From the NCBI GenBank assembly GCA_020725145.1, contig DYFO01000005.1, positions 1 through 63,561 on the forward strand: a DNA stretch of 63,561 nucleotides, written 5' to 3'. Position numbers and translations under genes: made by a program. This document shows positions 1 to 63,561 of this stretch, piece after piece (within the stretch, counting starts at the first letter, position 1; each line of letters starts with the position of its first letter). This DNA is from Symbiobacterium thermophilum. Its GTDB lineage: Bacteria > Bacillota > Sulfobacillia > UBA995. Below the pieces are notes generated by a model, which saw only the letters and a program-made list of their open reading frames with translations, was not told the origin of the DNA and ran no database searches.

Positions 1-109
1 CGGGACCGGGTGGTTGGCCGACGCTCTGTCGGTGCTCGTCAGGTGATTCGGTCTCACAGGTAGTTCCGGCGAAAGCCCGAAGAAAAATCAGCGGCGCTGG
101 TAATCCTCC

Positions 110-138
110 GTGACATTGGTGACAGTTTGAAGTACAAT
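110..138 (+). promoter_or_regulatory. sigma-A-like promoter of the XRE/ImmA/PIN operon
   Basis: GTGACA (110-115), 17-nt spacer, TACAAT (133-138). Confidence 0.55.
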
Positions 139-150
139 GAGAGCTGGAAC

Positions 151-165
151 GTAACTCCGAGTTAC
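151..165. promoter_or_regulatory. palindromic operator, probably bound by the XRE protein
   Basis: Perfect inverted repeat GTAACTC-c-GAGTTAC just downstream of the -10 box. Confidence 0.5.
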
Positions 166-193
166 CTCCACCGGGTGAGAGGGGAGAGCAATT

Positions 194-523
194 ATGACTT
201 ACCGGGAGGTAGGCCGGCGCATCCGGGAGGTACGAGAACGCCTGGGGCTGACTCAGGACGCTGTGGCCCGGCACCTGGGAGTCACCCGTCCGGTTGTGTC
301 CAACATCGAACGAGGGAAGCGCCCGCTCACGCTGGAGGAACTGGACAAGCTGGCTGACCTGTTTGGGTACTCCCCAGGCCACTTCCTCCAGGGAGAACCG
401 GAAGACGCCGTGGCCGTCATTTTCCGAGCTCGAGAACTGGACGAAGAGGACCTGGGCAAGCTGTCCTGGCTGCACGGGTTCCTGCGGGATTTCTGGGAGA
501 TCCGGAACCGGAAGAGGGTGTGA
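194..523 (+). CDS. XRE-family helix-turn-helix regulator
   Basis: IREVRERLGLTQDAVARHLGVTRPVVSNIERGKR is a typical HTH_3 pattern; GGGGAG SD upstream. Confidence 0.9.
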   Translation: MTYREVGRRIREVRERLGLTQDAVARHLGVTRPVVSNIERGKRPLTLEELDKLADLFGYSPGHFLQGEPEDAVAVIFRARELDEEDLGKLSWLHGFLRDFWEIRNRKRV

Positions 524-1284
524 CCGTGTCCGGAAGTAGCCTCGTCTCCCAGATGGCCCGCGACGCCCGTCGGCGCCTGGGGTTGTCCGAAGATATTCCG
601 ATCCGGGACCTGTTCCGCCTCCTGGACCAGAAGGGGCTTCGGGTCATCCGCTACCCGTTTGGCTTCCGCAAGGCGTCTGCCCTGCTGGCCAGGTACCAGG
701 GTGAGCATTTCATCGTCGTGGACTCCACCCGGAGCTTGGGGCACCAGGTGTTCTCTGTGGCCCACGAGTATGGTCACTTCCTCCTGCACCGGGACCGGCT
801 GGCGTTCGTCTGTGACCCGTCCTACCCCGACATCGGGTCTGCGGAAGTCGAGCGCTGGGCCAACCGTTTCGCAGCCGAGTTCCTGATGCCCCGGGCGGCG
901 CTGGAACGCTGGCTGGTCGAACATGGGCTTGCAAATGACCGGGTGTCGCTCTTTGACGCTGTGCGGCTGCAGCAGGCCATCGGGGTCAGCTGCGAGGCCA
1001 TAGTGTACCGGCTGGCGGAGCTGGGCCTCATCACCCCGGACCAGCGGCTGGCCTGGGTCCAGGAGTCGCCGGTGCGGCTGGCCCGGAAGTTGGGCCTGCA
1101 GACCGACCTTTACCTTCCGGATAACGCCATCCAGGTGCCCGAAGAGTACCAAGTCCTGTGGGTGGAAGCCTACGAGACTGGGCAGGTGACCTTCGCCAGG
1201 CTGCAGGCCGCCCTGAAGCGGATTGGGGTGGGCGCCGGCAACCTCGACCTGCAGCACCCGGTGAGGGTCGAGGATGTTACCTAA
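520..1284 (+). CDS. ImmA/IrrE-family Zn metallopeptidase
   Basis: FSVAHEYGH (HExxH) and ERWANRFAAEFLMP motifs; GTGA overlap with the XRE gene. Confidence 0.9.
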   Translation: MTVSGSSLVSQMARDARRRLGLSEDIPIRDLFRLLDQKGLRVIRYPFGFRKASALLARYQGEHFIVVDSTRSLGHQVFSVAHEYGHFLLHRDRLAFVCDPSYPDIGSAEVERWANRFAAEFLMPRAALERWLVEHGLANDRVSLFDAVRLQQAIGVSCEAIVYRLAELGLITPDQRLAWVQESPVRLARKLGLQTDLYLPDNAIQVPEEYQVLWVEAYETGQVTFARLQAALKRIGVGAGNLDLQHPVRVEDVT

Positions 1285-1816
1285 ACCTGTCGCCTGCGAT
1301 ACCAGTCTCCTGTCGTACTTTGTCCACGGAGGCATCTTCCACATCCTACAGGTGCTCTTCGCGGGTCGGCTATATGTGCCGCCTACGGTTGCCGCAGAGG
1401 CAGGGCGGACTCCCGTGGTGTGGGAGGCCGTTGCCGGCGCCCTGCGTGATGGGTGGCTACTCCGCGCCCACCTGTCGCCCGAGGAGTTGGCTGCAGCTGT
1501 GCGGGTTCGCCAGAACTATGGGCTGGACGATGGGGAGGCGGAGGCCGTCGCCCTGGCCGCCAGGCGTGGAATGGTTCTGATTGGCGACGAGAGGCCGGGA
1601 CGCGCGGCTGCAACCAGCCTGGGCGTCCTGGTGACCGGCAGCATGGGTGTTCTCTACAAAGCGGTTGAGACTGGGGCACTCACGGTGGACGAGGCGGACA
1701 CAGCTATTTCGCGGATGCGGTCGGCCAGGCAGTGGTTGCCTGTGCAGCGGTACCAGGACGTGAAGGCGTTCGTGGACGCCAACCCGCTGCGGGCGGACTG
1801 GCTTAAGAACTTGTAA
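1274..1816 (+). CDS. PIN-domain (DUF3368-like) putative ribonuclease toxin
   Basis: VACDTS N-terminus, LDDGEAEAVALA, LIGDERPGR and VTGSMGVL motifs. Confidence 0.8.
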   Translation: MLPKPVACDTSLLSYFVHGGIFHILQVLFAGRLYVPPTVAAEAGRTPVVWEAVAGALRDGWLLRAHLSPEELAAAVRVRQNYGLDDGEAEAVALAARRGMVLIGDERPGRAAATSLGVLVTGSMGVLYKAVETGALTVDEADTAISRMRSARQWLPVQRYQDVKAFVDANPLRADWLKNL

Positions 1817-1841
1817 GCGACAGAGGATCAGAGAGTTCTCA

Positions 1842-1871
1842 AACGGACGGGGCGCTCCCCCGTCCGTTCTT
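1842..1871 (+). terminator. intrinsic terminator-like hairpin
   Basis: AACGGACGGGG-cgctc-CCCCGTCCGTT, 11-bp stem followed by CTT. Confidence 0.6.
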
Positions 1872-2299
1872 GCTGACTTCCACGGCCAGTCAAACCAGGA
1901 GGAGGAACACGGTGTGAAGTTGCTGCAACCTTGCGGGCTCCGTCTGACCGAGACCAGCACCGTCCGCCTGGCCCTGGGGGGACCGCGAACTCCAGTACGG
2001 GGGTCCGCTGGGACTCCCCGTCGCTAGCCGCTGGGTCTCCGCGCGGGTCGGGTGGTCCGACCGATGGGGCTGGTACGCTGCCTACTGCCAGCAACTTGAG
2101 GACGGCGGTGCCCTTTGGGATCTGTGCAGCCGGGGCAGCGCCAAGGCAACTCACTCCCCGCAAGGGGAGAGGCGGGTATCCCCAAGCGGGTCGGGGCCCG
2201 AAGGCCTCGGCCCTTCTTGTGCATCCATCTGGAAAGGGAGCGGTGCTCCTCTCCACGGCCCAAGCCGGCGGATTGCGCGCCCCGTGATCGGTTGATTTC

Positions 2300-3270
2300 G
2301 CCGTGCGTTTGTGGCTGCTGGCGTCTATGCTATACTATCTTCGGTGAGCATCCAGAATGCCCAGATACCACCAACCGCGCCTATACCGAACCGCTGAAGC
2401 CGCGGTGATGCTGGGCGTCCACAAGGACACCCTGCGCCGGTGGGAGAAGAAAGGAAAGATCAGGGCCGTCTGGTTAGGCCGGGAGCGCCGCTTTTCGGAG
2501 GACGAGATCCGGTGCCCCCTGGGCGAGTCCAATCCGGACGTCGCGGTGCTTTACGCCCGCGTGTCGGGACACGACCAGAAGGCGGACCTTCAGAGGCAGG
2601 TGGAAGCGCTAAAGGAAGCAACCGGTTCCCGGTTTTCTGAGACGGTGGTACTGACCGACGTCGGTTCCGGCCTTTCCAGCGATCGCAGGGGCCTGCGGAA
2701 GGCTTTGCGGATGGCCCGGGAGAGGAAGATACGGGCCGTGGCGGTCACCCACCCCGACCGCCTGACGCGGTTCGGCTTGGAGTACCTGAAGGAATACCTC
2801 AATAGCTTTGGCTCAAGGTGCTGGTGCTCAACCGGGAAGCGGACAGAAGCCCCCAACAAGAGCTAGTGGAAGACCTGCTGACCATAGTCCCTTCCTTCGT
2901 CGGCAAGCTGTACGGCCACAGGTCGCACAAGGTAAGAAAGCCGAAGGCGGAAGTGAAGGGGGCGCTCGAACGCCTTGGTACTGACGACGGGCATAAGACT
3001 TCCGGGTGAGTTTGTCGGGCCGTTGACGAACCTCGTCGCGCTTGGCTTGCAGTTCAAGGAGCAGGTCCTGGTGCGCTATCGGTCCCCTGAGGGGTTGGAA
3101 AAGGTCGCGGCCCCCTCCGGCCAAATCTGGAAGCTCCTTGACGGAGAGGTCTCCCGCCCGCAGGTCCTCTACGGATGTTGTAGCGGAGGCGCAAGTCTCT
3201 GGCGAGAGCCGGGGAGAGGTAGCGGTGGTTCCCCTCAAAACCCCCCGGCTCTAGCCGTGGGGAGGTTCAG
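2300..3270 (+). mobile_element. degenerate IS607/IS200-605-type element: tnpA pseudogene, tnpB largely deleted, right end retained
   Basis: Right-end hairpin CCCCCGGCTCTAGCCGTGGGGAGGTTCA at 3241-3269; left boundary approximate. Confidence 0.65.
2357..3009 (+). pseudogene. tnpA: IS607-family TnpA serine recombinase, frameshifted
   Basis: N-terminal MerR-like HTH (AAVMLGVHKDTLRRWEKKG), YARVS catalytic motif, DRLTRFG; frameshift near 2813 continuing as VLVLNRE...QELVEDLLTIVPSFVGKLYGHRSHK. Confidence 0.85.
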
Positions 3271-3391
3271 CTCTACCACGACCTTCGGCTACGTCAGCAG
3301 CGTAACCGCAGCGAACATCGGCTTCCTGGTCAACCTCTTGAACATGCATAGTTGTGCCTAGCTAAATCTAGCGTGGGAGGAACGGTGAGAA

Positions 3392-4327
3392 GTGAGCGAG
3401 ATCAAGCGGTCTATCCTGGAGGCGATCGGGTGTACTCCCCTGGTCGAGCTGCAGAGGGTTCGACCTTCCGGCAGTCGCATCCTGGTCAAGATGGAAGCGC
3501 TCAACCCGGGAGGAAGCGTCAAGTGCCGGCCCGCGTATGCCATGATCCGCGCCGCCGAGGCCCAGGGCCTGCTCCGACCGGGTTCGGTGATCGTCGAGGC
3601 CACCAGCGGCAACCAGGGCATCGCGCTGTCCATGGTCGGTGCCGCACTGGGCTACCGGGTGAGGATCGTGATGCCGGCCAACATGAGCCAGGAGCGCCAG
3701 GCGATCATCCGGGCTTACGGCGCGGATCTTGTGCTCACCGATCCGGGAGCGGACATCGGGGAGGCCATCCGCAATGCCCTGGCTGCCGTCGAGCAGATGG
3801 CCCAAGAGGATCCCCGCGTGTTCGTGGCAGGGCAGTTCAACAACCCGGCCAACCCCCGTTCCCACTACGAGACCACCGGCTCGGAGATCGTCGAGCAGGT
3901 AGGCGAGCAGGGTCCGGTCCACGCTTTCGTGTCCGGCATCGGCACCGGCGGCACCATCACCGGTGTGGGCAGGCTTCTGAAAAAGACCTACCCAGGTTGT
4001 CTGGTGGTGGCCGCCGAACCCGAGAAAGCTCCGTTGATCTCCGGGGGCCAGGTCGGCCATCACCTGCAGCAAGGGATCGGGGACGGCATCATGCCCTCCA
4101 TACTCGATCCCGACCTCGTCGACGAGACGGTGCTGGTCAGCGACGAGGACGCGGTGGCCACCGCGGCGCGTCTGGCCCGCGAGGAAGGGCTTTTCGTCGG
4201 CGTCTCCTCCGGAACCAATGTGTACGCCGCGCTCCGGGTGGCCGAGCGAATGGGCCCCGGCAAGACGGTGGTCACGCTATGTCCCGACACCGGGGAGCGG
4301 TACCTGAGCATGGGGGTGCTGGGGTAG
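3392..4327 (+). CDS. cysK: cysteine synthase (O-acetylserine sulfhydrylase)
   Basis: NPGGSVKCR (PLP Lys), EATSGNQG, GIGTGGT, QGIG and PDTGERYLS motifs. Confidence 0.9.
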   Translation: MSEIKRSILEAIGCTPLVELQRVRPSGSRILVKMEALNPGGSVKCRPAYAMIRAAEAQGLLRPGSVIVEATSGNQGIALSMVGAALGYRVRIVMPANMSQERQAIIRAYGADLVLTDPGADIGEAIRNALAAVEQMAQEDPRVFVAGQFNNPANPRSHYETTGSEIVEQVGEQGPVHAFVSGIGTGGTITGVGRLLKKTYPGCLVVAAEPEKAPLISGGQVGHHLQQGIGDGIMPSILDPDLVDETVLVSDEDAVATAARLAREEGLFVGVSSGTNVYAALRVAERMGPGKTVVTLCPDTGERYLSMGVLG

Positions 4328-4360
4328 GCTAAAGGAGGCGGCACCGCAAAGGGCAGTGAT

Positions 4361-4643
4361 GGGGCCGAGCCAGGCGGAGCGCAGTTTGAAACCCTGACTC
4401 CTGCCGGTCTTGGCCGGAGGCGGCCCGGGCACAGGTCAAGACGCACCCGGGGCTGCGATCACAGCGGGAGCAACCGGTTATGAACGCCGGTCCCCAGGTC
4501 GGTGAGAGACCGGCCCTCCGGCCAACAGGTTTATGGGGAGCCAGGGCATGACCCTCGCCATCTTCGGCCGCGCCGCCGGCAACGTACCGGCAGACACCTG
4601 GCGGTAGGGCCGGGTGTTCGATCCCGCCGCTCCGCTCGGCACC
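4361..4643. other. unassigned highly structured intergenic element (candidate ncRNA)
   Basis: Nested helices 4374-4381/4628-4635, 4392-4401/4537-4546 and 4410-4420/4515-4525, plus several internal hairpins. Confidence 0.45.
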
Positions 4644-4647
4644 GGGT

Positions 4648-4676
4648 TGACAGCTCCCGCGTCGTCTGCTAAGGTA
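4648..4676 (+). promoter_or_regulatory. sigma-A promoter of the pyr operon
   Basis: TTGACA, 17 nt, TAAGGT with TG extension. Confidence 0.7.
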
Positions 4677-4696
4677 TTGGCAAGAAGAGCCGCTGG

Positions 4697-5361
<665 letters not shown>

Positions 5362-5387
5362 CGGGTGGTAATCCTCAAGTGGCAGAC

Positions 5388-5485
5388 CCTTTAATCCGGC
5401 CCTGCGAGGCCGGCAAGGGCAAGACGCGACAGGGCGCTCGGAGCGACCTCCCTACTCCCGTTGATGGGAGCGGGGAGGTTTTCTT
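5388..5485 (+). promoter_or_regulatory. PyrR-binding attenuator 2
   Basis: CCTTTAA-TCCGGCCCTGCGAGGCCGG-CAAGG followed by a terminator hairpin at 5445-5485. Confidence 0.8.
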
Positions 5486-5518
5486 GTCGGCGCCCATGAC
5501 AGGTCGGGGGGTTGCAGC

Positions 5519-6448
5519 ATGCGACTGAAAAGCAAGCACGTGCTGGGTCTGCGCGAGATGGAGGCCGAGGAGATCAACCTCGTGCTGGACACGGCCGACT
5601 CCATGAAGGAGATCATCGGCCGCGAGATCAAGAAAGTTCCCACCCTTCGGGGGAGGACGCTGGTCACGCTGTTTTACGAGCCCAGCACGCGGACCAGGAC
5701 ATCCTTCGAGCTTGCCGGCAAGTACATGAGCGCGGACACCGTGAACATCGCCACCACCACCTCGGCGGTGGTCAAGGGAGAGACGCTCAAGGACACCGCC
5801 CGCACCCTGGAGATGATGGGGACCGACGTGCTGGTCATGCGCCACCCCATCTCGGGGTCCTGCCACCTCCTTGCCCGCACGGTGAGCTGCTCGGTGATCA
5901 ACGCCGGCGACGGCATGCACGAGCATCCCTCCCAGGGCCTGCTCGACCTTTACACCATCAGGCAGAAGAAAGGGAAGATCGCCGGGCTGCGGGTGGCCAT
6001 CGTGGGCGACATCCTGCACAGCAGGGTGGCCCGCTCCAACCTCTGGGGTCTCACCAAGCTGGGAGCGGAGGTGGTAGTGACCGGGCCGAGCACCCTGCTA
6101 CCGCCGGCGGCGCAGGAGCTCGGCGTACGGGCCACCAGCCGGGTCGAGGAGGCCCTGGAGGGGGCGGATGTGGTGAACGTGCTGCGGTTGCAGCTGGAAC
6201 GGCAGAAGGGGGGCCTCTTCCCCTCCATCCGCGAGTACTCGCGGATGTTCGGGGTCAACCGTGAGCGGCTGGCCCTGGCCAAACCGGACGTGCTGCTGAT
6301 GCATCCCGGGCCCATGAACCGGGGAGTGGAGCTAAGCTCGGAGGTGGCCGACTCGGTGTACTCCAGCATCAACGAACAGGTGACCAACGGGGTGGCGGTG
6401 CGCATGGCCCTCCTGTACCTGCTGCTGGGAGGAGGTGAGGCGGCGTGA
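5519..6448 (+). CDS. pyrB: aspartate carbamoyltransferase catalytic subunit
   Basis: [23 protein letters not shown] and [10 protein letters not shown] motifs. Confidence 0.97.
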
Positions 6449-7716
6449 GGCTGCTCATCAGCGGAGGCAGGATCCTCGACCCCCAACGGGGAGTGGACGG
6501 CGAAGGAGACCTTCTGGTCGACGGCGACCGCATCGGCGAGGGAACCCGGGCGGACAGGGTGATCGACGCCCGGGGCCTGCTGGTAGTTCCCGGTCTCATC
6601 GATCTGCACACGCATCTGCGCGAACCCGGTTTTGAGTACAAGGAGGATCTGGTGTCGGGAACGCACGCCGCCGCACGAGGCGGCTTCACCACCGTGGTGG
6701 CCATGGCCAACACCAGCCCGGTCTCGGACTGCCGGGCGACGGTGGAATGGGTCATCGGGGCGGCGCGCGCGCGGGCCGTGGTGAACGTGCTACCGGTGGG
6801 GGCGGTCTCCAAGGGGCAAAAAGGCGAGGAGCTGGCCGAGATCGGCGACATGGCGGCGGCCGGGGCTGTCGCCTTCTCCGACGACGGCAAACCGGTGACG
6901 AACGGCGAGCTGATGCGGTGCGCGCTGCAGTATGCGGCCATGTGGGGGAGGCCGGTGATCACCCACTGCGAGGACCGTCAACTGGCAGGGGAGGGGGTCA
7001 TGCATCTGGGCTACTGGTCAACGGTGCTGGGGCTGCGGGGTATCCCGGCGGCAGCCGAAGCCGCCATGGTGGCCCGCGACATCATGCTGGCCGAGCTGAC
7101 CGGCGGCCGGCTGCACCTGGCCCACCTGTCCACCGCGCGCAGCGTCGAGCTGGTGCGCGAGGCCAAGGCCAGGGGCCTGGCGGTGACGGCCGAGGTGACC
7201 CCGCACCACCTCTTGCTGACCGATGAGGCGGTGGCCACCTCGGGCTTCGATACCGACACCAAGGTCAACCCTCCCCTCCGTACCCCGGCGGATGTGGCGG
7301 CGCTGCTCGAGGGGCTGCGCGACGGCACCATCGACGCCATCGCCACCGACCACGCTCCTCACCACCAGGACGACAAGGATGTGGAGTACAACTACGCGGC
7401 CTCCGGCATCTCCGGCCTGGAGACGGCCCTGGCGCTGGTGCTCGACCGTCTGGTGGGACAAGGTCTGCTTGAACTGGGCCAGGCGGTGCGTGCCCTTACC
7501 GCGGGACCTGCCCGGGTGCTGGGGCTGGACCGGGGGACGCTGGCCCCCGGCGCTCCTGCCGACGTCACCGTCATCGACCCCTCCCGGGAGTGGACGGTGG
7601 AGCCCGCTCTGTTCGCCTCGCGCGGACGCAACACGCCCTTCAAGGGCTGGAAACTGCGGGGGCAGGCGGTGCTGACCTTGGTTGGAGGCAGAATCGTTCA
7701 CGAGGCGATTGCATGA
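6445..7716 (+). CDS. pyrC: dihydroorotase
   Basis: [24 protein letters not shown] and ATDHAPH motifs. Confidence 0.96.
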
Positions 7717-7737
7717 TCATACGAAAGCAGGTATAAT
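7709..7737 (+). promoter_or_regulatory. internal sigma-A promoter for carAB overlapping an ARG-box-like site
   Basis: TTGCAT, 17 nt, TATAAT; TGCATGATCATACG at 7710-7723. Confidence 0.6.
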
Positions 7738-7771
7738 GTTGCCTCAAAAGGCTGGCTGGGAGGTCGATAGC

Positions 7772-8815
7772 GTGGTGACCGGCTGGCTCGTGCTGGAAGA
7801 CGGTACCCGGTTCGAGGGACGGCTTTTCGGCGCAGGCCAAGAGGCAAGCGGAGAGGTGGTCTGCAACACCGGGGTCACGGGGTACCAGGAGGCGCTCACC
7901 GATCCGGCCTGCTGCGGCCAGATCGTGGTGCTGAGCTACCCCGTGATCGGCAACCTGGGGGCGAGCCTTCGCAGTTGCGAATCTCCCCGACCCTACCTGA
8001 AGGGGCTGGTGGTCAGGCAACTCGCCGACCACCGTGACGACGGGCCCGGCGAGCTGGAGTGGTATCTGCGCGGGCACGGGGTGGTGGGTCTGGAGGAGGT
8101 CGACACCCGGGCTCTGGTCAGGCACCTGCGGGAGCGCGGCAGCCTGCGGGGCGTGATCTCCACCTCGCCACAGGCTTCCGTCGGGCCGGGGGTGGAAGGC
8201 CCACGGGTGGCCGAGGTCACCACGCCCTGGCCCTACCGCATCTACGGCGACGGTCCCCGCGTGGTGGTGGTGGACTGCGGGTTGCGGCTGAGCACGCTGC
8301 GGGCCCTGGTCGACCGTTACGACTGCGATGTGACGGTGGTACCGGCCACCACCGGCGCTGCCGACATCCTGGACTTCCGTCCCGACGGGGTGCTGATCTC
8401 CAGCGGGCCGGGCCAGGCCGCCGACCTGCCGGGACTGGTGGAGACGGTCAGGAGTCTTCTGGGCAGGGTTCCCCTGTTCGGTATCGGCCTGGGACATCAA
8501 CTGCTGGGGCTGGCGCTGGGAGTCGGCACCCGCAGGCTGAAGTTCGGACACCGGGGCATGAACCACCCCGTGCGCGAGCTGGCAAGCGGCCGCATCCTGA
8601 TAACCGCCCAGAACCACGGCTTTGCGCTGGAGGAAGAAGGCGTGGCCGAGGCCGGGCTTGAGGTTACCCACCGGAGCTGTCACGACGGCACGGTGGAGGG
8701 GACCTGCCATCCGGGACTGCCGGTCTTCGGGGTCGACTTCCACCCCCAGTCTCCCCCGGGCCCCGCCGATGCCGCGCCGGCTTTTGAGCGTTTTTGGAAA
8801 CTCATCCAGTCATAG
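7772..8815 (+). CDS. carA: carbamoyl-phosphate synthase small subunit (catalytic Cys replaced by Gly)
   Basis: LEDGTRFEG, GYQEALTDP and KFGHRGMNHPV motifs; GIGLGHQ instead of GICLGHQ. Confidence 0.92.
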   Translation: MVTGWLVLEDGTRFEGRLFGAGQEASGEVVCNTGVTGYQEALTDPACCGQIVVLSYPVIGNLGASLRSCESPRPYLKGLVVRQLADHRDDGPGELEWYLRGHGVVGLEEVDTRALVRHLRERGSLRGVISTSPQASVGPGVEGPRVAEVTTPWPYRIYGDGPRVVVVDCGLRLSTLRALVDRYDCDVTVVPATTGAADILDFRPDGVLISSGPGQAADLPGLVETVRSLLGRVPLFGIGLGHQLLGLALGVGTRRLKFGHRGMNHPVRELASGRILITAQNHGFALEEEGVAEAGLEVTHRSCHDGTVEGTCHPGLPVFGVDFHPQSPPGPADAAPAFERFWKLIQS

Positions 8816-8827
8816 GAGGAATGCACA

Positions 8828-11800
8828 CTGCCGCTCAAACCGTTCCTGCGCACGGTAATGGTCTTCGGTTCCGGTCCCATCATCATCGGGCAGGCGGCGG
8901 AGTTCGACTACGCCGGCAGCCAGGCCTGCCGGACGTTGCGCGAGGAAGGGCTGCGGGTGGTCCTGCTCAACTCCAATCCCGCCACCATCATGACCGACGT
9001 CGAGCTGGCCGATCGGGTCTATCTGGAACCCCTGAGCTTTGAGATGGCCCGGGAGGTGCTCCGCCGGGAACGCCCCGAGGGCCTGCTTCCCACACTTGGG
9101 GGACAGGTAGGGCTCAACCTGGCGGTCGAGCTGGCCCAGGCGGGTGTGCTGGACGAGCTGGGGGTGGAGCTGCTGGGTACCCCGGTCGCGGCCATCCGGC
9201 AGGCCGAGGACCGTGAGGAATTTCGGAAGCTGCTCGTGAAGCTGGGTGAGCCCTGTCCCCGCAGCACGGCGGTGCGCTCGATAGGGGAAGCGGCCGATTT
9301 CGCGCGGGAGGCCGGTTTCCCGCTGGTCATCCGCCCCGCATTCACGCTGGGCGGTACCGGCAGCGGCGTCGCCCGGGACATGGGCGAACTGACCGTGGTG
9401 GTCGGCCGCGGGCTGTCCCAGAGTCCCGTGGGTCAGTGCCTGGTAGAGGAGTACCTGGAGGGCTGGAAGGAGATCGAGTTCGAGGTCATCCGCGACGGCC
9501 GCGACAACTGCGTGGCGGTGTGCGGTATGGAGAATCTCGATCCCATGGGCATCCACACCGGGGACAGCGTGGTGGTCGCCCCCTGCCAGACGCTGTCCGA
9601 CTGGCAGTATCAGGCGCTGCGGGCGGCGGCCTTCCGCATCGTCCGTGGCCTGGGCCTGGAAGGCGGGTGCAACGTCCAGTTTGCGGTGCGCGATGGCGAG
9701 TACCGAGTCATCGAGGTCAACCCCCGGGTGAGCCGCTCCAGCGCCCTGGCCTCCAAGGCCACCGGTTACCCCATCGCCGCGGTGGCCACGCGCATTGCCC
9801 TTGGGTACGCGCTGGACGAGATCGCGGGGTCGGTCACCGGCTCGGGCGCCGGCTTCGAACCGGTCCTCGACTACGTGGTGGTGAAGATCCCCCGCTGGCC
9901 CTTCGACAAGTTCGCGGGGGCCGACCGGCGACTGGGTACGCAGATGAAGGCCACCGGCGAGGTCATGGGCATCGACCGCACCTTCGAGGGTGCGCTGCTG
10001 AAGGCAGTACGCTCGTTGGAGCTTGAGGGGCCCGGGCTCTTCCGGCCGGAACTTTCGGCATGGACGGACGAGGAGCTACGCGAGGTCCTCTGCCGGCCCG
10101 ACGATCGGCGGCTGTTCGCGCTGGCCGAGGCCTGCCGCCGGCGGTGGCCCGGCGACGGGTTGGCCGCCCTTACCGGCATCGACCCGCACTTCATCCGGCG
10201 TCTTCAAGTGCTGGCCCGGCTGGCCCGTGAGGTGTCCACGGGGAGGCCGCTGCAGGACGCCGATCTCTTGCGCCGGGCCAAGCGGGCGGGCTTCTCAGAC
10301 CGTGAGCTCGGGTTCCTTGCCGGCGTGGACGCCGAACGCGTGGAAGAAGCGCGGCTGGCCCTGGGTCTACGTCCCGTCTACAAGGTCGTGGACAGTTTCG
10401 CAGGCGAGTTCGAGGCGGGGGCTCCCTTCTACTACTCCACGTACGAGGCCGAGGACGAACTGCCGGCACCGGGAGGTCCCAGCGTGCTGGTGGTGGGTTC
10501 GGGACCCATCCGTATCGGCCAGGGCATAGAGTTCGACTACTGCTCGGTTCACGCCGCCTGGGCATTGCGGGAGGCCGGCGTGCGCTCGCTGGTGATCAAC
10601 AACAACCCCGAGACGGTCTCCACCGACTATCTCACGTCCGATCAGCTGTTCTTCGAGCCGGTCACCCGCGAGGAGGTGCTGGAGCTGGTCAGGCGCCAGT
10701 CCCCGCGGGGAGTGCTGGTTCAGTTCGGCGGCCAGACCGCCATCAACCTGGCTCCCGAACTGGCCCGGGCAGGGGTAAGCGTGCTGGGCACCGACCCTGC
10801 GGGTATCGACCTCGCGGAGGATCGCGAGCGCTTCGAGGAGCTGCTGGGCCGCTTGGGGTTGGCCCGTCCCCCGGGCCGGGCCGTCCGCTCGCCGGCCGCG
10901 GCCGCGCGGGCGGCGGCGGAACTCGGCTATCCGGTGGTGGTGCGACCTTCTTACGTGCTGGGGGGCCGCGCCATGCAGGTGGTGCACGACGCGGCCGACC
11001 TCCGGGCCATCCTGGAGCAGGTGGACTGGCGCCGGCCGGTGCTGGTGGACCGCTTCGTCTGGGGCCGCGAGGTGGAGGTCGACGCGATCGCCGACGGCGA
11101 ACAGGTGCTGGTGCTGGGCATCCTGGAACATGTGGAGGGCACCGGCGTGCATTCGGGCGATTCCATCTCCGTCTACCCGCCCCAGGGGCTTGACGCCCCC
11201 ATACGGGGGCGTCTGGTGGAGATCACCACCGGGCTGGCGCTTGCCCTCGGCATCCGTGGCCTGGTTAACGTGCAGTACGTGCTGGCCGGCGGCGAGGTGC
11301 TGGTGCTGGAGGCCAACCCCCGCGCCAGCCGCACCGTACCCCTGCTGAGCAAGGTGACGGGGGTCGCGGCGGTACGGGCGGCCACCCGGGTGGCGCTGGG
11401 CCAGACGCTCAAGTCCATGGGGCTGCCGCACGGGCTTTGGCCGGAGCCTCCGTACGTGGCGGTGAAGGTTCCGGTATTCTCCTGGATCAAGCTGCCGGGG
11501 GTCGACAGCGGGCTGGGGCCGGAGATGAAATCGACCGGCGAGGCGCTGGGACTGGACTTCAGCTTTGAGGGCGCACTTGCCCGGGGAATGGAGGCCGCCG
11601 GATGGCGGCTGCCGCGTCCGGGAGGAACGGTGGCCTTCAGCGTGGCCGATCGTGACAAGCCGGAGGCACTGGGGCTCGCCCGGGAGTATGCGGAGGCAGG
11701 TTTCGGGCTTGCCGCCACCGGCGGCACCGCCGCCGTGCTGCGGGCCGCGGGCCTGGAGGTGCGCCAATACCGCAAGCTGAGCGAGGGCTCTCCCAACCTC

Positions 11801-12037
11801 GTGGAAGGACTGGAGCAGGGCGAACTGGAACTGGTGGTGAACACGTTGACCCGTGGCAGGCAACCGTGGTCGGACGGGTTCCGGATCCGCCGGGCCGCGG
11901 TGGAGCGAGGCCTGCCTTGCTTCACCTCGCTGGATACCGCCCGGGCGGTCCTCGCGGCCGTGCGCGGGCGTGATCAGGGCCACCGCGAGCCCCGGGCGCT
12001 CCAGGATTACCTCGGGAGGTTCGCAGCGGCTACGTAG
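8828..12037 (+). CDS. carB: carbamoyl-phosphate synthase large subunit
   Basis: GSGPIIIGQAAEFDYAG, EVNPRVSRSS and GSGPIRIGQGIEFDY motifs; probable CTG start 7 nt after AGGAGGA. Confidence 0.96.
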   Translation: MPLKPFLRTVMVFGSGPIIIGQAAEFDYAGSQACRTLREEGLRVVLLNSNPATIMTDVELADRVYLEPLSFEMAREVLRRERPEGLLPTLGGQVGLNLAVELAQAGVLDELGVELLGTPVAAIRQAEDREEFRKLLVKLGEPCPRSTAVRSIGEAADFAREAGFPLVIRPAFTLGGTGSGVARDMGELTVVVGRGLSQSPVGQCLVEEYLEGWKEIEFEVIRDGRDNCVAVCGMENLDPMGIHTGDSVVVAPCQTLSDWQYQALRAAAFRIVRGLGLEGGCNVQFAVRDGEYRVIEVNPRVSRSSALASKATGYPIAAVATRIALGYALDEIAGSVTGSGAGFEPVLDYVVVKIPRWPFDKFAGADRRLGTQMKATGEVMGIDRTFEGALLKAVRSLELEGPGLFRPELSAWTDEELREVLCRPDDRRLFALAEACRRRWPGDGLAALTGIDPHFIRRLQVLARLAREVSTGRPLQDADLLRRAKRAGFSDRELGFLAGVDAERVEEARLALGLRPVYKVVDSFAGEFEAGAPFYYSTYEAEDELPAPGGPSVLVVGSGPIRIGQGIEFDYCSVHAAWALREAGVRSLVINNNPETVSTDYLTSDQLFFEPVTREEVLELVRRQSPRGVLVQFGGQTAINLAPELARAGVSVLGTDPAGIDLAEDRERFEELLGRLGLARPPGRAVRSPAAAARAAAELGYPVVVRPSYVLGGRAMQVVHDAADLRAILEQVDWRRPVLVDRFVWGREVEVDAIADGEQVLVLGILEHVEGTGVHSGDSISVYPPQGLDAPIRGRLVEITTGLALALGIRGLVNVQYVLAGGEVLVLEANPRASRTVPLLSKVTGVAAVRAATRVALGQTLKSMGLPHGLWPEPPYVAVKVPVFSWIKLPGVDSGLGPEMKSTGEALGLDFSFEGALARGMEAAGWRLPRPGGTVAFSVADRDKPEALGLAREYAEAGFGLAATGGTAAVLRAAGLEVRQYRKLSEGSPNLVEGLEQGELELVVNTLTRGRQPWSDGFRIRRAAVERGLPCFTSLDTARAVLAAVRGRDQGHREPRALQDYLGRFAAAT

Positions 12038-12040
12038 CCT

Positions 12041-12367
12041 CCCATAGGGTACTGGAAGTACATGAAGCGTTATGCGGTCCCGGTGCACGAGGCGGCGGCG
12101 CTGTTGCTGGGTCGCCGGGCCATGGGCTACCGGGAGCGCATCACCAAGGAGCTCAACGTGCTGGCCGCGCGAATCAGGAGCAACCTGACCCAAAAGGTCA
12201 GTCCCGATAGACCAAAGGAAGGAAAGTGGATGACCCGCGGGGTTCGGGCCCTCTTGGAGCGGCTGGAGCGGAAGATGCCTGTCCACAACGGGCTTGCGCC
12301 GTGGCAAAAGACACGGTTCCATTCCGTCTGGCGCGACTTCAAGCTTTTGGCCCTGGCCTTGCGGTGA
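12041..12367 (+). pseudogene. C-terminal fragment of a TnpB-related (IS200/605/607 accessory) nuclease
   Basis: IGYWKYMKRYAVPVHEAAALLLGRRAMGYRERI resembles the C-terminal RuvC-III region of TnpB-related proteins; N-terminal part missing. Confidence 0.6.
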
Positions 12368-12611
12368 CTCCGTTTGGCCGGTGTCGGACAAACCGGTAGG
12401 CGTCCTAACAGGACGCGGGAGGTGGGGCTGGCCCTCCGCCAGAAGAAACCCTTCCGGCGCAGTCCTCCCGTCCGGGTGGGACTCCCGGGCCGAGGCCCCC
12501 GGTCGCCCTGCTCCCTCGGAGGAGCAAATCAAGTATCCGAAAGGAGGCGAAGGCCTGGTCGGGGGGCCGGTCTATCCGGGGAGAAGATTCGGGTAGATTT
12601 CTTGAACCAGG
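12368..12611 (+). mobile_element. structured right end (putative omega-RNA scaffold) of the TnpB-related element
   Basis: Hairpins GCGTCCT-aac-AGGACGC, TGCTCC-ctcgga-GGAGCA and CCGGT...ACCGG; ends TTCTTGAACCAGG just before pyrK. Confidence 0.45.
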
Positions 12612-12620
12612 TAGGGCGAC

Positions 12621-13379
12621 GTGGAGCTGGTAGGGGCAAGCGTCCTGACCCACGAAGCGCTGGGAGCCGGCTACCACCGTCTTGTGCTGGCCGCTCCCGA
12701 GGTGGCTCTGCAATGCCGGCCCGGGCAGTTCGTGCACGTCCGGGTGAGCGAGGACCGCTACCCGCTGCTGCGGCGGCCTTTCAGCGTGGCCCGCCGCGGT
12801 GACGGCACCATCACCCTCCTGTACCGGGTAGTTGGAAAGGGGACCGCCCTGCTGGCGGGTCTTCGCCCGGGCGGATGTCTCGACCTGCTGGGACCTCTGG
12901 GCAGCGGCTTTGAGCTTCTGCCCGGCCGCCGGGCGGTACTGGTGGCGGGAGGGGCGGGAATCGCCCCGCTTCTGTTTCTGGCCCAGCTGGCTTGGGAAAC
13001 CGGACACCCGGTGCGTGCCGTGGTGGGGGCGGCCCAGGCGGCGGAACTTGTCGGCACCGCCGACCTCGGGGAGCTCGGCGTGCCGGCGGCGTACGCCACC
13101 GACGACGGCAGCCTCGGTCACCACGGCCCGGTCACCGACCTGCTGGAGGGATCGCTGGCCGGCGAGGCGCTGTACGCCTGCGGTCCGCCTGCCATGCTGC
13201 GCAAGGTGCAAACGCTGGCGCGTGAGCAGGCAGTGCCCGGCCAGCTGTCGCTGGAGGCAAGCATGGCCTGCGGGGTGGGCGCCTGCCGGGGATGTGCCTG
13301 CCGGGCCCACGGGGGCTACCGCATGGTGTGTACCGATGGTCCCGTCTTCGACCTGGAAGAGGTGGTACTGGATGGCTAG
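12621..13379 (+). CDS. pyrK: dihydroorotate dehydrogenase electron transfer subunit
   Basis: PGQFVH, LRRPFS, GGAGIAPL, MACGVGACRGC and VCTDGPVF motifs. Confidence 0.95.
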   Translation: MELVGASVLTHEALGAGYHRLVLAAPEVALQCRPGQFVHVRVSEDRYPLLRRPFSVARRGDGTITLLYRVVGKGTALLAGLRPGGCLDLLGPLGSGFELLPGRRAVLVAGGAGIAPLLFLAQLAWETGHPVRAVVGAAQAAELVGTADLGELGVPAAYATDDGSLGHHGPVTDLLEGSLAGEALYACGPPAMLRKVQTLAREQAVPGQLSLEASMACGVGACRGCACRAHGGYRMVCTDGPVFDLEEVVLDG

Positions 13380-14301
13380 TCGCCTGGCCACCAGCCTGGC
13401 CGGCATCCCCCTGCGAAACCCGGTGCTCGCCGCCTCGGGCACCTTCGGATACGGCCGCGAGTACGCCGGGCTGGTGCCGCCGGCCTGCCTCGGAGCGGTG
13501 ATAACCAAGGGCACCTCGCTGGAACCATGGCCCGGCAACCCTCCTCCCCGCACGGTGGAGACGGTCGCGGGCATGCTCAACGCCATCGGTCTTGAGAACC
13601 CCGGGCTTGCACACCTGGTGGAGGAGGACCTGCCGTGGCTCCAAAGCCAGGGGGCCACGGTCATCGTGAACGTGGTGGGGCGCTGTGTAGACGAATACGT
13701 CGAGATGGCCGCAGCGCTGGACCGCCGCCGTGAGGTGGCGGGGCTGGAACTGAACATCTCGTGCCCCAACGTGGACAAGGGCGGCATGGCCTTCGGTTCG
13801 CACCCCGAGACGGCCTACGCCCTGGTACGGGCAGTTCGCAGGCGTACGCGACTGCCGCTTTTGGTCAAGCTATCCCCCAATGTGACCGACATCGTCCGCG
13901 TAGCCGAACGCGTGCGCGACGCCGGCGCCGACGGCCTGTCGGCCATTAACACGCTGGTGGGGATGGCCATCGACCTCGACAGCCGCCGCCCGGTGCTGGG
14001 CAACGTCACCGGGGGGTTGTCGGGTCCGGCGATCAAGCCCGTGGCGCTGGCCGCCGTCTGGCGGCTGGCGGCGGTGGGGTTGCCGGTCCTGGGCATGGGA
14101 GGCATCTGGGACTGGCGCGATGCCGCCGAGTTCCTGATGGCGGGGGCCGCCGCGGTAGCGGTTGGCACCGCGACTTTCGCCCGTCCCCGGGCCATGCTGG
14201 AGATCGTGGCAGGACTGGAGGAGTACCTCGAATGCAGGGGCCTCAAGAACGTGTCGGAACTGGTGGGGGAGGCCAACCCGACCTTCCGCGCGAGCGGCTG
14301 A
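13372..14301 (+). CDS. pyrD: dihydroorotate dehydrogenase class 1B catalytic subunit
   Basis: ASGTFGYG, GMLNAIGLENPG, ELNISCPN, KLSPNVTD and GGLSGPAIKP motifs. Confidence 0.95.
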   Translation: MASRLATSLAGIPLRNPVLAASGTFGYGREYAGLVPPACLGAVITKGTSLEPWPGNPPPRTVETVAGMLNAIGLENPGLAHLVEEDLPWLQSQGATVIVNVVGRCVDEYVEMAAALDRRREVAGLELNISCPNVDKGGMAFGSHPETAYALVRAVRRRTRLPLLVKLSPNVTDIVRVAERVRDAGADGLSAINTLVGMAIDLDSRRPVLGNVTGGLSGPAIKPVALAAVWRLAAVGLPVLGMGGIWDWRDAAEFLMAGAAAVAVGTATFARPRAMLEIVAGLEEYLECRGLKNVSELVGEANPTFRASG

Positions 14302-14987
14302 TCGTCGCCCTGGACATTCCCGATCTCGGGCGGGCGTCCGCGTTGGTTCGGATGCTCTCGCCCCTGGTCAAATGGTTCAAGGTGGGCATGGAGCTTTACT
14401 GCGCGGCCGGCCCGGCGGCGCCCGAGGCGGTGGCCCGCGCGGGCGGGCGGGTGTTCCTTGACCTCAAGCTGCACGACATCCCCGCCACCGTACTGGGTGC
14501 GGGGCGGGTGGTGGCCTCGCTTCCCGGCGTGGGCCTGTGGAACGTGCACGCGTCGGGAGGCGAGGAGATGCTGGCGGCCGCGGTGCGGGCCAACCGCGAG
14601 GTGGGACAGGCACGGGTATTGGGGGTGACCGTGCTGACCAGCCTTGACGCCGAGGCGCTGCGCCGACAGGGCATCACCCGCTCGCCGACCGAACAGGTGG
14701 TGGCCCTGGCCCGGCTGAGCCAGGCGGCCGGCCTGGACGGGGTGGTGGCCTCGCCCCGCGAGGTGGCGGCGGTACGCCGGGCGTGTGGCCCCGACTTCCT
14801 GGTGGTGACGCCGGGGGTGCGACCGGCGGGGGCCGACGCCGGCGATCAGCGGCGGGTAGCCACTCCGACCGAGGCGATGCGGGCGGGGGCGGACTACCTG
14901 GTGGTGGGGAGGCCCATCACCGGGGCACCGGACCCGGTGGCCGCCGCGCGGAGCGTGCTTGACGAGATGGAGGAGGTCTGCCGGTGA
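14232..14987 (+). CDS. pyrF: orotidine-5'-phosphate decarboxylase
   Basis: LIVALD, FLDLKLHDIPAT, VTPGVR and VVGRPI motifs; GGAGGAG SD before ATG 14232. Confidence 0.95.
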   Translation: MQGPQERVGTGGGGQPDLPRERLIVALDIPDLGRASALVRMLSPLVKWFKVGMELYCAAGPAAPEAVARAGGRVFLDLKLHDIPATVLGAGRVVASLPGVGLWNVHASGGEEMLAAAVRANREVGQARVLGVTVLTSLDAEALRRQGITRSPTEQVVALARLSQAAGLDGVVASPREVAAVRRACGPDFLVVTPGVRPAGADAGDQRRVATPTEAMRAGADYLVVGRPITGAPDPVAAARSVLDEMEEVCR

Positions 14988-15556
14988 ACCCTGAAGCTGT
15001 GCGCACGCTGCTCGCCGAGGCGGGAGCCATCATGGAAGGCCACTTCCTGCTGACGTCCGGCCGCCACAGCCGGTACTTCGTGCAGTGCTCGCAGGTGCTG
15101 CAGTATCCCGACCACACCGCCGCGCTGACCGCCGCACTGGCCGAACGTCTGCAGCCCGTCATGGAGCTCAGGCCCACCACGGTGGTCGGCCCCGCGCTGG
15201 GAGGCATCGTCCTGGCCTACGAGATGGCCCGCACCCTGCGGGCCCGCGCCCTGTACGCGGAGAAGACTCCCGGCGGTATGGTCTTCCGCCGGGGGTTCCG
15301 GCTGCGGCCGGCGGAGACGGTCCTCGTGGTGGAGGACGTGGTCACCACGGGGGGATCGGTCAACGCGGTGATCGAAGCCGTTCGTGACGCCGGGGCCTGG
15401 GTGGCAGGCGTGGGCGCGCTGGTGGATCGCAGCGGTGGCGACGTCGGCTTCCGCGTACCCTTCGCCTCCCTGCTGCGGCTGCCCATGGAGGACTGGGATC
15501 CCAGGCTGTGCCCCCTCTGCCACGCGGGCATCGCGCTGGTGCGCCCCAAGGGCTGA
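14984..15556 (+). CDS. pyrE: orotate phosphoribosyltransferase
   Basis: GHFLLTSGRHS and VVEDVVTTGGS motifs. Confidence 0.95.
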   Translation: MNPEAVRTLLAEAGAIMEGHFLLTSGRHSRYFVQCSQVLQYPDHTAALTAALAERLQPVMELRPTTVVGPALGGIVLAYEMARTLRARALYAEKTPGGMVFRRGFRLRPAETVLVVEDVVTTGGSVNAVIEAVRDAGAWVAGVGALVDRSGGDVGFRVPFASLLRLPMEDWDPRLCPLCHAGIALVRPKG

Positions 15557-15635
15557 GGTCCGGATCTGCCGGGACAGTCACCCTCCCCCGCAGAGGACAT
15601 AAGATGTGCTGAACTCCGGGTGGAGGGGACCTCCC

Positions 15636-16769
15636 ATGTCGGTCAAGGTCAGGCGAGTCTTCGCTGGGGCGAACACCGCGCGCGGCTTTCACTCGCTGCA
15701 TGCCCAAGCCCTGGGCAGCCGGGTGCTGCGTCTTTACATCCTGAAAGGCGGGCCCGGGGTCGGCAAGTCTACTTTCATGCTCCGCACCGGTGAGGAACTG
15801 GCCGCCAGGGGGTATGCGGTGGAATACTACTGCTGTTCCTCGGACAACGCCTCGCTGGACGGTCTTGTGCTGCCGGCCGCGGGTGTGGCCCTGCTCGACG
15901 GCACCGCCCCTCACGTCGTGGACCCACGTCATCCCGGGGCGGTGGACAGCATCGTCAACCTTGGAGACTACTGGGACCCAGAACCCCTGCGTGCCTGCCG
16001 GTACGAGATCGAGATGCTCACGCGGGAGATCGCCCGGCTCTTCGCCGCCGCCTACCGGTGTCTTGCAGGGGCCCTCACCCAGCTCGAGCAGTGGGAGGCC
16101 ATCCATCAGGAAACGGGAGCGCTCGACACGGTCCGGCTGAACAGCCTGGCCCGTGAACTGGTGGGGGAGGCGGTGGGTGAGGCCGTCCCGTGTCAGCGCC
16201 TGCCCCGGCAGCGCCACCTCTTCGCCTCTGCCATCGGTCCCGACGGTTGTGTCAGCCACCTGGACACGGTGGTGGCCGGTTTCCCCCGGCGGTTGGTGCT
16301 GAAGGGACCGCCAGGGACCGGCAAGAACACGCTGGTGCGCCGGGTGGTCGCCGAGGCCACCGCCCGGGGGTACGATGTGGAAGTGTTCCGCTGCGCGTTC
16401 GACCCCCACAAGTACGATCACGTCCTCGTGCCCGCACTGGGGGTGGCGCTGCTCAACGCCTCCGACCCCCACGGTTACCGGCCCGCCCCCGGCGACCGTG
16501 TACTCGACACCACCGGGGCGTTGCGGCCGGGAGTGCTTGAGGCTTACATCGGTGAGGTCGCCCGCGCCCGCACCCTGTACTCGGAGCTCATGGACCAGGG
16601 CATCTGGTACATCCGGATGGCCAAACAAGTCCACGACGAACTCGAAAGCTACTACATATCGAGCACGGACTTCGAAGCCGTGGAGGCCCGGCGTTGCCGG
16701 GTCCGGGACGAGATCCTGGAGCTTGGGGCCGGTGTGGCGGAACCCGAGGGACGGGCGGTGTCAGACTGA
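15636..16769 (+). CDS. PRK06851-family tandem P-loop ATPase
   Basis: FAGANTARGFHS; two Walker A motifs (GGPGVGKST, GPPGTGKNT); DGTAPH; VHDELESYYI. Confidence 0.8.
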   Translation: MSVKVRRVFAGANTARGFHSLHAQALGSRVLRLYILKGGPGVGKSTFMLRTGEELAARGYAVEYYCCSSDNASLDGLVLPAAGVALLDGTAPHVVDPRHPGAVDSIVNLGDYWDPEPLRACRYEIEMLTREIARLFAAAYRCLAGALTQLEQWEAIHQETGALDTVRLNSLARELVGEAVGEAVPCQRLPRQRHLFASAIGPDGCVSHLDTVVAGFPRRLVLKGPPGTGKNTLVRRVVAEATARGYDVEVFRCAFDPHKYDHVLVPALGVALLNASDPHGYRPAPGDRVLDTTGALRPGVLEAYIGEVARARTLYSELMDQGIWYIRMAKQVHDELESYYISSTDFEAVEARRCRVRDEILELGAGVAEPEGRAVSD

Positions 16770-16971
16770 CCGGCAACCTGCCGGGCGGTCAGCCGACCGC
16801 GTCGCGCCGGAGGACCGCCGTGGATGGAGCCCCAGACCTTCAAAGGCTCGCCCACGTCCAGCTCGATCACCTCGATGCCGGCGTCCCGGTACAGCAGGGC
16901 CGTTTCCATCGACCCGCTCGCCATCAGCACCACGCCGGGAGCCAGGGCCAGGAACTTGACCGGCATGGTGG
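16741..16971. repeat. left copy of a ~230-bp imperfect direct repeat (pseudogenised 3' end of the amidinotransferase gene)
   Basis: Aligns with 26308-26546; an 8-nt deletion removes the catalytic Cys codon of HCLT. Confidence 0.9.
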
Positions 16972-17256
16972 CCCGCAACAGAGGAGCCTTGGCCCCAAGG
17001 AGCCGGCATGACACGCACAGGCCTTGCCCTCCCCGTCTCTCCCTACGACCCATGGCACAGGACCCCTGGTTGCGGGTGTTCTGGAAAGTGGCGGCCGCAA
17101 GACCTCCTCGGGTCACGCGGCCGGAAACGCAGGACGGGGAAGAAAACCTCCCCGAGGCACGGGAAGGTTGCGGACGGTCGGGAAGTTGCCACACCCGGGC
17201 GCCTTTGCCCCCTTGGTCCCGGTCCGCTACGGATCCGAGCCTCAGGTTCTTGCGCC

Positions 17257-17283
17257 TTGGTGCTATAACAATTGTAGCACCAA
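17257..17283. promoter_or_regulatory. 27-bp palindrome overlapping an extended -10-like TGCTATAAC upstream of cstA
   Basis: TTGGTGCTATAA-caa-TTGTAGCACCAA. Confidence 0.5.
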
Positions 17284-17484
17284 ACGTGGCGGGATACGGA
17301 ATGCGCTGAGCCGTCCCCGGGCTGGAGGTCAGATCTTTCGCAATAGAGCCACGATTGCAGGAATGTTCACTTGCGCGGCAAATCATTCCGTAGCGTAGTT
17401 GCGAGGAGGTGGTACGACCAGTCATGCGTCCGGGACCGGTCGGGCAGGACGGAAGTCAAAAAAGCGACTGGGAGGTGAACAGAC

Positions 17485-19191
17485 GTGAATTCGGTGTTCG
17501 CCTTTGTCCTGGCGGTGGTAGCCGCCGTGCTCGGTTACTACTGGTACGCCAGGTACTTCGACCAGAAGGTGATCGTGGCCGACCCCAAGCGGGCCACCCC
17601 AGCCACCATGTACATGGACGGTGTTGACTTCATCCCGACCAGCCAGCACGTGCTCTTCGGCTACCAGTTCAAGTCTATCGCCGCGCTGGGGCCGGTGCTG
17701 GGCCCCATCATCGCGGTGCAGTGGGGCTGGCTGCCCGCCCTGCTGTGGATCCTGGCGGGGACCTTCTTCATCGGCTGGATCCACGACTACTCCAGCGCCA
17801 TCATCGGGATGCGCAACCAGGGGGAGACCTTCGGCGCCCTAACCTACAAGCTGATATCTCCGCGCGGGCGCGTGATCCTGCTCAGCTTCATGTACTTTTA
17901 CCTCTTACTCATCATGGCGGCCTTCGCCTCCATCGTCGCCGGCATGCTGAAGGGGATGTCGAGCGTGCCCTTCGCCATCTTGGTCCTGATGGCGGTAGGC
18001 GTGGGCGCCGGCCTGCTGATTTACAGGCGGCGCATGGATCTGATACTGGTAACGGTCGTGATGGTAGCGCTGTCCCTGGTAGCCATCTGGCTCGGCACCA
18101 TCGTCAAGATCCCCGGCGGCTTCAACCAGTGGGTCATCTTCTGCCTCATCTTCAGCTACATCGGGGCAGTGCTGCCGATCTGGGCCTACACTCAGCCCAT
18201 CAACTACATCTCCTTCTATCTCGTGACACTCGGCATGCTCGGCGGCTTCCTTGGCATCCTGGTCGGGCGCCCGCAGTTCACCGTACCCGCCTTCACCCAG
18301 TTCAACATCGGGCTGGGTCCGCTGTGGCCAATCCTCTTCGTCACCATCGCCTGCGGCGCCATATCGGGCTGGCACAGCCTGGTGTCCAGCGCCGGAACTG
18401 CCCGGCAGCTGGAGAAGGAAACCCACGCGCGCTACGTGGCGGGCGGCGCCATGTTCATGGAGATGGCGCTGGCCACCCTCGCCCTGATCATCGCGGCGGC
18501 CACCTTTGCCAACTTCTCGGCCTACCGCGAGATGTTTGGCAAGCTCGGAGCGGGCGGGGTGTTCGCTCACGGCCTGAGCGCGCTCATGAGCCGCATCGGG
18601 ATACCCTCGGAGCTCGGGTCGGCCTACGCGGGGGCCATGCTGGTCATCCTGGCCCTCACCATCATGCAGCTGGTTGTGAGGTTCATGCGCATAGCGATGG
18701 CAGAGATCGCCGGTGACGCGGTGCCCATCCTGGGCAACGTCTACGTCGGCGCGCTGATCGCCTGCGTGCTCGCGTTCATTCTGACCGTTACCGGCACCTG
18801 GAGCTATATCTGGGTGCTGTTCGGCGGGTCGAACCAGCTGATGGCAGGGCTGGCGCTGATGCTGGTCACCATCTGGCTGGCCCGAGAGGGCAAGAACTGG
18901 CGGTTCACCTTCTTCCCGATGGTCTTCATGATGGTGACCACCATTGCCGCTCTTGGCATAACCGTCTACCGGGTCGTGGGCAACGTGGGCAAGTTGCAGG
19001 CGGGCACGCTGGCGCCGCCTGCCGGGCAGACGCTGAGCATGGCCATCGGCGGTAACGTCATCACCGCTTTGATCGGTGCCTTCCTGATCGTCGCCGCGCT
19101 GATCCTGGCCTACGACGGCCTGCAGGCCTGGAACGCCGCCTGCGGCAAGCCTGCGCAGGCCGGCACGGCGGCCACGCCGGGCGACGATTGA
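17485..19191 (+). CDS. cstA: carbon starvation CstA-family membrane transporter
   Basis: TPATMYMDGVDF, FKSIAALGPVLGP, TIACGAISGWHSL and LFGGSNQL motifs; many TM segments. Confidence 0.9.
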   Translation: MNSVFAFVLAVVAAVLGYYWYARYFDQKVIVADPKRATPATMYMDGVDFIPTSQHVLFGYQFKSIAALGPVLGPIIAVQWGWLPALLWILAGTFFIGWIHDYSSAIIGMRNQGETFGALTYKLISPRGRVILLSFMYFYLLLIMAAFASIVAGMLKGMSSVPFAILVLMAVGVGAGLLIYRRRMDLILVTVVMVALSLVAIWLGTIVKIPGGFNQWVIFCLIFSYIGAVLPIWAYTQPINYISFYLVTLGMLGGFLGILVGRPQFTVPAFTQFNIGLGPLWPILFVTIACGAISGWHSLVSSAGTARQLEKETHARYVAGGAMFMEMALATLALIIAAATFANFSAYREMFGKLGAGGVFAHGLSALMSRIGIPSELGSAYAGAMLVILALTIMQLVVRFMRIAMAEIAGDAVPILGNVYVGALIACVLAFILTVTGTWSYIWVLFGGSNQLMAGLALMLVTIWLAREGKNWRFTFFPMVFMMVTTIAALGITVYRVVGNVGKLQAGTLAPPAGQTLSMAIGGNVITALIGAFLIVAALILAYDGLQAWNAACGKPAQAGTAATPGDD

Positions 19192-19266
19192 GGCACGCGC
19201 TCCGAGCACGGGTCCGGGCTGGTCCCCCGGCTCCCGGCGAGCGCACCGTGTGGGAGGTGATAACGG

Positions 19267-19575
19267 ATGACCGGCAAGCAAGCCGGCGAACCCCACCGGG
19301 ACGACAAGGAAAGACCGTCCTCGGGTTCGGGCCTGCTGCAGGCAGTCAGGGAGTTCATCTACGGGATGGCGGCCCACGACATGACCCGCTACGCCCTCAA
19401 GACCAGGTCCAGCATGGAGCACCTGTTCATCCTGATCACGATGGGGGACATGCTGGGCGTTCCCATCCTGCCTCCGTACTACTCGATGCGCCTGCTACCC
19501 TACGTGGTTCCCCAGGTTGCGACCTGGAAGCGGAGGATGTTGCGCGAGAAGGACCTCATGGACGCCATCTTCTGA
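19267..19575 (+). CDS. small CstA/ArsA-associated protein (resembles the cory-CC-star family but lacks the terminal CC)
   Basis: LFILITMGDMLGVPILPPYYSMRLLPY...WKRRM; SD GGAGGTG. Confidence 0.65.
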   Translation: MTGKQAGEPHRDDKERPSSGSGLLQAVREFIYGMAAHDMTRYALKTRSSMEHLFILITMGDMLGVPILPPYYSMRLLPYVVPQVATWKRRMLREKDLMDAIF

Positions 19576-19599
19576 GGCAAGGGAAGGGGTGAATGCCGG

Positions 19600-20574
19600 G
19601 TGTCCCTGGTCCGCTTCTTCGACGATCACCCGAACGTGCGCTACATCATGTACGGCGGCAAAGGCGGCCTGGGCAAGACCACCTTCTCCGCCGCCACCGC
19701 GTACTACCTAGCCCGCAAGGGGTTTAAGGTTCTCGTCTTCTCGGTGGACCCGCAGGCCTCGCTCAGCGACATCTTCCAGCGCAACATCTTCGGGCAGGGC
19801 GAGGTAGAGATCGCCCCCAACCTCTATGCGTGCGAGATCGACGCCGACCGCCGGATACGGGAGTATCAGGATGAGATCCGGCGGAAGATCCTGGATATGT
19901 ACGGCCTCGACGAGGTTCCCTCCGAGATCGAGGAGTACATGCAGGCAGCAGCGGCCGAGCCCGCAATGGAGGAAAGCGCCATCTTCGACGAGGTTGTGAA
20001 CATCGTGGTAAAGGGAGGGTACGACTACTACATCTACGATCTCGTCCCCCTGGGCCACGCCCTGTACTACCTCAGCATGGCCTCCGTGTACGACGTGTGG
20101 ATCGACAAGATCACCGACCTGCGGCAAAAGATGAGGGAGTACGACAGCGTGATGGCCACGCTCAGCCGCCAGAAGGAAGTGCCCGAGGACCAGATCCTCA
20201 ACGAGCTGCTTTACATCAAGGAGCGTATCAACAAGTCCTCCGCCGTCCTTACCGACCGGGAGCGGACGGCCTTTTTCTTCGTACTGACCCCGGAGCAAAT
20301 GGTGATCCTCGACACGCAGGCCGCCGCCCGGCTGTTCTCCCGCTTCAAGGTGCCCATCCGGGGCTACATCGTCAACCGCGTGGTGCCCGAAACGCTGTAC
20401 GATGAGGCCATCCCCGAGTACCTGCGCCACCGCATCGAGATGCAGCGCGGTTTCCTCCGGCAAATCGAACGCGAGTTCGGGGCATCGGTGCTGGCGAACA
20501 TCCCCGAGTTCGAGCGAGACATCACCGGCATGGAGATGATCGCCAGGATGGCAGAAGCGATGTTCGGGGGGTAA
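19600..20574 (+). CDS. ArsA/GET3/TRC40-family ATPase, subunit 1
   Basis: GKGGLGKTT, SVDPQASL, DLVPLGH and IVNRV motifs. Confidence 0.9.
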   Translation: MSLVRFFDDHPNVRYIMYGGKGGLGKTTFSAATAYYLARKGFKVLVFSVDPQASLSDIFQRNIFGQGEVEIAPNLYACEIDADRRIREYQDEIRRKILDMYGLDEVPSEIEEYMQAAAAEPAMEESAIFDEVVNIVVKGGYDYYIYDLVPLGHALYYLSMASVYDVWIDKITDLRQKMREYDSVMATLSRQKEVPEDQILNELLYIKERINKSSAVLTDRERTAFFFVLTPEQMVILDTQAAARLFSRFKVPIRGYIVNRVVPETLYDEAIPEYLRHRIEMQRGFLRQIEREFGASVLANIPEFERDITGMEMIARMAEAMFGG

Positions 20575-20577
20575 TGA

Positions 20578-21594
20578 ATGATGGACGGAGTCGTCGCACA
20601 TACCCTGGTATCGCCCGAGACCGGTATGGAAGAGGTCTTTGCACAACGGCCCGGCCTGCGCCACGTCTTCTTCGGCGGCAAGGGCGGGGTGGGAAAGACG
20701 GTGATGGCCGGCGCCTGTGCGAGCTGGCTGGCCGAGCAGGGAAGGCGGACGCTGCTGGCCTCGACCAACCCCGTCCACTCGCTGACCAGCCTGCTCGACC
20801 AGGACGTGTACGGGCGGGCCACGCCGGTGCGGGGGGTGCCAAACCTCTTCGCCTACGAGATAGATACCCGAGAAACCATCGAGCGGTCCAAACGGGACAT
20901 CAGTGAGAAGATCCGCTGGTTCCTCAAGTACGCCGACATCCCGACCCGGGCCGACGCCTTCGTCGAAGCGGCCACCATGAGCCCTGCCTTCGAGGAGTCG
21001 GCGATGTTTGAGAACATGGTAAACATCATCATGGAGGATGCCTACGAGGCCTACGTCTTCGACACCGCGCCTACCGCCAACGCCCGGCGCCTGCTGGGGA
21101 TGTCCAGGGTCTACTCGCTGTGGGTCAACAAGATGCTCAAGAGCCGCGAGGAAGCCATGGCCATGCGGGCCGCACTGTCTTTCCGCAAGAAGGCTCCCGA
21201 AAAGGACCCACTGCTGGAGTACCTCGTGGCCTTCGGCAACCGCATCAAGAACGCCAACGCGCTGCTCACCAACGCCGATACCACCGCCTTCTTCTTCGTC
21301 ACGCTGCCGGAAGCCCTCCCCATCGCCGTCATCCGTCGCTTCATCGGCTGGTTCCGTGACTTCGGCATCCCGGTGGGAGGGGTGATCGTCAACGGTGTGA
21401 TCGACCGCTCGCAGCTGACCGCCGATACCTCGGAGTTCGTGCTCAACCGGGTGGCGATGCAGGAACGGTATCTGGCGGAGATCCACGAGACCTTCCCCAA
21501 CGTGTGCGCCGTGGTGCCCCTGTTCGAAACCGAGGTCCGCGGTGTGGACATGCTCAGGCGGGTGGCGCGGGTGCTGTTTGGGCAGGGGAACTGA
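20578..21594 (+). CDS. ArsA/GET3/TRC40-family ATPase, subunit 2 (switch I D>N)
   Basis: GKGGVGKTV, STNPVHSL, DTAPTAN and VTLPEALP motifs. Confidence 0.9.
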   Translation: MMDGVVAHTLVSPETGMEEVFAQRPGLRHVFFGGKGGVGKTVMAGACASWLAEQGRRTLLASTNPVHSLTSLLDQDVYGRATPVRGVPNLFAYEIDTRETIERSKRDISEKIRWFLKYADIPTRADAFVEAATMSPAFEESAMFENMVNIIMEDAYEAYVFDTAPTANARRLLGMSRVYSLWVNKMLKSREEAMAMRAALSFRKKAPEKDPLLEYLVAFGNRIKNANALLTNADTTAFFFVTLPEALPIAVIRRFIGWFRDFGIPVGGVIVNGVIDRSQLTADTSEFVLNRVAMQERYLAEIHETFPNVCAVVPLFETEVRGVDMLRRVARVLFGQGN

Positions 21595-21685
21595 AGGAAC
21601 CCTCGCTGGCGGGAACGCTGCCGCGAACTGAATCAGAAACGGCCTGCACCGAATACACTGTGCAAGGCGACCACCTGAGCAGGTC

Positions 21686-22840
21686 GTGGAAGGCAGGTCC
21701 GGTGGCGTGTCCAGAGGTCATGTGGGCATCCTTACTACCTACCACGTCCACGAGGACGGCACGCGGATCATCTACGGCGGGGCCGAGCGCTACGCGCTGG
21801 AATTCACCCGCATGTTGCTGGAGATGGGGTATGATGTAGCCTGGTGGCAAATCGGATCTGGCTGGATCCAGGAGGTTACCCACGGGGTGCCCCTGTACAG
21901 CATCCCACTCCAGGAAGCCGCCTACCAGACTTGCCCCGCCCTGAACCAGGCCTTTTTCGAGCAGGCAAGGGGCATCGATTACGCGGTTTACTTCAGCACC
22001 CTGCTGGCCTACCCGCAGGCTTTCGAGCGAAGCATAGCTATATCCCACGGGATCTACTGGGATTACCCCACCTGGGAGACGATCGTTCCCACGGAGCGCC
22101 ACCGGCGAGAGTGGCGACAGAGGTGGTGGATGGCCCTCAACGGACCGCAGCGAGTGGTGTGCTGTGACACCGCAACCATCCGCTTCATCACCGCGACCTG
22201 GCCGGGACTGGTGGGCAAACTGGAGTACATCCCCAACTTCGTGGACTTGACCGCGTTCTACCTCCCCGATGAGGACGACGGGGAGCGTGACGAAGTGCGC
22301 GTCCTCTTCCCAAGGCGACTCACCTCCGTCCGCGGTGTCAACGAGACCCTTGCGGTGATGGACGAGCTCCTCGAGAAGTTCCCGCAACTCGAATTCTATG
22401 TGGTGGGCCGGGGGCACAGCGACCACCAGGAGCGGGATATGCTACGGTGGGCAGCCGCCCGTGCCCGGGCCTACTATTTCTGGCGACCGGCGCACCTCAT
22501 GCCCAGCGTCTACCGGAACGTCGACATCGTGCTCGTGCCCAGCAAAGCCTCGGAGGGAACCTCTCTGTCCTGCCTTGAAGCGATGGCGTCGGGGCGCGCG
22601 GTGATCGCCGGGGGCACCGGAGGTCTCACCGACCTCATCATCGACGGCTACAACGGTTTGCTCCTCCGACCGCTAACCGTGAGCGCCCTGCGCGACTCCC
22701 TTGAGCGCCTGGTTAACGACCCGCAGCTACGCCGATCGTTGGGGAGAAGGGCCCGGATGACTGCCGAGGCGTTTGGCCTGGAACGCTGGAAGGTACGCTG
22801 GCAGCGCGTGATCGAGCGCGTATTCCACCGGGGAGGATGA
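21686..22840 (+). CDS. GT4-family glycosyltransferase
   Basis: GGAERY, IPNFVD, FPRRL and EGTSLSCLE (EX7E) motifs; start may be GTG 21707. Confidence 0.9.
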   Translation: MEGRSGGVSRGHVGILTTYHVHEDGTRIIYGGAERYALEFTRMLLEMGYDVAWWQIGSGWIQEVTHGVPLYSIPLQEAAYQTCPALNQAFFEQARGIDYAVYFSTLLAYPQAFERSIAISHGIYWDYPTWETIVPTERHRREWRQRWWMALNGPQRVVCCDTATIRFITATWPGLVGKLEYIPNFVDLTAFYLPDEDDGERDEVRVLFPRRLTSVRGVNETLAVMDELLEKFPQLEFYVVGRGHSDHQERDMLRWAAARARAYYFWRPAHLMPSVYRNVDIVLVPSKASEGTSLSCLEAMASGRAVIAGGTGGLTDLIIDGYNGLLLRPLTVSALRDSLERLVNDPQLRRSLGRRARMTAEAFGLERWKVRWQRVIERVFHRGG

Positions 22841-22844
22841 CGGC

Positions 22845-23966
22845 TTGGCGTTCGTGGGCATCGCGACTCTAAGACTGCTCGACCCCCGGACGCAGCATGT
22901 GCTGGACGCTGACCGCTGGCGTCATGCGACGGAACTGACCCGGCTCCTCCTGGACCTGGGGCACCGCGTGGCCTGGTGGCAGCTGGGGGGAGGGTGGAGG
23001 GGTGAACTCCTGCCGGCCGTACCGATCCATGGCGTTCTGCGCGGCGACTGTCAGCTCCTGACCTGGCCACGGGCATGCGAGGATTTCCTCGAGCGAGCCG
23101 GTGGGGTGGACGCGGCCATATACTTTGACCTGGTCTTGGCATACCCCCAGGTGCACGAGAGCTCCATCGCCGTAGCTCATGGCATCGACTGCGATGACCC
23201 CCTCTTCGAATGCCAATTGCCTACCGCCGAGGAGCGAGACGAGTGGAAGCGGCGGATAGAGATGGCCGTGCGTAACCCGCGCAAGGTAGTGGCAACCGAT
23301 ATTGGGTTCATCCACTGGGCAACTGCTACCTGGCCCGGCCTCCAACACGCCTTTGAGTACATTCCGGGTTTCGCCATACCTTCCTGGGGAGTCGACCGTG
23401 CCGACCATCCGCTTACCATCCTGTTTCCGGGGACGCTTGCACCGGAGCATGGTATCAGCGAGACCATCCGGGCCATGGAAGTCCTGCTGGCCCGCCACCC
23501 GCACGTGCGGTTCTGGCTGACCGGCCCGGGGACGCCTGCAGTGCTGAAGTACCTCGCGGCGTGGGTCGGGCGATACCCGGGCGCCAGGCTGGACCCGCGT
23601 CCCCTGACCGCGGAACTCCTGCGCGAGGTGGACATCGTCCTCTTCCCCGTCAAGAGCGGGCACGGGCCGGCCCTGGCGTGTCTGCAGGCCATGGCTGCAG
23701 GCAAAGCGGTGGTGGTCGGCTACGCCGGAGGTCTCACCGGCCTCGTGCTGCAGGAGCACACCGGCCTCATCGTGCGGCAGACGGCGGACGACCTGGTGGA
23801 AGCCGTGGAGGAACTGCTGGCCAACCACCCGCTGCGGGAGTCCCTGGGACGCAATGCTCAGGAGGCGGTGGCAAACGGGTTCGCACTGGAGCAATGGCGT
23901 AAGCGATGGACCCGGCTGATCGCGCAGGTGTTCGGTTGGGAGGGTGAGTTCCCATGCCCCGGCTAA
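22845..23966 (+). CDS. GT4-family glycosyltransferase paralog with degenerate EX7E
   Basis: Colinear with the preceding GT4 (VAWWQ, SIAVAHGI, ATWPGL); HGPALACLQ replaces EX7E. Confidence 0.8.
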   Translation: MAFVGIATLRLLDPRTQHVLDADRWRHATELTRLLLDLGHRVAWWQLGGGWRGELLPAVPIHGVLRGDCQLLTWPRACEDFLERAGGVDAAIYFDLVLAYPQVHESSIAVAHGIDCDDPLFECQLPTAEERDEWKRRIEMAVRNPRKVVATDIGFIHWATATWPGLQHAFEYIPGFAIPSWGVDRADHPLTILFPGTLAPEHGISETIRAMEVLLARHPHVRFWLTGPGTPAVLKYLAAWVGRYPGARLDPRPLTAELLREVDIVLFPVKSGHGPALACLQAMAAGKAVVVGYAGGLTGLVLQEHTGLIVRQTADDLVEAVEELLANHPLRESLGRNAQEAVANGFALEQWRKRWTRLIAQVFGWEGEFPCPG

Positions 23967-24661
23967 CTGCCATGATGCCCGTGCGCAACGAGGCCCAACG
24001 CTACCTGTACGAGGTCCTGACCAACCTGTCGACCTACGTTGATGCCATCGTGGTGCTGGACGACGCGTCAGACGACTCCACTGCGGAGATCTGCCGGTCG
24101 TTCCCCGGCGTGGTCCTGTCACGGACCTCGGAGCCCCTCTTCTTGGTTGACGAGAGCGCTCTGCGACAGGCGCTCTGGGAGCGCACCGTTGAGACAAGGC
24201 CGGATTGGGTGCTGGCCATCGACGCTGACGAGTTGTTCGAAGAACGCATGCGGCATGAGGCTTTGTCTCTGATCGACCAACAGGAATACGACGCCGTGGA
24301 GTTTCGTGTCTTCGACTTCTGGGGAGACCGAGCGCACTACAGAGTCGATGGAGCCTGGGACCCCTGGCGGAAGCGCGTTCGCATGTTATTCCGCTACCGC
24401 CCGGGCCAGACCTACTCCTGGCCACGGCAACGCTTGCACTGCGGGCGGATCCCGCTGGAAATCCGGAGATCGGCAAGGGTGTATCAGTCAGACCTGCGGG
24501 TCAAGCACCTCGGATGGCTCCGCCCCGAGGACATCCGGCGCAAGTACGAGCAGTACCGGCGGATAGGGACAGGTCTGGACCCTCACCTGGAAAGCGTGCT
24601 GGATGACCCCAGCAAGGTCGGGCTTGAAGAGTGGATCCCGGCCAAGTCCGTGCCGTTTTAG
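23954..24661 (+). CDS. GT2-family glycosyltransferase
   Basis: PVRNEA, LDDASDDST, IDADE (DxD) and VKHLGW motifs. Confidence 0.88.
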   Translation: MPRLTAMMPVRNEAQRYLYEVLTNLSTYVDAIVVLDDASDDSTAEICRSFPGVVLSRTSEPLFLVDESALRQALWERTVETRPDWVLAIDADELFEERMRHEALSLIDQQEYDAVEFRVFDFWGDRAHYRVDGAWDPWRKRVRMLFRYRPGQTYSWPRQRLHCGRIPLEIRRSARVYQSDLRVKHLGWLRPEDIRRKYEQYRRIGTGLDPHLESVLDDPSKVGLEEWIPAKSVPF

Positions 24662-24668
24662 AAGGGAG

Positions 24669-24920
24669 ATGCCGGCCACGATCCTGCGGTGTCCGGCGTG
24701 TGGAGCCGGAGAGGACGTCTCTGCACTGCGAGGCAACTGGTGGGCAACCTGCAACCGCTGCGGTCACGTGGTCCGCCTCGTCCGAACCCATCAGTCACCA
24801 CCGTCCGAGCGGCATTCGCTCCGGTGCCCACAGTGCGGGTACCACGAGGACGCAGTAGAACTGCCTGCAAGAGGGGTCCTGGTGACCTGTCCGACCTGCA
24901 GCTACCGATGGCCGGTGTGA
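24669..24920 (+). CDS. small double zinc-ribbon protein
   Basis: Four CxxC pairs (CPAC, CNRC, CPQC, CPTC); GGGAG SD. Confidence 0.65.
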   Translation: MPATILRCPACGAGEDVSALRGNWWATCNRCGHVVRLVRTHQSPPSERHSLRCPQCGYHEDAVELPARGVLVTCPTCSYRWPV

Positions 24921-24923
24921 CCG

Positions 24924-25505
24924 TCAGCCGTTTACGAAACAACCAGTGGCCACTTGACTCAGCACCACGTCGTCGACCACCAGAAAGTTGCGCCGGATGC
25001 GTCCGCGGAGCTTCAGAAAGCGCACGCGGGCGCCCACTGCCTCCTCGGGTGGCTGGTTGGTAACCAGGTGGTAGGTGGTCCAGGCGCCCCGCGAGCCGTT
25101 CCCGATGGCCCACCGTCGAATGAAGGCCCGCGCGGCGGTCCCCAGCACCCGGCCCTCCCGATCCAGCCAGGAGACGGTCACGACGACGGATGCGGGGCTC
25201 CTCCACCGCCCGGCGACGTGAAAGACCAGTTGGAAAAACTGCGGGAAAGCCTCCTGGGGGATGGGGATATCCTGCTCCAGGCTGGCCCGCCGCCGGTTGC
25301 GCAGCCGGGTCCCCAGGCCTGCCGCTCGCCTCCCCGCGTGCGGCTCTCTACCCCTGACGATCCCGCCGTTGCAGATCGTCCAGTTTGCCAGACGGGCTTC
25401 GAAACCACCGTTGACAACCAGGTTCCCCACGCACCTGGTGGGTCTTGCGGCAAAGGCCAGCACGTTTCCGACGTTGACCGCTGTGGCGGTGAAGTGAGAG
25501 GCCAT
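24924..25505 (-). CDS. NTTRR-F1-like (CBM-like fold) domain protein, probably spore-surface associated
   Basis: NLVVNGGFE...W N-terminal motif and VVDDVVL C-terminal motif. Confidence 0.6.
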   Translation of the reverse strand: MASHFTATAVNVGNVLAFAARPTRCVGNLVVNGGFEARLANWTICNGGIVRGREPHAGRRAAGLGTRLRNRRRASLEQDIPIPQEAFPQFFQLVFHVAGRWRSPASVVVTVSWLDREGRVLGTAARAFIRRWAIGNGSRGAWTTYHLVTNQPPEEAVGARVRFLKLRGRIRRNFLVVDDVVLSQVATGCFVNG

Positions 25506-25576
25506 GAGTTCACCACCCCCGACCGCCCGGCGGGGAGAGGCAGGAGCCGGCGCGGACGACCGGCTCCTGCCGCTTG

Positions 25577-26050
25577 TCAGGCGCTGGTTGAGACGGCGAC
25601 GAACACGAAGTCGCTGACAATCCCCTTACCCAGCAGGGTTGGCCCCGTACGGTCGACCGGGCCGTACACCGAGATCTTCACATCGCTGACGCTGGTCGCG
25701 TCGAAGTTGTGTATGGAGATGTCGACCAGATCCATGAAGCGTCCGCCGAACACCGCCGTATCGGCCAGGGCCTCGTCGTCGCTGGACACGAAGACGCTCA
25801 CCGCCAGGGCATTGGCCAGCAAAGAGGCCAACCGGTCATCGACGCCGGGGGAAGGCCCCCAGTCGGCCGTGAGGAACACCCCGGCACTGACGTCACCGTT
25901 GTTGACTACTGCAACGGTGCCCGCCGCCACCTCGCCGACCTCGAACACCTTGGTGATGATGGCGGTGTCGGGGTTGATGGAGATGCTGAGGTTGTAGGTT
26001 TCCAACGTGTTGGCCTGGTTGGTTTGGCTGAAGGTGAATGCCACCTGCAT
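25577..26050 (-). CDS. hypothetical acidic beta-rich protein, possible spore coat/exosporium component
   Basis: GAGGAGG SD; CATAGCCT mother-cell-sigma-like -10 upstream; same direction as the NTTRR-F1 gene. Confidence 0.55.
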   Translation of the reverse strand: MQVAFTFSQTNQANTLETYNLSISINPDTAIITKVFEVGEVAAGTVAVVNNGDVSAGVFLTADWGPSPGVDDRLASLLANALAVSVFVSSDDEALADTAVFGGRFMDLVDISIHNFDATSVSDVKISVYGPVDRTGPTLLGKGIVSDFVFVAVSTSA

Positions 26051-26307
26051 ACCCTCCTCTCGTACCTGGTCTTGTTTCGGTAACAGGCTATGTGAAAATC
26101 CTGAAGCGAAACGGTTCCCATCGTCCTATCTTTTCTCCTTGTTCCGTCTCAGGTTGATTAACTGACTTTCGCTTGACCTGAAGGGAGAAGGTTCAAGGAC
26201 AGGAAGAACGGGCGCCTGAAGATGACCGCCATCCGCGCCCTTGCTTTGCTCTCGAGTAATGGCGATTGACGGCCATTGTAGAACGGTCTGGCCGGAGCGA
26301 AGTGCCC

Positions 26308-26546
26308 AACCCGAGGGACCGACGGTGTCGGACTGACCGATAACCGGCGGGGCGGTTAGCCGACGGCGTCGCGCCGGAGGACCGCCGTGAGGCAATGGAT
26401 GGAGCCCCAGCCCTTCAAAAGCTCGCCCACGTCCAGCTCGATCACCTCGATGCCGGCCTCCCGGTACAGCCGGGCCGTCTCCGTCGACCCGCCCGCCATG
26501 AGCACAAGACCGGGGGCCAGCGCCACGAAGTTCACCGGCATGGTGG
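26308..26546. repeat. right copy of the ~230-bp imperfect direct repeat
   Basis: Matches 16741-16971; contains the intact 3' end of the amidinotransferase gene. Confidence 0.9.
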
Positions 26547-27318
26547 TACGGTGCTCGCGCACGTTGGGCACCTCGATGATGCGAAATCCCCTGGACAGAA
26601 GAGCCTCGGCCACCACGAAAGGCGTCTGCCAGGGGAAGCACACTGCGGTCCGTGAGTCGACGATGTTGAACAGACCGTCCAGGTGACCCGAGCCATAGGG
26701 CACCTGGACGTAGATGACGTCCTCACAACCCATGGCCCGCAGCTCACGCTCGACCTGAGCGCAGCCCTCGCGGTTGCTGCGGTTGCCCAGGCCCAGGAAG
26801 GCGGTCCGCCGGTTCACCCACATGAGGTCCGCTCCTTCGAAGGTTCCGCACCCGTTGACCGTTCGCAGGATGGGGACGCCCAAACGGGCCAGGGTTTCGG
26901 CGACGTACCGCTCCTCTCCCCGTCTCACCGCCAGGGCCGGCCGCGCCACGATGGCTCCCTCGGGGGTCATGGCGCATAGATCGCGGCAGAACATGGCGTT
27001 GGGACGATCGGCCGCCATGCGCTCGACGTAGTGCACGGTGACACCGTGTTCGCGGTAGGTTTCCGCCAGCCGGTCGTGCTGCTCCCGCGCCTTTGCGGGA
27101 TCGGGGAGCTCGCGGAAGCGGACGGCGGCCGCGTCGGCAAGCCCGTCGAGCTCGGGCCCGGGACGGTGAAGTAGCACCGCCCGAAGCCGGCCGTACTCCG
27201 AGTCCACCCCCCAATCGCCCCAGAGCCGCGGCATGTCTTCGGCGAAGGGGGTCGGATCGGCAAACCATCTCTCTCCCACGCTGCGCAGGGGATCTTGCGG
27301 GTACCCGGCACCGTCCAT
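26356..27318 (-). CDS. amidinotransferase / DDAH / arginine deiminase-family enzyme
   Basis: SEYGRLRAVLLHRPG, FCRD, RRGEE, FEGAD, HLD and GSIHCLT catalytic motifs. Confidence 0.88.
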   Translation of the reverse strand: MDGAGYPQDPLRSVGERWFADPTPFAEDMPRLWGDWGVDSEYGRLRAVLLHRPGPELDGLADAAAVRFRELPDPAKAREQHDRLAETYREHGVTVHYVERMAADRPNAMFCRDLCAMTPEGAIVARPALAVRRGEERYVAETLARLGVPILRTVNGCGTFEGADLMWVNRRTAFLGLGNRSNREGCAQVERELRAMGCEDVIYVQVPYGSGHLDGLFNIVDSRTAVCFPWQTPFVVAEALLSRGFRIIEVPNVREHRTTMPVNFVALAPGLVLMAGGSTETARLYREAGIEVIELDVGELLKGWGSIHCLTAVLRRDAVG

Positions 27319-27453
27319 GGCAGGGTCCTCCCGTGTGCAAGGTTACCGGGCGTTTCTCCGCGGGAGGTGGTCACGCCTGCTTGTGAATCCAAGGCCAGAT
27401 CTGCAGGATCCACGCCGGTCGGCCAGCGAAGAACTCCCGCAAGGAGGGAGTTC

Positions 27454-28410
27454 ATGGTCGGGCTCGCCGACATCCGGGAAGCCGCCCGCCGCATCGCGGC
27501 CGAGGTGCATCGTACCCGCCTTGACCATTCCGAGACGTTCAGCCGCCGCACCGGCCTCCAGGTCTACCTCAAGCCCGAGAACCTTCAGAAGACGGGATCT
27601 TTCAAGATCCGCGGGGCCACCAACCACATCCTCCGGCTGGATTCCCGCCGGGCCCGATGTGGCGTGGTCACCGCCTCTTCGGGCAACCACGGCCAGGCGG
27701 TAGCTCGGGCCGCCTCGCGCTCCGGCTATCCTGCCCTGGTGGTGATGCCGGAGAACGCCTCGCCGGTCAAGGTTGCGGCGGCCCGTGGCTACGGGGCGGA
27801 GGTCCTGCTTCACGGCACCACGTCCGCGGAGCGGACCGCTCGCGCGCGAGAACTGGCCGCGGAGCGGGGGCTCACCTTCATCCACGCCTTCGACGACCCC
27901 TGGGTGGTCGCCGGCCAGGGCACGGTCGGCCTTGAGATCCTCGAGGATCTGCCCGACGTGGACGCCGTCTTGGTGCCGGTGGGCGGAGGGGGACTGCTGG
28001 CCGGGGTGGCCACCGCCGTTCGGGAGAGCCGTCCCCGCGTCCGCGTGTTCGGCGTGGAACCTGCGGAGGCCAACAGCCTACAGCGCTCGCTGCAGGCGGG
28101 AGCTATCACCGCGCTTGCCTGCCCCCACAGCATCGCCGACGGTCTTTTGCCCACACAGCCTGGGGAGCTCGGCTTTCATGCCGCCCGCCGCTACCTCGAG
28201 GATGTGCTGCTGGTCGACGACCGCGAGATCGCGGAGGCGGTCGTCGCCTTGCTCGCCCGGGCCAGGATGGTGGTGGAACCCTCCGGGGCGGCCACCGTGG
28301 CCGCGCTGCTGGCCGGTCGGGTACCCATGCGGAGCGGCCGCGTGGTGGCCATCCTCAGCGGCGGTAACGTGGAGCTCACAAAGCTTATACAGCTTGTGAA
28401 GGAAGGATAA
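27454..28410 (+). CDS. threonine/serine dehydratase (PLP, no regulatory domain)
   Basis: ENLQKTGSFKIRGA, SSGNHGQ, PVGGGGL, VVEPSGA and LSGGN motifs. Confidence 0.9.
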   Translation: MVGLADIREAARRIAAEVHRTRLDHSETFSRRTGLQVYLKPENLQKTGSFKIRGATNHILRLDSRRARCGVVTASSGNHGQAVARAASRSGYPALVVMPENASPVKVAAARGYGAEVLLHGTTSAERTARARELAAERGLTFIHAFDDPWVVAGQGTVGLEILEDLPDVDAVLVPVGGGGLLAGVATAVRESRPRVRVFGVEPAEANSLQRSLQAGAITALACPHSIADGLLPTQPGELGFHAARRYLEDVLLVDDREIAEAVVALLARARMVVEPSGAATVAALLAGRVPMRSGRVVAILSGGNVELTKLIQLVKEG

Positions 28411-28650
28411 CCGTGCTCAGCCGCGCCGGGGCCGGCCGGCGGAGAATGTTCAGTGCAAGTCGTGGCCAGCTTGGCAAGACCCTCTTCTTCCCGGTTAGCG
28501 GACCGGCACCTCTGTGGCAGGATTTCCCGTCTCGTGGCAGAACCTGGCTATCACAGCGTCGACGCCCCATCGGGAGTGATGCCCATGAGTTCGTGCTTGC
28601 CGGGCCCGGGCGGACACCCGGCGACTTCGAGCGGCGTGCGGATTCGCCTC

Positions 28651-30060
28651 ATGCTCACCGCGTTCTCGCTCGTCCTTTTGCTCCTGCCGGCCGTCGCGGC
28701 GGGCTCGGGCGGGCCGCCGGACGGTTTCCGCGAGTGGCAGGTCCGGGGGGTGCGCCTTTTGTTCAAGACTCCCGGGGCGGCCACGCAGGGCGCCATCTTC
28801 GCGGTCATGCGTGTTGGCGCCGCCGAGCAGCGCGCCGACGAGACGCACTTGGCCCACGTCGCCGAGCACATGGTATTTCGCAACCCCCTTGGCGACGGCC
28901 GCTCGCTGGGCCAGGTGCTATCAGAGTGGGGTGGGACCTACAACGGCTGGACCGGGCCCTATCACACCCAGTTCGAGATCGTCGTTCCCGACGAGCGGAT
29001 CCCGGAGGCGCTCGGCAAGCTCGTGGAGGCCCTTTTCGTCACCGTGGTGGACGAGCAGGCGTTCGGGAAGGAGATGAGCGATCGCCTCGAGCGCGAGCTC
29101 CGGTACATGACCACTACCCCGCTCGCGGCGTCCTTGAATGCCTTTCGCCAGCAGCTTTTCCGTGGCACACCGTACGAGGAGCGGCTCTTCGAGGTTCCGG
29201 TGACCGCGGTGACCGCAGCCGGCGTAGCCGCTTTCATGGCCCGCGAGTACTCGCCGGAGCGGCTCGTCGTCACCGTGGTGGCCGAGGTCGAGGAGGCGGC
29301 GCTCGTGGAGGCGCTGACCGCGGCGCTGGCCACCGTGCCCTCGGGCAAGTCGCCCACCCAACGCCAGATATCGCTCGCGCCGCCGCCTTTCGAGCGCCTG
29401 AGCTTGCGCGCTCTCGATCGTCCCCTCATTATGGTCGGCCTGGGCTTTGACGGCATCGAAGACGAGGAGGACGCCTGTCTGCTGACGGTGGCCTTTGGCC
29501 TGGTGCTGTCGCGGGTCGTGCCGCCGCCGGGATTCGGGCTTGAGCCGCAGCTGTCCGGCCCCATCCCGCTCGAGGGCGCGCGTTACCTGGCGGCCACCTT
29601 TGTGGCGGACCGTCGGCCGGCGGCCGCGGACCCGGAGCGAGCGGCCAGGGAGGCGCTGCGGGCGGTTCGGGATGCGGCGGAGAGCTTGGCGGCCACGGGT
29701 CCGCACGAGGGCGAGCTGATGCCGCTTTTGCAGGCGCGTGAGCACCGACCCGCCTTGCCGTCGGGGGTGCCGCCCAGCCTGGTCGAGGCCTTACTGGCGG
29801 GCATGACGCAGCTGCCGGGGCAATATTTCCTTCCCCCGGACTTTCTCGCGGGCCTCGAGCTTCCCGAGATGTCTACGCGCATAGCCGAGACCCTGCGGAG
29901 CTACCTGCCCGAGGCGAAGCCTACGGTGCTGGTGGTCACGGGCACCGGCGGTTCGCTTGCCGTCCCCTTTGTGGCGGCGGGGGTTCTGACGCTGGGAGCA
30001 GTGCTCCTCGGGCTCTGGTCGGGCCGGGGCAAACGCGCTCGTCGGACGGAGATGAGGTGA
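28651..30060 (+). CDS. secreted or membrane-anchored M16 (insulinase-like) peptidase
   Basis: Signal-like N-terminus, AHVAEHMVF (HxxEH), NGWT, C-terminal hydrophobic helix plus basic tail; start uncertain. Confidence 0.7.
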   Translation: MLTAFSLVLLLLPAVAAGSGGPPDGFREWQVRGVRLLFKTPGAATQGAIFAVMRVGAAEQRADETHLAHVAEHMVFRNPLGDGRSLGQVLSEWGGTYNGWTGPYHTQFEIVVPDERIPEALGKLVEALFVTVVDEQAFGKEMSDRLERELRYMTTTPLAASLNAFRQQLFRGTPYEERLFEVPVTAVTAAGVAAFMAREYSPERLVVTVVAEVEEAALVEALTAALATVPSGKSPTQRQISLAPPPFERLSLRALDRPLIMVGLGFDGIEDEEDACLLTVAFGLVLSRVVPPPGFGLEPQLSGPIPLEGARYLAATFVADRRPAAADPERAAREALRAVRDAAESLAATGPHEGELMPLLQAREHRPALPSGVPPSLVEALLAGMTQLPGQYFLPPDFLAGLELPEMSTRIAETLRSYLPEAKPTVLVVTGTGGSLAVPFVAAGVLTLGAVLLGLWSGRGKRARRTEMR

Positions 30061-30266
30061 TGTCGGCCGCGAGAGGGCGGAAGCTGCGCGTGGTGGGCCT
30101 GGTAGGAAGCCCGCGACGGCGGGGGAACACCCGGTACCTGGTGAGCAGGGCGCTGGAGGGTGCGGCGGAGGTGGGTGATCCTGGGCTCCCCCATCTACTT
30201 CGAGACCGTCACCGCCCAGGTCAAGCTGGCGGTCAACTCGCGCGGGCCGCGCGTGAGCCGAAGTAG
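30057..30266 (+). pseudogene. internally deleted flavodoxin / iron-sulfur flavoprotein gene
   Basis: GLVGSPRRRGNT joined out of frame to VILGSPIYFETVTAQVK. Confidence 0.7.
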
Positions 30267-30327
30267 ACGGCGGCTCGGCGTGGCAGACTAGCCCCGGTAG
30301 ACATCCTGGCCGGGGAGGCGGAGGAAC

Positions 30328-30573
30328 GTGACCCAGGTACGCTGCACGGTGGACAACTGCCACTACTGGGCCGAGGGCGGAGGCTGCCGCGCGTCGTCCA
30401 TCCTCATCACCAGCGACGCCGCGGGGGCAACCCAGCCGCACGGCATCGACGCCCCGGTGGCGGGCACGCTGGAGCCAACTCCCACTCAGACCTGCATGGA
30501 GACCTGCTGCAAGACGTTCCATCGCAGGGGGGCGTCCAAGCGGCATGCCGACGACGTGAGCATGGAGGGCTAG
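30328..30573 (+). CDS. DUF1540 Cys-rich small protein
   Basis: VRCTVDNCHYW...C...ETCCKTF pattern; GGAGG SD. Confidence 0.8.
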   Translation: MTQVRCTVDNCHYWAEGGGCRASSILITSDAAGATQPHGIDAPVAGTLEPTPTQTCMETCCKTFHRRGASKRHADDVSMEG

Positions 30574-32321
30574 GAGGGGTCGTCGGCGCGCTCGCGCAGG
30601 GCGCCCACCACCTCTTCCGAAGGGGTCACGTAGAGTGTGCGATGACCCTGGTAGATGACCTTGCCCGGTGGGAGCCCCGACGGTTTGCGGACGTGACGGC
30701 GCTCGACGTAGTCCACGGGGACCTGACCGGAGCGCCGCGCACGGCTGTGGTAGGCGGCGATCTGGGCGGCCTCACGCAGACTGGCAGGCGGGATCGGCTG
30801 CCCGGCCGTCTTGAGGATGACGTGCGAGCCCGGTATCTTCTGCGCGTGCAGCCAAAGATCCGCCGGTGAGGAGTGAAGGATCAGGAGCTCCTCGTTCTCC
30901 CGATCGTTGCGGCCCGCCAACACGAGCAGGCCGTCGCTGGTGCGGTAGCGTGCGAAAGGCCGGCGGGGAGGGCGGGACCGGACACCCGGCGAAGGGGTTT
31001 CCACGCGGTAGCCGCGTTCCCTCAGTTCCCGGGCGAGCGCGGCGGGCTCGGCTCCGGCCTCGAGGGCCTGGAGCCTTGAACCGAGATAGGCGCGTTCCTC
31101 TTGCACTTCCGCAAGTCGCCGGCTTAACGCCCGTACCGTCCGGCGGGCGCGGCTGTAGCGTTCGAAGTAGCGGCGGGCGTTCTCCGCCGGGGTGAGCCGC
31201 AAGTCCAGGGGCACGGTTACCAGGGGATGCTCGGGGTCAAGGTGGTCGGGGAGGGTAACCTCCGAGAGCTTCTCGGGCAGGCGATAGAGGTTGGCGGTCA
31301 AAAGCTCTCCCCACCGGCGCAAGCCCTCCTCGCTACGGGCGGCCTCGAGCTCCCGCCCCATCTCGCCTGCCAGGTCGTCCAGGCGGGACAGCCGGCGCCG
31401 GATCGCCGTGGCGACCACCTCCCGGGCTTGCTGGGCGGCCTCACGGCGGGCAAGGTGACCGTACACGTGGTCGAGGAGTTCCCCGGTGGTCGCGAAACGG
31501 CGCCGGATGCCCGGTCCTGCAAGCGGGAACACCCAGTACTCGAGGGGTTGGCCGTCGGGGCCTTCGAGGAGGTTGGGGCGAAAGTTGCCGGCCCTGAGGT
31601 CTCGGTCCAGCCGATGCAGCGCGGCCACCACGGCGGCGGCCCGGGCGCGATCGAGCTCCGGCGCCGGCTGCTCGGGGTCAAGGCCGCAGTGGAGCAGCAC
31701 CTGTCTTGCCAGCGTGGGTCCGGCTCCCCGCACCGCGCCGAGCAGCACCTGCCAGAGCGTCAGGTCCGCACGTACCGCCTCGAGCAGATGAGACGGCTCG
31801 AGTTCCGCGGGAGGCCGGCCGCGGGCAGCGGGGGGAGGAAGGTAGGGGAGCCCGGGCAGGATCTGGCGGTGACGGCTCTGCGTGGCACCTACCCGCTTGA
31901 TGGCGTCGAGGATCCTTCCCTCCGTTCCCACGAGGATGATGTTGCTGTGACGCCCCATCACCTCCGTCACCAGGAGGTTCGCGGCGGGCCGGCCGAGGTC
32001 GTCGCGGGCGGCGAACCGAAGCCCGAGTACCCGCTCCCCTGTCTCCTGTTCCACCTCGAGCAATCGACGGCCTTCGAGATGACGTCGTAGCAACATGCAG
32101 AAGGGAGGCGGGGCGGGCGGGCGCTGGGGCATGATCGCCGTGAGGTGGGCGCGGGCGTGATCCGGCGACGCCGACAGAAGCAGCCGGCCACGGGCGCCGC
32201 GGCTGGACAGAAGGAGCACCACTTCAAGGCGGGCGGTCTGGTAGATCCGCTCCACCCTGCCACCGCGGAACGCCTCAAGCTCCCGGACGACGGCTGCCAT
32301 GGTGGCCGCGTCGTACCCCAC
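30570..32321 (-). CDS. rqcH: ribosome quality control protein RqcH (NFACT/FbpA)
   Basis: FCMLLRRHLEG, EVMGRHSNIIL, GRNDRENE, WLHAQKIPGSHV and VPVDYV motifs. Confidence 0.92.
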   Translation of the reverse strand: MGYDAATMAAVVRELEAFRGGRVERIYQTARLEVVLLLSSRGARGRLLLSASPDHARAHLTAIMPQRPPAPPPFCMLLRRHLEGRRLLEVEQETGERVLGLRFAARDDLGRPAANLLVTEVMGRHSNIILVGTEGRILDAIKRVGATQSRHRQILPGLPYLPPPAARGRPPAELEPSHLLEAVRADLTLWQVLLGAVRGAGPTLARQVLLHCGLDPEQPAPELDRARAAAVVAALHRLDRDLRAGNFRPNLLEGPDGQPLEYWVFPLAGPGIRRRFATTGELLDHVYGHLARREAAQQAREVVATAIRRRLSRLDDLAGEMGRELEAARSEEGLRRWGELLTANLYRLPEKLSEVTLPDHLDPEHPLVTVPLDLRLTPAENARRYFERYSRARRTVRALSRRLAEVQEERAYLGSRLQALEAGAEPAALARELRERGYRVETPSPGVRSRPPRRPFARYRTSDGLLVLAGRNDRENEELLILHSSPADLWLHAQKIPGSHVILKTAGQPIPPASLREAAQIAAYHSRARRSGQVPVDYVERRHVRKPSGLPPGKVIYQGHRTLYVTPSEEVVGALRERADDPS

Positions 32322-32356
32322 GCCGCTTCCCCATCCTTTCCGCGTCACGCGGACCC

Positions 32357-32365
32357 TGCTATAAT
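32357..32365 (+). promoter_or_regulatory. extended -10 promoter, probably giving a leaderless mRNA
   Basis: TGCTATAAT with 6 nt between it and the GTG start at 32372; no SD. Confidence 0.55.
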
Positions 32366-32371
32366 CTACAC

Positions 32372-33025
32372 GTGAACGTCGTGCTGAAGATCGGCCGGCT
32401 GCGGGACCGTCTGGTACGGCAGCGAGCCTTCCTCGGGCTCCTGCTCGGCGTCAACCTGGTGGGCGCCGCCTACGGCTTTGCCTGGTACGCGAGCCAGCTG
32501 CGGACTACCGCCGTGTGGCTTTGGCCCTTTACCGCCGACAGCCCCATGAGCCTATTCTTCTTTGCCCTGGCGCTGGTCTCCTGGCTGTGGGGAAGGCGTT
32601 GGCCGGTGATGGAAGCACTGGGATACCTGGGGCTGCTCAAGTACGGCTTCTGGACCATGCTGGTGGTCGGTGCCTGGTGGCTCCGCGGCGAGCCCTTCCT
32701 GTGGATCGACCTTTTCCTCTTCATCTCCCACGGTCTGATGGCGCTGCAGGCGCTGGTGCTGGTAGGCAGTCTGCCCGTGCGTGCGCCGGCGCTGGGGGCG
32801 GCCTTCCTCTGGTACCTGCTCAACGATTACCTCGATTACCTGCACCCGGGAACACCCACGATGGAGCTTCTGCCCGAGGGCTGGCTCATTCGGGCCATCA
32901 GCCTGGCGTCCACCCCGGTTTTCGCGATGGTGCTCGGGGTGCTGGGGGACAGGGCGGACCGCGGTCGAGTCAAACTGCCATCTACCGGCGCATTTGACGC
33001 CAACCCGCCTGATCTGGTATCATGA
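32372..33025 (+). CDS. DUF1405 (YpjA-like) membrane protein
   Basis: YGFAWYASQL, PFTADSP, KYGFWT, SHGLM and NDYLDY motifs. Confidence 0.8.
   Translation: MNVVLKIGRLRDRLVRQRAFLGLLLGVNLVGAAYGFAWYASQLRTTAVWLWPFTADSPMSLFFFALALVSWLWGRRWPVMEALGYLGLLKYGFWTMLVVGAWWLRGEPFLWIDLFLFISHGLMALQALVLVGSLPVRAPALGAAFLWYLLNDYLDYLHPGTPTMELLPEGWLIRAISLASTPVFAMVLGVLGDRADRGRVKLPSTGAFDANPPDLVS
32994..33023 (+). promoter_or_regulatory. sigma-A promoter for the riboswitch-led operon
   Basis: TTGACG, 18 nt, TATCAT with TG extension. Confidence 0.55.
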
Positions 33026-33068
33026 TCTCGACAAGCGAATAGGGTTAAGCGATCGTGTCTGACCCGGT

Positions 33069-33196
33069 CCCCTGAACGCTGAGTCTCGTAGTAGAGCGGG
33101 GGAACCAGTAGTGGGGCGAGTCCCGGGCAGCCGCCCGGGTAGGGTCACCTCTCGACCCGAGCCCGTCAGCTAACCTCGTAAGCGTGGAAGAGGGGC
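33069..33196 (+). ncRNA. cyclic di-AMP (ydaO/yuaA) riboswitch
   Basis: GCTGAGTC...GGGGGAACC...TGGGGCGAGTC...GTAGGG...CCGAGCCCGTCAGCTAACCTCGTAAGCGT match the ydaO consensus blocks. Confidence 0.92.
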
Positions 33197-33244
33197 GGAT
33201 CGGAGCAGAAAGAGTTGGCTCAAGTTACGTTTTCGCCATTCTTT

Positions 33245-33277
33245 CCGGCCCGAGGCCTCCTCGGGCCGGGTTTTTTT
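33245..33277 (+). terminator. riboswitch expression-platform terminator
   Basis: CCGGCCCGAGG-cct-CCTCGGGCCGG, then G and T7. Confidence 0.9.
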
Positions 33278-33298
33278 GCAGGAAAGGCGGTGTGGCGG

Positions 33299-34495
33299 AT
33301 GACCGTCCTGTACATGTCCCGGCACCTGACCAGGTTCCGCCGGGAGCTACGTTTCGCCGTGCTGGGTGCCGGCCACGGCGGGCAGGCCCTGGCGGGCTAT
33401 CTCGCCCGGCGTGGGTTCCCGGTGCGCCTTTACAACCGAACGCCCGACAAGCTCGCGGCCATACGTGAGCGCGGCGGTATCGCGCTCGAAGGGCAGTTTG
33501 AGGGCTTTGGCCGGCTGGATGCCGCCACCTCCGACCTGGCGGAGGCTCTGGATGGTGCGCGTGTGGTGATGGTGGTCATCCCCGCCTCGGGACACCGCTC
33601 TCTGGCACGGGCGCTGGCCCCCCACCTTGCCCCCGGTCAGGTGGTGGTGCTCAATCCCGGCAGAACGGGAGGAGCGCTCGAGGTCTATCGTATCTTCCGG
33701 GACGCCGGGGTCGATGCCGGCGTGACGGTGGCCGAGGCGCAGACCTTCATCTTCGCCAGTCGCGCGCTTGGCGAGGGTCGTGTGCGCATTTTCCAGTGCA
33801 AGCGCAGGGTTCCGGTGGCCGCCATCCCCGCGGCGCGCACCCGCGTGGTAGTGCGGCTGATGCGGCGTGCGCTACCGGAGTTCGTGCCCGCGGCTCACGT
33901 CCTGGAGACGAGTCTTGACAACATCGGGGCGATCTTCCACCCCGGCCCCACCCTGCTCAACGCGGCCCGCATCGAGAGCGGTCGGCCCTTCGATTACTAC
34001 CACGAGGGCATCACCCCCGCGGTCGCGAGGCTCCTGGAGGCAATGGACGCCGAGCGCATGGCGGTCGCACAGGCCCTCGGGGTGCGGGCCATTTCCGCCC
34101 GGGAGTGGCTGGGCGTGGCCTACGGGGCCGAGGGTGCCGACCTGCACGCGGCCATCTCTACCTGCTCGGCCTATGCCGGCCTGAGGTCTCCCCCTGACCT
34201 CGACAGCCGATACCTGCACGAGGACGTGCCGGCCAGCCTGGTTCCCATAGCCGCCCTGGGCAGACTCACGGGAGTGACCACCACGGCCATCAACGCCGTC
34301 GTGGATCTCGCCTGCCTGGTGACCGGCGTCGACTTCCGTGCAAACGGCAGAACGCTGGAGCGGATGGGTCTTGAGGGGATGAGCGTCAGGGAGCTGTGGC
34401 AGTACGTACTGGGGGGAGACGAGGCGCTTGCCCGACGCGAAGTGGCGTTCGGCAGACTCGCCGAACCGGCTCATTCTGGGGGCGGCTCTGGGTGA
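33299..34495 (+). CDS. NAD/NADP-dependent opine (octopine/nopaline) dehydrogenase family protein
   Basis: VLGAGHGG Rossmann motif, LNPGRTGGA, NIGAIFHP, YYHEGITP, DAERMAVA and RYLHEDVP. Confidence 0.9.
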   Translation: MTVLYMSRHLTRFRRELRFAVLGAGHGGQALAGYLARRGFPVRLYNRTPDKLAAIRERGGIALEGQFEGFGRLDAATSDLAEALDGARVVMVVIPASGHRSLARALAPHLAPGQVVVLNPGRTGGALEVYRIFRDAGVDAGVTVAEAQTFIFASRALGEGRVRIFQCKRRVPVAAIPAARTRVVVRLMRRALPEFVPAAHVLETSLDNIGAIFHPGPTLLNAARIESGRPFDYYHEGITPAVARLLEAMDAERMAVAQALGVRAISAREWLGVAYGAEGADLHAAISTCSAYAGLRSPPDLDSRYLHEDVPASLVPIAALGRLTGVTTTAINAVVDLACLVTGVDFRANGRTLERMGLEGMSVRELWQYVLGGDEALARREVAFGRLAEPAHSGGGSG

Positions 34496-36098
34496 TTGCG
34501 TTCACGTTGCAGGGCTGCTCGGTTTTCTGAGGGTGGCAGAAGGCGAGGGCTGGCGGACGCGGTTTCTCGGTCCGGCGGTGCCCGTATCGCGGCTGGTTGA
34601 CGCCATAGCCCGGGAGCGTCCCGACCTGGTGGCCGTGAGCTACCGCTTGACCGACGCGGCGGCCGCCCGCCTGTTCGGCGAGCTAGACCGGGAACTGGAG
34701 CAAAGGAACCTGAAGGGCGCGCGCATGGTCTTTGGCGGCACCGCTCCCGTCTGCCGCCGGGCGGAGGCCAGCGGCCTGTTCGAAGCCTGCTTCGGGCCGG
34801 CCGCCGGGCTCGACGCGGTGCTGGCCTATCTCAGGGGCGTGGGGCCGGAGTCAAGACCGGAGATTTATCCCGAGACGCTGCTCGGGCGACTCGAGGTTGC
34901 GCGACCCTTCCCGCTCATCCGCCACCACTTCGGCCAGCCCACGCTGGAGGCAACCGTCGCCGGCATCGAGCAACTGGCACAGGCTCGGGTGCTGGACATC
35001 ATCTCTTTGGGGCCCGACCAGAACGCCCAGCGCTGCTTCTTCCGCCCCGAAGAGATGGACCCCGCTCAGGACGGCGCCGGGGGGGTGCCGGTGCGCCGAC
35101 CTGAGGATTTCGTCCGCCTGTATGAGGCTTCGCGCCGGGGGAACTTCCCGCTGATGCGCTGCTACAGCGGGACACGGGATATCCTGAAGCTGGCGGAGGT
35201 GTTGCTCGGCACCATCCGCAACGCCTGGGCGGCGGTGCCTCTTTGCTGGTACAACGAGCTGGACGGTCGGAGCGACCGGCCGCTCCGGGAAGCCATCGCC
35301 GAGAACCTCTCGGTGGTGAGGTGGCACGCCGCGCGTGGCGTTCCGGTGGAGATCAACGAGGCCCATCACTGGAGCCTGCGGGAAGCCCACGACACCATCG
35401 CGGTAGTCATGGCGTACCTGGCCGCGTACAACGCGAAGGCGGCCGGAGTGCGCCACTACGTGGCGCAGTACATGTTCAACACCCCTGCGGGCACCGCTTT
35501 CACCATGGACTTGGGCAAGATGCTGGCCAAGGTGGAGATGATCGAGCGACTGCACGACGGGCGGTTTAGCACGCTGCGTCAGGTAAGGACCGGTCTTGCC
35601 AGCATGCCCGCCGATTACGCACGCGCCAAGGGGCAACTTGGCTCCTCCACCATGCTGCAGATGGCGCTTGCGCCCCACATCGTCCACGTGGTGGGTTTCA
35701 GCGAGGCCGACCACGCCGCCACCCCGGACGACATCGTGCAGAGCGCTGGACTGGTGCGGCAGGTCATCGGCAACTGCCTGGCCGGCAGCCCCGACATGAA
35801 ACGCGATCCCGCGGTGCTGGCGCGCCGCGACGAGCTTCTGGAGGAGGCCGGCGTGCTGCTGGAGGCGATCCGCGAACTGGCGCCGACCGGCACGCCCGAC
35901 CCCTTCACCGACCCGTCCACCCTGGACCGGGCCATATGCACCGGTCTACTGGACGCGCCCCACCTGCGGGGACATCACGTGGCCCGGGGGACGCTCAAGA
36001 CCCGCATCATCGACGGCGCGTGCCGGGCGGTCGACCCTGCCACGGGCCGGCCCATCTCGGAGCGGGAACGGGTGCGGCGGGTGCTGGCGCAGGCCTGA
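34428..36098 (+). CDS. cobalamin-binding domain fused to an uncharacterised catalytic domain (mutase-like)
   Basis: LGDCVHVAG (His-on-type motif), VAVSY and VFGGT B12-domain motifs, then ~400 further residues. Confidence 0.75.
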   Translation: MPDAKWRSADSPNRLILGAALGDCVHVAGLLGFLRVAEGEGWRTRFLGPAVPVSRLVDAIARERPDLVAVSYRLTDAAAARLFGELDRELEQRNLKGARMVFGGTAPVCRRAEASGLFEACFGPAAGLDAVLAYLRGVGPESRPEIYPETLLGRLEVARPFPLIRHHFGQPTLEATVAGIEQLAQARVLDIISLGPDQNAQRCFFRPEEMDPAQDGAGGVPVRRPEDFVRLYEASRRGNFPLMRCYSGTRDILKLAEVLLGTIRNAWAAVPLCWYNELDGRSDRPLREAIAENLSVVRWHAARGVPVEINEAHHWSLREAHDTIAVVMAYLAAYNAKAAGVRHYVAQYMFNTPAGTAFTMDLGKMLAKVEMIERLHDGRFSTLRQVRTGLASMPADYARAKGQLGSSTMLQMALAPHIVHVVGFSEADHAATPDDIVQSAGLVRQVIGNCLAGSPDMKRDPAVLARRDELLEEAGVLLEAIRELAPTGTPDPFTDPSTLDRAICTGLLDAPHLRGHHVARGTLKTRIIDGACRAVDPATGRPISERERVRRVLAQA

Positions 36099-36141
36099 GG
36101 CTTGGAGCAGGGAACCGGCAGGGAAAGGTCAAAGTAACAGA

Positions 36142-36171
36142 TCTCCCGCTCAGGGGGGCAACTTTTTTTTT
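36142..36171 (+). terminator. weak intrinsic terminator
   Basis: TCTCCC-gctca-GGGGGG, then a T9 run. Confidence 0.45.
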
Positions 36172-36184
36172 GGAGGCGCCAGAG

Positions 36185-37558
36185 GTGGAGCTGGGTTCGG
36201 GCCCCGTACCGCAACCGACGATCTCCCTGGGCGTGGCCAGGCGTCGTCAGGTGCTGGCACTGGCCGTGCCGGCCATCGGCGAGATGGTGCTGCACATGTT
36301 CATCTGGATCGTGGACACCGCCATGGTCGGACGACTGGGCGCGGCGGCGCTGAGCGCGGTAGGGCTCGGAGGCCACGTCTACTTCACCCTCGCGTTCGTG
36401 GTGGGAGCGGTGGGGGTAGGGGTCACCGCCATGGCCGCACGCAGCGTCGGGGCCGGGGATCGCCGCGAGGCCGCCCGGGTGGCGCGGCAAGGCCTCGTCC
36501 TGGCGGTCTTCCTGGGCCTGGGCCTGGGCCTGCTGGTGGCAGGTCTTGCCGGACCGCTTTACCGCTTCACCGGTCTTGGTCCCGAGTCCGCCGCCCTGGG
36601 TCTTACCTACCTGCGGACCCTGTCGGTGGGGGCGGTGCTCCTGCTGGTCAGCGTAGTGGCCAACGCCGCGGTGAGGGCGACCGGCAACACCCGTGTGCCG
36701 CTGCTGGCCGCCCTCGCCGGCAATCTGGTGAACGGCGTGGGCGATTACCTTCTGATCTTCGGGGTCCTGGGATTGCCCCGCCTCGGCGTGCGGGGAGCTG
36801 CGATGGCGGCGGTGCTCGGCCAGGGGGTCACGGCGGCCGTGTCCCTGTCCTACCTTTTGAGCTCGCGGACCGGACTTGACCTGGCGACGGCCGGCGGCCG
36901 GTTGGTGGACACGGGGTTGCTCCGACGCCTGGCCCGTCTCAGCCTGCCCGCCGCCGCCGAGACGGCTATCCTGGACGGCGGACGCGTCGTGTGCCAGCTG
37001 GTAGTCAGCGTCCTGGGGACGGGCGCCTTCGCCGCCCATCAGGTGGCGGTGGCCGCCGAGTCGCTGTCTTTCATGCCCGGGTACGGCTTCGCCATCGCCG
37101 CCGGCATCCTGGCCGGACAGAGCCTGGGGGCGGGATTGCCCCGCGAGGTGCGTGCCTTCACGCGGGAGGCAACCCGGCAGGCGATGGCGATCATGGGCGG
37201 GATGGGGCTTTTGTTCCTGGTATGGGCTCCGGGGTTGATCCGCCTGTTCACCACCGAGCCCGCGGTGGTGGCGCTGGGCGCGGTGTGCCTGCGCATCGCG
37301 GCCTTCGCGCAGCCGGCCATCGCCTATGCCGAAACTCACATCGGTGCCCTGCGAGGGGCGGGCGACACCCGCACCCCCATGTGGGCGAGCGCGGTGGGTA
37401 TCTGGCTATTCCGCGTGCCGGCCACTTACCTGGCCGTCGGCGTTCTCGGTCTGGATTTGCGCGCGGCATGGGTTATAATGGTTCTCGAGTGGTGGATGCG
37501 ATCGGTCCTGGTGGGGACCGCCTTCGCCCGCGGTCGCTGGCAGGAGCTCGAGGTCTGA
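36185..37558 (+). CDS. MATE-family efflux transporter
   Basis: VDTAMVGRLG, RATGNTRVP, LGVRGAAMA and LRGAGDTRTP motifs. Confidence 0.9.
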   Translation: MELGSGPVPQPTISLGVARRRQVLALAVPAIGEMVLHMFIWIVDTAMVGRLGAAALSAVGLGGHVYFTLAFVVGAVGVGVTAMAARSVGAGDRREAARVARQGLVLAVFLGLGLGLLVAGLAGPLYRFTGLGPESAALGLTYLRTLSVGAVLLLVSVVANAAVRATGNTRVPLLAALAGNLVNGVGDYLLIFGVLGLPRLGVRGAAMAAVLGQGVTAAVSLSYLLSSRTGLDLATAGGRLVDTGLLRRLARLSLPAAAETAILDGGRVVCQLVVSVLGTGAFAAHQVAVAAESLSFMPGYGFAIAAGILAGQSLGAGLPREVRAFTREATRQAMAIMGGMGLLFLVWAPGLIRLFTTEPAVVALGAVCLRIAAFAQPAIAYAETHIGALRGAGDTRTPMWASAVGIWLFRVPATYLAVGVLGLDLRAAWVIMVLEWWMRSVLVGTAFARGRWQELEV

Positions 37559-37572
37559 CGGGGGGTGCCGGT

Positions 37573-38451
37573 GTGCGCCTGGCCTTCACCAAGATGCACG
37601 GGGTCGGCAACGATTATCTGTTCGTCGATCTGACCGGGGGACGGCCGATGCCCCCCGACCTGCCCGGTCTGGCGCGGGCCATGAGTCACCGCCGCCTCGG
37701 GGTGGGCGCGGACGGACTCATCCTGGTGCTCCCCTCCACCGCTGCCGACCTGCACATGCGGGTCTTCAACGCCGACGGCAGTGAGGCCGAGATGTGCGGC
37801 AACGGCGTGCGGTGCCTCGCCCGGCTGGCCTGGGACAGGGGGCTGGCGCCGCTCGGTCCGCTGACCGTCGAGACGGCCGCCGGAAAGATCAAGGCGGAGC
37901 CCGTGCTGGAAGGCAACCGGCTGGTGGCGGTACGGGTCGACCTCGGCGAGCCCCGGCTGGCCCGCCGCGACATACCGTTGGCGGGGAGCGAGGAAGACCG
38001 CCCGGACGAGCCGGTGATCGCCCGGTCGCTGAGCGTGGAAGGGAGGACCCTGGGCTTCACCGCCGTGTCCATGGGCAACCCTCACTGCGTGATCGCGGTG
38101 GACAACGTCGGCGCCGTGGACCTGGAGGAACTGGGGCCGCAGGTTGAACGCCATCCCTGGTTCCCTCGCCGCACCAACGTGGAATTCGTCCAGGTCATCG
38201 ACCGTTCGCGGCTGCGCATGCGGGTTTGGGAACGGGGCTCAGGGGTTACCAGCGGCAGCGGCACCGGCGCGGCGGCGGCGCTCGTGGCGTGCGTGCTGGA
38301 ACGAAGGTGCGACCGCCGGGCCCGTGTGCTGATGGACGGCGGCGAGCTTGAAGTGGAATGGGCCGCCGACGGGCGCATCTGGCAGGCCGGCCCGGCGGTG
38401 GAGGTGTTTCAGGGGGAGTTTCCCCTGCCGGAAGGAGGGAGCGGTCCTTGA
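37573..38451 (+). CDS. dapF: diaminopimelate epimerase (second catalytic Cys is Ser)
   Basis: FTKMHGVGNDY, EMCGNG, SMGNPH and RVWERG motifs; TSGSGTG in place of TxACGTG. Confidence 0.9.
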   Translation: MRLAFTKMHGVGNDYLFVDLTGGRPMPPDLPGLARAMSHRRLGVGADGLILVLPSTAADLHMRVFNADGSEAEMCGNGVRCLARLAWDRGLAPLGPLTVETAAGKIKAEPVLEGNRLVAVRVDLGEPRLARRDIPLAGSEEDRPDEPVIARSLSVEGRTLGFTAVSMGNPHCVIAVDNVGAVDLEELGPQVERHPWFPRRTNVEFVQVIDRSRLRMRVWERGSGVTSGSGTGAAAALVACVLERRCDRRARVLMDGGELEVEWAADGRIWQAGPAVEVFQGEFPLPEGGSGP

Positions 38452-39632
38452 GACCGGCTGCGCGCGTGACCGGACTGCCTCCGTATCTCTTTGCCGAACT
38501 GGATCGCCTGCGCGAGGAAGCCCGGGCCAGAGGGGTGGACGTGATCGACCTGGGGACGGGAGATCCCGATCTGCCGACCCCCGTACCGGTGATCGAACGG
38601 CTGTGCCTGGAGGCCCGTGACCCGGCCAACCACCGTTACCCCGCATACCGTGGATCGGGCCGTTTTCGCGAGGCGGTGGCCGCGTACTACCGGCGACGCT
38701 TCCGCGTGGAGCTCGATCCCGACCGCGAGGTGCTGGCGGTGATAGGGTCCAAGGAAGGGATCGCCCACCTCATCTGGGCACTGGTGGACCCCGGGGACTA
38801 CGTGCTGGTGCCCGACCCCGCCTACCCCGTTTACCACACGCAGACCCTGCTTGCCGGGGGGATTCCTTTCGCACTGCCCTTGCGGCGCGACCACGGATAC
38901 TTCCCCGATCTGACGGCCGTACCCGACGCGGTCCGTGAGCGTGCCAAGCTCATGTTTTTGAACTACCCAAACAACCCCACGGCCGGTGTGGCCACTCAAG
39001 AGCAACTGGCGGAGGCGGTGAAGTTCGTGCGCCGGCACGACATCCTCCTCTGCCATGATGCCGCATACGTGGAGATGACCTACGACGGGGTGGTAGCACC
39101 CAGCGTGCTGGAGATTCCGGGAGCCCGCGAGGTGGCCATCGAGCTTTATTCGCTGTCCAAACCTTTCAACATGACCGGATGGCGCATCGGGGCGGCGGTC
39201 GGAAACGCCTCGGCGCTCGGTATTCTTGGCAGGTTGAAGGGCCACACCGATTCCGGGCAGTTCACCGCGGTGCAGCACGCGGCGGTAGAGGCACTCACCT
39301 GGAAGGGGGCGGCCGCCTTCCTACAGGAGATGAACGCGATCTACGCACGGCGTCGGGACCTGGTGGTGGGCCGCCTGGCCTCTTTCGGATGGGATTTCGA
39401 CCTTCCCCGGGGCACTTTCTACGTCTGGGCACGGCCGCCCGGGGGCCTGCCCGTCGGCGAGTTTGCCTCGAGATTGCTGGAGGATGCCGGAGTCCTGGTC
39501 GCTCCGGGGCCTGCTTACGGTCGGGGTGGCGAGGGGTACGTGCGCCTGGCACTGTGCGTGGCCGACGCGCGGCTGACGCAGGCCATGGACCGCATCGCCG
39601 CTTGGCAGGCCCGAGGGGACTTGCGGTTTTGA
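38448..39632 (+). CDS. dapL: LL-diaminopimelate aminotransferase
   Basis: PPYLFA, GSKEGIAH, NYPNNPT and SLSKPFNMTGWRIG motifs; adjacent to dapF. Confidence 0.85.
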   Translation: MRPAARVTGLPPYLFAELDRLREEARARGVDVIDLGTGDPDLPTPVPVIERLCLEARDPANHRYPAYRGSGRFREAVAAYYRRRFRVELDPDREVLAVIGSKEGIAHLIWALVDPGDYVLVPDPAYPVYHTQTLLAGGIPFALPLRRDHGYFPDLTAVPDAVRERAKLMFLNYPNNPTAGVATQEQLAEAVKFVRRHDILLCHDAAYVEMTYDGVVAPSVLEIPGAREVAIELYSLSKPFNMTGWRIGAAVGNASALGILGRLKGHTDSGQFTAVQHAAVEALTWKGAAAFLQEMNAIYARRRDLVVGRLASFGWDFDLPRGTFYVWARPPGGLPVGEFASRLLEDAGVLVAPGPAYGRGGEGYVRLALCVADARLTQAMDRIAAWQARGDLRF

Positions 39633-39723
39633 TGTGGCCAAAGAGGAATCCGCCGCAGCTTGGGCGAACTACCTGGCAAAACTGGCATGCCGTGCCAGGT
39701 CCTGCCACGTCCGGAGGTGGCCG

Positions 39724-40602
39724 ATGCCGCGGAGCATGACCGGTTACGGCCGGGGCGAGCACACCGCGAGCGGTCACCGGGCGGTGGTCGAGGTCCGGTC
39801 GGTCAACCACCGTCATGCGGAGTTCAGTATCCGGCTGACGCGGGGTTACATGGCGCTGGAGGAACGGCTGCGGGCCGTCCTGCCGGACCGGGTAGCCCGG
39901 GGCAGGGTCGACGTGAGCGTGACGGTGGAAGCGCTGCAGGGGCAGCACCGCGAGGTCCGAGTTGATCCGGAGCTGGCCGCAGGTTATCTGCACGCGCTGT
40001 TGGAGCTGGGTAGGCGACTGAAGATGAGGGTGAGGCCCCGATTGGAGACACTCATCGCCTTGCCCGAGGTGATCGCGGTGACCGACGCCCGGCCCGACCC
40101 CGAAGCCGCCTGGCCGGCGGTGCAGGACGCCCTCGCGGAGGCATTGGATGCGCTGGTCCGGATGCGCGAGCGCGAGGGAGAGCGCCTGTACCGGGACCTT
40201 GCACATAGGCTGGGCCACCTGGGGCAACTTATGGAGGAAGTTGGCGCCAGGGCGCCGCTGGCCCAGGAGGAGTACCGGCAGCGGGTGGCCGAGCGCATCG
40301 CCGAGATGGCCGGCCGCGTCGAGCTCGAACCGTCCCGGATCGCCGGCGAGGTTGCCGTGCTCGTGGAAAGGGGCAGCATCGCCGAGGAGCTCGTTCGTGT
40401 GGGCAGCCACCTGACGGAGGCGCGGGAGGCGCTGTCACGGGACGGCCCGGTGGGACGAAGGCTGGAGTTCATCGTCCAGGAGCTTGGTCGCGAGTTGAAC
40501 ACGGCGGCCGCCAAGACCACCGATGTGCGCATTGGAAAGCTCCTGCTGGACGCCCGTGAGGAACTGGACAAGATCAGGGAACAGGTACAGAACCTGGAGT
40601 GA
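39724..40602 (+). CDS. yloC: YicC/YloC endoribonuclease
   Basis: SMTGYGR, VRSVNHR, GRRLEFIVQE and REQVQNLE motifs. Confidence 0.93.
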   Translation: MPRSMTGYGRGEHTASGHRAVVEVRSVNHRHAEFSIRLTRGYMALEERLRAVLPDRVARGRVDVSVTVEALQGQHREVRVDPELAAGYLHALLELGRRLKMRVRPRLETLIALPEVIAVTDARPDPEAAWPAVQDALAEALDALVRMREREGERLYRDLAHRLGHLGQLMEEVGARAPLAQEEYRQRVAERIAEMAGRVELEPSRIAGEVAVLVERGSIAEELVRVGSHLTEAREALSRDGPVGRRLEFIVQELGRELNTAAAKTTDVRIGKLLLDAREELDKIREQVQNLE

Positions 40603-40622
40603 AGGGAAGGAGGTGACGGTGG

Positions 40623-40940
40623 ATGGCGCTGCCGGTTCTCACCATTGAACAGAGGCGCCAGGCTCTGGAGAAGGCCCAGGCCATGCGGAGCAAGCGCAAG
40701 GGGATTCGTCAGAAGCTCAAGAAGGGGAAGCTCGCGCTCAGAGACGTACTTGACAGTCGGGACGATGAGGTTATGGCCAAGATGCGTGTGGCCTACCTCC
40801 TGGCTTCCCTGCCGCGCGTGGGCAAGACCACGGCGAGGAAGATCATGGAGGAGATCGGTATCGACGACTCCCGTCGGGTGCAGGGTCTGGGCAAGCGGCA
40901 ACGCGAGGCCTTGCTCGAGCGGCTGGGAGCCAAACGGTAG
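40623..40940 (+). CDS. mihF: actinobacterial-type integration host factor (mIHF, H2TH)
   Basis: MALPVLTIEQRRQALEKA...LPRVGK...RRVQGLGKRQR. Confidence 0.85.
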   Translation: MALPVLTIEQRRQALEKAQAMRSKRKGIRQKLKKGKLALRDVLDSRDDEVMAKMRVAYLLASLPRVGKTTARKIMEEIGIDDSRRVQGLGKRQREALLERLGAKR

Positions 40941-40961
40941 GCGACCCGGGAGGTGCTGGCC

Positions 40962-41228
40962 ATGGACCTCAGGCTCATCAACATCGGCTTTGGCAACATC
41001 GTCTCGGCCAACCGCATCGTGGCTATCGTCAGCCCCGAATCCGCGCCCATCAAGCGGGTCATCCAAGAAGCCCGCGACCAGGGGACGCTGATCGACGCCA
41101 CCTACGGCCGCAGAACGCGGGCGGTCATCATTACCGACAGCGACCACGTGATCCTTTCGGCGGTACAGCCTGAGACGGTGGCCGGCAGGCTCGCGGCCAG
41201 AGAAGCGTCGGGAGAGCAGGGCGGCTGA
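40962..41228 (+). CDS. remA: RemA (DUF370) regulator
   Basis: [27 protein letters not shown] and [11 protein letters not shown]. Confidence 0.95.
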
Positions 41229-41241
41229 AGGAGGGAACCGC

Positions 41242-42018
41242 ATGACCAGGAAACCCTTCCTGGTTGTCGTCTCGGGGCCTTCCGGAGCGGGCAAGACGAC
41301 CATCATCCGAGAATTGCTTGAGCGCTTGCCGGGCCTGGCTTTCTCGGTTTCTGCCACTACCAGGCCTCCCCGGCCGGGCGAGGATGCCGGTAAGGACTAT
41401 TACTTCTTGACTGCGTCCGAGTTCCAGCAGAAAATAGAGGCGGGAGAATTCCTGGAGTCCGCCGAGGTTTACGGGCACCGTTACGGTACGCTGCGTCGCC
41501 AGGTCGAGGACCTCTTGGCCGCAGGACAGGACGTGGTGCTGGACATCGACGTTCAGGGTGCGATGCAGGTAAGGTCGGCAGGGCTCGACGCCGTTTTCGT
41601 GTTCGTTATGCCACCCAGCCTTGGCCATGCCAGGGAGCGCATGGACCGCCGAGGAACCGAGGATGCGCTTTCCCGGGAAAGACGTCTGCGGCAGGCGCCG
41701 GTTGAGGTCGCGGCCCTGGCAGGTTACGATTACCTGATCTGCAACGACCGAAAGGAGGAAGCGGTCGGTACCCTGGCGGCCATCATCCGCGCGGAACGGT
41801 GCCGCGTCTCCAGGCTGGGGCTACTCGGCACTGGGGCTGCTTCGTCGAAGGCCGGCGGATCCGCCAACGGAGGGGATCGCTGTCCGCATGATGAAGCCAT
41901 CGCTGGAGGAACTGATGCAGGGGATCGACAGCAAGTACACCCTGGTCGTGGCCGCCGCCAAACGGGCGCGGCAGCTGATGATGGGTTACGCCAGGCTTGT
42001 GGAGTGCGATTCGGATAA
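41242..42018 (+). CDS. gmk: guanylate kinase with a C-terminal read-through extension
   Basis: SGPSGAGKTT, SATTRPPRPGE and LDIDVQGA motifs. Confidence 0.92.
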   Translation: MTRKPFLVVVSGPSGAGKTTIIRELLERLPGLAFSVSATTRPPRPGEDAGKDYYFLTASEFQQKIEAGEFLESAEVYGHRYGTLRRQVEDLLAAGQDVVLDIDVQGAMQVRSAGLDAVFVFVMPPSLGHARERMDRRGTEDALSRERRLRQAPVEVAALAGYDYLICNDRKEEAVGTLAAIIRAERCRVSRLGLLGTGAASSKAGGSANGGDRCPHDEAIAGGTDAGDRQQVHPGRGRRQTGAAADDGLRQACGVRFG

Positions 42019-42097
42019 GCCGGTGACGGTGGCCCTGGAGGAGATCCGGACCGGCAAGATCCGGTGGGAAGGAAGCAAGACGGGTTCCAGGGCGTGA
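41888..42097 (+). CDS. rpoZ: RNA polymerase omega subunit
   Basis: DSKYTLVVAAAKRARQL and KPVTVALEEI. Confidence 0.95.
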   Translation: MMKPSLEELMQGIDSKYTLVVAAAKRARQLMMGYARLVECDSDKPVTVALEEIRTGKIRWEGSKTGSRA

Positions 42098-42104
42098 GCC
42101 GTAG

Positions 42105-42140
42105 AGGGCGGGGGCTGCCTTGAAGCGGCCCCTGCCTTTC
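42105..42140 (+). terminator. hairpin terminator after rpoZ
   Basis: GGGCGGGGGCTGC-cttgaa-GCGGCCCCTGCCT-TTC. Confidence 0.55.
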
Positions 42141-42166
42141 GCTTGCCCCGGGGGAGAGCGGTCGAG

Positions 42167-44449
42167 ATGGCTTCCTCGAAAGCCGAGTACGCCGAGGTAG
42201 CGGTGGACGCGCTGACCGGTCCTGCAGCCGGCGCCCTGCACTACCGCATACCCGATTCGCTGCGGGACCGCGCGGTTGCCGGGGCGAGGGTGAGGGTGCC
42301 GTTTCGGCGGGGCCACAGCGAGGGGTACCTGATCGGCTTCCCCGCCGTACCCGCGGTGGAGGAGCTGCGGGAGATCGCCGCCGTCATCGAAGACGTCCCG
42401 CCCATCCCTGCCGACCTCTTGGAGCTCGGCAGGTGGATCGCCGGGCGTTATGCCTGCGCGCTGGCCGAAGCCTTCCGGGTACTTGGGCCTGCCGCCGCGC
42501 GGAGCCGGCCCCGCGTGAAGGTGAGCCTTGTCGGCGAGGTTCCGCCCCGCAGTGGAAGGTCGGGACTGGTGCTGTTATTCCTCCGCCAGGGTCCGGCCGA
42601 CCTCGATCGGCTCTCGGAACTGGTGGGGTCGCGTGCCGGTGCCCTGGCGGTGGTGCGTCGTCTGGAGCGTGCAGGCCTGGTGACGGTGGAAACCGATTTC
42701 CGGCCCCATCGGCGGCGTCGCCGACGCCTGCTGCGGGTGGTCGCCGGCGAGGCGGAAGAGGGTGAGACACCCGCCGGCAGGCGCGCCCTGGCGGCGGTCA
42801 GGGAGCTCGCATCTCCGGACGGTCCCACCATCGCCGAGGTGACGGCCCGTGCCGCCGTGAGCGCGACGGTGGTAGCCCGGTTGATCCGCGAGGGCAAGAT
42901 CCGGATGGAGGAGGAGTCAGGTGCCCGGCATCGTCCCGTGCCCGGTCCGGCACCCGGCTTCGCGGTGACGCTGCTTTGCGGCCGCGAGCGGCTTTGGGCC
43001 TATCGGGCGGCGATCGCCGGCTGCCTGCGCAGCGGAAGGCAGGCGCTGGTGCTGGTTCCTGAGATCGCGTACGCCACGGCGATGGCCACGGCGCTGGGCG
43101 GCGACGGGGATCGGCGTGTGGTGGTGCTGCACAGCGAGCTGTCAGACGGTGCGCGCTTGGAGGCGTGGCGTGCCTGCCGCGAGGCCGACCTTGTGGTGGG
43201 AACGCGTTCGGCGGTGTTTGCCCCGGTTTCCCACTTGGGTCTGGTGGTGGTGGACGACGAGCACGACGAGGCCTACAAGGAGCTGGAGAGCCCGCGTTAT
43301 CACGCCCGGGACGTCGCGCTGGAACGGGCCCGCGCCGCAGGGGCGGCCGTGCTGCTGGGAAGCGCCACCCCGTCGCTGGAGAGCTTCCACCGTTTCGAAC
43401 GTTTGCGTACTGCCGGGAGGGCGGTGGCCCGGGCCAGCCTGGTTGACCTGAGGTCGGAGCTGAAGGCCGGCAACCGCAGCCTGTTCGGCCGCGAACTGCG
43501 CGAGCGAGCGGGCCGGGTGCTGGCCGCCGGCGGGAAGTTCGTCCTTTTTTTGAACCGACGAGGCTATGCAGGCTTTGTGCTGTGTCGCGAGTGTGGTTGG
43601 GTGGCGCGCTGCCCAGGTTGTGAGCTGCCTTTCAGCGTTCACATGGGAGGACGGGAGTTGCGCTGTCACCACTGCGGTGCCGGCATCCCGGCACCGGCAG
43701 GCTGCCCGCGCTGCCGGTCGCGTGCGGTAAGGCCTTTCGGTGCGGGAACCGAGCGCGTGCAGGCGGAGGCCCGGGCCGCCTTCCCCGGGGTGCTGGTGGA
43801 ACGGCTGGACTCCGACGTGGCGCCCGACCGGCGGCGTCAGCTGGAGATCCTCGACCGCTTCGCCCGGGAAGGTCCGGCGGTCCTCGTGGGCACACAGCTC
43901 GTCCTGCACGCGCTCGACCACGTTGCGCTGCTGGGAGTGGTCACGGCCGACATCTCGCTGCATTTTCCGGATTTCCGTGCTGCCGAGCGCACCTACCAGT
44001 TACTGGAGGCCCTCCGCGGCCGCCTGCAGGCCGGCGCGCACCTCGTGGTGCAGAGCTACACGCCGGACCACTACGCATTGGCGGCGGTGGCCAGGGACGA
44101 ACCCGAGCACTTTTACCGGGAGGAACTGGCCGTGCGTGAGCGCATGCGCTACCCCCCGTTCGGCTCCCTGGGGCGCTTGCTGGTGGTGGGACACCCCGGA
44201 GTGGCCGAGCAGGCCGCCCGTGAGCTGGCGGCCCGCCTTCGCGAGCCGGCCGCCCGGCACGGGGTGACGGTGACCGGTCCGGCTCCCCCGCTGGTTCCCC
44301 GGGTGGGCGGTCGGGAGCGCTGGCAGCTGGTGCTGAGGGGCCGGGAAGCCCAGCAGGTGGCCGAGGTCATCCGCGCGGGACTGGGCGGCGTGTCGACGCG
44401 GGCCGGACTGAGCGTGAGCGTTGACGTCGAACCTCTGGACCTGACCTGA
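42167..44449 (+). CDS. priA: primosomal protein N' with degenerate helicase motifs
   Basis: N-terminal 3'-binding domain, LVPEI, GTRSAVFAP, GSATPSLES, LNRRGYA, four CxxC, PDFRAAER. Confidence 0.9.
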   Translation: MASSKAEYAEVAVDALTGPAAGALHYRIPDSLRDRAVAGARVRVPFRRGHSEGYLIGFPAVPAVEELREIAAVIEDVPPIPADLLELGRWIAGRYACALAEAFRVLGPAAARSRPRVKVSLVGEVPPRSGRSGLVLLFLRQGPADLDRLSELVGSRAGALAVVRRLERAGLVTVETDFRPHRRRRRRLLRVVAGEAEEGETPAGRRALAAVRELASPDGPTIAEVTARAAVSATVVARLIREGKIRMEEESGARHRPVPGPAPGFAVTLLCGRERLWAYRAAIAGCLRSGRQALVLVPEIAYATAMATALGGDGDRRVVVLHSELSDGARLEAWRACREADLVVGTRSAVFAPVSHLGLVVVDDEHDEAYKELESPRYHARDVALERARAAGAAVLLGSATPSLESFHRFERLRTAGRAVARASLVDLRSELKAGNRSLFGRELRERAGRVLAAGGKFVLFLNRRGYAGFVLCRECGWVARCPGCELPFSVHMGGRELRCHHCGAGIPAPAGCPRCRSRAVRPFGAGTERVQAEARAAFPGVLVERLDSDVAPDRRRQLEILDRFAREGPAVLVGTQLVLHALDHVALLGVVTADISLHFPDFRAAERTYQLLEALRGRLQAGAHLVVQSYTPDHYALAAVARDEPEHFYREELAVRERMRYPPFGSLGRLLVVGHPGVAEQAARELAARLREPAARHGVTVTGPAPPLVPRVGGRERWQLVLRGREAQQVAEVIRAGLGGVSTRAGLSVSVDVEPLDLT

Positions 44450-44467
44450 TCTGGAAGGAGCGTTGCC

Positions 44468-45922
44468 ATGTTCGAGTTGCGGCAGGTCGGAGACCGGGAG
44501 CTGAGGCGCCCCGCACAGCCGGTGCGGCGGGTGAACCGGTCGGTACGCGCCGCGCTGGACATCATGACGGAGGCCATGGCAAAGGCCGGTGGTGTGGGGC
44601 TGGCAGGCCCCCAGCTGGGTATGGACCGCCGCCTGGTGGTGCTGGAGGTGAACGCGGAGCGCCTGGAGCTCTGCAACCCGGAGATCGTCCGCGCCGAGGG
44701 AATGGCAGCCGACTGGGAGGGCTGCCTCAGTGTGCCCGGACTTGCCGGCCTGGTGCCACGGTACGAAAAGGTGACGGTCAGGGCGCTTGACGCGCGCGGG
44801 CGCCGGACCTGGATCGAAGCCGACGGCTTGCTGGCGCGAGCCCTGCAACACGAGATCGACCACCTCGACGGCATCCTCTTCCTGGATCGAGCGGAGTCCT
44901 TCCGGTATGGAGAAGACTGCACCGAGGAGGGGCAACCGCCGGCTCCGCGGCGGGGAGGACCTGCCGGTCCGACTTTACCGGTACCGCGGGGACGGCTCCG
45001 TCTGGTCTTCATGGGTACCCCGGCCTTCGCGCTGCCTGCCCTGAGCATGCTGATCGAGGGCAACTACCATGTGGTAGCGGTGGTTACCCAGCCCGACCGG
45101 CCCGCCGGCCGGGGCAGACACGTCACGCCACCTCCGGTCAAGGCGTACGCGGCCGGTCGGGGAATACCCTTGCTGCAACCCACGGGTTCCGGCTGCGGCG
45201 ATCTCGGCCGCGCGCTGGAGGGCTTTGCCCCCGACCTCGTGGTGACCGTGGCCTTCGGACGGCTGCTCCCGCCGGAGGTGCTTGCGCTGCCGCCGCTGGG
45301 CTGCGTGAACCTGCACGCCTCGCTGCTGCCCCGCCACCGCGGGGCCGCCCCCATCCCCTGGGCGATCGTGGAAGGCGACACGCTGACCGGTGTAAGCACT
45401 TTCTACATGGATGAGGGCCTGGACACCGGCGACGTCGTGCTGCGCCGGGCGACACCCATCCGCCAGGACGACACCGCAGGTGTGCTGCACGATCGCCTGG
45501 CCCTCCAGGGAGCGGGGCTGCTCGAAGAAACCGTGCGCCTGTGCGCGCGGGGAGTGGTGCCCCGCCTGCCCCAGTGCGACGCGGAGGCGACGGTTGCACG
45601 CCGCCTTACCCCGGCCGATGAGAAGCTGTGCTGGGAGCGCCCGGCGACGGTGCTGGAGAGGTGGGTACGGGCGCTGGCGCCGAGCCCCGGCGCATACACT
45701 ACCCATCGCGGGCGGCGCCTCAAGGTCCGGCGGGCCCGCGTCGCCCAGCGCGCGGGCTGCCCCGGCGAGGTCCTTGCGGTAGAGCCGGACGGAGTGACGG
45801 TGGCCGCAGGCGAGGGCAGCCTGATCCTCGAGGAGGTGCAGCCGGAGGGCGGGCGGGCCATGGCGGCGGTCGAGTACGCCCGGGGGCGGTGCCTGGAACC
45901 CGGCGAAACCCTGGGCGGTTAG
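44468..45922 (+). CDS. def-fmt: peptide deformylase fused to methionyl-tRNA formyltransferase
   Basis: GVGLAGPQ, EGCLS, QHEIDHLDG, then in frame VFMGTPAF, NLHASLLPRHRGAAPI, DEGLDTG. Confidence 0.9.
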   Translation: MFELRQVGDRELRRPAQPVRRVNRSVRAALDIMTEAMAKAGGVGLAGPQLGMDRRLVVLEVNAERLELCNPEIVRAEGMAADWEGCLSVPGLAGLVPRYEKVTVRALDARGRRTWIEADGLLARALQHEIDHLDGILFLDRAESFRYGEDCTEEGQPPAPRRGGPAGPTLPVPRGRLRLVFMGTPAFALPALSMLIEGNYHVVAVVTQPDRPAGRGRHVTPPPVKAYAAGRGIPLLQPTGSGCGDLGRALEGFAPDLVVTVAFGRLLPPEVLALPPLGCVNLHASLLPRHRGAAPIPWAIVEGDTLTGVSTFYMDEGLDTGDVVLRRATPIRQDDTAGVLHDRLALQGAGLLEETVRLCARGVVPRLPQCDAEATVARRLTPADEKLCWERPATVLERWVRALAPSPGAYTTHRGRRLKVRRARVAQRAGCPGEVLAVEPDGVTVAAGEGSLILEEVQPEGGRAMAAVEYARGRCLEPGETLGG

Positions 45923-45942
45923 ACCTCGGGAGGTGAGATGAA

Positions 45943-46635
45943 GTGTTCCTCATGGATGAAGGTTTCTTCCTGTTCGTGATCCCCGCGCTGGTGTTCGCGA
46001 TGTACGCGCAGGCCAGGGTCTCGGCGGCATACGCCAAGGCCTCGCGGCTGCTCGCACGCAGCCGCCTGACGGGTGCCCAGCTGGCGCGTCGCCTGCTCGA
46101 CGAGCTGGGCCTGGTCGGCGTGACGGTCCAGCGCGTAGACCACCACCTCGGAGATCATTACGACCCCGTCCGGCGGGCGGTGCGGCTGTCGCCGGCGGTC
46201 CACGACCGACCGTCGCTCGCCGCCCTGGGCATCGCCGCCCACGAGGTGGGACACGCCCTGCAGCATCATTGCGGCTACGCTCCTCTGGCGGTCAGGCAGA
46301 GCTTTTTGCCGGTGGCCCGGCTGGGATCGGGTGCGGCCTGGCCGCTTTTCCTGGTGGGCCTGCTGATGGGAGCGGACACCGGGGTCTTGCTGATGAATCT
46401 GGCCATCGTGCTCTTCGGCGGGGCCGTGCTCTTCCACCTCGTGACGCTGCCCGTGGAGTACAACGCCAGCTCACGCGCCATGACGGTGCTCCTGGATCGG
46501 GGGTACCTCGGGCGGGACGAGGTGTCCACCACCCGGGAGGTGCTCAATGCCGCCGCCCTGACCTACCTGGCGGCAGCGGCCGCCGCCCTGGCCAACCTGG
46601 CGCGGATGCTCTTGCTCAGGCAGCGCAGAAGCTGA
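45943..46635 (+). CDS. YugP-like membrane zinc metallopeptidase
   Basis: DHYDP, AAHEVGHALQ, TLPVEYNAS and AAALTY motifs. Confidence 0.88.
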   Translation: MFLMDEGFFLFVIPALVFAMYAQARVSAAYAKASRLLARSRLTGAQLARRLLDELGLVGVTVQRVDHHLGDHYDPVRRAVRLSPAVHDRPSLAALGIAAHEVGHALQHHCGYAPLAVRQSFLPVARLGSGAAWPLFLVGLLMGADTGVLLMNLAIVLFGGAVLFHLVTLPVEYNASSRAMTVLLDRGYLGRDEVSTTREVLNAAALTYLAAAAAALANLARMLLLRQRRS

Positions 46636-48011
46636 TGGGCATCGGCCCGCGGGAGCTCGCCCTGCAGATCCTGCAGGCCGTCGAGCGCGGGGGCGCGTAC
46701 TCGGGCCTGGCGCTGGACCATGCGCTTGAGCGCCACCGTCCCAGCGCCGCCGATCGCCGACTGATCACCGAGCTGGTATACGGGACCACGCGGACGCGCA
46801 ACACCCTGGACTGGGCGCTCGGCGCGCACCTGCGACGTCCTCTGGAGACGTTGCCTGGGCCCATCCGGAACGCGCTGCGCTTGGGTGCCTATCAGCTCCT
46901 GTACCTGGACCGCATCCCCGCGCCGGCCGCCTGTGACGAGGCGGTGAAACTGGCCCGGCGTTACGGCCACCGCGGCACCGCCGGACTGGTCAACGCGGTG
47001 CTGAGACGGCTCGCGGAGCAGGGCATGCCTCCGCTGCCCGACCCCGATGCCGAACCCGCGGCCTACCTTTCGCTGGCCCATCATCATCCTCTTTGGCTGG
47101 TCGAAAGGTGGCTGGTCCGCCTCGGGCGGCCCGAGACCGAGGCGCTGTGCCGGGCCGGCAACGTCGTACCTCCCACCACGGTGCGGGTGAACGTGCTGAG
47201 GACCGATCCGCGGCGCCTTCGCGAGGAACTCGGGGCCGCCGGGGTAACCGCGCGGCCGGGCGAGCTGGCCCCCGAGGCGCTGCTGCTCGACGAGCACCCG
47301 CCCCTGCGAGCTCTTGAGTCCTTTCGCCGGGGCCTATTCACGGTACAGGATGAAAGCTCGATGCTGGCCGCCCATACCCTCGCGCCGCGTCCGGGCGACC
47401 GCGTGGTCGACGCCTGCAGTGCTCCCGGGGGCAAGGCCACGCATCTGGCGGAGCTGATGGGAGACCGCGGCGAGGTGCTGGCGGTGGACGTAAGTCCCGG
47501 TCGGCTGCGGCTGGTGGAAGAGACCTCCAATCGCCTGGGGCATAGATGCATCCGTACCCTGGCGGCGGATGCGCGCGACCTTGGGCGTATCCTGTCCGCC
47601 CGGGCGGATGCAGTGCTCGTCGATGCGCCCTGTTCGGGGCTGGGGACCATCCGCCGCCGTCCCGACCTGCGCTGGTCGAAGCGGCCGGAGGACCTTCCGG
47701 TGCTGTCCGCGCTGCAGCGGGCGATCCTGGTGGGAGCCGCCGGGTGCCTGAAGCCGGGAGGAGTCCTGGTGTACTCGACCTGCTCCACCGAGCCGGAAGA
47801 GAACGCCGCGGTGGTCGAAGCTTTTCTGCATGCCAACCCCGGCTTCGAGCTTGAAGATCCCGTGGCATTCTGGCCCCGGACCGCCCGTGAGCGCGTGGCC
47901 GCGCGCCGGCAAGCTTCCGGATCGCGCCAAGATGGCCCGGTCCAGCTCTGGCCTCATCTTGACGGTACCGACGGCTTCTTCATCGCCCGTCTGCGCAGGA
48001 AGGATACCTGA
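46635..48011 (+). CDS. rsmB: 16S rRNA m5C967 methyltransferase
   Basis: NusB-like N-domain, VQDESS, CSAPGGK, DAPCSGLG and YSTCS motifs. Confidence 0.95.
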   Translation: MGIGPRELALQILQAVERGGAYSGLALDHALERHRPSAADRRLITELVYGTTRTRNTLDWALGAHLRRPLETLPGPIRNALRLGAYQLLYLDRIPAPAACDEAVKLARRYGHRGTAGLVNAVLRRLAEQGMPPLPDPDAEPAAYLSLAHHHPLWLVERWLVRLGRPETEALCRAGNVVPPTTVRVNVLRTDPRRLREELGAAGVTARPGELAPEALLLDEHPPLRALESFRRGLFTVQDESSMLAAHTLAPRPGDRVVDACSAPGGKATHLAELMGDRGEVLAVDVSPGRLRLVEETSNRLGHRCIRTLAADARDLGRILSARADAVLVDAPCSGLGTIRRRPDLRWSKRPEDLPVLSALQRAILVGAAGCLKPGGVLVYSTCSTEPEENAAVVEAFLHANPGFELEDPVAFWPRTARERVAARRQASGSRQDGPVQLWPHLDGTDGFFIARLRRKDT

Positions 48012-49088
48012 ATGGATCTCAGAGGTCTTTCCCGCGAAGAGATGACGGAACTGGTGGTGTCGCTGGGGGAGCCGGCCTACCGGGCCAGACAGATCATGGC
48101 CTGGATCTACCGGCGCGGCATCGCCGATCCCGGGCGCATGACCGACCTGCCGGTTCCCCTGCGCGATCGATTGGCCCTGCTGGCCTGCCCTTGCGAGGCG
48201 GTGCTCCAACGCCGGCAGTCGGCGGACGGCACGCTGAAGCTCTTGCTGGCATGCCCCGACGGCGTGGCGTTCGAGTGCGTCCGGTTGCGGTACGGCTACG
48301 GGTATACCGCCTGCGTTTCCTCGCAGGCCGGCTGTGCGGGGGGCTGTGCTTTCTGCCGGTCGGGAGAGGGGGGACTTGAGCGCAACCTCACCGCCGGCGA
48401 GATGGTGGGCCAGGTGCTCGCCCTGAACGCCGCCGGCGGCCGGCCCATCACCCGGGTGGTACTTATGGGGGGAGGCGAGCCCCTGGCCAATTACGCCGAG
48501 GTCCTGCGCTTTTTGCGCCTGGCCACCTCCTCGGACGGTTTGGGTCTCAGTCCACGCCGCATCACCGTGTCGACCTCGGGCGTGGTGCCGGGGATAAGGC
48601 GGCTTGCGGGCGAGGGTCTGCCCGTAACCCTGTCGGTGTCGCTGCATGCGGCCGACGACCGACTCCGCGACCGCCTGGTGCCGGTGAACCGGCGCTGGCC
48701 CCTGGCCGAGTTGCTCGCGGCCTGCCGGGATTGGGCCCGCCTCACCGGTCGCCGCGTCAGCGCCGAGTACGTGCTCATCGGCGGTGTGAACGACCGCCCG
48801 GAGGACGCGGCGCGACTGGCCCGCCTGGCCCGGGGCACCTTTGGTCACATCAACCTCATCGCCCTGAACCCGGTTCCGGGTTTTCCCCATCCGCCACCGT
48901 CGCGGGAGGCGGTGGCCGCCTTCGCGCGTCAGCTCAGGCGATCGGGGGTGCCGGTCACCGTGAGACGCCCCCTCGGTCGGGATATCGACGGTGCCTGCGG
49001 GCAACTCCGGGCAAGCTCGCGGCAGGGACCGGCCGCCGGCGCGACGAACCAGCCTCCGGACCCTGAAGCAGCGCGTCCGGGGGGATGA
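48012..49088 (+). CDS. rlmN: 23S rRNA/tRNA m2A methyltransferase (radical SAM)
   Basis: CVSSQAGCAGGCAFC, MGGGEP, SLHA and DIDGACGQL motifs. Confidence 0.92.
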   Translation: MDLRGLSREEMTELVVSLGEPAYRARQIMAWIYRRGIADPGRMTDLPVPLRDRLALLACPCEAVLQRRQSADGTLKLLLACPDGVAFECVRLRYGYGYTACVSSQAGCAGGCAFCRSGEGGLERNLTAGEMVGQVLALNAAGGRPITRVVLMGGGEPLANYAEVLRFLRLATSSDGLGLSPRRITVSTSGVVPGIRRLAGEGLPVTLSVSLHAADDRLRDRLVPVNRRWPLAELLAACRDWARLTGRRVSAEYVLIGGVNDRPEDAARLARLARGTFGHINLIALNPVPGFPHPPPSREAVAAFARQLRRSGVPVTVRRPLGRDIDGACGQLRASSRQGPAAGATNQPPDPEAARPGG

Positions 49089-49089
49089 C

Positions 49090-49848
49090 ATGCGGTTCGG
49101 GGTGAGGACGGACCGGGGCAAGGTGCGGCGGGTTAACGAAGACACCTACTGCTTCCGTGACTTCCGACCGCGGGTCGAGGCGGTACTGGCCGCGGTAGCC
49201 GACGGCATGGGGGGACACCTTGGTGGAGACGTGGCCAGCCGTCTGGCGGTCGAGATCTTGCTGGAAGTGGTAGAGCGCGAACTGGCCCAGGTGGCCGTGG
49301 ACACGGCGGCCGTCCTGCCGGTGGCCTTTGAGGAGGCGAACCGCCGGGTATTCGCGGCCGCGCGCGGCGACCCCGCTCAGGAGGGGATGGGTACCACGCT
49401 GACGGCGTCGCTCTGCCACGGTGACACCGTGGAGATCGGCCACTTGGGCGACAGCCGGGCTTATCTCGTGCGCGGCGGCGCCATCCACCAGCTGACTTCA
49501 GACCACACGCTGGTGAACGCCATGGTGAAAAACGGCGAGCTCACCGAGGAGGAGGCCATGCTCCATCCACAGCGCAACCTCCTGACGCGGGCGCTAGGCA
49601 CCGAGGCGGTGGCGGTGGCCGACTTCAGCCGCCACCGGTTGCAGCCCGGCGATCTGCTGGTGCTGTGCACCGACGGGCTGCACAGCCTGGTGGATCGCCG
49701 AGAGATCCTGGCCCTGGTGGTGGACCGTGACCCCCACGAGGCGGCGGACAGGCTGGTCCGGCTGGCGATGCGGCGCGGCGGCTATGACAACGTGACGGTG
49801 TTGGTGTACGAACCCCTAGCCGTGCCCGAGGGGGGGCGCGCCCCGTGA
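49090..49848 (+). CDS. prpC: PP2C Ser/Thr phosphatase (Stp1/PrpC)
   Basis: RRVNED, VADGMGGH, GDSRAY, CTDGL and GGYDNVT motifs. Confidence 0.93.
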   Translation: MRFGVRTDRGKVRRVNEDTYCFRDFRPRVEAVLAAVADGMGGHLGGDVASRLAVEILLEVVERELAQVAVDTAAVLPVAFEEANRRVFAAARGDPAQEGMGTTLTASLCHGDTVEIGHLGDSRAYLVRGGAIHQLTSDHTLVNAMVKNGELTEEEAMLHPQRNLLTRALGTEAVAVADFSRHRLQPGDLLVLCTDGLHSLVDRREILALVVDRDPHEAADRLVRLAMRRGGYDNVTVLVYEPLAVPEGGRAP

Positions 49849-51749
49849 TCGGCAGGCTGCTGGGCAACCGGTACCGGTTACTCGAGCGCATCGGCGACGG
49901 CGGCATGGCAGCCGTCTATCGCGCCGAAGACACACTGCTGGAGCGGAAGGTCGCGGTCAAGATCCTCAAGGCCCAGCTGGTGGCGGACGAGGAGTTCCTC
50001 CGGTGCTTCCGGCGCGAGGCACGGGCGGCCGCCAGCCTCTCGCATCCCAACATCGTGAACGTCTACGACGTGGGCGAGGAGGACGACCTCCACTACATCG
50101 TGATGGAGTTCGTGGAAGGTCGCACCCTCAAGGATCGTATCCGCGAGCACGGTCGGCTGAGCCCCGGCGCCGCGACCTACGTGGCGGTGCAGATCGCCCG
50201 GGCGCTGGAGCACGCCCACGCGGCGGGGCTGGTGCATCGGGACATCAAGCCCCACAACATCCTGCTCTCCGGTGACGGACGCGTCAAGGTGACCGACTTC
50301 GGCATCGCCCGGATCACCACCGGCACCACCGTCACCTACGGCGGCGAGGCGATCGTCGGCTCGGTGACCTACTTCTCCCCCGAGCAGGCGAGGGGCGAGC
50401 CGGCAACCGCCGCCTCCGACCTGTACTCGCTGGGGGTCGTGCTCTACGAGATGCTGGCGGGGCGCCCACCCTTCACCGGCGAGGGACCGTTTGGAGTTGC
50501 CCTCAAGCACCTGCATGAGGTGCCGCCCCCCTTGCACAAGGTCGCGCCGGAGGTGCCGCGCGAACTTGAAGCCATCGTCGAGCAGGCACTGGAGAAGGAT
50601 CCGGAGCGGCGACCCCGGTCGGCCACGGAGATGCGGCGGTCGCTGGAGGCGATAGCGCGGAAGCTACCCCAGGTACGGCCGGGAGGCGAGGACGATTTCC
50701 CGACACTGGTTCCCTCCGCGCTGCGTGACCGTGACAAGGGGGTGGAGGGAGTAGCCAGGAGAAAACCCCCGGCCGGCGGGACCCGGCGCCGGCGCCGGCT
50801 GCGCGCTCTGACGGTGTGGCTGTTGGTGCTGGGCCTGGTGGCAGGGGCGGGCTACTGGGGCTTTCGCCGTTTTCTGGAATGGTGGGTGGTGCCTGAGGTC
50901 ATCGTTCCCAACGTGGTCGGGATCAGCCTCGTGGAAGCGGAGCGGAGGCTTGAGGCTTTTCGTCTGGCAGGCAGGGTGGTAGGAGAGCAGTACCACGAGG
51001 AGGCCCCACCGGGCCATGTGCTGCGCCAGCGCCCGGAGGCGGGCGTGTTCGTCCGCGAAGGCCGGGTGATCGAGCTGTGGATCAGCAAGGGCAGGGAGCT
51101 GGTGGAGGAGGTCCCCAATGTGGTGGGACTGCCCATCCGCGAGGCCCGCGTGGTGCTCTTGCAGGCAGGGCTGACCGTCGGTCAAGAGCTGTCCGTGCAC
51201 AGCGAGGAGATCCCCGCCGACCACGTGGTCTCGCAGCGGCCGGCCGCCGGGACGCGCGGCCTGATCCGCGGCACCCCTGTTTACCTCGAGGTCAGCCTGG
51301 GCAGGGAGCCCGTGAGTTTCGCGCTGCCCAATTTCGTGGGTGAACCGCTGGAGACGGTGCGGCAGCGGCTGCGGGAGCTCGAGCTGGTTGAGGGAGCGAT
51401 CATTGAGGAGGAGGGCACCGGAACCCCGGGCACCGTCCTCGGGCAGAATCCCTCCCCCGGGACGGTGGTGGGGACGGGAACGGTGGTCGATCTCGTGGTG
51501 CTCAAGGTCCCGGATTACCCTGTCAAGCAGGTGGTGGTCTCCATCAACGTGCCCGCCGAAGGGCCGGCCCGCCGGGATGTCAAGGTGGTGGTGGTCGACC
51601 GTGGCGGGCAGCGCACGCGGACGGTGTATCAGCAGGAGGGGGTGGCCGCGGGAAGCCGCCTGCGCACCCTGGTCGACTACGAGGGCGACCGTGCCACCGT
51701 CCGCATCCTGCTTGACGGGCGGGTGGTGAGCGAATACGACGTCTACTGA
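49845..51749 (+). CDS. prkC: PASTA-domain Ser/Thr kinase (PrkC/PknB)
   Basis: GDGGMA, HRDIKPHN, DFGIA, one TM helix, three PASTA repeats. Confidence 0.95.
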   Translation: MIGRLLGNRYRLLERIGDGGMAAVYRAEDTLLERKVAVKILKAQLVADEEFLRCFRREARAAASLSHPNIVNVYDVGEEDDLHYIVMEFVEGRTLKDRIREHGRLSPGAATYVAVQIARALEHAHAAGLVHRDIKPHNILLSGDGRVKVTDFGIARITTGTTVTYGGEAIVGSVTYFSPEQARGEPATAASDLYSLGVVLYEMLAGRPPFTGEGPFGVALKHLHEVPPPLHKVAPEVPRELEAIVEQALEKDPERRPRSATEMRRSLEAIARKLPQVRPGGEDDFPTLVPSALRDRDKGVEGVARRKPPAGGTRRRRRLRALTVWLLVLGLVAGAGYWGFRRFLEWWVVPEVIVPNVVGISLVEAERRLEAFRLAGRVVGEQYHEEAPPGHVLRQRPEAGVFVREGRVIELWISKGRELVEEVPNVVGLPIREARVVLLQAGLTVGQELSVHSEEIPADHVVSQRPAAGTRGLIRGTPVYLEVSLGREPVSFALPNFVGEPLETVRQRLRELELVEGAIIEEEGTGTPGTVLGQNPSPGTVVGTGTVVDLVVLKVPDYPVKQVVVSINVPAEGPARRDVKVVVVDRGGQRTRTVYQQEGVAAGSRLRTLVDYEGDRATVRILLDGRVVSEYDVY

Positions 51750-51762
51750 GCGCCGCGGCAGG

Positions 51763-52623
51763 GTGATCCGGGCCGAGAGCAACCTGTACACGGTGATGGA
51801 CGCGGGCGAGACCCTGCGTTGTCGGCCGCGTGGACGATTGCGTCGACTGGGGCAGAAGGTTTTGGTGGGGGACGAGGTCCGTTTCACGGTAACGGCTCAC
51901 GGTGAGGGAGCCATCGAGGAGGTGCTCCCGCGCCGCAACCAGCTGACCCGCCCGCCGGTGACCAACGTCGATCAGGCAGTGGTCGTGCTGTCCGGCCGTG
52001 AGCCTGAGGCCTCGCTGCTTACCGTGGATCGGCTGCTGGTGCAGGCCTTGCACGAGGGGCTCGAGGTGCTGCTTTGCCTCAACAAGATCGACCTGTTGGC
52101 AAGAGGCGAGGAGGAACGGTGGCTCGGACCCTACCGGGCCGCCGGCTTTCCGAGCTGCGCGACCAGCGCCACCACGGGGGCGGGCCTGGAGTGCATGCAG
52201 GCCGCACTACGGGGGCGGGTATCGGTGTTCGCCGGCGAGAGCGGCGTGGGCAAGTCCACGCTGCTGAACGCGCTGGTGCCCGCGCTGTCCCTTCGCACCG
52301 GACGTGTGAGCCCCAAGACCGGCAGGGGAAGGCACACCACCCGTCACGTGGAGCTGGTGCCGGTGGCGCCGGACGGTCTGGTGGCCGACACGCCCGGACT
52401 GCACGCGGTGGGTACTCCGGACATCGCTCCTGCCGAGCTGGGCTCGTTCTGGCCCGAACTGGCCGCGCTTGCCGCCGGATGCCGTTTCCGGGGTTGCCTG
52501 CACCGCGAGGAACCGGGCTGCCGCGTCAAGGAGGCCCTGGCCGTGGGCGCGCTGGATCGCGGGAGGTATCAGCGTTACCTCACCCTGCTACAGGAAGTAG
52601 AGCAGGCCTACCGGAGGTACTGA
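51763..52623 (+). CDS. rsgA: ribosome small subunit-dependent GTPase A
   Basis: NKID, GESGVGKST, GRHTTR, DTPG and CRFRGCLHREEPGC motifs. Confidence 0.94.
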   Translation: MIRAESNLYTVMDAGETLRCRPRGRLRRLGQKVLVGDEVRFTVTAHGEGAIEEVLPRRNQLTRPPVTNVDQAVVVLSGREPEASLLTVDRLLVQALHEGLEVLLCLNKIDLLARGEEERWLGPYRAAGFPSCATSATTGAGLECMQAALRGRVSVFAGESGVGKSTLLNALVPALSLRTGRVSPKTGRGRHTTRHVELVPVAPDGLVADTPGLHAVGTPDIAPAELGSFWPELAALAAGCRFRGCLHREEPGCRVKEALAVGALDRGRYQRYLTLLQEVEQAYRRY

Positions 52624-52625
52624 AG

Positions 52626-53294
52626 ATGGACGTGACCATCAGCGCGTCGGTGCTGGCGGCCGACCACGGCGCCTTGGCAGACGCGGCCCGTAGTGCCGCC
52701 GCCGCCGGGGCGGACATGATCCACCTCGACGTCATGGACGGCCGCTTCGTTCCCCCCATCACCTTCGGCCAGGAGGCGGTGCGCGCCCTTCGACGCACGG
52801 TCGGCCTGCCGCTCGATGTGCACCTGATGATCGTCGAGCCCGAACGGCACATAGCGTCGTTCGCCGCCGCCGGCGCCACCATCATCACCGTACACGCGGA
52901 AGCGGCCGTGCACCTACACCGCTTGCTGGCGGACATCCGCGGGGCCGGCTGCCGTGCGGGCGTGGCCCTGAATCCCGCCACGCCGGTGACCGTCCTCGAA
53001 CACGTGCTGGACCTTGCGGACTTGGTGTTGTTGATGACGGTGAATCCCGGGTACGGGGGTCAGAGTTTCCTGACAGGCTCCGTAGCCAAGCTGGCCCGAC
53101 TGCAGGACCTGCTACGCGGGCTTCATCCCCGGCCGCTGGTGGGAGTGGACGGAGGTGTGAACCCCCAGACCGCCCCATTGGCCTGTGGCGCCGGCGCGGA
53201 CCTGCTGGTGGCCGGTACCGCCATCTTCGAGGCGGCCGATCCCGCTACAGCCATCGCCGCCCTGCGTCGCGCACGTCCCGAGCCACGAACCTGA
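52626..53294 (+). CDS. rpe: ribulose-phosphate 3-epimerase
   Basis: HLDVMDGRFVP, DVHLMI, MTVNPGYGGQ and VDGG motifs. Confidence 0.95.
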   Translation: MDVTISASVLAADHGALADAARSAAAAGADMIHLDVMDGRFVPPITFGQEAVRALRRTVGLPLDVHLMIVEPERHIASFAAAGATIITVHAEAAVHLHRLLADIRGAGCRAGVALNPATPVTVLEHVLDLADLVLLMTVNPGYGGQSFLTGSVAKLARLQDLLRGLHPRPLVGVDGGVNPQTAPLACGAGADLLVAGTAIFEAADPATAIAALRRARPEPRT

Positions 53295-53358
53295 CCGGCG
53301 CGTCACCAAACCTCCGCCGATTCCATAGGATGGTGATGTCCGGGGAGGGTGAGGGACC

Positions 53359-53550
53359 GTGGCACGCTGGTGGTTTCAGGACACCCCGGAAGGCGTGCGC
53401 AAGCTGCTCGGGGCCATCCTGGGCCTCATAGGGCTGGTGGTACTGTTCCGCGCGCTTCCTCCTGCCTTCTGGCTGGCCCTTGTCGGGCTGGCGTTACTGG
53501 TCGTCGGCTGGCTGGTTTACGCTCCCCCGGGAGGTGCGCTGAAGAAGTGA
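53359..53550 (+). CDS. small two-helix membrane protein
   Basis: Two hydrophobic segments; GAGGG SD; overlaps the spoVM start. Confidence 0.55.
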   Translation: MARWWFQDTPEGVRKLLGAILGLIGLVVLFRALPPAFWLALVGLALLVVGWLVYAPPGGALKK

Positions 53551-53627
53551 AGATATACGTGATCCGTCTGCCCTTGCCGGTGCGTCGCCTGTTGCGGACC
53601 CTGCTGCGACCGTCGGGCAGAAAGTGA
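53547..53627 (+). CDS. spoVM: SpoVM-like 26-aa amphipathic sporulation peptide
   Basis: MKIYVIRLPLPVRRLLRTLLRPSGRK with Pro9; GGAGGTG SD; syntenic between rpe and rpmB. Confidence 0.75.
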   Translation: MKIYVIRLPLPVRRLLRTLLRPSGRK

Positions 53628-53636
53628 AGTGACCGC

Positions 53637-53828
53637 CTACAGGGCCCGCTTCACCCGGGCGGACCTCAGACACCGCGTACACACGTAGATCCGCCGACGG
53701 GTGCCGTCGACCAGCGCCCTGACCCGGTGAAGGTTGGGGTGCCACCGCCGCTTGGTTCGAATGTGGGAGTGGCTGTAACGGAATCCCGTCGCGGCCGTCT
53801 TACCGCATACCTCGCAAATGCTGCCCAT
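53637..53828 (-). CDS. rpmB: 50S ribosomal protein bL28 (Zn-ribbon type)
   Basis: CEVCGK, SHSHIRTKRRWHPNL and VCTRCLRS motifs. Confidence 0.95.
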   Translation of the reverse strand: MGSICEVCGKTAATGFRYSHSHIRTKRRWHPNLHRVRALVDGTRRRIYVCTRCLRSARVKRAL

Positions 53829-54046
53829 CTTTGCCGACTCCTTCCCGATGACCGACGCCATTCTAGCACGATCCGCGGTTCGCTGGCAAGGTCGGGGTCG
53901 GAGAGCGCTCAAATAGCCTGGGGATCCGGCAACATGATATGGGCAGCACCTGATGGGCGGCATCGGTGTGAAGGAAATCCCCCGTGCAGAACGAAGCAGT
54001 TAATCTCCGGTCGGCGGATATCATGGCCGCTCAGGGAGGGTCGATC

Positions 54047-54409
54047 GTGCCACGCGAAGTCATCAACGAGCTTGGCACCGTGGTCATCTCCGACGAGGTG
54101 ATCGCTACCATCGCCGGCGTGGCCGCCACCGAATGCTACGGGGTGGTGGGCATGGCTTCGCGGCGGTTGCGCGACGGCCTGGCCGAACTGCTGGGCCGCG
54201 AGAACCTGAGCCGCGGCGTGGAGGTCAACGTGGAAGGCAACCAGGTGATCGTCAATCTCAACCTCATCGTAGGTTACGGGACCCGGATCTCCGAGGTCGC
54301 GCACAACGTTTGCACGCAGGTCAAGTACCGGGTAGAGGGGGTCACCGGCCTGGAGGTCGTGGCGGTGAACATCAACGTGCAGGGGGTCAGGGTCGCCGAT
54401 GACCGATAG
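54047..54409 (+). CDS. yloU: Asp23/Gls24-family protein (YloU)
   Basis: IATIAGVAATECYGVVGMA and VNINVQGVRV. Confidence 0.92.
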   Translation: MPREVINELGTVVISDEVIATIAGVAATECYGVVGMASRRLRDGLAELLGRENLSRGVEVNVEGNQVIVNLNLIVGYGTRISEVAHNVCTQVKYRVEGVTGLEVVAVNINVQGVRVADDR

Positions 54410-56060
54410 CGCCGTCTCCGCCGTCCTGGACGGCCGCACCTTCCGGCGCATGATGCTAGCCGCCGCCGCCACGCTCGAGGCGCAGAAGTCCGCCATCGAC
54501 GCCCTCAACGTCTTCCCCGTCCCCGACGGCGACACCGGTACCAACATGTCCATGACCATGGCTTCGGCGGTGCGGGAGCTCAACAAGGTGACCGCAGACG
54601 AGGTGGGCGATCTGGCCCGGGCCGTCGCCCTGGGCTCGCTGATGGGGGCGCGCGGAAACTCGGGCGTGATCCTGTCGCAGCTCTTTCGGGGTTTCTCTCG
54701 AGAAGCAGAGCAGAAGGCCACGCTTACCCCCGGCGAGCTGGCCTGGTGCCTGCAGACCGGAGTGGAGACCGCGTACCAGGCGGTGATGAAACCGGTGGAG
54801 GGGACGATCCTCACGGTGGCCCGACAGGCAGCGCGTGCTGCGGTGCAGGCCGCCCGCCGCGTCGCCAGCCTTGACGCGGTGCTAGAAGCCGCCTATCGCG
54901 AGGCATGCCGGGTGCTGGAGCGCACGCCCGACATGCTCGCGGTGCTCAAGGAGGCCGGCGTTGTGGATGCCGGCGGACAGGGGCTGGTCGCCATCTTCCG
55001 CGGCTACCTGGACGCCGTGCGCGGGGTGGACAGGGTGGAGACGGCCCTGGAGCAGCCCCGTGAGTTCGCCATCACCGAGGAGATGGGCGAGCTCACCTAC
55101 ATCTATGACACCGAGGTGCTGCTGCAGGGGACCTCGCTTGCCCTGGACGAATTGCGGGCGGAGCTCGAGCAGTTCGGAGACTCCGTCCTGGTGGTTGGCA
55201 GCGAGAGCACGGCCAAGGTTCACATCCACACCAACAACCCGGGTTTGGTCCTGGAGCGGTGCCTGGAGCGCGGCAGCCTGCTCGAAATCGAGATAAAGAA
55301 CATGAAGGAGCAGCACGAGGCGATAAAGCGCCAGCGCCAGTCGCGTTCCGCCGAACCCGAACCAGAGGACGCTGCCTTCTTCGTTTCGCCCCCGGCCCCC
55401 CCGCGCGAGGTGGGAGTGGTGGCCGTGGCCTCGGGCGAGGGCCTGTGTGAGATAATCCGTAGCCTCGGCGCGGAGGTGGTGATCAACGGGGGACAGACCA
55501 TGAACCCCAGCACCGAGGAGATCGTCCGCGCCCTGGAAGCCACCACCGGGGCACAGGCCATCGTGCTGCCCAACAACGGCAACATCCTGCTGGCCGCCCG
55601 CCAGGCGGCGGAGCTGGTCGCCAAGCCCACGCACATCGTGCCGACCCGCAGCGTTCCCCAGGGCGTGGCGGCGCTGCTCGCCATGTCGCCGGCGGCGGAT
55701 CTCCAGACCAACCTCGAGCGCATGCACCGGGCGATCGAACGCACCGTCTCGGGTGAGATTACCTTCGCGGTGCGGCCGAGCCGTTACCGTGATCTGGTGC
55801 TCAACGAGGGAGACGTGATCGGCCTGGTGAACGAGGAGATCCTGGTCGCAGGGGAGGACTGGCGCAAGGTACTGCTGGAATTGCTGGGCCTGACGCTCAA
55901 ACCCGAACACGAGGTGCTGACCCTGTTCTACGGGCAGGACATCACCGACCGACAAGCCGCCGAGCTCAAGGAGGAATTGACGCGGACATACCCCGACCTG
56001 GAAGTGGAGATCCACTCCGGCGGCCAGCCGCTTTACTACATCCTTTTCTCGCTGGAATGA
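54399..56060 (+). CDS. fakA: DAK2-domain fatty acid kinase subunit A
   Basis: LNVFPVPDGDTGTNM, GARGNSGVILSQ, GGQTMNPST and GGQPLY motifs. Confidence 0.94.
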   Translation: MTDSAVSAVLDGRTFRRMMLAAAATLEAQKSAIDALNVFPVPDGDTGTNMSMTMASAVRELNKVTADEVGDLARAVALGSLMGARGNSGVILSQLFRGFSREAEQKATLTPGELAWCLQTGVETAYQAVMKPVEGTILTVARQAARAAVQAARRVASLDAVLEAAYREACRVLERTPDMLAVLKEAGVVDAGGQGLVAIFRGYLDAVRGVDRVETALEQPREFAITEEMGELTYIYDTEVLLQGTSLALDELRAELEQFGDSVLVVGSESTAKVHIHTNNPGLVLERCLERGSLLEIEIKNMKEQHEAIKRQRQSRSAEPEPEDAAFFVSPPAPPREVGVVAVASGEGLCEIIRSLGAEVVINGGQTMNPSTEEIVRALEATTGAQAIVLPNNGNILLAARQAAELVAKPTHIVPTRSVPQGVAALLAMSPAADLQTNLERMHRAIERTVSGEITFAVRPSRYRDLVLNEGDVIGLVNEEILVAGEDWRKVLLELLGLTLKPEHEVLTLFYGQDITDRQAAELKEELTRTYPDLEVEIHSGGQPLYYILFSLE

Positions 56061-56061
56061 G

Positions 56062-56517
56062 CTAGCGTTCGAGCCCCAGCGCCTGCAGCAGAAGGGCGGT
56101 CGCCCCGGCCGCGATCAGGGGTCCCGTCGGCACTCCCCGCAGCAACGAGGCGCCAAGGATGGAGCCTACCACCAGACCCACCGCGATCTCCGGGTGGGCA
56201 CGCATTCCCTCCACCCCCAGACGACCCAGGTAGGCCGCCACCGCACCGCTGAGGGCGGCCAGCAGTCCGGGCGGAGCGGTCAGCGTGGACCACAGTCCCT
56301 CGAAGCGTATGGTCCCGGCCACGAAGGGAACCATTATGGCCACCACCAGCAGCGTCAACCCCACGCGGACCCCGAAGCGGTCCAGTACGGGATACAGGAA
56401 GTCAAGGCCCAGAAGGCGGATGCCCAGGAGGATCAGGGCGGCCGTCCACACCAGGTGGTTTCTGCCCAGCAGGCCCAGGGCCAGTACGACCAGGAGGAAG
56501 CCGACCTCGCGGGGCAC
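56062..56517 (-). CDS. DUF441 (YtwI-like) membrane protein
   Basis: Hydrophobic; GLVVGSILG and GVPTGPLIAAG motifs. Confidence 0.8.
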   Translation of the reverse strand: MPREVGFLLVVLALGLLGRNHLVWTAALILLGIRLLGLDFLYPVLDRFGVRVGLTLLVVAIMVPFVAGTIRFEGLWSTLTAPPGLLAALSGAVAAYLGRLGVEGMRAHPEIAVGLVVGSILGASLLRGVPTGPLIAAGATALLLQALGLER

Positions 56518-56567
56518 GCTGCCACCCCCGGTGACATCTATTCGCCAGGGGGTCGCCCCGATGCCCG

Positions 56568-57131
56568 TCAGGGGAGGGTGATGAAAGACTGCAGACCGAA
56601 GGCGATGCCCAGGGCGGCTTTCTCCAGGAACCAGTCCTGGGCCAGCAGGTGCTCCTCGGCGGGGTTGGACAGGAAGGCCAGCTCCACAAGAACTGCGGGC
56701 ATGCGGGTGGCCCGCAGCACCGCGAACTCGCGCGCGGGATCGTCGGCATATTTGAGTCCTCTGTCCCGACGCCGCGTGGTCACCAGAAGCCACCGCAGCA
56801 GGCAATAGGCAAGCGCGGCCGCGGCCTGGCCGCGGGCGTCGACCGGACGGCTGTGCCAGACCTCCAGCCCCTGCGCCCGCGGGTCGGCGTGTGCGTTGGC
56901 GTGGATGGAAACGAAAAGGTCCGCCCCCGCCTGGTTGGCGGCCTCCACCCGCCGGCTCAGGCTCACTTCGCCGTCGTCGGCGCGGGTGAGCAGCGTCTCG
57001 TGCCGCATGCGGCGGAGGTACAGGTCCACACGCTGGGCTACCTTCAAGACCACCTCCTTCTCGGTGAGGCCGCCGGGGCCCCTTGCCCCGGGGTCGGGGC
57101 CGCCGTGCCCGGGATCGATCACCACCCGCAT
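56568..57131 (-). CDS. N-acetylmuramoyl-L-alanine amidase (Amidase_3, catalytic domain only)
   Basis: IDPGHGG, EK, FVSIHAN and PAVLVELAFLSN motifs. Confidence 0.92.
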   Translation of the reverse strand: MRVVIDPGHGGPDPGARGPGGLTEKEVVLKVAQRVDLYLRRMRHETLLTRADDGEVSLSRRVEAANQAGADLFVSIHANAHADPRAQGLEVWHSRPVDARGQAAAALAYCLLRWLLVTTRRRDRGLKYADDPAREFAVLRATRMPAVLVELAFLSNPAEEHLLAQDWFLEKAALGIAFGLQSFITLP

Positions 57132-57142
57132 GCTCTTTCACC

Positions 57143-57973
57143 TCACGGCTGTCGCAGGTTGGTCCTTGCCGACAGGCAGGTCTTCAGCGTGTCGGACCTC
57201 AGACCCACCCGAAGAGCCTCCACCGCCAGGCAGTCGGCCGGCTGCACGTTACCCAGATTGACGTTGGGACCCAGGCGCAGGATCAGCTCGGCCTGCTGGT
57301 TCTTAAGGGGGGCCTCCCAGATGAGGCACTCGGGCTGCGGCACTCCGGCCAGGATCTGTTCGAGTTCGAGTTCCTTGACCGTTCCGCGCTCGTCGAAGAT
57401 ACCGACGCCCTGGCCCGACTCGCGCGCCTCCACGATAACCTTCCAGGCTCCCGCCGTCAGGTCATCCGCGACCTGGCGGTGGACCTCCGACGGCGACAGC
57501 CCCTCCAGCGCGTCTTTCTTGCCCACCTCGGTCAGCACCCGGAAGCCGCGGGCCAGTGCCAGCTCAACCGCCAGCAATCGAAGGCGCGGCTCAAGCTGGA
57601 TGGTGCCGTCGGAAACCTCCAGGAAGCTGAAACCGGTCCGCCAGGCCCATTCCAGGTAGCCGGGCAGGGCGTTATGGAGTACGGCGATCTCCAGCAAGGT
57701 GCCCCCAGGGCACACGTCTACACCGTAGCTACGGATCAGGCGCACCTTCTCCCGCAGCACCGCCTGGGGGTAAAGTGCGGAGGTGCCGAAGCTCACCTTG
57801 ATCAGGTCGATGTGGTCGGCGGCCACCTCCAGGAGATCGCGTGTGGCGGCCATGCCCAGGCCTTTGTCCAGGACCATGGTGATACCGGTCACCCGTGGCT
57901 TGGGAATGCGTCCGGAGATCGGCCAACCGGCCGCCCGCTGCCAGGGCAACCCCGACCACAGCGTGCTCACCAC
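57143..57973 (-). CDS. comA: phosphosulfolactate synthase
   Basis: KPRVTGITMVLDKG, GGTLLE, EVSDGT, TEVGKK, WEAPLKNQQ and LRVGLRSDT motifs. Confidence 0.9.
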   Translation of the reverse strand: MVSTLWSGLPWQRAAGWPISGRIPKPRVTGITMVLDKGLGMAATRDLLEVAADHIDLIKVSFGTSALYPQAVLREKVRLIRSYGVDVCPGGTLLEIAVLHNALPGYLEWAWRTGFSFLEVSDGTIQLEPRLRLLAVELALARGFRVLTEVGKKDALEGLSPSEVHRQVADDLTAGAWKVIVEARESGQGVGIFDERGTVKELELEQILAGVPQPECLIWEAPLKNQQAELILRLGPNVNLGNVQPADCLAVEALRVGLRSDTLKTCLSARTNLRQP

Positions 57974-58039
57974 CGGTTCCCCCCCTTGCGATCACGCTGC
58001 CAGTGTATTCGTGCTGGCGCGCGTTGGCGACAGCACCGC

Positions 58040-58068
58040 GAATAAATGTGGTTTAGCTGCGCATTCTA
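58040..58068 (+). promoter_or_regulatory. sigma-G-type forespore promoter of the SASP gene
   Basis: GAATA, 17 nt, CATTCTA. Confidence 0.6.
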
Positions 58069-58101
58069 TGTGAACAGAAAGTCGAAGGGAGGTGACGCGC
58101 A

Positions 58102-58365
58102 GTGGCTAAGGGAAGCGACCGGACGAACCGGGCGCTGGTGCGTGAAGCGGCCCGGGCCCTGGACGCCTTCAAGTACGAGGTGGCCCGGGATCTCGGCATC
58201 GACTACCAGCGCATCCGCGACGGCTACTGGGGAGACCTCTCGTCCCGTGACTGCGGTGCCGTGGGCGGCCACATGGTGCGCCGCATGATCCAGCTGGCGG
58301 AGCAGTCCCTCGCGCAGACGGCGGGGAGGCCGGCGGGTGGCGCGCCTCCGCCCGCCCAGCTCTGA
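58102..58365 (+). CDS. alpha/beta-type small acid-soluble spore protein
   Basis: ALDAFKYEVARDLG (GPR cleavage-site region) and DLSSRDCGAVGGHMVRRMI. Confidence 0.92.
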   Translation: MAKGSDRTNRALVREAARALDAFKYEVARDLGIDYQRIRDGYWGDLSSRDCGAVGGHMVRRMIQLAEQSLAQTAGRPAGGAPPPAQL

Positions 58366-58373
58366 GACTCCCC

Positions 58374-58399
58374 GGGGGGGTCGCAAGACCCCCCCCTTT
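58374..58399. terminator. terminator between the convergent SASP and gpr genes
   Basis: GGGGGGGTC-gcaa-GACCCCCCC then CTTT. Confidence 0.75.
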
Positions 58400-58402
58400 C
58401 CA

Positions 58403-59389
58403 TCACTGCAGGTACTGGAGGATATCGTCCTCGTCGATCCCGGGGTGCAGCGCGAGGTTAAGTCCGCCCGCCAGCACTCTTGAAACCTGACGGACCATGC
58501 TGTCGATCTCCTTGGGGGTGACCACGAGGTCGCCCGAGCCGTCTCCCAGCGCCTCACGGATCAGGCGCTGGCGGTCCATCCGGTCCATCTGGGCGACGAT
58601 CTCGCAGAACCGTAACTCGCCGCGGAAGCGATCGAGCAGTTCATCCACCACGTCGCTTGCGATGGTGGAGGCGTGCACTACCGTCGGCACCCCGATCGCC
58701 AGCACCGGCACGCCCAAGGTCTCGGAGGTGATGCCCAGGCGGCGGTTGCCCACTCCCGATCCCGGGTGTATGCCGGTGTCCGAGAGCTGAATGGTGGTCA
58801 TGATGCGTTCCACGTTGCGGGCGGCCAGGGCGTCGATGGCGATGACCACTTCGGGCCGGACGCGATCCACGATCCCCTTGAGGATCTCGCCGGTCTCAAT
58901 GCCGGTGAGTCCCAGCACTCCCGGAGCCACCGCGCAGACCGGACGCAACCTGCCCCGAAGCTCCGGGGGAACGTAGTCCTGCAGGTGGCGGGTGATCAGG
59001 AGCTGGCCCACCACGCGGGGACCGAGCGAATCCGGAGTGGCGTGCCAGTTGCCAAGGCCGGTTACCAGCGTGACGGCGTTCGCCCGCGGGGGCATGAGCC
59101 CACCGAGTTCCTCGGCAAGCGTCTCGCTCACTTCCTGCTGCAGCACCCGGTCGTTGTCTACCAGACCCGGCGCGTCGATGGTGATGTAGCACCCTGGGGG
59201 TTTGCCGACCACGGCGGCGGTGGCCGGGCTGGTGACGTCCACCCGGGTTACGGTTACTGCGTTGAGCTTGCGCTCGTCCACTTCAAGGCCGGGGATGGCC
59301 CTCGCGTCACGGGCACGGAGGAACTCACTGACTTCGATCGCCAGGTCGGTTCGGGGCATGGCCTGCCCCTCGTACGGTCGGTAGGCCAT
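58403..59389 (-). CDS. gpr: germination protease (GPR endopeptidase)
   Basis: RTDLAIE, GLGNWHATPDSLGP, AIDALAAR and VTPKEID motifs. Confidence 0.95.
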   Translation of the reverse strand: MAYRPYEGQAMPRTDLAIEVSEFLRARDARAIPGLEVDERKLNAVTVTRVDVTSPATAAVVGKPPGCYITIDAPGLVDNDRVLQQEVSETLAEELGGLMPPRANAVTLVTGLGNWHATPDSLGPRVVGQLLITRHLQDYVPPELRGRLRPVCAVAPGVLGLTGIETGEILKGIVDRVRPEVVIAIDALAARNVERIMTTIQLSDTGIHPGSGVGNRRLGITSETLGVPVLAIGVPTVVHASTIASDVVDELLDRFRGELRFCEIVAQMDRMDRQRLIREALGDGSGDLVVTPKEIDSMVRQVSRVLAGGLNLALHPGIDEDDILQYLQ

Positions 59390-59531
59390 TTCAGGCTCCA
59401 TATATGCCAGACGGCGCTCGAGGCTAGGTTAACCCGCGGCACTCGAGCTATGCAGTTTGGCCCTCGGGAGGTAATCGACCCTCTCCGGGGGAAATCTTCA
59501 AGACGCCAGCAGCATGCCGGAGGTGAGCACG

Positions 59532-60098
59532 ATGCGGGTCATCGCCGGCGACGCGCGCGGACGCAGGCTTGAGGTTCCTCGCGGCAGGCAGGTGCGACCC
59601 ACTTCCGATCGGGTGCGCGAGGCCTTGTTCAACATCCTGGCCCCCCGGGTGGTAGGGGCGGCGATGCTGGACCTTTACGCCGGGTCGGGCAGCGTGGGGT
59701 TGGAGGCGCTTAGCCGGGGGGCTGCCCGGGTGGTTTTCGTCGAGGCAGATGCCCACGCGGCGGCGGTCATCCGCCGCAACCTCGACCGCATCGGCCAGGT
59801 TGCCCGGGCCGAGATCAGGGTGCAGCACGTGCTTGCCGCCGTCCGTCATCTGGGACGCCAGGGCAAACGCTTCGAGATCGTCTTCCTGGACCCGCCGTAC
59901 GGTCGGGACTTCACGTCCTCAACGCTGAAGGCCATCTCTTCGAGTGGGGTGCTTGCCCCGGGAGGGATGGTCATCGCCGAGCACGGGTACCGGGACGAGG
60001 TGCCCGCCCGCGTGGAGGATCTCCAGCTTGTCAGGCAGAACAAGTACGGGGAGGTAGCTCTCAGTTTTTACCAGCAGCTTCCCCTGGAGGGGGCGTGA
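59532..60098 (+). CDS. rsmD: 16S rRNA m2G966 methyltransferase
   Basis: [20 protein letters not shown] and FLDPPY motifs. Confidence 0.94.
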
Positions 60099-60099
60099 C

Positions 60100-60642
60100 A
60101 TGACCACCGCTATCTGCCCGGCCAGCTTTGATCCCGTCACCAACGGACACGTCGACATCATCGAACGCGCCGCCGCCATCTTCGACCGCGTGCTGGCCGT
60201 CGTCTTCCACAATGCCGCCAAACGACCGCTTTTCAGCGTGGAGGAGCGGCTGGAGATGTTGCGAGGCGCCGTCAGTCACCTCGGCAACGTGGAGGTCGAC
60301 CATGCCGACGGGCTCCTCGTGCATTACGCGCGCCGCCGCAATGCGCGGGTCATCGTCAAGGGGCTGCGGGCGGTGACCGACTTCGAGTACGAGTTTCAGA
60401 TGGCCCTCATGAACAAAAAGCTCGACCCCGGCATCGAGACCTTCTTCATCATGACTTCCAGCGCCCACTCCTACCTGAGTTCCAGCGTGGTCAAGGAGGT
60501 GGCACGCTGGGGAGGGTGCGTGCGCGACCTGGTTCCCCGCGGGGTCGAGGAGCGCCTGCGGGCGAAGTTCGTGGGGGCCAACGGCAAACCGCTCAAGGAA
60601 GTGCCGCCGCTTAGGGGCCCCGGCGACTGGGAGACGGGCTAG
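60100..60642 (+). CDS. coaD: phosphopantetheine adenylyltransferase
   Basis: [24 protein letters not shown] and SSSVVKEVA motifs. Confidence 0.95.
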
Positions 60643-60857
60643 CGTACGCGGAAGCCCGTCACCTTGACCCGCCGGCAAAGGTCAACGAGCAGCCAGCCCG
60701 CTGACCCGGTCCGCCAGGATACCGCCTCCCGGTCCCCGGGGCACCAGATTTTGCCGGCTGGCTACCAGGCGCTCCTCAACACGGTTTTGGTTGGCCGTGG
60801 GCTGGTCTTGAAGTCAGCAGTCCGACACGACCGGCTCTTCCTCCTGGTAGCCTATGC

Positions 60858-61266
60858 CTACTGCCTGCTCACGGTACTGGGGACTGGGCCGAGAGGCGGC
60901 ACCTGCACCGTCAAGTTATGGCTAACACCGAGAAGAAGCGAACTCCGGGCCTCTGGCGGGTCGGTTACTACATCTGAGCTGTTCGCTACTATCTCGAGTG
61001 TCTTTTCCGCCAGCCAGTGTTCTGCGGGGGTCCGCCGGGGGTTTGCCTGGGTTCTTCGCCCGAGCCCGGCAAGCTCCTCTACCGCCCTTCTCTGCTTTGA
61101 GGCAATTCGTTCCCTGGCTTGCTTGAGCTCGCCCAGGTCAATGATCCCCGCGCTGCAGGCGGCGATGAGCGTGTCGATTCTTTCGCGGCAGGTTGACACA
61201 AACGTCTCGAGCTTTGCCGCTTCGCGTTCGAGGTTGCCCGTTCGGGCGGTCCGGGGTTCTTTGTAA
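60858..61266 (-). pseudogene. probable C-terminal coiled-coil remnant of a large serine recombinase
   Basis: RERIDTLIAACSAGIIDLGELKQARERI pattern; visibly less GC-rich than its flanks. Confidence 0.4.
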
Positions 61267-61325
61267 CCACCGTGTACGCAAGCAAGCCCCGAGTTGGCCT
61301 CGTCCTGCAGGCCGTCCGGCGGTGA

Positions 61326-62021
61326 GAGGTTGCCCTGGTGCCCCGGAGCCGTTTCACCCTTCCCGGTGAGAGCGTCAAGGACTACCAGCGCCGGGCCCAG
61401 CTGATGGTGAAGGAGAGTCAAGCCGTGGCGACCGTGGCTGCGTTGACCTGATACCGGGCCGAGCTGAGCGGGGAGGGCGCCCTGGTGGCCCACGTGCTGC
61501 CGAGCGGTCCGCTGGCGCGGAAAGTGCGCGCGGGAGAGACCATTGTGGCGCTCGACGGCCGCCCGGTGCGGCTGGCGGCCGACCTGGCGGCGGGGCTGGC
61601 GGGACGTTTCCCAGGTACTCCGGTGAGCTTGCGGGTGGAGGACGTCGGCGGCGAGCCGCGCGAGGTCACCGCCGACACCGCTCCCGGCTTCGATCCTGAA
61701 GGGGCGCTGGGGGTCAGCCTGGTGACCCGCGGCCCCCGCGTGGACGGCCCCTTCGAGGTGCGGGTACAGGCGGGGGACATCGGCGGGCCGTCGGCCGGTT
61801 TGGCCATCGCCCTGGAGATCGTGGACCGCCGGGACCCTGCCGCGCTGGCCGGTGCCCGCCGCGTGGCCGCGACGGGCGCGGGCGGCCGGGTGGGACCGGT
61901 GGGGGGGATCGCTTTCAAGGTATGGGCTGCGGACCGCGAGAGCGTCGACCTCCTGCTGGTGCCTGCTGCCAACTACGAGGAGGCCGTGCGTGCGTCAGGG
62001 CGGCTGCGTGTGGCGGGGTGA
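61326..62021 (+). pseudogene. ylbL: 5'-truncated YlbL-like PDZ/Lon protease
   Basis: PGESVKDYQRRAQLMVKESQ, in-frame TGA at 61449, PDZ segment, IGGPSAGL and GPVGGIAFK. Confidence 0.75.
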
Positions 62022-62236
62022 CGACGCTGTCCGAGGCGGTGCAAATGCTCCGCTCACTGGCGCCGTAGAGAATCATCCGCTTCGGCAAGGGCGCCCCGCC
62101 GCCCGGGTCGGCAGGTTATGGACATGTTTGGCGGAATACTCTACGCAGACAGGGCCGGGTGCGAGTTCGGCCGGGGTCACTTTCAGGTTTGAATGACCAG
62201 AGGTCGCTACTGGGCGACCAATCTCAGGGAAGGTGA

Positions 62237-62614
62237 ATGCGCGTGTCTTCGAGAGAGTCGTTTCCTTCGGGGTTGCAGGAGTCGGTGTACAAGGCGGAGA
62301 TAACCATGCGGCTCTCTGAGTTTGAATTCCCTCCAATGCAGGATGTGCTGCTGGTTGGGAGGAAGGCGCCCATCGGTCCGGAGGCCGCAAAGCGTATGGT
62401 GGACGCCCTGTCCCCTGAGCAATATGAGATCGTGCGCACGGATCACCAGTTGTTTGAGGCCGTTGTAGTAAGGAGGACGCTGCTCAAGCAAATCCCTCGG
62501 GAGAAGCTCCTGTCCATCATCCTGGAGGAAGGTGGCCGTATCGCCACCGAGAACATGGTGGTGAAAGCCCAGCTAGGCATCGTTATCCAGGTGGGCCGGA
62601 CGGTGGACCTGTGA
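62237..62614 (+). CDS. hypothetical protein translationally coupled to the CBS-GGDEF gene
   Basis: Protein-like composition; GTGA overlap with the next gene; start uncertain (possibly GTG 62285). Confidence 0.65.
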   Translation: MRVSSRESFPSGLQESVYKAEITMRLSEFEFPPMQDVLLVGRKAPIGPEAAKRMVDALSPEQYEIVRTDHQLFEAVVVRRTLLKQIPREKLLSIILEEGGRIATENMVVKAQLGIVIQVGRTVDL

Positions 62615-63483
62615 TGGTCACGGTGGGCGAGATCATGACCGAACGTCTGGTGACGGCGGCCCCGGACTACTCCGTCGCGCGGGCGGCGGCGTTGATGGAG
62701 CACTTCCGAATCGGCAGTCTGCCGGTGGTGGAAGAAAGCGGTCGGTTGGTTGGCATCCTGACTTCCCGGGACGTGCGGTGTTCCCACCCTAACAGGCTGC
62801 TGGCGGATGCGATGAGTAAGGATGTGGTCACGGTCCCGCCCGACTGCTCGCTTTGGGAGGCGAAGGAGGTCCTGGAACGGCACGGGATCGAACGCGTGGT
62901 GGTGGTGGACGAAAGTGGTTGCCCCGCCGGCATACTCACTAAGACCCGGTTGTACGCCGAGCTGGGTCAGCATGTAGATGCCTTGACCGGGCTCAACCGG
63001 GCGGACTTCCTCCACCAGAAGGCTTTTGAGCTGCTACAGGAGGGCCGAGAGATCGCGTTCATCTTCCTCGATCTCGACGATTTTCGAGAAATAGACAAAC
63101 AACACGGGCATGTCTTCGGGGACAAGATCCTCAAACAGGTGGCCCAGGTCCTCAAGGGCGAGGTCGAAGAAGGAATCGACCAGCTGTGTCGCTACGCGGG
63201 GGACGAGTTCGCCATTCTAACCGGCAGGCCCATGGGGGACGCCAGGAAGCTGGCCCACCGGGTCGTCACCGCGCTGGCCAGGAATGCCTGGCCTCAGGGT
63301 GTGAGGGTGACCGGTTCCGCAGGTGTTGCCGGGGGGCGTCGGGAAGCCACTCGCCCCGAATCCGACGTCAGATCCACGATCAGTACCCTGATCAACATGG
63401 CGAGCCTTGCCTCGAGTCAGGCCAAGCGTGAGAAACGCCCTGTGGTGATGGCCGGCTGGGTTGACTTGAGGGAGGCAAGGTAG
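62611..63483 (+). CDS. CBS-pair + GGDEF (AGDEF) diguanylate cyclase-like protein
   Basis: Two CBS domains, DALTGLNR, FLDLDDFREID, GHVFGD and RYAGDEF motifs. Confidence 0.88.
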   Translation: MMVTVGEIMTERLVTAAPDYSVARAAALMEHFRIGSLPVVEESGRLVGILTSRDVRCSHPNRLLADAMSKDVVTVPPDCSLWEAKEVLERHGIERVVVVDESGCPAGILTKTRLYAELGQHVDALTGLNRADFLHQKAFELLQEGREIAFIFLDLDDFREIDKQHGHVFGDKILKQVAQVLKGEVEEGIDQLCRYAGDEFAILTGRPMGDARKLAHRVVTALARNAWPQGVRVTGSAGVAGGRREATRPESDVRSTISTLINMASLASSQAKREKRPVVMAGWVDLREAR

Positions 63484-63532
63484 ATCGCCAGGACGCGGCA
63501 TGGAAAGGGGTCGGCAACTGCTGAATGCTCAA

Positions 63533-63561
63533 TTGAAATCTGGGGGCTTCCCTGGTATATT
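63533..63561 (+). promoter_or_regulatory. sigma-A-like promoter for a gene beyond the window
   Basis: TTGAAA, 17 nt, TATATT with TG extension. Confidence 0.5.

Follow-up and report, generated by a model that had tools for sequence, protein, structure and literature searches.

The 63.5-kb window analysed here (the whole stretch of Symbiobacterium thermophilum DNA introduced above) contains, on the forward strand, a c-di-AMP riboswitch followed by overlapping genes for an opine dehydrogenase (ODH) and a single-chain B12 enzyme. The complete ydaO/yuaA aptamer at 33067-33199 matches Rfam model RF00379 over positions 1-134 of 134 with 94.8 bits (E 4.3e-21; gathering score 38), is the sole Rfam match in the window and the sole RF00379 match in the 2.07-Mb genome, and can be aligned with nine operon-linked aptamers of other genomes. 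Ahead of it on the same strand, at 32994-33023, stands a site resembling a sigma-70-type promoter (TTGACG and TATCAT 18 nt apart, the spacer bearing an extended TG), a consensus match only, in which 10 of 12 consensus positions agree; a 5-kb stretch contained one such site, with 0.3 expected. The leader is covered by two metatranscriptome contigs, 33018-33204 (depth 71) and 33052-33214 (depth 43.5), which come from one study, were compared with 4.8 kb and cannot show transcript ends; the first begins within the -10 hexamer of the promoter-like site, so the real transcription start may be further upstream.

The expression platform contains an intrinsic terminator at 33244-33277 (+ strand), with a 12-bp stem of 10 G-C pairs (33244-33270), a loop of 3 and T7 directly after the stem, and a similar hairpin with a U run lies 3' of the aptamer in 18 of the 21 riboswitch-bearing loci, the window counted. 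RNA folding of 33155-33262 pairs GAGGGGC..GGAUCGG with UCCGG..GCCUCCUC; in this predicted fold a candidate anti-terminator strand, the 3' tail of the aptamer (33189-33205, + strand), base-pairs with the left terminator arm (33243-33262). PMC9337991 gives comparable logic for another c-di-AMP riboswitch, and known c-di-AMP riboswitches likewise take the anti-terminator from the aptamer's 3' side. These sequence features establish a genuine riboswitch with a terminator platform, and the promoter, the complete ydaO aptamer and the strong terminator of the initial annotation were all recovered at the positions given there, the aptamer by an Rfam profile search.

The first gene (33299-34495, + strand) encodes a CENDH-like opine dehydrogenase of 398 aa, in agreement with its earlier reading as an octopine/nopaline dehydrogenase. 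Pfam Octopine_DH (PF02317) is found at 8e-46 together with an NAD-binding N-terminal domain, and the structure of N-(1-D-carboxyethyl)-L-norvaline dehydrogenase from Arthrobacter sp. 1C (CENDH, PDB 1bg6) aligns at 5.8e-83 across 346 residues. His202, Arg292 and Asp297 of CENDH, residues with a role in that enzyme, are identical in gene 1, which thus resembles CENDH and octopine dehydrogenase in domains and in the aligned His/Arg/Asp. The mechanical open reading frame begins at 33215, within the leader; the gene most probably begins at ATG 33299 (or GTG 33290), after AGGAAAGG.

The second gene (34428-36098, + strand; 556 aa) starts at a TTG with a Shine-Dalgarno sequence, preceded by GGGGGGAG, and therefore overlaps gene 1 by 68 nt, as first described. 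Its product joins a B12 domain of Rossmann type (roughly residues 11-139; Pfam B12-binding, PF02310, at residues 16-127, 2.5e-11) to a TIM barrel like that of GlmE (roughly residues 145-550). Pfam gives no Radical_SAM match in it and CxxxCxxC does not occur in its translation, as had been stated. The cobalamin motif reads G-D-C-V-H-V-A-G, that is, CxHxxG instead of the canonical DxHxxG of glutamate mutase, and the Cys replaces the Asp in 77 of 79 locus proteins, which could mean a different cofactor state. The proposed "His-on" domain thus holds as far as an N-terminal B12 domain is concerned, with His26 aligned to the cobalt-ligand His of OraE and 2yxb, but it departs from the canonical motif at the Asp position.

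An AF2 model of gene 2 (pLDDT 89.7) has its best structural matches in GlmE (1cb7_B/6h9e_B; Foldseek E 1e-14), with Z 31.3 and rmsd 3.2 over 375 residues, followed among other barrels by KamD (Z 29.8), OraE (26) and MCM (21), while DHPS and IspG reach about 15-17. hhalign against GlmE gives a probability of 72% and E 3.3e-5, and the B12 domain matches OraE at 4.6e-8, ligand His included. By its predicted fold, the protein is a fused GlmS+GlmE-type adenosylcobalamin isomerase forming a family of its own, which bears out the earlier description of a single-chain, glutamate-mutase-like enzyme; adenosylcobalamin would be its cofactor, and both a CobA-type adenosyltransferase and a cobalamin riboswitch are present in the genome. 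That gene 2 is instead a methylcobalamin methyltransferase or corrinoid protein seems highly improbable. Many homologues are named "methionine synthase" in databases, corrinoid proteins of methyltransferases are among the best sequence matches of the B12 domain (4jgi, 8.8e-9; MttC, 1.2e-5), NCBIfam MtgC matches weakly (18 bits where the cut-off is 370; E 0.0013), and the unusual Cys beside the ligand His could suit other chemistry. However, adenosylcobalamin isomerase barrels score Z 21-31 against about 15 for DHPS-type pterin barrels, Pfam detects no B12-binding_2 cap domain in gene 2, and part of the family passes Pfam Met_asp_mut_E. A chaperone gene of GlmL/MutL type (PF13941, 4.6e-150), which also argues against a methyltransferase, lies directly 3' of the B12 gene in only 2 of the 80 loci, L012 and L022.

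The likeness of the predicted isomerase to the glutamate mutase system (GlmS/GlmE with GlmL/MutL of Clostridium cochlearium; 1cb7, 6h9e) lies in the B12 Rossmann domain and the TIM barrel, with common anchors in the hhalign alignment at D89/D190, D96/D197, G151-T152-x-D154/G248-T249-x-D251 and Y177-N178/Y275-N276 (GlmE/gene 2). Unlike the two subunits GlmS and GlmE, gene 2 encodes one fused chain of 12-15% identity, and its partner is an opine dehydrogenase instead of the methylaspartase that accompanies glutamate mutase. In the same alignment the glutamate-binding residues of GlmE are replaced (R66 by H167, R100 by Q201, R149 by Y246, E171 by V270 and Y181 by G280), which makes glutamate doubtful as the substrate, and glutamate mutase proper was rejected as an identity for gene 2. 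The barrel likeness to lysine 5,6- and ornithine 4,5-aminomutase (KamDE and OraSE; 1xrs, 8t0v, 3kow) is nearly equal (Z 26-30), but the gene 2 family has a gap where OraE carries its PLP-lysine loop (IDIKHGG), and the family alignment has no invariant lysine in residues 1-140, the B12 domain, so an OraE-type PLP-dependent amino shift, and with it the earlier "aminomutase-like" reading, is unlikely.

All of these nearest folds, glutamate mutase and the two aminomutases, belong to amino-acid fermentation enzymes, and they raise the view that mutase and ODH break down an amino acid or opine-like compound, for instance in a variant of glutamate/aspartate fermentation, where the c-di-AMP signal would be tied to glutamate and K+ balance through removal of a solute and not its synthesis. 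Opine dehydrogenases are reversible, and the carriers are mostly anaerobic fermenters. We nevertheless consider such a catabolic role improbable: canonical GlmE is also present in 9 of 40 carrier genomes, so the gene 2 protein is no substitute for it, and the partner genes and riboswitches described below speak against breakdown as well.

Downstream of gene 2, a hairpin with its stem at 36142-36158 is followed by CAAC, a 4-nt spacer, and T9 (36142-36173, + strand); the T-rich terminator initially annotated here is thus present, but it is weak, with a stem of only 5-6 bp. A MATE efflux transporter gene follows at 36185-37558 (+ strand; MatE/TIGR00797; GTG start after GGAGG). The suggestion that it exports the product fails, since just one of the 80 loci (L045) has a MATE homologue close to the pair, there upstream of the riboswitch, and the transporter is probably a neighbour and not part of the module. 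An LhaT-like DUF1405 gene upstream and DapF downstream are further neighbours in the window.

The B12 family is present in at least 590 species genomes. In 74 of 80 loci, which span many phyla of bacteria and archaea, the ODH gene sits immediately upstream in the same orientation, so that the two genes are strongly conserved together; no fixed context of this kind is known for CENDH. By its description, the family is the "novel B12-dependent protein family" flagged as unknown in 11 genomes by Zhang, Rodionov, Gelfand and Gladyshev in 2009 (PMC2667541), with a distant N-terminal B12-binding domain, always beside an octopine/nopaline dehydrogenase and with a D-Ala:D-Ala ligase and asparagine synthase close by. 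The available text of that paper leaves the function open and names neither a GlmE-like barrel nor riboswitch control, and our literature search found no published function for the pair and no published riboswitch link. The absence of a characterised pathway was rightly stated, although the pair itself had already been flagged. An AsnB-like gene accompanies the pair in 32 of 80 loci (catalytic Cys absent in 22, present in 8, unclear in 2) and a Ddl-like ATP-grasp gene in 8, in L039 between riboswitch and ODH. No transporter, lyase or other catabolic gene recurs, and the partners that do recur are amide-forming ligases that depend on ATP, which weighs against catabolism. In the S. thermophilum genome no AsnB-like gene was found and no ligase adjoins the pair, so an amidation step would be optional.

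The link between riboswitch and operon recurs across genomes. In 1.04 Mb (the window and the 80 loci), 21 c-di-AMP aptamers were found, at the window and 20 of the loci, all on the operon strand and 5' of the operon; the other 60 loci have none. Among 40 genomes (G001-G040), 19 have a c-di-AMP riboswitch and 12 of these have one at the ODH-B12 operon, 12 of 44 matches. In a further sample of 40 relatives picked by kinship, 29 have a gene 2 ortholog; the riboswitch lies 1.2-2.3 kb upstream in 13 of them, being the only c-di-AMP match of the genome in 7 of the 13, as in S. thermophilum, and 9 of the 29 have no c-di-AMP riboswitch at all. [quoted passage not shown] According to the available text of PMC9646797, nhaA-I RNAs are ON switches for Li+ or Na+. 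These riboswitches provide independent support for an ion or osmotic role, the way the operon is regulated suggests salt and ion stress, and induction by Li+/Na+ is hard to square with a breakdown route. The same RF00379 aptamer class and terminator-based OFF logic are found in the B. subtilis kimA/ydaO leader and in a tandem Na+/c-di-AMP switch of Dehalobacter sp. CF, which precedes lysine 2,3-aminomutase (PMC9337991), likewise an amino-acid-rearrangement radical enzyme; unlike those under known c-di-AMP osmolyte riboswitches, the enzymes of the window operon are uncharacterised.

The likeliest role of the pair would be stress-induced synthesis of an amino-acid-derived solute. Specifically, we see about an even chance that a c-di-AMP OFF riboswitch acting by transcription termination controls a two-enzyme module making a rearranged N-carboxyalkyl amino acid, a probable solute. 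With abundant c-di-AMP, the aptamer would keep its 3' tail and the terminator (33244-33277) would form, ending transcription, whereas low c-di-AMP, as a signal of the cell's potassium or osmotic need, would free the tail to bind the left terminator arm, so that the operon is transcribed. With NAD(P)H, the CENDH-type dehydrogenase would link an amino group with a 2-oxo acid. Gene 2 would represent a new adenosylcobalamin-type radical isomerase family with a GlmS-like B12 domain and a GlmE-like barrel, and the two enzymes together would most likely turn common amino and oxo acids into an N-carboxyalkyl amino acid of rearranged (branched) form. Where an AsnB-like or Ddl-like ligase accompanies the pair, as in many other genomes, it may then amidate the product, which is probably a compatible solute or a charge-balancing metabolite under ionic stress.

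A role in the cell envelope is also conceivable, if rather unlikely: the pair would supply peptidoglycan or lipoproteins with a non-canonical amino acid or with an N-carboxyalkyl modification, and the riboswitch would belong to the wall-remodelling side known for the c-di-AMP regulon. AsnB-type enzymes amidate meso-DAP in some Bacillota, and both the AsnB-like genes and the Ddl-family genes, including the one inside the L039 operon, suit this role, as do DapF, 3' of the pair in the window, L060, L062 and L070, Lnt-like genes in 6 loci and Lgt in 2 of the 80-locus set, and the LhaT-like gene of the window. Wall-remodelling genes are known under c-di-AMP riboswitches in the available text of PMC9337991. 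However, the family also occurs in peptidoglycan-free archaea (Thorarchaeota, Theionarchaea, Thermococci and Methanomicrobia loci), DapF linkage is limited to close relatives, the nhaA-I riboswitch and Na+/H+ exchanger of L042 indicate ions, and the minimal two-gene form has no ligase for attaching a product. Against the solute reading, in turn, the Ddl-like, AsnB-like, DapF, Lnt, Lgt and LhaT-like neighbours also fit an envelope role.

The operon leader carries, on the forward strand at 33067-33199, a complete c-di-AMP (ydaO/yuaA) aptamer, in agreement with the complete ydaO aptamer described in the initial annotation. The covariance model of the Rfam family RF00379 matches it from end to end (positions 1-134 of 134) at E 4.3e-21 and with 94.8 bits, above the gathering score of 38. 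RF00379 is the sole Rfam family matched in the whole 63.5-kb window, and in the 2.07-Mb, 94.5%-complete genome it is matched once, by this same aptamer. The strong leader terminator described earlier is also present, as a hairpin of 12 bp, 10 of them G-C, followed by T7 (33244-33277, forward strand); it begins 45 nt 3' of the aptamer and forms the expression platform. The c-di-AMP riboswitches are OFF switches and are tied to osmotic stress. Judged from its sequence, the aptamer is a c-di-AMP riboswitch with an expression platform, for which ligand binding and lowered expression are predicted, and the riboswitch itself is ordinary. Folding makes the aptamer 3' tail (33189-33205) a candidate anti-terminator that could base-pair with the terminator's left arm, and at low c-di-AMP this pairing would lead to read-through. 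The same anti-terminator logic is described for another c-di-AMP riboswitch in a published report (PMC9337991).

Two metatranscriptome runs of a single study each gave one contig, of depth 71 (33018-33204) and 43.5 (33052-33214), both on the leader, so this leader RNA does occur in nature. Within the 4.8 kb from 32800 to 37600, which a DNA run covers evenly, RNA contigs fall on the leader only and none on the coding regions or flanks, a distribution that, being made of contigs, can neither show absence there nor bear on termination. The pattern suggests that the leader RNA is abundant and stable in situ, with the reservation that contigs give neither transcript ends nor levels. As for the promoter claimed earlier, a consensus scan of 5 kb returned one site against 0.3 expected, namely TTGACG and TATCAT separated by 18 nt with a TG (32994-33023, forward strand); a consensus-like site is thus present, but its assignment is uncertain because the first RNA contig begins at 33018, inside the predicted -10 hexamer.

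The description of the genes in the initial annotation holds overall, with two corrections, which concern the start of the first gene and the cobalamin motif of the second. The mechanical open reading frame of gene 1 starts within the leader, and a plausible start, from the sequence, is the ATG at 33299 (or the GTG at 33290), behind AGGAAAGG. Its product matches Octopine_DH (PF02317) at 8e-46 and, in the N-terminus, the NAD-binding families PF01210/PF03446, and aligns with N-(1-D-carboxyethyl)-L-norvaline dehydrogenase (CENDH, PDB 1bg6) at 5.8e-83 across 346 residues, so that the octopine/nopaline dehydrogenase assignment is upheld by both the PF02317 and the 1bg6 matches. In the 1bg6 alignment, from which the positions were counted, His202, Arg292 and Asp297 of CENDH, which we take to be its catalytic His and Arg/Asp, all face identical residues. 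With Rossmann and Octopine_DH domains and the three catalytic positions, gene 1 is by sequence a predicted member of the opine dehydrogenase (ODH) family.

Gene 2, which encodes the B12-domain protein, has its start at TTG 34428, preceded by GGGGGGAG, and shares 68 nt with gene 1, the overlap reported before. The recorded protein (P0001, 521 aa) starts 35 residues late and loses the CxHxxG motif (34428-34535); the longer form is favoured, with homologues covering 34428-34535 and a strong Shine-Dalgarno sequence before TTG 34428. Residues 16-127 form a B12-binding domain (PF02310, 2.5e-11), no second Pfam domain was found, and an NCBIfam search likewise gave no call beyond B12-binding. In sequence-only searches of the PDB, gene 2 and its family profile matched B12 domains alone, and the barrel that follows is seen through fold comparison. 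An AlphaFold2 model built with 30 homologues as input (mean pLDDT 89.7) ranked glutamate mutase E (GlmE; 6h9e_B, 1cb7_B) first in Foldseek at E 1e-14, and VIA-align superposed model residues 147-550 on GlmE with Z 31.3 and rmsd 3.2 over 375 residues, followed by lysine 5,6-aminomutase (KamD, Z 29.8), ornithine 4,5-aminomutase (OraE, Z 26) and methylmalonyl-CoA mutase (MCM, Z 21). Since fold comparison puts GlmE first, gene 2 is, on the modelled structure, a predicted fusion protein in which a single chain joins a GlmS-like B12 domain to a GlmE-like barrel, as the earlier glutamate-mutase-like proposal had it, and the isomerase-type TIM barrel is common to gene 2 and the four enzymes (Z 21-31.3).

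A methyltransferase role for gene 2 is less likely. DHPS-type and IspG barrels reach just Z 15-17 against the model (DHPS-type about 15), the NCBIfam model MtgC scores 18 bits against a cut-off of 370, and the helical cap B12-binding_2 (PF02607) has no match in gene 2. Radical-SAM features are missing, with no PF04055 match and no CxxxCxxC in the translation; the absence of that motif had been noted before.

Within the B12 domain, H26, G29, G103 and G104 are invariant, and in alignments with OraE and the archaeal MCM subunit 2yxb His26 falls on their cobalt-ligand His. GlmS/GlmE-type isomerases pair the ligand His with the Asp of DxHxxG, but in the gene 2 family a Cys stands in its place, two residues before His26 (CxHxxG); the Cys is found in 77 of 79 locus proteins and in 113 of the 116 database homologues showing the motif, with Asp in the remaining two and three, respectively. 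The His-on cobalamin domain proposed earlier has the ligand His and also the GG motif, but Cys in place of the canonical Asp.

Glutamate mutase proper (EC 5.4.99.1) and the pyridoxal phosphate (PLP)-dependent aminomutases were both rejected. The gene 2 family was aligned by hhalign with a profile of nine canonical GlmE sequences, taken from genomes also carrying the family, at 72% probability (E 3.3e-5, 381 columns), with D89/D190, D96/D197, GT-x-D and YN as GlmE/gene 2 anchors. In this alignment R66, R100, R149, E171 and Y181 of GlmE, presumably its glutamate-binding residues, face H167, Q201, Y246, V270 and G280 of gene 2, positions that could shift at 72% probability. All but E171, which varies, are invariant in the nine GlmE sequences, and glutamate mutase proper is out on account of their replacement in gene 2; a true GlmE occurs beside the gene 2 family in 9 of 40 carrier genomes. 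Arg165 and Arg244 of gene 2 are invariant and stand two residues ahead of GlmE substrate positions, and the barrel is rich in invariant Arg, His and Lys, which suggests an anionic substrate. The PLP-dependent B12 aminomutases of the KamDE and OraSE type are disfavoured because the OraE loop carrying the PLP-lysine is an insertion missing from the gene 2 family profile and no Lys is invariant in residues 1-140 of the family, and with the loop the earlier aminomutase-like proposal falls. The modelled protein is thus predicted to be adenosylcobalamin-isomerase-like, yet distinct from glutamate mutase.

To our knowledge, few adenosylcobalamin isomerase families are known, and the gene 2 family would be a new one; with 7607 matches among 8000 candidates scored, it is carried by at least 590 species genomes of bacteria and archaea, including Bacillota, Bacteroidota, Ignavibacteria, Aminicenantes, Armatimonadota, Dehalococcoidia and several archaeal groups. 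Its pairing with ODH is conserved, as the initial annotation would have it. In the best 80 loci, where ODH was sought by tblastn, it was found in 75, directly upstream on the same strand in 74 (gaps of -45 to +191 nt) and downstream of the B12 gene in one (L044); two of the other five have almost no upstream DNA (L028, L075), and ODH is truly missing near the B12 gene in L015, L019 and L073. Zhang et al. 2009 predicted the same "novel B12-dependent protein family", always adjoining octopine/nopaline dehydrogenase and with Ddl and asparagine synthase close by, and left it uncharacterised (PMC2667541); the family has been without a function since. In the literature covered there was no later work on the 2009 family and no mention of its riboswitch control, although gene tables in the supplements to the riboswitch papers may list the operon. 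The earlier statement that no characterised pathway has this composition therefore stands, but the family and its ODH pairing had already been predicted (PMC2667541).

The commonest third gene is AsnB-like (32 of 80 loci); among proteins of known structure it is closest to E. coli AsnB and beta-lactam synthetase, and of the 32 genes 22 lack the N-terminal catalytic Cys, 8 have it and 2 are unclear. Eight of the 80 loci contain a Ddl-family ATP-grasp ligase, and a GlmL/MutL-type chaperone gene lies immediately 3' of the B12 gene in two (L012, L022). An AsnB-like partner was not found in the 94.5%-complete genome of the window, in which PF00733 gave four weak matches (24-30 bits) to PP-loop proteins. 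This genome encodes four MutL paralogues, all away from the pair, as well as two diadenylate cyclases, a CobA-type adenosyltransferase and a cobalamin riboswitch, with no PF06368 match and no PduO-type adenosyltransferase. Gene 2 is followed by a weak hairpin and T9 (36142-36173, forward strand), so that the T-rich terminator claimed earlier has its T-tract but a weak stem, and then by a MATE gene starting at GTG 36185 on the same strand. The suggestion that this MATE protein exports the product was not upheld, since tblastn of the 80 loci gave a homologue in just one (L045), where it lies 5' of the riboswitch, and MATE is rejected as a conserved partner.

Riboswitch control recurs in other genomes. 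A covariance model derived from ten aptamers linked to the operon gave 21 matches in 1.04 Mb, in the window and in 20 of the 80 loci, all on the operon strand and just 5' of the operon, and 18 of the 21 leaders have a terminator-like hairpin 3' of the aptamer. Among the first 40 carrier genomes, 19 have any c-di-AMP riboswitch, which lies at the pair operon in 12 of these 19, that is, in 12 of 44 matches. In a sample of 40 relatives of the window's genome, picked by relatedness and not by feature, 29 carry gene 2, and 13 of these have an RF00379 match 1.2-2.3 kb upstream on the same contig and strand, which is the sole match of the genome in 7 of the 13, as in the window's genome; RF00379 was found nowhere in the genomes of 9 of the 29, and 3 are unjudgeable, the gene lying at a contig edge. 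The link between riboswitch and pair that the initial annotation had asked about is thus a recurrent one. Cultured carriers with the riboswitch include Caldanaerobacter subterraneus DSM 13054, Fervidicola ferrireducens and Tepidanaerobacter acetatoxydans, and Halothermothrix orenii has an orthologue of gene 2. Because the operon is the sole c-di-AMP riboswitch target in several genomes, its product may be central to the c-di-AMP response.

Rfam scans at gathering thresholds covered 77 of the 80 loci (L071, L076 and L079 were covered by the operon-derived model alone), and the RNAs found were c-di-AMP and nhaA-I riboswitches, one PyrR site, tRNAs and an rRNA end, with no other riboswitch class. 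In two loci an nhaA-I riboswitch stands directly 5' of the operon and replaces the c-di-AMP riboswitch. These are L042 (Desantisbacteria; nhaA-I at 5760-5813 and 10453-10505), with the order ODH-B12-CBS-Na+/H+ exchanger and a second nhaA-I copy before an AsnB-like gene, and L044 (Firestonebacteria; nhaA-I at 163-223), with the order B12-AsnB-ODH. According to one report, nhaA-I RNAs are ON switches activated by Li+, and Na+-responsive variants are rare (PMC9646797). Ion transporters lie in or beside some operons, such as the Na+/H+ exchanger of L042, a P-type ATPase in L011 and a ClC channel in L047.

A role of the operon in salt or potassium stress is favoured, because two ion-related riboswitch classes control it and ion transporters accompany it in some loci. 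The main rival is a role in the cell envelope, to which Ddl, AsnB, DapF, Lnt, Lgt and LhaT-like neighbours point and which the archaeal carriers weaken. In the proposed pathway, the ODH would form an opine from an amino acid and a 2-oxo acid by condensation, the B12 enzyme would carry out a radical 1,2-rearrangement of this opine or of its amino-acid precursor, and the optional AsnB-like or Ddl-like ligases would amidate a carboxylate; a catabolic role for the same pair is less likely. Control by two unrelated ion-state riboswitch classes (c-di-AMP and Li+/Na+) leads to the hypothesis that the product fills a gap among the compatible solutes or counter-ions of anaerobes and thermophiles, and the regulation indicates the conditions under which to seek it. 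It is conceivable, and we put it forward as a tentative and rather doubtful proposal, that the product of the pair belongs to a class of stress metabolite not known before. The ODH would then form a polycarboxylate opine, and a new adenosylcobalamin mutase family, with its Cys-His lower-ligand motif and Arg/His-rich active site, would rearrange the carbon skeleton of the opine and not that of a free amino acid, which would make it the first B12 mutase with an N-substituted amino acid as its substrate. The product would be the main riboswitch-controlled c-di-AMP output, and across a whole Bacillota class the sole one, independently recruited under Li+/Na+ riboswitches in other phyla.

Several further observations concern the neighbourhood. 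In the window, a DapF-like open reading frame (about 37600-38451) follows the MATE gene and is itself followed by an aminotransferase-like one (38358-39632); DapF also lies 3' of the B12 gene in three close relatives (L060, L062, L070). Lipoprotein-modification genes recur by the operon in unrelated lineages, with a DUF1405/LhaT-like gene just upstream in the window (32372-33025), Lnt-like genes with a Crp-family regulator in Halanaerobiales (L017, L020, L021, L025, L031, L068) and Lgt in Tepidanaerobacter (L078, L080). In a Thermococci locus, a D-glutamate-cyclase-like gene (L010:6989-8071; PF14336, 5.3e-69) lies between the B12 and AsnB-like genes, a possible sign that the product derives from glutamate or is cyclised. 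Three relatives have distant paralogues of the barrel, with 40-41% identity to gene 2 residues ~131-473 (G076:C91:6989-8053, G065:C117:12396-13511 and G069:C73:14385-15395); these lie within very long open frames of 1225-1357 aa and may be a fused form of the gene 2 barrel. In the window's own genome, one MutL/GlmL paralogue adjoins another B12-domain gene within a 922-aa open frame (G000:C66:87304-89084), and this pair is a separate B12 mutase system.
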